DNA from: a virus
Lineage: Duplodnaviria; Caudoviricetes
Direction: 5' to 3' (one strand)
DNA: 25,047 nt
Virus record (IMG/VR): IMGVR_UViG_3300025296_000120
Location: 1 to 25,047 of that record
Translations under genes and position numbers: made by a program
Shown here: one piece after another, positions 1 through 25,047 of the stretch
How the letters are laid out: each line of letters begins with the position of its first letter
Position numbering within the stretch: position 1 is the first letter of the stretch
The notes under the pieces: generated by a model
Databases searched by the model: none
The model's input: only the letters and a program-made list of their open reading frames with translations
What the model was told of the DNA's origin: nothing

Positions 1-2
1 CG

Positions 3-425
3 GTAAACACAGAGCCTGAGAAGATTGGTGAGGTAGCTTCTACGTGGCCTGTAGCGTTAGAGGATGACGCCCATCTCTTTAATCACATGAGAAAGGTAGA
101 GATAGATAGGGACTTGGCACAGCATTTTCTGTCACGTAACCTTTGCTTAACCAAGACCAAGACTAAGATTAAGACAAACGACAAGTGGCTTGGCCGTATG
201 ATGGGACTGTGGGATAACTACAGTGCATCTATCGGTAGGAATGGGTACGCACTTTACAACACGTTAACCCATTATGGTACGCACGTTGACCGTGATAGCC
301 TACGGGGGGCTGAAGTTGGTAACCGTGCGTTGCGACAGGAGCAAGATGTCCAAACTTTGGTGCGAGGTAAGGCATTTAAAAGTCTCATAATGTATGATGA
401 CTTTGAGCAGCGGGTAGCTGCGTAA
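3..425 (+). CDS. DUF932-like phage protein, 5'-truncated by the window edge
   Basis: The frame is open from position 3, upstream of the 87 ATG. The C-terminal NGYALYNTLTHYGTH resembles the DUF932/DUF945 motif (W/Y)xLYNAxTxYxTH. Confidence 0.6.
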   Translation, partial: VNTEPEKIGEVASTWPVALEDDAHLFNHMRKVEIDRDLAQHFLSRNLCLTKTKTKIKTNDKWLGRMMGLWDNYSASIGRNGYALYNTLTHYGTHVDRDSLRGAEVGNRALRQEQDVQTLVRGKAFKSLIMYDDFEQRVAA

Positions 426-437
426 GCTTTGTCGCAA

Positions 438-490
438 GGTGGCAGGTGTGTGGGTTTTGTTCTCCTCCATGCACCTGCCACTAATTTTTT
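438..490 (+). terminator. Intrinsic terminator
   Basis: 15-bp stem of GTGGCAGGTGTGTGG (439-453) with CCATGCACCTGCCAC (467-481), including two G.U pairs, followed by TAATTTTTT. It lies just after the stop at 425. Confidence 0.75.
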
Positions 491-521
491 ACGCACTGCG
501 TAATTTTTGGAGATAGAAATT

Positions 522-728
522 ATGTATACTGAAGAAAGAACAAAAGAAATACTAGATGCTTTTACTGTGGTATTGGTGAAGGCAGATAATTTTTCAAGTG
601 ATAATGACCCAAAAGAATATAGGCAGTTCTGGGTAGCTCTTCGTAAAGAAGGAGCTAACTTGCTGGGTGTGTCTAGATATTTATTTGAGACTACTATGAC
701 TACTAAGGAGGGAGAATCTAGTGGCTAG
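522..728 (+). CDS. Hypothetical protein
   Basis: ATG at 522 with GGAG at 509-512 is preferred over TTG 507. The ORF overlaps the next start. Confidence 0.7.
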   Translation: MYTEERTKEILDAFTVVLVKADNFSSDNDPKEYRQFWVALRKEGANLLGVSRYLFETTMTTKEGESSG

Positions 729-957
729 ATTGTGGTATACTCAACGAGAGTGGGATAGAACTGTAGGATATGGTACTGTTCCTGATGAATATAAGATGGG
801 AGAATTTGAAGATAACTGGAAAGAAAGTTATAGTAAATTACAAAAGATTAAGGATGCTCAAAAAGAGTGTATCGTTTGTGGTTGTCCTATTACACAGCAA
901 GACTATGATGACTACAAACTGTGTCCTTGGTGTTATCAAGAATCCATAACGGAGTAA
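721..957 (+). CDS. Small protein with C-terminal zinc ribbon
   Basis: GTG start after AAGGAGGGAG. Contains CIVC...CPWC pairs. Confidence 0.7.
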   Translation: MARLWYTQREWDRTVGYGTVPDEYKMGEFEDNWKESYSKLQKIKDAQKECIVCGCPITQQDYDDYKLCPWCYQESITE

Positions 958-961
958 TACA

Positions 962-1456
962 ATGAACATTTTTATGCTAGACTACAATCCTATCATTGCA
1001 GCCCAGATGCACTGTGACAAACATGTAGTTAAGATGATACTAGAGAGTGCACAGATGTTATCAACTGCTCACCGTGTGTTGGATGGCGACGACTATGCAG
1101 ATTCTAATAAGTTGTATAGAGCAACACATAAGAACCATCCCAGTAACGTGTGGGTTAGAAAAAGTCTACACAATTATTTGTGGTTGCATGAACTGTTTGT
1201 GCAACTGCTACTGGAGTACGAGAACAGGTACAATAAAGTTCATGCATGTGATAGGCTGGTTAATAAACTTAGCACTGCACCAGAAAATATTGGCGACTGT
1301 GCTGGTGATCCTGTGCCACAGTGTATGCCAGATAAATACAAAGTTAAATTTGATACCGTTCAAGCTTATCGTAACTATTACTTAGGAGAGAAAGCATACT
1401 TTGCTAAGTGGAGTAAGTCTTCTGTGCCTTTATGGTGGAAGGAGGCGTTATCCTAA
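962..1456 (+). CDS. Pyrimidine-dimer DNA glycosylase / T4 endonuclease V (DenV)-like family protein
   Basis: Family-typical MNIFxLD...HCDKHVVKMILESAQMLSTAH, HxNHPSxxW, and C-terminal PQCMPDxY...AYRxYY. GGAG SD is present. Confidence 0.8.
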   Translation: MNIFMLDYNPIIAAQMHCDKHVVKMILESAQMLSTAHRVLDGDDYADSNKLYRATHKNHPSNVWVRKSLHNYLWLHELFVQLLLEYENRYNKVHACDRLVNKLSTAPENIGDCAGDPVPQCMPDKYKVKFDTVQAYRNYYLGEKAYFAKWSKSSVPLWWKEALS

Positions 1457-1569
1457 AAACGACACTGTTAGTAGTTGTAAGTATATTGATACTTTATGCA
1501 GTATTGATAAACTGGAGGCCACATTCTACGGAGGGTTTATTTAGGTATGAAACTTTTTATAAAAATTAA
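1432..1569 (+). CDS. Putative 45-aa single-TM microprotein (MVEGGVILKTTLLVVVSILILYAVLINWRP...), not in the ORF track
   Basis: Translated by hand. It fills the gap after the DenV-like gene and has a hydrophobic stretch of about 20 aa. Confidence 0.45.
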   Translation: MVEGGVILKTTLLVVVSILILYAVLINWRPHSTEGLFRYETFYKN

Positions 1570-1663
1570 GGAATGGGTTATTAAAATAAATGAGTATCTA
1601 AACAGAAGTGATGCACCAAAATATTTATCCGGTAAAAAAGGAAATGCTGATGACACCACATGA
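1547..1663 (+). CDS. Putative 38-aa microprotein (MKLFIKIKEWVIKINEYLNRSDAPKYLSGKKGNADDTT)
   Basis: Translated by hand. GGAGG lies upstream, and the ORF overlaps both neighbours as is usual in this cluster. Confidence 0.45.
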   Translation: MKLFIKIKEWVIKINEYLNRSDAPKYLSGKKGNADDTT

Positions 1664-2009
1664 AAAACTAAAGTTGCTTAGAGATAAGGTTGCTACTAAA
1701 GGAAATCCTATTGATAGACAGCACATTATAAATAATTTGAAAGATGTTTATGATCCCGAAATTACCAGTGTAAGTATTTATGAGTTAGGGCTTATTTACA
1801 ACATCGACATAGATGAGAGTGAGGGTACTGTAGAGTTAACACACACGCTAACAAGTGCATGGTGTCCATTTGCAGATGAGATTGTTCATGCTATACATAA
1901 AGCTTGTGAGGTAGATAATGTTGACTCTGTTAATATCATTACGACATTTGATCCACCGTTTAGTATGGACATGGTTCCAGAAGAAACCCGACTAATTATG
2001 GGGTGGTAG
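1650..2009 (+). CDS. DUF59 / SufT (FeS_assembly_P, PaaD-like) Fe-S cluster maturation protein
   Basis: LKDVYDPEI..SIYELGLIY, TLTSAWCP (conserved Cys) and FDPPFSMDM motifs. ATG 1650 follows AAGGA; the track start is GTG 1608. Confidence 0.85.
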   Translation: MTPHEKLKLLRDKVATKGNPIDRQHIINNLKDVYDPEITSVSIYELGLIYNIDIDESEGTVELTHTLTSAWCPFADEIVHAIHKACEVDNVDSVNIITTFDPPFSMDMVPEETRLIMGW

Positions 2010-2015
2010 AGGACT

Positions 2016-2507
2016 ATGAGAGCTTTACCCGAAGAGTTTACTGTACAAGAATCAGATAAGGATGGTCTTGGTCTATTTGCTAGGCAGGAAATAATTTTCT
2101 TTCCTAATGCTGTGTGTCATATACACCATCCTTATCTGGGTTGGCTGCGAACTGCAGTAGGGGCCTTTCTTAATCATAGTGATACACCAAACTGTATCGT
2201 GCAAGAAAGTACTGTTGTGATTAAAACAGCTAGTGCCATAGCTGACTTTAGATTGGATCGTTATTTGTTGGGTACTGAAAGTAATCATAAGACAGGCGTA
2301 ACGGTTAAAATTAGATGCCTGTTACAGAGTAGAAAAATTAACGCTGGTGATGAAATCACCGTAGCATATGAGGATATAAATCATCATGGAATACGATACC
2401 TTGGAGATACCGGCCTTCTTACGCCGTCACAAGAAGAGGGGCAGGCCCAGAAAAATTATTCAACCAGACTTGCTGCCCGTAAAAGACAAATGGAAACAGT
2501 GGGATAA
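2016..2507 (+). CDS. SET-domain protein (putative SAM-dependent lysine methyltransferase)
   Basis: SET motifs GLGLFA, FLNHSDTPNC and INAGDEITVAY. GAGGA SD is present. Confidence 0.85.
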   Translation: MRALPEEFTVQESDKDGLGLFARQEIIFFPNAVCHIHHPYLGWLRTAVGAFLNHSDTPNCIVQESTVVIKTASAIADFRLDRYLLGTESNHKTGVTVKIRCLLQSRKINAGDEITVAYEDINHHGIRYLGDTGLLTPSQEEGQAQKNYSTRLAARKRQMETVG

Positions 2508-2838
2508 AATTAAACAAAAAAGGTATGGAACACGCTATGATATAACTTTAGGTGATGAGGCACCAAGAATAGGTAGTGGGTTACGAATTGTATATGTTAA
2601 AGAAGGTCGTAAGTGGGCTACCATGACTAGCCATACTGGTGATCCTGATAAAAAGGAAGGTAAAGTAATTAAGAAGTTTAAGTTGAAAATTTGGTATGGA
2701 ATTAAGGCTGCACATGAACGCCGTTTGAAAAGGAATGATCCCGATGAAGTTGCAAAACGCCAAAGTCGTAGACGTTATAGAAAGATATATACAAACCCCG
2801 GAGTTCAAGACCAAGATACGAGCGGACAAAACTCGTGA
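2386..2838 (+). CDS. Basic protein with N-terminal FtsZ C-terminal-peptide-like motif and AT-hook
   Basis: N-terminus is MEYDTLEIPAFLRRHKKRGRPRK. GAGGA SD at 2370-2374. It is the only + strand ORF in the track covering 2508-2734. Confidence 0.75.
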   Translation: MEYDTLEIPAFLRRHKKRGRPRKIIQPDLLPVKDKWKQWDKIKQKRYGTRYDITLGDEAPRIGSGLRIVYVKEGRKWATMTSHTGDPDKKEGKVIKKFKLKIWYGIKAAHERRLKRNDPDEVAKRQSRRRYRKIYTNPGVQDQDTSGQNS

Positions 2839-3742
2839 TCAATATGAGTATCAATTACGGAAGTTGTGTGATCTACAGTTAGAGGGTGTTCCTGTAAAGG
2901 ATATTAAAATGCCAGATTTAACAGTGGCTAAGTGCCAACATATTTACTGGCAGTTGGTTGAGAGTGTTGGTGACGGTAAAGGTATTCGATTTGCAAATTA
3001 CACACTCCAGATTGTTACTCGTGTGTGGAATGTGCTTATGAAGTATGACCTGTTAGAAAAAAATCCTTGGTGCTTTGTAGAAAGGGGTAAGCCTGCACCT
3101 AGAAATACCATATGGAATACCGAAGACTTTACTACTTTTCTAAATACTGCATTTGGTGTACCTAAGTGGCGTAACATAGGTCTTCTGGTGCGTATCAATG
3201 TAGAGTTGGGTCAACGTATAGAGGATATACGCCTGTCTGAATGGGAAAACTATAACCTAGCAGATGGCTTGTATACCAGAGAGGTGATATTAAAAACTAA
3301 TGAACGCATAGCGGGTATACCCATGTCAGATTCCCTCATACAAATGCTAAAGGAACAGAAAGAAGTATACGACTTTCAAAATTGGGTCGTACCAAATCCT
3401 ATTACGCTTGAGCCATACAGTGAGCACAATATATCTCGTACTTTTAGAAAAATAATGGTTGCAGCTAAGTTGCCATCTCGTTTGCAGTTAAGGGATATTC
3501 GCAGAACCGTGTTAACAGACCTTGCTAACCACGGGGCTACCGATACAGAAATCATGGCTTACAGTGGACACAAGAGTAGGGAGAGTTTGATGCCTTATGT
3601 GTGCATTAACACAGAGCAGGCCCGTAATGCTGCCAACAAGCGGCAATTTAGTATGGAAGAAAATGATGAATGGCAACAATTTAAACGTAGTCTTATGACT
3701 ACAGAAGAACTTTTAAATGAGATTGAGTTTAAGGATGAATGA
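2744..3742 (+). CDS. int: Tyrosine recombinase / phage integrase
   Basis: GQRIEDI (Arg I), LRDIRRT (box II), SGHKS and catalytic Tyr in LMPY. ATG 2744 follows AAGGA; the alternative start is 2735. Confidence 0.88.
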   Translation: MKLQNAKVVDVIERYIQTPEFKTKIRADKTRDQYEYQLRKLCDLQLEGVPVKDIKMPDLTVAKCQHIYWQLVESVGDGKGIRFANYTLQIVTRVWNVLMKYDLLEKNPWCFVERGKPAPRNTIWNTEDFTTFLNTAFGVPKWRNIGLLVRINVELGQRIEDIRLSEWENYNLADGLYTREVILKTNERIAGIPMSDSLIQMLKEQKEVYDFQNWVVPNPITLEPYSEHNISRTFRKIMVAAKLPSRLQLRDIRRTVLTDLANHGATDTEIMAYSGHKSRESLMPYVCINTEQARNAANKRQFSMEENDEWQQFKRSLMTTEELLNEIEFKDE

Positions 3743-3929
3743 ACAGACGAAGAAAGAATTTAATGAACTATATGAAAAATTAAAAAAAATTGATAATGAA
3801 ATTTCTACTGCAGCATGGCCTAATATTAATGACGGCTTTGATTATTCTTATAGGGATAAGATAAGAAAAAAATTGCTGTCTATTTTAGAAAGGGACAACG
3901 GTGAGCAGCATACATACCTACATAAATGA
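3717..3929 (+). CDS. Hypothetical protein
   Basis: The ORF bridges integrase and primase and overlaps both. The alternative start is 3735. Confidence 0.6.
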   Translation: MRLSLRMNEQTKKEFNELYEKLKKIDNEISTAAWPNINDGFDYSYRDKIRKKLLSILERDNGEQHTYLHK

Positions 3930-4716
3930 ACTAGACTTACAACTAGACGACAGGCATAGAGGAGACTGCCCTGTTTGCAACGGAAGAAATACATTCACTG
4001 TTTCCAGAACATTGGATGGCATTCTTTATAACTGTTACAAGGCAGGTTGTGGATTATCTGGCACAAAAAATACTTTTGTTACTGTTCAAGATGCTCTACG
4101 GCGAAAAGAAAACCCCACAAAGCAGGGTCCATTTGTTTTACCGGACTATATAGTGCCAAAACGAAAGGAAGTAGAAGATTGGGCGAGGGCTAATTTTATT
4201 GTAGATACAGAGCTACTGTATGACGTGAAAGAAGACAGGGTTGTGTTTCCTGTAGTACATAACCGAAAGATTGTGGACGCTACAGGACGGGCCATAAGGA
4301 AATATAGTAAGCCTAAGTGGAAACGCTATGGCACCAGTCAGTACGCTTACACGGTAGGTGAGGGTACTGTGGCAGTAGTAGTAGAGGATTGTATATCTGC
4401 TGCTAGGATATCTAAGGTAATTAAAAATTGTGTAGGGGTTGCACTGTTAGGTACTTCTCTATTACCTGAACACATTAATCAGTTAAAGGACTTTAGTATG
4501 GTTCTTGTGGCTCTTGATCCTGACGCTGCTAAGAAGACACTGCAATTCACCTCTACAATACGGGCGCAACTTGGTTCAGAAAATATTTTTGCTATAAAAT
4601 TAGAAGATGACTTGAAGTATGCGAGAAAAAATGATATAGTGAACATTCAAAATAGGATAGGAGAATGCAATGGAATTGGCTCTACTACGCACACTGATGG
4701 ACAGAGAGTTCTATAA
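3901..4716 (+). CDS. DNA primase (Zn-binding domain plus TOPRIM)
   Basis: CPVC...CYKAGC zinc motif. TOPRIM motifs VVVEDCISA and VALDPDA. Confidence 0.88.
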   Translation: MSSIHTYINELDLQLDDRHRGDCPVCNGRNTFTVSRTLDGILYNCYKAGCGLSGTKNTFVTVQDALRRKENPTKQGPFVLPDYIVPKRKEVEDWARANFIVDTELLYDVKEDRVVFPVVHNRKIVDATGRAIRKYSKPKWKRYGTSQYAYTVGEGTVAVVVEDCISAARISKVIKNCVGVALLGTSLLPEHINQLKDFSMVLVALDPDAAKKTLQFTSTIRAQLGSENIFAIKLEDDLKYARKNDIVNIQNRIGECNGIGSTTHTDGQRVL

Positions 4717-5896
4717 AAATAATAGGAATTTAGCAAAGGAGAAAATATTTAGAAGTAAGGAAACTAGGTCTATTAAAAGTGTTATAGATCAGGCTATGGT
4801 TGACTATGAGAATGAACTTGGTCCTTCAGATATAGAAGCCCTGTTCTTTTCGCAAAACCCCACATTGACTACAGCACAAAAAGAATCGTACCAGACCCTA
4901 TTTCGTAAGATTGATGCTGTAGAACTGTTAAATATGGATGTAGCACAAAATGTATTGCGGGAGTTGAACAGAGAGGATGCCGCAAATGAACTAATGGACT
5001 TGGCATTCAAGATGTCTAATGGTGAAGTAACTTCCCTACATAAGATTGTCGAGTTCGTAGATCAAAGAGAAGAAGACTTTATGCCAGCCCTGAAAGTGTA
5101 TTTTGAAAACATGGACATTGATTCTTTACTCAAGAAAAATGATCTGAAGTTTAGATGGAAGTTTAATATACCTACAGTTGCCACCTTGATCCCCGGCGTA
5201 AATCAGGGACAGATAATTGTGGGTGCAGCCCGTCCTAATACGGGTAAGACAAGTAGTCATGCCTATCTCTGTGCTGGACCTGATGGGTTTGCCCAGCAAG
5301 GAGCTAAGGTTATGGTCTTAGCTAACGAGGAGGATACCAGTAGAGTATCTGCACGATACCTAACGGCTGCTTGCGGCATGAAGATTGAAGACATTGTTAA
5401 GAATAGGGCAAAGGCAGAAAAGTTATTTAGTCCCATCAAAGACAGGCTAAAAGTTACTGATGCTACAGGCTGGGATTTAGATCGTGTTGAACGGGCTATC
5501 AAAGCGTATGAACCTGACATAGTAATTGCAGATATGGCAGATAAATTTCAGCCCGAAGGTAGGTACACAGCACACCATGAGCAGTTGAAGGCGACATATA
5601 TTAGATTTAGAATTATAGCCAAACAATACAACTGTGTGCTATTTGCCATGTCTCAACTGTCGGCAGAGGCAGAGGGCAAAGTGTTTGTAAACATGAGTAT
5701 GCTTGAGGGCAGTAGAACAGGCAAGGCTAGTGAAGCAGATGTATTGTTTTGTATAACTAAAACACCTATGGTTGAAGGACAACAGGAGGAAGAAAGTCCA
5801 GAGAGACACTGGTTAGTATTAAAGAATAAGTTGACTGGAAAACACGGGCGAGTTATTACCTTGCTTGACCCGGAAACTGCAACATATAGCGCATAG
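4670..5896 (+). CDS. Replicative SF4 (DnaB/T7 gp4-like) helicase
   Basis: Walker A GAARPNTGKTS, Walker B IVIADMAD, SQLS motif and LKNK arginine-finger region. Confidence 0.92.
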   Translation: MELALLRTLMDREFYKNNRNLAKEKIFRSKETRSIKSVIDQAMVDYENELGPSDIEALFFSQNPTLTTAQKESYQTLFRKIDAVELLNMDVAQNVLRELNREDAANELMDLAFKMSNGEVTSLHKIVEFVDQREEDFMPALKVYFENMDIDSLLKKNDLKFRWKFNIPTVATLIPGVNQGQIIVGAARPNTGKTSSHAYLCAGPDGFAQQGAKVMVLANEEDTSRVSARYLTAACGMKIEDIVKNRAKAEKLFSPIKDRLKVTDATGWDLDRVERAIKAYEPDIVIADMADKFQPEGRYTAHHEQLKATYIRFRIIAKQYNCVLFAMSQLSAEAEGKVFVNMSMLEGSRTGKASEADVLFCITKTPMVEGQQEEESPERHWLVLKNKLTGKHGRVITLLDPETATYSA

Positions 5897-5904
5897 GAAA
5901 AATC

Positions 5905-7950
5905 ATGAAACTTACAGTGGACATAGAAAATACTGTATCTAAATTACCTTCTGGTAAAACCTTGCTTGATCCTTTTACAGAGGGCAATAGACTGGTGTTG
6001 GTATGTACAAAAAAGGACACTGGTGAAGAGTCCTCATTCTGGTTTGATCATGCTACACATAGCACAGATAATGCCAAGGAGCTACTGCAAGAGCAGCTTG
6101 ATGAAGCTACCGTGTTAATCTGTCACAATGCTCAACATGAATTAACATGGCTGTGGGAGACAGGGTTTACCTACGATGGTTCTGTGTTTGATACTCTGTT
6201 GGTGGAGTATCTATTTCAAAGAGCGGTTAAAGAACCCCTGTCTTTGCAGGCTATTGCAGAGAGATATGATTTAGAAAATCAAAAACTGGATACTCTTTCC
6301 GAAAGTCTTAAAAAGGGTGCATCTGTAGCGGAAATTGATGGAGATGAATTGCAAGAATACTGCTTAACAGATGTACGAGCTACACAGGAATTGTCGGATC
6401 GCCTTCGTACAAAAATGTTTAGTCAAGAGTATGCTACATTGCAGCATATAATTAATTTAACCAATGATGTATGTGTTCTTTTAGCTAAGATATACTATCG
6501 TGGCTTTAGAGTAGATAGGCAAGTGTTATTGGAAGTAAAAGAAGAGTTTCAAAAAGAGCAACAGGAGATACAACATGAACTGAAGGATCAACTTCATAGT
6601 CTTATGGGAGATACTCCTATAAACTTAGCTTCTCCTGAACAATTGAGCACGGTTGTATATAGTCGCAAGCCTAAAGATAAGGCTACATGGGCTACTAACT
6701 TTTCCAAGTACATGAAAAAGGCAGCATTTTCTGCTGCAACCACAGCTAATTCTGAAATTGTATACAAAACAACAGCAATTCAATGCAAAGATTGTTTTGG
6801 TAAGGGATTTAATTTAGCTATAAAGAAAGATGGAACTACCGGAAAAGCAAAGCGTATATGTCACACATGTAATCGTACAGGAATATTATACATTCCCGGT
6901 AAAGCTATGGCGGGGTTGAGATTTTCTGCTCCTTCTGCAAGTTGGGTAGCTAATCATGGTTTTAGTACAAGCAAATTTAATCTTGAAATTTTAGAAAACT
7001 CTGCTAGGCAAAAGGGACTTTCTGATGCACAAAGTTTTCTGCATAAGGTGCGTAGGCTATCCGCATTAGATACCTATATGTCTTCTTTTGTAGAGGGGAT
7101 TACAAATTTCATAAAGCCTGATGGAAGATTACATGTTAGACTAGTTCAACACAGAACTGCAACTGGTCGCTTGGCGTCTGACTCACCAAACCTACAAAAC
7201 ATGCCTCGTGGTGGTACTTTTCCAATTAAGAGAGTGTTCAGATCGCGTTGGTTGGATGGTAGTATTATTGAAGCAGACTTTGCTCAACTTGAATTTAGGG
7301 CCGCTGCTTTTCTGGGTGATGATGAAGTTGCCAAGAAAGAAATAGATACAGGCTTTGATGTGCATAGCTATACGGCAGAGATTATTTCTAAGTATGGTCA
7401 GACTACAACCCGACAAGAAGCTAAGGCACATACCTTTGCCCCGCTATTTGGGGCCACAGGCTTTGGTAGGACAGCAGCAGAGGCTGCATACTATCAATTA
7501 TTTACTAAAAAATATTACGGCATAGCTGGTTGGCATGGTGAATTGGCAAATGAAGTTATGTCTACAGGAATGGTTACTACGCCTACAGGAAGACAGTTTA
7601 AATTTCCTAATGTACAGAGAAAAGAGGGAGGAACCATTACACATTTTACAGCAGTGAAAAATTATCCTGTTCAATCCATCTCTACAGACATTGTACAAAC
7701 AGCTTTACTATTAGTTGAACGTATTATGCGAAATAAAAAGCTTAATAGTATTATAGTTAATAGTGTGCATGACAGCATTGTGGTGGATGTATATCCAAAG
7801 GAAGAAGAGTTGGTCAGAGAGTGCATTACAATAGCTGAACAAAGATTGAGAACAGCATTTTTAATTAATTTTGAAGTAGATTTCAATGTTCCACTTATCA
7901 TTGATTGTAAAATGGGAAAAAATTGGATGGAATTGAATGAATATGCTTGA
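5905..7950 (+). CDS. Family A DNA polymerase with 3'-5' exonuclease domain and DnaJ-like Zn-finger insert
   Basis: ExoI DIEN, ExoIII YCLTD, TATGRLAS..PNLQNMP, motif A ADFAQLEFR, motif B AKAHTFAPLFG and motif C VHDS. The insert is CKDCFGKG...CHTCNRTG. Confidence 0.96.
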   Translation: MKLTVDIENTVSKLPSGKTLLDPFTEGNRLVLVCTKKDTGEESSFWFDHATHSTDNAKELLQEQLDEATVLICHNAQHELTWLWETGFTYDGSVFDTLLVEYLFQRAVKEPLSLQAIAERYDLENQKLDTLSESLKKGASVAEIDGDELQEYCLTDVRATQELSDRLRTKMFSQEYATLQHIINLTNDVCVLLAKIYYRGFRVDRQVLLEVKEEFQKEQQEIQHELKDQLHSLMGDTPINLASPEQLSTVVYSRKPKDKATWATNFSKYMKKAAFSAATTANSEIVYKTTAIQCKDCFGKGFNLAIKKDGTTGKAKRICHTCNRTGILYIPGKAMAGLRFSAPSASWVANHGFSTSKFNLEILENSARQKGLSDAQSFLHKVRRLSALDTYMSSFVEGITNFIKPDGRLHVRLVQHRTATGRLASDSPNLQNMPRGGTFPIKRVFRSRWLDGSIIEADFAQLEFRAAAFLGDDEVAKKEIDTGFDVHSYTAEIISKYGQTTTRQEAKAHTFAPLFGATGFGRTAAEAAYYQLFTKKYYGIAGWHGELANEVMSTGMVTTPTGRQFKFPNVQRKEGGTITHFTAVKNYPVQSISTDIVQTALLLVERIMRNKKLNSIIVNSVHDSIVVDVYPKEEELVRECITIAEQRLRTAFLINFEVDFNVPLIIDCKMGKNWMELNEYA

Positions 7951-7974
7951 CATTTTTCTTGAAATTGGTATAAT
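7947..7974 (+). promoter_or_regulatory. Sigma70-type promoter upstream of the SSB-like gene
   Basis: TTGACA (7947-7952), 16-bp spacer, TATAAT (7969-7974), with an extended -10 TG. Confidence 0.8.
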
Positions 7975-8012
7975 GGGGCAATCTTTTTTTGAGCAAACCG
8001 AAAGGAATTATC

Positions 8013-8948
8013 ATGGAAACAGAACTAGTTACAATAGATAGTGCAAATTACGATATAGTGGCTGCAGCAATGGGTATTGAAGCAGAAAAATCTTCTTCTG
8101 TAAATTCTACAAATGCCCTTACCCGACTTCGTATCTGGAACAAGTCAGTAATGGGAACCATAGAAAAAGATGGCAAGCAAAGGCAGTTGGAAGTAGTTCC
8201 CGGTGGAACGTATCGTTTGGACGATGGCAGTGGTACGTATAAGTACTGTGAGCAGATTACGCTAAGGCCCTTTCTGCAAAGATTTAGGTACAATCGCTGG
8301 ATGCCATATCAGAAGCCTGATAAAAATGGTAGAAATGGTAAATATATAAAGTCCGCTTTTACTGCTGATTACAAGGCATTTAATTCCACTGACCTGATTG
8401 ATGAGTCAGGAGGATTCAACTGTGGTAGGCCATCTGGTTTTGTTAAGGAGTGGAATGAATTGCCAGAGGCTACTAGAAAGTTGATAACTTCTGTTAAGCG
8501 GGTTAGGACTATTTTTGGTACAGTTGAAATTGGTGGCTATCTCAACGAAGAGGGGGAAAATATAGAGGTTGAGTATGGAGAAGACCAAATACCTGTTATT
8601 TGGGAAATAGAAAATAATACGGCTTTCAAGATTATGGGAGATGCTCTTGCCAAATACAGACAGGCAGGCCGATTGTTTCCTCAACATAAGATACAATTGT
8701 TTACAGAGGGTTCTCCTATGGCTAATGGTAATATGTTGTATCAGCCTATCTTCAATGTCGATCTCACAAAAGAAGTTAAACTCACACAGCCTGAAGATAA
8801 TGATACACTCATGAACTTTCAGACATGGGTTAATAATTATAACAAGTACATTCAAACTTCGTATGATGAAAATGCCAATAACAGTCCTCTAACTTCAGAA
8901 CAAGAGAATGTAATTGAGGGATTTATCACCGTAGATGAAGGAGAGTAG
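8013..8948 (+). CDS. Putative single-stranded DNA-binding protein
   Basis: Located between polymerase and exonuclease, with an acidic C-terminus (FITVDEGE). ATG 8013 follows AAAGGA. The function is inferred from synteny. Confidence 0.6.
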   Translation: METELVTIDSANYDIVAAAMGIEAEKSSSVNSTNALTRLRIWNKSVMGTIEKDGKQRQLEVVPGGTYRLDDGSGTYKYCEQITLRPFLQRFRYNRWMPYQKPDKNGRNGKYIKSAFTADYKAFNSTDLIDESGGFNCGRPSGFVKEWNELPEATRKLITSVKRVRTIFGTVEIGGYLNEEGENIEVEYGEDQIPVIWEIENNTAFKIMGDALAKYRQAGRLFPQHKIQLFTEGSPMANGNMLYQPIFNVDLTKEVKLTQPEDNDTLMNFQTWVNNYNKYIQTSYDENANNSPLTSEQENVIEGFITVDEGE

Positions 8949-8950
8949 CT

Positions 8951-9814
8951 ATGGAACATCCTGTAGAGTTACTTGTGCATTCGTATCTTCAAGATGTACG
9001 ACAAGGTACTTCTACAATGTCTGAAGAAAACATACAGGGTATTGTGAAGCATGTGGAAGAAGCAGTTCGTAAGCAGTTTAAAAAACGGGAAGGAGATTTT
9101 AGACTACGGGCAAGCAACATAGGTAGAGTGGCCTGCCAACTTTGGTTTCAAAAAAATAAACCAGAGGCTGCTATTCCTCCACCTTCACATTTCTTATTGC
9201 GAATGATGATTGGAGACATTACAGAAGCTGTATTTAAAGGTGTACTTAAAGAGGCTGGCGCTACATTTGAGGAGCCAGAAAAAATTGAAACAGAAATAGC
9301 AGGAGAGAAAATATCAGGTGAGTATGACCTTGTGCTAGACAATAAGGTAGATGACATTAAATCCACAAGTCCTTGGAGTTACAAGAACAAGTGGCTTGAT
9401 GGGTACAGTATAGAAAAAAGTGATCCCTTTGGTTATGTAGGACAGCTAACTATTTATGCCAAAGGTAAAAATGTAGAACCCGGAGGATGGTGGGTTTTAA
9501 ATCATTCCACGGGAGAGTTTAAGTATGTTAAGTACACGAGTAACCCAGAAAAGGTTGTTAAAGATTTAGAAAAAACAGTAACAACCATAAAAAATAATGA
9601 GTTTAAGAGGTGCTTTAAACCTGTTAAAGAAACTTTTTATAAGAAGGAGACAGGAAGATATGTATTAGGTACAGAATGTAAATTTTGTAATTTTAGACAG
9701 GCTTGCTGGGGAGACATGTTGAGTGAAGAAGAGTCAAAAGTTAGTAAGGCAAAAATAAAGCCTATTGTTAGTTATATAGCTATGGAGAAAGGAGATGATA
9801 TCCATGTCAAATGA
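8951..9814 (+). CDS. PD-(D/E)XK Cas4-like exonuclease
   Basis: LRASNIG..CQLW, GEYDL..DDIKS, YVGQLxxY and C-terminal CKFCNFRQAC (1+3 Cys pattern). Confidence 0.85.
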   Translation: MEHPVELLVHSYLQDVRQGTSTMSEENIQGIVKHVEEAVRKQFKKREGDFRLRASNIGRVACQLWFQKNKPEAAIPPPSHFLLRMMIGDITEAVFKGVLKEAGATFEEPEKIETEIAGEKISGEYDLVLDNKVDDIKSTSPWSYKNKWLDGYSIEKSDPFGYVGQLTIYAKGKNVEPGGWWVLNHSTGEFKYVKYTSNPEKVVKDLEKTVTTIKNNEFKRCFKPVKETFYKKETGRYVLGTECKFCNFRQACWGDMLSEEESKVSKAKIKPIVSYIAMEKGDDIHVK

Positions 9815-10061
9815 TGAAGAAGGTAATGTATTTGAAAGTATGTCAGTAGAAGAGCTACAGGAAACTGTAGAAGAAATGTCTGTACAGTTGCGAGATGCAA
9901 AAGTAGCATTGAAGAATAAACGACTGTCTGGTGTTAGGGCAGCAATTGAGGCAAGGCGAGAAGCAGACTCTGACTTGACAGAGGAACTACGAAAGATAGG
10001 TTATAAGACAGGATCAAGAAGTTTATTTGTTGATCCATTTAGTGGTCGTTATCGTATGTAG
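9804..10061 (+). CDS. Small coiled-coil hypothetical protein
   Basis: ATG 9804 follows GGAG. The sequence is a heptad-like charged helix. Confidence 0.7.
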   Translation: MSNDEEGNVFESMSVEELQETVEEMSVQLRDAKVALKNKRLSGVRAAIEARREADSDLTEELRKIGYKTGSRSLFVDPFSGRYRM

Positions 10062-10078
10062 TCATGATTGGAAACCTT

Positions 10079-10112
10079 GGGGGAAAGTGTAAAAACTTTC
10101 CTCCTCTTTTTT
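10079..10112 (+). terminator. Intrinsic terminator
   Basis: Stem of GGGGGAAAGT (10079-10088) with ACTTTCCTCC (10095-10104), 6-nt loop, then TCTTTTTT. Confidence 0.7.
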
Positions 10113-10124
10113 GGAGATACATAT

Positions 10125-10604
10125 ATGATGAAAGAAATTGTAATATCCTTAGAAATGTTAGATGCGGCTAGACAAAAAGCAAAGGAGCTAGGAAAATTAA
10201 ATAATTCTATTCTAAAAGGTAAGGGAAACTTGGCAGGGTTTTTGGGTGAGCAAATTGCTCTGTCCTTTTTAGGGGGAGAGTGGCAAAATACATATGAATA
10301 TGATATTTTACTTTCTGATGGAGAGAAGGTGGATGTTAAAACTAAACAAACATCAGTTACGCCCCTACCTGAATATGATTGTAGCGTAGCTAAATATAAT
10401 ACTAAGCAACTGTGTGACTCCTATGCTTTTGTGAGAGTAAGAAATGACTTTACTGTTGGTTGGTATTTAGGAAAAATTAACAAGGAGGACTTTTTACAAA
10501 AGGCCATTTTTATGAAAAAGGGTGATGTTGATCCTAGTAATAATTATCGTGTACGGGCAGATTGCTACAATTTAAAAATACATGCGTTGGGAAATGTACA
10601 ATAA
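10125..10604 (+). CDS. Hypothetical protein, probable PD-(D/E)XK restriction-endonuclease-like fold
   Basis: GxLGE, YDI...VDVKTK pattern. ATG 10125 follows GGAG; the track TTG 10068 would run through the terminator. Confidence 0.6.
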   Translation: MMKEIVISLEMLDAARQKAKELGKLNNSILKGKGNLAGFLGEQIALSFLGGEWQNTYEYDILLSDGEKVDVKTKQTSVTPLPEYDCSVAKYNTKQLCDSYAFVRVRNDFTVGWYLGKINKEDFLQKAIFMKKGDVDPSNNYRVRADCYNLKIHALGNVQ

Positions 10605-11055
10605 AAAAGGATACTATGCGGTAAGGCAACGAGGATTTCGATCTGGCCTTGAGGAGAATATTGCAAAGCAAATTAAAAAAGCTAGGCATAAACTTCGTTA
10701 CGAAAAAGTTAAAATAAAATGGGTGGATTTTTCTATTAGAACTTACACGCCAGACTTTGTTCTTGATAATGGTATTATACTAGAGGTAAAAGGATTCTGG
10801 TCTACAGACGATAGAAGAAAACACGCAGAAATAAAAAAGCAGCACGGTGACTTAGACATCAGGCTTGTGTTTGAAAATAGTAAACGAAAGATAAGAAAGG
10901 GATCAAAAACTACATATGGTGATTGGTGTAATAAAAAAAGTATTGTTTATTGTGATAGAGTAGTTCCACAAGAATGGTTACGAGAGAAATTAATTTTAAT
11001 GCCGCAACAAGTAATTCAAATTAAGGGGAAACTAAGCTATGACTACACTTCATAA
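10582..11055 (+). CDS. T7 endonuclease I-like Holliday junction resolvase
   Basis: FRSGLEE, YE, YTPDFVL..GIILEVKG, DRRKH and DIRLVF motifs. The alternative start is 10594. Confidence 0.9.
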   Translation: MRWEMYNKKGYYAVRQRGFRSGLEENIAKQIKKARHKLRYEKVKIKWVDFSIRTYTPDFVLDNGIILEVKGFWSTDDRRKHAEIKKQHGDLDIRLVFENSKRKIRKGSKTTYGDWCNKKSIVYCDRVVPQEWLREKLILMPQQVIQIKGKLSYDYTS

Positions 11056-11374
11056 ATACTTGACACCAGATGATTTTGTCATTATACTGAAGCCAGTAAA
11101 AGAGGATGAAGGAGACATATCTCCGTGGACAGGGGAAGTTCAAGTGTCCATTGTAACCAATGTACAAGAGACTACTTTATCGGAAGAAGAATTTGGAAAC
11201 ATGCTTTTATTGTGTAACTTTGCAGCGGCTTCTATTCCTGCTATGGAGGAGAATAATTTTGTTCGGGAATTAATTGAAACGTATGTTCAAAAGAATATGC
11301 TTACACTTGTTTCTGATGATGAAATGAGTACAACACTTTTAACGCCAGATTCTGACACGAAAGGAAATGCCTGA
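11039..11374 (+). CDS. Hypothetical acidic protein
   Basis: The ORF is coupled to both neighbours. Confidence 0.7.
   Translation: MTTLHKYLTPDDFVIILKPVKEDEGDISPWTGEVQVSIVTNVQETTLSEEEFGNMLLLCNFAAASIPAMEENNFVRELIETYVQKNMLTLVSDDEMSTTLLTPDSDTKGNA
11060..11088 (+). promoter_or_regulatory. Internal sigma70-type promoter upstream of DUF3310 and RNR
   Basis: TTGACA (11060-11065), 17-bp spacer, TATACT (11083-11088). Confidence 0.6.
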
Positions 11375-11595
11375 TGACAATAGATATGGTAAATAGTCCT
11401 CCACATTATAACAAGCACGGTATAGAATGCATACAGGCAATTCGTGCCGCTCTTACAGACGAAGAATTTAAAGGGTACTGCAAGGGCAATGTGTTGAAGT
11501 ACACATGGAGAGAAAATTACAAAAACAAAATAGAGGACTTGAAAAAGGCAGAATGGTATGTAAATAAGCTGATTGAAAGTATGGAAAGTTTATGA
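11374..11595 (+). CDS. DUF3310 (SaV-like / T7 gp1.7 nucleotide kinase-related) protein
   Basis: DMVNSPPHY..GIECI.AI...GYCKGNVLKY.WR..YKN..EDLKKAEWY motif. Confidence 0.9.
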   Translation: MTIDMVNSPPHYNKHGIECIQAIRAALTDEEFKGYCKGNVLKYTWRENYKNKIEDLKKAEWYVNKLIESMESL

Positions 11596-11774
11596 AAGTA
11601 AAAGCACGAGTATCAATGCTTCTAGAATTAGACGCAGAAGAGTTTCTTATGCCTGTAGATGGTGATCCAACAGAGGAGCTTGAAGAAATGTTAGAAGAAC
11701 TAGTGGATCACCTTGACGGTACTAGACTTGTACGCCTTAACATTAAATGCACTGGAGGACAACTACATGAATAA
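11592..11774 (+). CDS. Hypothetical protein
   Basis: ATGA overlap with the upstream gene. The protein is acidic. Confidence 0.7.
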   Translation: MKVKARVSMLLELDAEEFLMPVDGDPTEELEEMLEELVDHLDGTRLVRLNIKCTGGQLHE

Positions 11775-13719
11775 TTTAATGAGTGATTACCAAAGAGTTA
11801 TAGCTATGTCACGTTACGCCAGATGGAATGGGGAAAAACAAAGAAGAGAAACATGGCAAGAGACAGTAACCCGCTTATTGAATTTCTATAAAGATTATTT
11901 AAAAAATAAACATAGCTATGCCATGCCAAAAGAACTGTACACTGATCTGTATGTAGCTATTGTAACCATGCAGGTAATGCCTAGCATGAGAGCTATGATG
12001 ACGGCTGGTCCAGCATTAGAGCGCAACCACATTGCTGCATACAATTGCAGCTATATGCCTGTTGATAGTCCACGAGCGTTTGATGAGTGTCTATATATTT
12101 TGATGCATGGAACAGGCGTAGGCTTCTCTGTGGAGAGGCAGTACATAGCACAACTTCCAAAAGTACCAGATGAATTTGAGGACAGTGAGACAACTATTGT
12201 TGTGCAAGACAGCAAAGAAGGTTGGCATCGTGGCTACAAGGAATTGATTAATCTTTTATACGCTGGCATGGTTCCTAAATGGGACATGTCAAGAATACGT
12301 CCAGCAGGAGCGAAGCTAAAGACTTTTGGTGGTAGGGCAAGTGGTCCTGACCCTCTAGATAACCTATTTGTATTTACTACAAACACATTCAAGAAAGCTT
12401 CCGGGCGAAAGTTATCTAGCATTGAGTGCCATGATCTTATGTGTAAAATTGCAGATGTCGTAGTAGTAGGCGGTGTTCGTAGGTCAGCCTTGATCAGTCT
12501 GTCTAACCTTTCAGATGATCGTATGCGCCATGCCAAGGCAGGATCATGGTGGGATACAGAGCCTCAACGTGCGCTATCTAACAACTCTGTGTGCTATACA
12601 GAAAAGCCAGACATAGGAACATTCATGCGTGAGTGGGTATCCTTGTACGATTCTAAATCAGGAGAGAGGGGAATATTTAATCGTAGGTCTGCTCAACAGC
12701 AAGCAGCTAAGTATGAAAGGAGAGATGCCAATATTGACTATGGAACTAATCCCTGTTGTGAGATTATTCTACGACCAAAGCAATTCTGTAATTTATCTGA
12801 AGTAGTCGTTAGAGCAGAGGATACGCCTGAAACATTGCAGAGAAAGGTTGAGCTTGCCACTATCTTAGGAACTATTCAGTCTTGTTTAACGGATATCAAA
12901 GGACTAAGTAGGCAATGGACACGTAACACTGAAGAAGAGAGGTTACTAGGTGTTTCCTTGACTGGGATCATGGACAATAAAATGTTAGCCAATAAAACAA
13001 AAGATAGCCTTCCTTCATTGTTGGTCAGTCTTAGGACACATGCAGTCAATACTAATCGTAAGTGGGCCTCTACACTAGGCATAGAGACTTCTGCAGCCAT
13101 TACCTGTGTCAAGCCTTCAGGAACAGTAAGCCAGTTAGTCAATGCTGCAAGCGGTATTCATCCCAGACATAATGATTATTATGTACGAACCATAAGAGCA
13201 GATAAGAAAGACCCACTGACACAATTTTTAGTTGATCAGGGCTTTCCACATGAGGATGCTGTAGAAAAACCAGATAGCATGACTGTGTTCTCTTTTCCAT
13301 TCAAGTCTCCAGATGCTGCAGTAACCAGAAAAGATATTTCTGCAATTGATCACTTGACTTTGTGGAAAATATATGCTACTAATTGGTGTGAACATAAGCC
13401 ATCTATTACAGTAAGCTTGAAGGAAGCAGAGTGGCTGGGAGTAGCTAATTTTGTGTACGATAATTTTGATGACATGTCAGGCATAAGTTTTCTTCCTATG
13501 ACTGAACATACATACAAGCAGGCTCCCTATCAGGACTGTGATAAAAAGGCTTATGTAGAACTTGCAAATAAAATGCCTGCACAAGTTGCGTGGGAGGAAT
13601 TTAGTAATTATGAAAAGGAAGATTTAACTTCAGGAACACAGGAACTAGCATGTACTGCAGATGCATGTGAGATAGTAGACTTTCCTTCTGTTATTCCTTT
13701 AGCTGCTTCCCCACAATGA
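11767..13719 (+). CDS. nrdJ: Class II (adenosylcobalamin-dependent) ribonucleotide reductase, monomeric RTPR-like
   Basis: PSMR, YNCS, GTGVGFS, GGVRRSA, TNPCCEI, CVKPSGTVS and C-terminal CTADAC motifs. No beta subunit is nearby. ATG 11767 follows GGAGGA. Confidence 0.92.
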   Translation: MNNLMSDYQRVIAMSRYARWNGEKQRRETWQETVTRLLNFYKDYLKNKHSYAMPKELYTDLYVAIVTMQVMPSMRAMMTAGPALERNHIAAYNCSYMPVDSPRAFDECLYILMHGTGVGFSVERQYIAQLPKVPDEFEDSETTIVVQDSKEGWHRGYKELINLLYAGMVPKWDMSRIRPAGAKLKTFGGRASGPDPLDNLFVFTTNTFKKASGRKLSSIECHDLMCKIADVVVVGGVRRSALISLSNLSDDRMRHAKAGSWWDTEPQRALSNNSVCYTEKPDIGTFMREWVSLYDSKSGERGIFNRRSAQQQAAKYERRDANIDYGTNPCCEIILRPKQFCNLSEVVVRAEDTPETLQRKVELATILGTIQSCLTDIKGLSRQWTRNTEEERLLGVSLTGIMDNKMLANKTKDSLPSLLVSLRTHAVNTNRKWASTLGIETSAAITCVKPSGTVSQLVNAASGIHPRHNDYYVRTIRADKKDPLTQFLVDQGFPHEDAVEKPDSMTVFSFPFKSPDAAVTRKDISAIDHLTLWKIYATNWCEHKPSITVSLKEAEWLGVANFVYDNFDDMSGISFLPMTEHTYKQAPYQDCDKKAYVELANKMPAQVAWEEFSNYEKEDLTSGTQELACTADACEIVDFPSVIPLAASPQ

Positions 13720-13829
13720 AAAAAAATACGTATGCATACAGTCCTCGTAAGAAGTTTAAACGAAGACACAAGCCTAAATTTCTTAGGCATAGAAAGAAAC
13801 TTGGTCCTAAATCTTCATGGAGAAATTAA
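13716..13829 (+). CDS. Putative 37-aa highly basic microprotein (MKKNTYAYSPRKKFKRRHKPKFLRHRKKLGPKSSWRN)
   Basis: Translated by hand. ATGA overlap with the nrdJ stop, and it fills the gap to the next gene. Confidence 0.6.
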   Translation: MKKNTYAYSPRKKFKRRHKPKFLRHRKKLGPKSSWRN

Positions 13830-14017
13830 TTGTGAAAAGTAAGTACATTAAAGACAGGCAACCTCCTCTAAAAATTCAAGTAGAGAAGGGTTATCGTGCA
13901 TTCCATACTGGTAAAATAATAAATCCCTACCTACCTAATACTGCTTTTTATAAAGAGTGGGAGCGGGGATTTAATATGGCATATTTTGAAAACTTGGAAA
14001 AATTAAATGCAGCTTGA
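13817..14017 (+). CDS. Rmf/CrpP-fold (ribosome modulation factor-like) protein
   Basis: KGYRAFHTG...NPY......EWERGF matches the RMF pattern GYxAxxxG...(C/N)PY...WxxGW. Confidence 0.55.
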   Translation: MEKLIVKSKYIKDRQPPLKIQVEKGYRAFHTGKIINPYLPNTAFYKEWERGFNMAYFENLEKLNAA

Positions 14018-14189
14018 GAATGAAGCTAAAGAATGGGTAAAAAAAAGAAGGGGCACAAAGGCCCCCTCTAATACTAGTTTTATAAGTACAGACAAAATGA
14101 AAAAAAGTATTCTACGACATTTTTACGTACTTTATTTTTTACTTGTTACATCTATGATAGCCTGTGCATACTACCATATTTTTCCTTAA
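14007..14189 (+). CDS. Hypothetical protein with C-terminal hydrophobic segment
   Basis: Hydrophobic stretch FYVLYFLLVTSMIACAYY. This is the last + strand gene. Confidence 0.55.
   Translation: MQLENEAKEWVKKRRGTKAPSNTSFISTDKMKKSILRHFYVLYFLLVTSMIACAYYHIFP
14039..14068 (-). terminator. Intrinsic terminator of the - strand late operon
   Basis: The - strand reads GAGGGGGC-CTTTGT-GCCCCTTC-TTTTTTTT, an 8-bp stem. Its G.U pair would be an A.C mismatch on the + strand. Confidence 0.7.
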
Positions 14190-14479
14190 CACTTCCATCT
14201 TTTACGAGCTTGACGTAAACGACTGTTAGGATTTTTTGCTGCCTTTGGAAACTTTTTCATTTGTCCCGCAGACCTAGCGCAATAGCTCTTGCGTCTATTT
14301 GCTCTTGATTTGGTGCGAGGTTTACTTTCTGTTACAGCGGTTTTTAGTTTACTGCCGGGATTCTTTTTACGATAAGCACGAACTCCTTTGGCAGTCATGC
14401 CAGCACCGGATTTTGTAGGTCTTTTATGACCTCCTTTAATGGTTAAGCCTTTCATACTAGAATTTTTCTTAGTTGCCAT
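14186..14479 (-). CDS. DUF6321-like basic phage protein
   Basis: GAGMTAKGV..YR..NPGSKLKTAVT...RRKSYCARS.GQMK...RLRQAR.RWKC motif. The start is 14479 or 14494. Confidence 0.75.
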   Translation of the reverse strand: MATKKNSSMKGLTIKGGHKRPTKSGAGMTAKGVRAYRKKNPGSKLKTAVTESKPRTKSRANRRKSYCARSAGQMKKFPKAAKNPNSRLRQARKRWKC

Positions 14480-14885
14480 TAGTTTTACCTGCATCCTTAA
14501 TCTGCTCTTGAAGCTCCTCCACCATTTCGTGGCGGGGCCTTTTTCTTTTAGCCCTCTTCAGTCCATATGCAGCACGAACTGTCTCATCATGTTCTATAAA
14601 ATTAACTTCAAGAACTCTAATTCTATCTACAAGCCTAATAAGAATTGTTTTACATTCGGACAGTTCTTTTTGTAAGCTGCTTCTAGTGTCTCGTATTTCT
14701 TCGTCTATCTCTTCTTTTAAAACAGCTATTCTCTTTGTAATGTCCTCGTGTTCATCATGAAGTTCTTGTTTAAAGTTTCCTGTTATCCATCTGATTAACC
14801 ACCATAATGCATAGCCAGCAGCAGCAGCCGTAAGTACTGGTATACCTACAGTCTCAAATACTTTCATGAACATTGTAGCAGACAA
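14469..14885 (-). CDS. N-terminal membrane-anchored coiled-coil protein (holin-like?)
   Basis: One TM segment (GIPVLTAAAAGYALWWLIRWI) followed by a long coiled coil. The function is unproven. Confidence 0.55.
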   Translation of the reverse strand: MSATMFMKVFETVGIPVLTAAAAGYALWWLIRWITGNFKQELHDEHEDITKRIAVLKEEIDEEIRDTRSSLQKELSECKTILIRLVDRIRVLEVNFIEHDETVRAAYGLKRAKRKRPRHEMVEELQEQIKDAGKTNGN

Positions 14886-17800
14886 TTACTGGGTTACTTT
14901 CGCTGCACGGGCATATAAATCTCTATAGTCTTCCCAGCTAGTGGGGGGATCGTTATCTTTTAAATACTCTATTTCTCCTATTTCCCGTTTTCCATCAGGC
15001 AGTTCAGAAAATTTAAGTTTGAATAAAAATGTAAGTTGGTTCTCTGCCTTTTTTATACTTTCTACATCATCAGAATGTTCATTCACCAGCTTCGTATATT
15101 TTTGCCCAACTGTGCTAATTAAATGATTGTATACATCACTTCTGCTTAAATCAAGAGATTGCTTTAACATCAGCTTTTGAGCATATCCTCCTCTAGGGGT
15201 TTCTGGTTGGTTTCTATATTCTGCTCCTGCTAGAAGTGGAACAAGCCTTTTTTCTGTGTATTCATTATACAAATCTTTTGCCATCTTATCTAGGTCAGGT
15301 TCTTTTAATTTTGGAAAAGCTCTATAGCTAGGTATTTTATGAAAATCCAATGCTTTTCGTACTATGTCTTTTGTTCTAACTGTTCCTCTACCTGTTAATT
15401 GCTTTCTTCCAGATCGTTCACGGGTAAGTAGTTCTCCAGAAGTGGCTGATCTTGCAGGCGTACCTACTCTAGTTCCATCCTTACCTTTAATTAAACCAAA
15501 GTATTTTCCTTCCATACTAATTGGTAGTGACCTAGTAGCCTTTGCTACAAATAAATCAAATGGGTTTACTTCAGCTTCAGGGTCTTGAATAATTCGGTAC
15601 TGTGGATCAACCAAGCCATAAATATCTCTAACTTCTCCCATACCAACAGTAAACGTATTTAAATAATTACCACCAAAAGTTGCTATCGTCCTTTTAAATC
15701 CGCCATAGTTTGCACCTTTAATAGATGTTTCCAAATCCCTATGAAGTGCATTTATCATTTCAAGTCCAGTACCAGTTCTAAAGGTAGTACCAAATACGGC
15801 TTTATTAAATTGAGCAAGCATTTCATTGGGGTCTTTAAACATTGATTCCAAAAACGAATCTTCAGCTACTCTAGCCCAATTTTTTCTTGTTTGTTCCCCT
15901 ACAACAAGAGGAACATCGCCTAATGGAAGTCCTGTAGCATCACTAACTGTTTTATTTCGCATATTCGATCTAAGTATTAAATCTGCTGCAAACATATAAG
16001 GAGCAAAGGGGCCATAAAAAGCCAAAGCATTTTCATATTCTCCTGTTTCCTCATCGTACCATTCCCACCATTTTGCATCTGGACCTTGTTGTGCTCGTAA
16101 CTGAATAGCACCGTATAGCATTCCTGTACCAGTAAGTTGTTTAGCAAGTTTTTCTTTCGTACCTCCTTTTGAAGCCAACCCAAGAATGGGCGCATGTGTC
16201 CACATGAACTCAACAGAGTTCATTATAAATTTAGGAAAAGGTATTAACCAAGTTGTAGCTGGAGTACTTAAAAGTTCAAGAAAGCCAGAAGCTTTTGTTT
16301 TTTTGCCGTTTATGCCTCTATATGATTTTTGGTAAGTGAATGACAATGCTTCATTCATGGCCTTTGCTATTGTTTCTTTATCAATAGTGGAAAATTTTCC
16401 TTCCTTCATCAGTTTTCGTAGTTCTTTTACTCCGACTAGGCTCTGCAATTCAGACATGAATACCGCACGTTTAAAGGCATTATCTGAAACAGTGTTCAAT
16501 ACATTTAATTTCCTAGAGAAATTTGCAAATCCTGATCCGAAGCCCATAGCAGCCGCAACATCTGCATTTTGCATATACAGTCTTCCAAATGTTCTTGGCA
16601 TCTCATCTGCAAATAATAGTCGCAAGGCATTTGCTTCAGATTGATTCCAAGTCATAGACCTAAAAAGTCGCATTCCTGATCCGGCCCGTGCTGCACCTTT
16701 TGCAATTTTTCCTGTAGCCATATCCAGAACACCATGCCCTAGATTATCCAAAGCAAATAGAAAAGTTCTGCCTGTAGCATTTGCCGTGTTTCTAGCAGTG
16801 GTAGCTGTTTGGATAGTCATTAAACCCAGCCTAAATTTATCCATATTTTTAATTAGTTCTCTTGCCCTACCGGGAGTTTTTTCAAATACCTCAAGTGCTC
16901 GTTGAAAAGTCTCATCTCCCAATTGCATTTTATCTATTATTTTATGTTCATTAGATAACTGCTGCAGCAATTTTTTTCGTGAATGCCCTCCTAAAGAAAG
17001 TGTTCTACCTGCTTCTGACATTTCGGCAAGAAATATATTTGCCAGTTGGTCTTGTGTAAGACCATACTTGTCCATAATTTCCATTAATTTTTTACCACCA
17101 ACAACCTCTACACCCATATCATCTGTTGCCAGAGCACCTTGTTTTGTTAATGCTCTCCACATTATTTCTGATAGTCTTGCAGTTGCAGGAATGTCTTTTA
17201 CTCCTGCTGCGAGTAGGATTTCTACAGCAGCACCCTTCATGTTTCTTATCACATCTGCATTCATCTTAACTTCAAAATGATCCTTCATAAAATCTGGTGT
17301 TAGTCTCTGTTTTAGTGATGCACCCTCTTCTAGTTCTTTACCTAATCTCTCTGCCAACGGGTCTAGTCTTTTAGACACAGCGTTATACATTTCTCTATTG
17401 GTTTCTTGTAATTTAGCAACCGCCTTTGATCCAAATTCAAGCCGTTTGGAACGTGCCTTTATCCCATCACTTAGTAATTCCATAGCCTTTCGTTCTTGCA
17501 TGGCCGTTTTAGCAGCTATACCACCGCCAATGACTACACCGGGAACTGCTCCAGCTAGAAAACCAACTCCAGCATATTTTCCTACACTAACGTCTTTATA
17601 TTCTTCTACTCCTGTGTCTTTACGAGCGGCCCCATATAAACCCCCCTGAACCGCTCCTACAGTACCTTCTACTGCTCCTGCTGAAAGGGCACCTCCCAGT
17701 GCTCTTTTTTTGATATTTGTAGAAGCAAGAGCTTTTGCTGTCTGATTTATGGTTCTGGTAGCTCCAAATGCAGCGCCCTTTGCCATCAGAGAAGTAGCGC

Positions 17801-18188
17801 CTGTTATACCAAGTTTAGCTGCTATGCCTAAACCGGGAATAACACTAAGATAGGTAGAAGGGGCTGTTAACAATCCTTCGCCATAATCTCCAATTAACTT
17901 CATGACGCTTGTAGGATTTTCTACTCTATCAAAAGCCAAGAACAGTTTTCCTGCCCTGTTTTTTTCTACATCATTGGCTTTGCGAATGTAATCAAAATCT
18001 CTATACGCATCAACTTCATTAACGGATGACATTCTCATTTGTTCGACAAAAGCATCAAATAATTCTTCGTCTGTTTCAAAAGTTCGTCTAGTGCGCTTTC
18101 CCATATAGATAGCAGCATCAGTAAGAAAAGCGTCATTTTTCAATAACGCTTCTCTAGTTAAATTTTGTTGTGCGTGATAGTCTTTCAT
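14886..18188 (-). CDS. Large putative internal virion / ejection protein (T7 gp16-like position)
   Basis: 1100 aa, with G/A-rich hydrophobic helices near the N-terminus. It is the last of a run of large late genes, and no catalytic motif was recognised. Confidence 0.65.
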   Translation of the reverse strand: MKDYHAQQNLTREALLKNDAFLTDAAIYMGKRTRRTFETDEELFDAFVEQMRMSSVNEVDAYRDFDYIRKANDVEKNRAGKLFLAFDRVENPTSVMKLIGDYGEGLLTAPSTYLSVIPGLGIAAKLGITGATSLMAKGAAFGATRTINQTAKALASTNIKKRALGGALSAGAVEGTVGAVQGGLYGAARKDTGVEEYKDVSVGKYAGVGFLAGAVPGVVIGGGIAAKTAMQERKAMELLSDGIKARSKRLEFGSKAVAKLQETNREMYNAVSKRLDPLAERLGKELEEGASLKQRLTPDFMKDHFEVKMNADVIRNMKGAAVEILLAAGVKDIPATARLSEIMWRALTKQGALATDDMGVEVVGGKKLMEIMDKYGLTQDQLANIFLAEMSEAGRTLSLGGHSRKKLLQQLSNEHKIIDKMQLGDETFQRALEVFEKTPGRARELIKNMDKFRLGLMTIQTATTARNTANATGRTFLFALDNLGHGVLDMATGKIAKGAARAGSGMRLFRSMTWNQSEANALRLLFADEMPRTFGRLYMQNADVAAAMGFGSGFANFSRKLNVLNTVSDNAFKRAVFMSELQSLVGVKELRKLMKEGKFSTIDKETIAKAMNEALSFTYQKSYRGINGKKTKASGFLELLSTPATTWLIPFPKFIMNSVEFMWTHAPILGLASKGGTKEKLAKQLTGTGMLYGAIQLRAQQGPDAKWWEWYDEETGEYENALAFYGPFAPYMFAADLILRSNMRNKTVSDATGLPLGDVPLVVGEQTRKNWARVAEDSFLESMFKDPNEMLAQFNKAVFGTTFRTGTGLEMINALHRDLETSIKGANYGGFKRTIATFGGNYLNTFTVGMGEVRDIYGLVDPQYRIIQDPEAEVNPFDLFVAKATRSLPISMEGKYFGLIKGKDGTRVGTPARSATSGELLTRERSGRKQLTGRGTVRTKDIVRKALDFHKIPSYRAFPKLKEPDLDKMAKDLYNEYTEKRLVPLLAGAEYRNQPETPRGGYAQKLMLKQSLDLSRSDVYNHLISTVGQKYTKLVNEHSDDVESIKKAENQLTFLFKLKFSELPDGKREIGEIEYLKDNDPPTSWEDYRDLYARAAKVTQ

Positions 18189-20609
18189 TTAGTTTTGTGG
18201 TCCAAGGCTCTTTTCTTCAAATCTGTCGTAAATGTAATCCGCCAGATTATTCATAAATTTATTCGTATCGTGAATTGCTTCATACTCTTCTGCCTCAAGT
18301 ATTGGTCTAAGCATCCTTTTAATTCTGATCATTACTGCGCCCTTTCCTCGTAAATTTTTAAAAGTACCAACTTTATAAAGTTCCTCAAAATGTATAACGC
18401 TTTGCTTAATTGCTTTACCTGCAGCGTCTGCTTCTGCTTCACTTATAACTTCCCGTTGATTTGCCATTAATCCAGATTTCGGCTGGTCATTATCGGGTAT
18501 AAGGTTGTTGGCAATTTTTTTACGTTCCTCAGCCGAAGTGGTTTCTCTCAACTTTGGCTCCCCTTCAGATACTTCCCTATCTACAGCAGTCGAAAAAGGT
18601 ACATTTTCCGCTTCAGAACCTGCCCTCATAGCTGCTATGCTCTCCATATTTAAGACGCCTGCCCCGCCGGTTTGATCTGTACCGGCAGTGACACCTGCTT
18701 GTTTAAACAAAGGATCAAGGGCTTCAGTCAATTGTGTGATTAGAGGAGCGGCACCTATATCTCCCCTAAGTAGATCATCTGTAAGAAGACCCGCATTTTT
18801 TAGTTTTTCAAGAAATTTATTTTGTGTATATACATCAGTTATACCCGCTTTCGCTAAAGCGGCATAGCTATTTTGCCCACCCTCAAGTTCTTTTGCTAAG
18901 ATATTAGCTGTCCTTCTAACATTCACACCTGCAGGAATTTTAAGTGCGTTATCAGCAGCAGCCTCTTCTGCTTTATCTACAGCAGCAGTAGTATCTACAG
19001 CAGCCTCTTCTTCAGCACCAAAGACATTACTTCTTTCTTCTGGAGCAACATAAGCAGCATTCTGTTCAAGAGTAATACCATATGTCCGTAAAAATTGAGC
19101 AACACCTTTGGTGCCGCTTCCTAATGTGGCTGATTTATCCTCTGCTAGTATATTAAGATACTTTTCAATATCCCCTATTGCTTGTAGGTCTAGTAGTCCT
19201 AGTACGTTTTCATGATAGCCTGCAGTTTGCCCTCCACGTAATTTTTTCATAATCTTTTTAACTTCTTCTTTAGGTTGAGAAGAATCTAATACCAGTTTTT
19301 CTAAATCTACACCATTGGCAATATTTTTCACTTCATCTAAAGCATACTTGGCAAGATATTTGTCAAGATAGGCATCTCGAACTCTATACATTTCGGTCAT
19401 ATTGCCATTTGTTGCTTTAGCTGCCGCATTTGAAACAATCATTGCACCCAGAGTTGCCTTATTTACTGCATATATTTGACTTTGCCTATATACCTTCCCT
19501 TCAACGAAACCCATATGCCCAGTAACAGGATGTATTTTAAGCCCTTTTCCAAAGTATCCTACTATCATGCCTCTAGTATCTGCTCTTATAGAACTAACAT
19601 CTGTTCGTGAAAGACTAACAAATTCATCCTTTGTTATTTTATCAAAAGCATCAACTAGCCAGCCAACCGCCGCAGCCTGTTTATTAAACTGCCTTACAGT
19701 TGTAGTTTCATCTGCAGATACTCCCACCCTATCAAACATTTTTATAATAGATGGATGATTTAAGTCCATATAGCTTGCTATCGGTGTATCGAGGTCTTTT
19801 ATATCCTGCATTTTGCTTTGTAATTCCGCAAACTGTAGTTTTGCTGTTTCAAAATTAAGTTCTGCCACTTCTTCTTCTCTTTCTGCAGCACGAGAGAAGG
19901 GTGCTCTAAATTGAACTTCAGAAGGTGTTCCCCGTGTAATCTTTCCTTGCATGAACCCTAGCCAATCTTCTTCAGATACTCCAACTGGCCTAAGTGCGGC
20001 AGCACCGGATAAAGCTTTTGTACGAATAAGATCACTTCTCCATTTGTCATCACCAAATCCTCTTTGTGCATAGTGATCTTTCAAATAATCGGAAAAGCCT
20101 TTTTCTTGATTTGCACTAAATGTGCCCGGAGTTACTGTACCTATAACTCTGCTTACAACTTCATCAACAGTTTCATTTGTTAAGTCTTCTACAACTTTCT
20201 TATCTATTTCTCCTTCTCCTCCTATAGAAGGAATGGCACCAGCAAGAACATCATCTGTAGGAATACCTTGTGCCCTAACATGATCTCTAAGAGTTAGAAT
20301 ATCATTAGTTTTTGTTTGAGCTTCATTGAAAGTAGTAACCATATTTTTGAAAGCTTCTTCATCTTGTCCTGCAAGAGCTACTGCAAATTCTTTATTTTTT
20401 ACTCCAAGACGCATAAGAAGTTTAATTCTATCTCTTGTTACTTCGTCCGATTTTTTAAACTTGTCCCATTCATCCATGCCTTGTTTAAAAAAGTTAGAAA
20501 TTCCTTGTTTACTTGCAGTCTTAAAATTTTCAAGAGCATCATCACCACGTATGGCTTCTCTTAAAGGTATACTAGCCCCCCTAAAAATATCTCCAGCATA
20601 AAATTTCAT
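18189..20609 (-). CDS. Putative internal virion protein
   Basis: 806 aa, helical, with an A/E-rich linker. Its stop abuts the next ATG. Confidence 0.55.
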   Translation of the reverse strand: MKFYAGDIFRGASIPLREAIRGDDALENFKTASKQGISNFFKQGMDEWDKFKKSDEVTRDRIKLLMRLGVKNKEFAVALAGQDEEAFKNMVTTFNEAQTKTNDILTLRDHVRAQGIPTDDVLAGAIPSIGGEGEIDKKVVEDLTNETVDEVVSRVIGTVTPGTFSANQEKGFSDYLKDHYAQRGFGDDKWRSDLIRTKALSGAAALRPVGVSEEDWLGFMQGKITRGTPSEVQFRAPFSRAAEREEEVAELNFETAKLQFAELQSKMQDIKDLDTPIASYMDLNHPSIIKMFDRVGVSADETTTVRQFNKQAAAVGWLVDAFDKITKDEFVSLSRTDVSSIRADTRGMIVGYFGKGLKIHPVTGHMGFVEGKVYRQSQIYAVNKATLGAMIVSNAAAKATNGNMTEMYRVRDAYLDKYLAKYALDEVKNIANGVDLEKLVLDSSQPKEEVKKIMKKLRGGQTAGYHENVLGLLDLQAIGDIEKYLNILAEDKSATLGSGTKGVAQFLRTYGITLEQNAAYVAPEERSNVFGAEEEAAVDTTAAVDKAEEAAADNALKIPAGVNVRRTANILAKELEGGQNSYAALAKAGITDVYTQNKFLEKLKNAGLLTDDLLRGDIGAAPLITQLTEALDPLFKQAGVTAGTDQTGGAGVLNMESIAAMRAGSEAENVPFSTAVDREVSEGEPKLRETTSAEERKKIANNLIPDNDQPKSGLMANQREVISEAEADAAGKAIKQSVIHFEELYKVGTFKNLRGKGAVMIRIKRMLRPILEAEEYEAIHDTNKFMNNLADYIYDRFEEKSLGPQN
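18955..19013. repeat. Short in-frame internal duplications (AEEEAAVDTTAAVDKAEEAAAD)
   Basis: CAGCAGCCTCTTCT occurs twice and TATCTACAGCAGC occurs twice. Confidence 0.6.
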
Positions 20610-20612
20610 TAC

Positions 20613-21125
20613 TTATATCTCCTGCATTTCATCAGCAGCGGGTCTTGCCATTAATCCCCCGGTAGCTGCTTCTGCTAAATTTTGAATTTCTTCTTCTTCA
20701 ACTTCTTCTACTAATTCTTCTGCTTCGGGCCTTTTAGATGCTCTTGCCAACAGTGTTTGTGAGGCATCGCTAGGTATGTCTGTTACACCATTTTTATATT
20801 CTATTCCTACTGCATCAGCCATGCCTGTAATCAATTCATACAAGGCAGGAGAGATTACAATTGCAACATCTATCGTATGAAGTCCTTGCATAACACCACC
20901 TAAAGTTATGGTATCAATTAAGTTTGCTACAGGATACCCTAATTCTAGTATGCCTAAAAGTTCAGAAGATTTTTGAGTAGTAGTTAATTTTTCAATGTAG
21001 AAAGTTAAAGCATCTTCTGGAGCAGAGTATTTAGCTGGTGTTTCCCAAGGACGATTTTGAGGCTCTGTCATCAAAGACATGCCCGGAATAGGAGCTTGAA
21101 ATTGCGCTGTATCTAAACTTTGCAT
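20613..21125 (-). CDS. Conserved-looking hypothetical late protein
   Basis: APIPGMSL..EP...PWE.P N-terminus and an acidic tail containing GGLMARP. Confidence 0.75.
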   Translation of the reverse strand: MQSLDTAQFQAPIPGMSLMTEPQNRPWETPAKYSAPEDALTFYIEKLTTTQKSSELLGILELGYPVANLIDTITLGGVMQGLHTIDVAIVISPALYELITGMADAVGIEYKNGVTDIPSDASQTLLARASKRPEAEELVEEVEEEEIQNLAEAATGGLMARPAADEMQEI

Positions 21126-21128
21126 TGA

Positions 21129-21677
21129 TTATGTTACCTTTTCTTGAGGAGTAATTGTTGCCTCTTCGGTTTCTAATGAAACTATAGGAGCTTGCTGCAT
21201 AGCTTTAAGGCTTCGCATATTAGCAGCTATAATTTGAGCAAGTCTTGTAGAAGAATCTACAGGTTGTTTTTGAGCAATCATCTGTTGTGCTTTTCGTGAG
21301 GTTTCAACCCCTCTCTGAGCAGCTAAAAGCCCCCTTCTTTGGGTTGCTCTAGCCATAGTTGCATCAGTACGTGATCTAATCCTTTGAGCAATTGCCCTTA
21401 TTTCTTTAGCAGCAGCCGGATTTGTTGTGGCAAGTTCCGCCATAGCTTTATCTGCCGCTTCTTTTATACTACCAACATCATCAAACCAGTTACTACCTAT
21501 TTCTTTTTTTGTAGTAGCAGAAAGTTTGTTTACTAATTCTGAAACATTCTGATCGTCTGCTTGCATGAAATCTAAAACAGAAGAAGATTGTGGAGTAGAA
21601 TATTTTTTTACATCCGCTAAATATCTTGATACGGCTGTTGAAGCTACAGAACCTTTTTCATTTCCATTTATTGCCAT
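21129..21677 (-). CDS. Hypothetical helical late protein
   Basis: A/Q/R-rich ORF tightly packed in the operon. Confidence 0.7.
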   Translation of the reverse strand: MAINGNEKGSVASTAVSRYLADVKKYSTPQSSSVLDFMQADDQNVSELVNKLSATTKKEIGSNWFDDVGSIKEAADKAMAELATTNPAAAKEIRAIAQRIRSRTDATMARATQRRGLLAAQRGVETSRKAQQMIAQKQPVDSSTRLAQIIAANMRSLKAMQQAPIVSLETEEATITPQEKVT

Positions 21678-23573
21678 TTAAAAAATTCCTTTAATTAGCG
21701 CACTAACACCAGCAGATGCAAATGGTTTAAATATGTCCCCTAAAAATCCACCTACTGCTGCACTATTTTGTCTATCTGCTTGAAATTCTGCTAAGTTTCT
21801 TGAATTATCTGCATTAGCCTGAACTAGCTGCAATGCCTGTATTCTATCAAGATCACTTTCACCACTTCTCCAAGCAAATTCCATGACATCTCTATACTCC
21901 TGCCATAGATTGCCATATGCTGTGTTACTTATATCCAGTAAATTTTGTGCATTTAATTGATTTTGGAAATTAACCGCTGCAGTATCTGCAGTAGCAATCT
22001 CTCTTCGCCACACAGCATTGCTCTGTTCGATAGCCAATTGATTACGGGCATTAAATTGTTCTCTCTGATTTACAACTTCAGAATTAAATCTTTGTAAAGC
22101 ATTTACAGCACCGGCATTAAATTGATCCATAGCATTTCTTTGTGCTGTGTTATTCTGTCCTACACTAGAAATAAGATTATCATAAAACTGATCACCTTGC
22201 TGCTGACTTCTAGCGTTTATTTGTCTAACATTGTTTTCTGCCGCTGCATCTGTCAGCAAGGACTGTACCTGCTGTTGAGAATTAAATAGAGCAGTCTGTT
22301 GTGTATTAGCCAAATTTGCAGTATCCAGTTGCAGAAAATTCTGGGCATTCTGTACTGCAGATTGTTGTCTGTTATTCAAGTTAGCAATATCTAGTTGGGA
22401 TAGTGCAGCAGCCTGCGCCATAACTACAGCTTGACTATTGCTTAAATTTGCTAAATCTACCGTCTGTGTTAATCTGGAATTTTCTAAAGCAATCTGTTGA
22501 TCAGCAGTAAAATTACGATTGGCTATATCTGATACTGTAGCAGCATTTCTTACACGAGTTTGAAAAGATTGATCAAACTCCTGCTGCATAAATTGTGCTC
22601 TGTATTGAGCACGAACCATTGCTGCCTGTTGCCTGTTAGTTAAATTCTGGGTTTCAAATGCAGCTACAGTACGAGCATCCAGTTGAGCAATAGGTAAAGC
22701 CTGTTCTAATGCAGCATCAAGAATAGCCTGTCCTGCTATACTACTTGCACCCAATCCTCGTGCCGCCATAGTCTGTTCTGCAGCACGAACTGCTCCCCTT
22801 GCCCAAGGAGGAACTTCTCCTTGTTCAAATTGAGCTTGTAACTGTGCTAATTGCCCTTGAACAGTAGCTTCTGCAGTAGGTGCAGCTACAGCAGCTTGTG
22901 CTACAGGCTCAATAAATTCAGCCGCTTGGGTAGCTTGTGCTGTAGGAGCAGCTACAACTTCTTCCGCTTGTAGTTGTCTTGCAGCAGGAGCCTGTACTTG
23001 CACAGCTTGTGCTTGTTGAGCAGCTTGTACATTAGCAATATTTGATTGTGCCTGTTGCTGGGCCTCAATAGTCTGGCTAGGAGCTTGTAATTGAGCAGCT
23101 TGAGCAGCAGCAGCTTGTACCTCTGGAGTAGTGGTTACAGCAGTAGCTTGTGGAGCAGCCGCTGCAGTAGGCACAGCAGTTTGTGCTACAGCCCCTTGTG
23201 CGGCTGAAGGAATAGTTACATCTGTCGTTATTTGTCCCGCTGCTGGAGCAATAGTTTGTGCTGCTTCAAAAGGCGTCTGCACTGCTTGAAATGCAGCACC
23301 TACAGGAAGAGCAGGAGTTAAAGTTCTTTGAGCAGTAAGCTCACCAATCAAAGGTGGCTGTAGTCCACCAGTTTGAAACTGCCTTTGCTGATCATCTGGA
23401 CCAAACATATCCATGTCTTGTTGAGCAAAATAATCAGCAGCTACACTAGGATTTTGTTCAAGGAAACTTCCAAAGTCTGCCAAGTCTTCTCCCGAATACC
23501 CGTAGCTTCTTGCCATGCCCTTTAGTTTATCTCTGTTGTAGCCAGTAAATACATTGTTTGGTACTACAGCCAT
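21678..23573 (-). CDS. Q/A/N-rich putative ejection / DNA pilot-like virion protein
   Basis: Low-complexity QA region, 22- and 11-residue repeats, and an amphipathic G-rich C-terminus. AAGGAAG SD is present. Confidence 0.65.
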   Translation of the reverse strand: MAVVPNNVFTGYNRDKLKGMARSYGYSGEDLADFGSFLEQNPSVAADYFAQQDMDMFGPDDQQRQFQTGGLQPPLIGELTAQRTLTPALPVGAAFQAVQTPFEAAQTIAPAAGQITTDVTIPSAAQGAVAQTAVPTAAAAPQATAVTTTPEVQAAAAQAAQLQAPSQTIEAQQQAQSNIANVQAAQQAQAVQVQAPAARQLQAEEVVAAPTAQATQAAEFIEPVAQAAVAAPTAEATVQGQLAQLQAQFEQGEVPPWARGAVRAAEQTMAARGLGASSIAGQAILDAALEQALPIAQLDARTVAAFETQNLTNRQQAAMVRAQYRAQFMQQEFDQSFQTRVRNAATVSDIANRNFTADQQIALENSRLTQTVDLANLSNSQAVVMAQAAALSQLDIANLNNRQQSAVQNAQNFLQLDTANLANTQQTALFNSQQQVQSLLTDAAAENNVRQINARSQQQGDQFYDNLISSVGQNNTAQRNAMDQFNAGAVNALQRFNSEVVNQREQFNARNQLAIEQSNAVWRREIATADTAAVNFQNQLNAQNLLDISNTAYGNLWQEYRDVMEFAWRSGESDLDRIQALQLVQANADNSRNLAEFQADRQNSAAVGGFLGDIFKPFASAGVSALIKGIF

Positions 23574-23592
23574 GTTTTTTACTTCCTTTTAG

Positions 23593-23754
23593 TTAGTATA
23601 CAAGGTTTTCACTATCTTTTTTTACTTCTTTCAACTTTTGCAATTCTTTATTTAAAGCAAAATTACTAGACATTACTTCTGCAAGTTTATTTAGTGCAGT
23701 ATTACGCTGATCCATAAGAGCATTAATGTATGCTTGAAGTTCTATGTCTTGCAT
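23593..23754 (-). CDS. Putative 53-aa coiled-coil protein (MQDIELQAYINALMDQRNTALNKLAEV...)
   Basis: Translated by hand. The ATG lies 1 nt after the protease stop and the ORF fills the gap. Confidence 0.7.
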   Translation of the reverse strand: MQDIELQAYINALMDQRNTALNKLAEVMSSNFALNKELQKLKEVKKDSENLVY

Positions 23755-23755
23755 A

Positions 23756-24628
23756 TTACTTCTTGTCTTTATCCGATTTAGGCTTTCTATTCTCTGGCTT
23801 TAGGTATTTATCTCCTACAATGAAACCATGAAAGTTCTCTCGTAAGAAAGTATACACTGTTTCTGTAGGAATAGACCAACCCATGTGGGTTACAGCCTGA
23901 AATCCAGCCGCTGATACTCTGGAAGGTACGCCAATCATTTCATACTTCTTGCGTATATCAGAGTAAGCGAATAATGCACCACCACTATTACCAAAGATAA
24001 TAGGTGCAGTGGCTAGTTGATATCTATATCCGTTAATAACCTGTTCAGCAAAAGCCATCTCTCCTGAAGTCATGGAAGGTGGAAAACCTAATCCTGCACC
24101 TACGGCCCATACAGTCTGGCCTAGTTTAGGTGACTCTTTCTCTGGAAGCATATAGGCAATACGTACTACACCACGCTCTGTATCTCGTAGTTTAAGTAGA
24201 GCTAAATCTCTTTGCTCATCATGTGCTACGATATCCGCTATACGACCACGAGTACCTACTGAACGAGAACAACGCACATAGTCAAACCAGAATGCAGTTA
24301 CAGGCTCCCTAGTTTCCCGTTTAACCTTCTTACCTTTCATACCGTCCCATACTTCTCTTATGGTAATCTGTTCACCAATTACATGGTAGTTGGTTAGGAT
24401 ATATGATTCCCACTTACCTTCATGTTGTTTTGAATATAGAACTGTACCAGAACCTGCAGTATTAATACGTACTGCTGTATCTAGCATCTCTTCATGTTGT
24501 GGTCCACAGTTTGCTGCTATAGCTTTTGTGGAGTCACATTGTAAAAGCATTCCTGACAATGCTATTACACTGAAGAAGGAGAAAAAAGTCTTTCGTAGTT
24601 TTGGAAAATTAAAAAATTTATTTTTCAT
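23756..24628 (-). CDS. Trypsin-like (S1, Trypsin_2) serine protease with N-terminal signal peptide and no PDZ domain
   Basis: Catalytic triad motifs ILTNYHV, DLALL and IFGNSGGALF. The N-terminus has a basic n-region, a hydrophobic h-region and an AIA site. Confidence 0.9.
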   Translation of the reverse strand: MKNKFFNFPKLRKTFFSFFSVIALSGMLLQCDSTKAIAANCGPQHEEMLDTAVRINTAGSGTVLYSKQHEGKWESYILTNYHVIGEQITIREVWDGMKGKKVKRETREPVTAFWFDYVRCSRSVGTRGRIADIVAHDEQRDLALLKLRDTERGVVRIAYMLPEKESPKLGQTVWAVGAGLGFPPSMTSGEMAFAEQVINGYRYQLATAPIIFGNSGGALFAYSDIRKKYEMIGVPSRVSAAGFQAVTHMGWSIPTETVYTFLRENFHGFIVGDKYLKPENRKPKSDKDKK

Positions 24629-24685
24629 GTTATGCTCTCTTATGTTCAGTTCTCCAAGTGCGATTTATGTCTACTACTTGTTCCA

Positions 24686-24814
24686 TTACGGTTTAGGATA
24701 CTCTGGCACTATATCGTATTGCTGAAATACAAACTCCTGAAGAACGTGGTCATAATCAGGAAGGTAGTAAATCACCTTTACGGTAGTAAGATCATTTCTT
24801 ATTAAATAACTCAA
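24686..24814 (-). pseudogene. Truncated Usg-family-like gene (42 aa)
   Basis: LTTVKVIYYLPDYDHVLQEFVFQQYDIVPEYP matches the N-terminal half of Usg-like proteins. The frame stops inside the repeat copy. Confidence 0.6.
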
Positions 24815-24941
24815 AGAGTGTCTGCACTTTATCTTCAAGTACTTTTACACGCACTAGTATCTCTGCTCTGAAGGCTATTGCTACCGCTCCTACTGCAATT
24901 ACTCCAGAAAGAATAGGCCATATGTCTACGACTTGTTCCAT
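24792..24941 (-). CDS. 49-aa single-TM protein (MEQVVDIWPILSGVIAVGAVAIAFRAEILVRVKVLEDKVQTLFELFNKK)
   Basis: Translated by hand. A TM segment followed by a short coiled coil. Confidence 0.7.
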   Translation of the reverse strand: MEQVVDIWPILSGVIAVGAVAIAFRAEILVRVKVLEDKVQTLFELFNKK

Positions 24942-24974
24942 TATGGTTTAGATATATTACCCATTCCGTTCCGC

Positions 24975-25046
24975 CTAATCCCTTATTTCAGCGGCCCGAA
25001 AATCGGCCATCTTTTGGATTATCTCATCTGTCCAAACCGCATCAGC
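24975..25046 (-). CDS. C-terminal end of a small phage protein, cut by the window edge (...ADAVWTDEIIQKMADFRAAEIRD)
   Basis: The frame is open from the edge. The AVWTxE motif is reminiscent of small tail-region proteins. Confidence 0.45.
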   Translation of the reverse strand, partial: ADAVWTDEIIQKMADFRAAEIRD

Positions 25047-25047
25047 G

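Follow-up and report, generated by a model that had tools for sequence, protein, structure and literature searches.

We find that the window, by which we mean the whole stretch of DNA analysed here (a 25-kb record of an uncultured marine phage, 25,047 nucleotides), encodes a 150-residue phage protein that opens with a look-alike of the FtsZ tail while not being FtsZ itself. The N-terminus of this protein, the product of ORF 2386-2838, is MEYDTLEIPAFLRRHKKRGRPRK, and its residues 4-14 reach 37.4 bits on a profile of 27 alphaproteobacterial FtsZ tails, on which FtsZ itself scores 23-39 bits. The motif thus scores like a genuine FtsZ tail, with all FtsZ positions kept. That the ORF opens with an FtsZ-tail-like peptide had been claimed in a preliminary description of this DNA and is borne out on tails that were fetched independently; the E. 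coli FtsZ tail quoted there is the sequence printed in the accessible part of PMC4117426. No FtsZ was found in the phage record.

The tails in the profile were not collected by their motif. The FtsZ family model TIGR00065, applied to 61 alphaproteobacterial genomes, returned 30 loci, and once one unpublished genome and one open-ended locus had been left out, there were 28 tails, of which 27 could be aligned over their core. Among the 20,886 11-mers of the window, the runner-up scores 4.9 bits, and approximately 1e-8 chance matches are expected at the score of the motif. The consensus [DE]-x-L-[DE]-I-P-[AST]-F-L-R-R is matched by the window's protein at 11 of 11 positions, the same 11-residue pattern as in the CCTP/CTC of FtsZ (E. 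coli 370-383). Both peptides are extended and then helical within a flexible segment, which on the phage side is a prediction (AlphaFold2 models residues 1-32 as extended, with a three-residue helix at 10-12). However, the FtsZ tail is always C-terminal and ends in a free C-terminus, whereas the phage motif lies at the N-terminus (residues 4-14 of 150) of a non-FtsZ protein that has no GTPase domain, and continues into a basic linker. Mimicry of the SSB C-terminal tail was considered as well and was rejected, because the SSB motif requires a terminal Phe.

The phage family has a median of 15.9 bits on the same profile, which is under the FtsZ self-range, and it is relaxed at three positions that alphaproteobacterial FtsZ conserves. 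Position -1 is D or E in 96% of alphaproteobacterial FtsZ as compared to 27% of 52 family motifs (where T accounts for 37%), the residue after the Pro is D or E in 61% of the family motifs but in none of the 27 FtsZ tails, and the first Arg, which is found in 100% of the FtsZ tails, is present in 40% of the family motifs. In an alignment of sequences picked for their intact N-termini (A3), P9 and L12 are invariant, and I8, F11 and R14 are kept in at least 90%.

Table 1. Positions of the features discussed in the text (numbering of the window)
Feature	Position	Strand	Remarks
SET-domain gene	2016..2507	+	Pfam SET E 5.6e-5; 3' end lies over the motif in another frame
Shine-Dalgarno-like GAGGA	2370..2374	+	11 nt 5' of ATG 2386
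FtsZ-tail-mimic gene	2386-2838	+	150-aa basic phage protein, 40 K+R, 19 D+E
Layout of the 150-aa protein	2386..2838	+	FtsZ-tail-like motif, then basic linker, then small beta-sheet core
FtsZ C-terminal-peptide-like motif, residues 4-14	2395..2427	+	37.4 bits on FtsZ-tail profile
AT-hook-like basic patch KKRGRPRK, residues 16-23	2431..2454	+	subfamily-specific
Folded core, residues 33-136	2482..2793	+	helix, four strands, helices; predicted
Tyrosine integrase	2735..3742	+	first gene of integrase-primase-helicase-PolA block

ATG 2386 is the earliest possible start of the gene, because an in-frame TAA sits 5' of it at 2377-2379. The GAGGA element lends this start weak support, since in the window's subgroup it falls on codons of the overlapping SET gene; an SD-like element is seen at 20 of 33 distinct motif-bearing loci, a count that is partly confounded by SET codons. 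A promoter scan of the window gave 17 candidates, which is no informative excess over the 12.0 +/- 3.7 expected. Among 62 protein homologues, [ILVM]PxFL is present in 43 and RGRP in 38. Nineteen homologues lack the motif, one of them with a different N-terminus and 18 beginning downstream of it; 4 of these 18 database entries match loci whose DNA carries the motif upstream in frame, and a start downstream of the motif is therefore ruled out. The preliminary description had named a true start past 2427, or a motif absent from homologues, as findings that would refute it. Instead, the start precedes the motif, and the motif is conserved, also at loci lacking the SET overlap. Absence is genuine in P0059, L034 and L039.

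Viral loci for the conservation counts were retrieved by patterns of the core only. In the 46 closest loci, the motif is present in 43 and absent in 2, with the region cut in 1, while only 4 of 34 more distant loci carry it (all without RGRP) and the other 30, mostly short, do not. Since the motif is missing from 30 of the 34 distant loci and from 2 of the 45 close loci that have the region, it is dispensable in many phages. The window's motif falls inside the 3' end of the SET ORF, which raises the possibility that it is a by-product of that frame, or else of chance. This reading is refuted: SET overlaps the motif in only 10 of the 43 motif-bearing close loci, whereas no overlap is seen in 33 (2 of which sit so close to a contig end that one could be missed), and the chance expectation given above is very small. 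The overlap is thus not required for conservation of the motif. Furthermore, a comparison of 33 distinct DNA versions reveals silent changes in the Pro, Leu and Arg codons of the motif, which shows that selection acts on the protein frame of the FtsZ-tail mimic. A stand-alone SET gene is found directly upstream of the FtsZ-tail gene in about two dozen related loci, at two genomic positions.

A profile search of 1.84 billion representatives, covering all lengths, found 320 relatives. Of the best 150 of these, 55 carry the motif and 95, mostly core-only proteins, do not. With a profile of the core only, 61 relatives had a long N-terminus and 47 of these the strict motif, so that its conservation is no artefact of the profile. 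By contrast, [RK]GRP occurs in 7 of the 55 motif-bearing relatives among the best 150. The motif is kept in distant relatives where RGRP seldom is, which makes the FtsZ-like motif the conserved element of the family. The core alone is a widespread phage protein family of 55-100 residues (L047-L080, with P0087-P0214 as short members), and neither Pfam nor PHROG has a family for these short core-only proteins.

The motif is not confined to this family. Cellular genomes and viral contigs were both searched with a DNA pattern encoding [DE]-x-L-[DE]-I-P-x-F-L-R-R. The cellular scan had an estimated 20,000 or so matching stretches, 120 of which were listed, and 119 of these 120 lie within 7 residues of a stop. 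Eighty of the listed matches had long flanks: 70 show an FtsZ signature in the same ORF and 4 upstream in another frame, while of the other six, 1 resembles an FtsZ that has diverged, 4 run into contig ends and 1 is no FtsZ. Among the cellular matches listed, the pattern therefore retrieves almost only FtsZ tails. One cellular match, L191:3565-3633 from a Parasphingorhabdus MAG, has the phage-type D after the Pro and no ftsZ nearby, and is possibly a prophage gene. Viral contigs gave 93 matches as compared to 7 and 7 for two permuted control patterns. Of the viral matches 83 are strict, falling in 74 distinct ORFs and, after masking of the motif, in 42 families, a number that may be inflated by fragments, while the strict pattern undercounts the spread of the motif. 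In 18 of these families the motif sits at the C-terminus, in 14 at the N-terminus and in 10 internally, and D or E follows the Pro in 21 of the 42 as compared to 1 of the 120 cellular matches listed. No FtsZ signature was found in the viral carriers within flanks of 1.2 kb (0.3 kb for 13 loci); for about six ORFs cut at the 5' side, flanks of this length do not suffice to rule FtsZ out.

Annotation scans covering 55 and 38 carriers named MT-A70 methyltransferases, a GapR-like protein, an ERF annealing protein, a DUF1376 primosomal protein and a helicase, with no PHROG match for 21 of the 38 carrier proteins scanned. All four cultured relatives of two carriers that were examined (Cr30, phiM12, PA5oct, 8P) lack the motif. 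Together with the fact that the core of the window's protein occurs both with and without it, this identifies the motif as an add-on module. Judged from these sequences, it appears to be portable across about 42 unrelated phage families, and FtsZ-tail mimicry is for this reason better supported than the preliminary description had grounds for. Several carriers merit mention in their own right. The MT-A70 methyltransferases, on prophage-like contigs and with 23 ORFs in one family, have the motif after a long low-complexity linker, either C-terminally or ahead of a further domain (L086, L090-L093, L096, L106, L108; more are found in L115-L117, L121, L122 and others). A T4-like protein (phrog_11903) has it at the N-terminus in the marine phages L151, L164 and L165 but lacks it in Cr30, phiM12 and PA5oct. 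Very long phage proteins with an internal motif (L082, L158, L094, L105, L128) are possibly virion or ejected proteins, which would bring the motif in at entry. Small phage proteins at L089:934-1242, L130:1191-1427 and L136:1191-1907, two of them Cys-rich, end in a gammaproteobacterial-type tail; they use its Tyr-containing form and copy its flanks and its distance to the stop.

Beyond the motif, the protein of the window continues with KKRGRPRK at residues 16-23, an RGRP core with basic flanks. The preliminary description took this to be a canonical AT-hook, and the RGRP flanked by K/R does resemble one (PF02178), a type of motif that binds the minor groove of AT-rich DNA. However, the Pfam AT_hook model needs 17.4 bits and matches residues 16-25 with 15.8 (E 0.012), the patch, a candidate DNA binder, is present in a single copy, and it is absent from most distant relatives (kept in 7 of 55 motif-bearing ones, against 38 of the 62 close homologues). 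The patch rather appears to be one subfamily's version of a basic linker, the 25 residues after the motif being 35% K+R. As to the core, AlphaFold2 gave a pLDDT of 84-97 across residues 41-130. Foldseek against the PDB returned no match for it at E<=0.001, and the best hit in a fold comparison was to PipX (VIA Z 4.1, rmsd 6.9, 78 aligned). The Pfam model Phage_ProQ_C_like (PF24203) matches 4 of 19 relatives, all below the cut-off (best E 2e-4). The core is possibly Tudor/KOW/SH3-like, resembling the ProQ C-terminus, a lead that comes from weak matches. The 150-residue protein matched no PHROG family and no PDB sequence. In the ESM Atlas, there was no usable match for the full protein, and a core-only relative led only to viral clusters below 0.9.

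The PolA of the window shares 53% identity with that of HMO-2011, CRP-345 and CRP-1, and its top 12 tblastn matches, all full-length, are HMO-2011, CRP phages and HTVC033P. It has a weak PF00684 match at 290-327, a DnaJ-type CXXCXGXG insert, and the HMO-2011 record lists the same domain. With a PolA that carries a partial DnaJ central domain and is closest to those of HMO-2011-type isolates, the phage is of the HMO-2011 type. The order integrase-primase-helicase-PolA is likewise common to both, whereas the first 20-22 kb in HMO-2011 and CRP-345 yielded neither the motif nor the core. Because the 12 best PolA records come from phages of SAR116, Roseobacter or SAR11, we infer an alphaproteobacterial host. 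No relative of the 150-residue protein was found in cultured phage records, none was found by core patterns in 185,579 cellular genomes, and no tRNA was found in the window. From its position, the FtsZ-tail gene is probably expressed with early or replication genes. The integrase adjoins it in the window, but not in every relative: the gene is found ahead of the integrase, or with the helicase on one side and PolA on the other, or within phages that have a different PolA. A role as excisionase of the integrase was dropped, as many relatives occupy the second of these positions or belong to other phage groups. Nearby, 1608-2009 (+) is an iron-sulfur cluster assembly gene (FeS_assembly_P, SufT/DUF59-like, E 1.9e-12) that is also present in L001 and L002 and is apparently an auxiliary metabolic gene, and 962-1456 (+) is pyrimidine dimer glycosylase-like (phrog_624; Pfam Pyr_excise below cut-off). 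By eye only, 11713-13719 (+) is a ribonucleotide reductase and 23756-24628 (-) a trypsin-like serine protease.

Which host protein would read such a tail? In the accessible parts of the papers cited here and below, the E. coli FtsZ tail binds ZipA, FtsA, MinC, ZapD, ClpX and SlmA, and both I374 and L378 are crucial to FtsA, ZipA and MinC (PMC4117426); the fixed I and L of the phage family correspond to these two residues. We surveyed 41 alphaproteobacterial genomes for FtsA, ZipA, SepF and MinC. FtsA was over the cut-off in 38 of the 41 and MinC in 4 (37 and 3 of 40 without the unpublished G044), while ZipA and SepF were found in none. From the list of partners in the preliminary description FtsA is thus retained, ZipA and SepF drop out for these genomes, and MinC holds for few. 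As the sole common tail reader found among those surveyed, FtsA is the likeliest partner. That the motif meets some FtsZ-tail pocket seems likely to us, and that this pocket is FtsA's reasonably probable.

Our preferred reading, held tentatively and put somewhat below an even chance, is that the motif docks in the tail pocket of host FtsA as a decoy that competes with FtsZ and blocks division. The phage protein's copy of the tail would sit in the tail-binding pocket of FtsA, where subdomain 2B takes up the FtsZ tail, and the bound copy would compete with FtsZ, such that division of the infected cell would be blocked. In the least supported step, the basic linker (AT-hook-like in the window's subfamily) and the core would bind nucleic acid and display many tails, which would offset the weak affinity of a single one. 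For portable motifs on DNA-binding carriers in general, phage DNA may become an FtsA ligand with many tails, which would out-compete the Z-ring, fix the phage genome to the membrane, or do both, a proposal that we consider only just short of evenly balanced. As free fragments, residues 354-383 of FtsZ are inhibitory to E. coli in vivo (PMC10769210), and T5 and T7 gain from blocking host division (PMC10714956). Single tails bind weakly (20-35 uM for ZipA, PMC10769210; about 81 uM for SlmA, PMC4117426), so that the protein would have to be abundant or displayed on DNA. No avidity or residue-level FtsA data were found in the accessible parts of PMC5832921 and PMC9939409. FtsZ R379E does not complement and cannot support growth in E. 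coli (PMC3983244), which, given the relaxed first Arg of the phage family, argues against a strict FtsA ligand family-wide. When residues 1-32 were modelled in complex with FtsA of the SAR116 type (10-408, alignment of 24 rows), the score was 0.01, which speaks neither for nor against binding.

The motif might instead be an address tag for FtsA, by which the protein and any phage DNA that it binds would be held at the membrane or at the site of division, to serve replication or segregation, while division is not stopped. The annotated carriers are mostly DNA-acting, the linker is basic and the gene sits in the replication block, all of which would suit a tether. Yet most carrier families are unannotated, DNA-acting genes are common in phages, which makes the enrichment among carriers an apparent one, carriers as small as 68-79 residues leave little cargo, and RGRP is not retained in distant relatives, and we consider this reading unlikely, though it retains some weight. 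The preliminary description had offered decoy and tether as alternatives; the tail mimicry common to both is strengthened by the portable motif, whereas the AT-hook half is weakened by the restriction of RGRP to a subfamily.

Just as unlikely, to our mind, is a true copy of the FtsZ tail that would address another reader, be it ClpX(P), FzlC or a further alphaproteobacterial factor, leading to turnover of the carrier or titration of the factor. Fixed I, P, F, L and second Arg combined with a relaxed position -1 and first Arg may suit a different pocket, a degradation tag would suit any carrier, and K380, which equals the second Arg, matters for the degradation of FtsZ by ClpXP (PMC3983244). 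On the other hand, ClpX reads a C-terminal motif via R379 and K380 (PMC3983244), whereas the phage motif is N-terminal with a variable first Arg. If the likeness to FtsZ were convergence on a short amphipathic helix, the motif would be a docking peptide for a host protein unrelated to the FtsZ partners. The systematic departures from FtsZ at three positions would fit this, as would the fact that the link to division comes from sequence, but the pattern singles out FtsZ almost exclusively among the cellular matches listed, and the gammaproteobacterial-type carriers copy flanks and C-terminal distance too; we regard convergence as improbable.

In the literature searched, which included few subscription papers, no description of a phage copy of the FtsZ tail was found, and the motif strings occur in no paper of that literature. 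There is a real chance that the motif represents a general, undescribed class of phage motif. Its spread over the families found points to a strategy shared among phages of abundant proteobacteria in sea and soil, and it offers a testable function for many unannotated genes. If portable tail copies on DNA-binding carriers do make phage DNA a ligand of FtsA, this would be a widespread and undescribed route to divisome takeover. Escape from a tail copy would be hard for a host unless FtsA and FtsZ were both altered. The natural tail variants could be used to map the residues that are read by each host partner.

In this context, the protein can be compared with the small phage proteins that stop division, namely T7 Gp0.4, lambda Kil, T5 Hdi (T5.008), P1 Icd and SPO1 gp56. 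By inference it would act like these inhibitors while apparently standing outside the described inhibitor families; no sequence link to any of the five was seen by PHROG, PDB or cultured-phage searches. A fitness gain was demonstrated for T5 Hdi and T7 Gp0.4 (PMC10714956). Resistance to Hdi and Gp0.4 arises, according to that paper, through changes in the body of FtsZ (F268), and SPO1 gp56 is described as acting on DivIC/FtsL; for none of the five did the literature searched mention a tail copy. The known inhibitors hit FtsZ itself or later parts of the divisome, whereas the hub for membrane anchors and regulators would be where an FtsZ-tail copy exerts its effect. SlmA resembles the phage protein in that DNA binding is coupled to an FtsZ-tail interface (PMC4117426), but while SlmA binds the FtsZ tail, the phage protein presents one.
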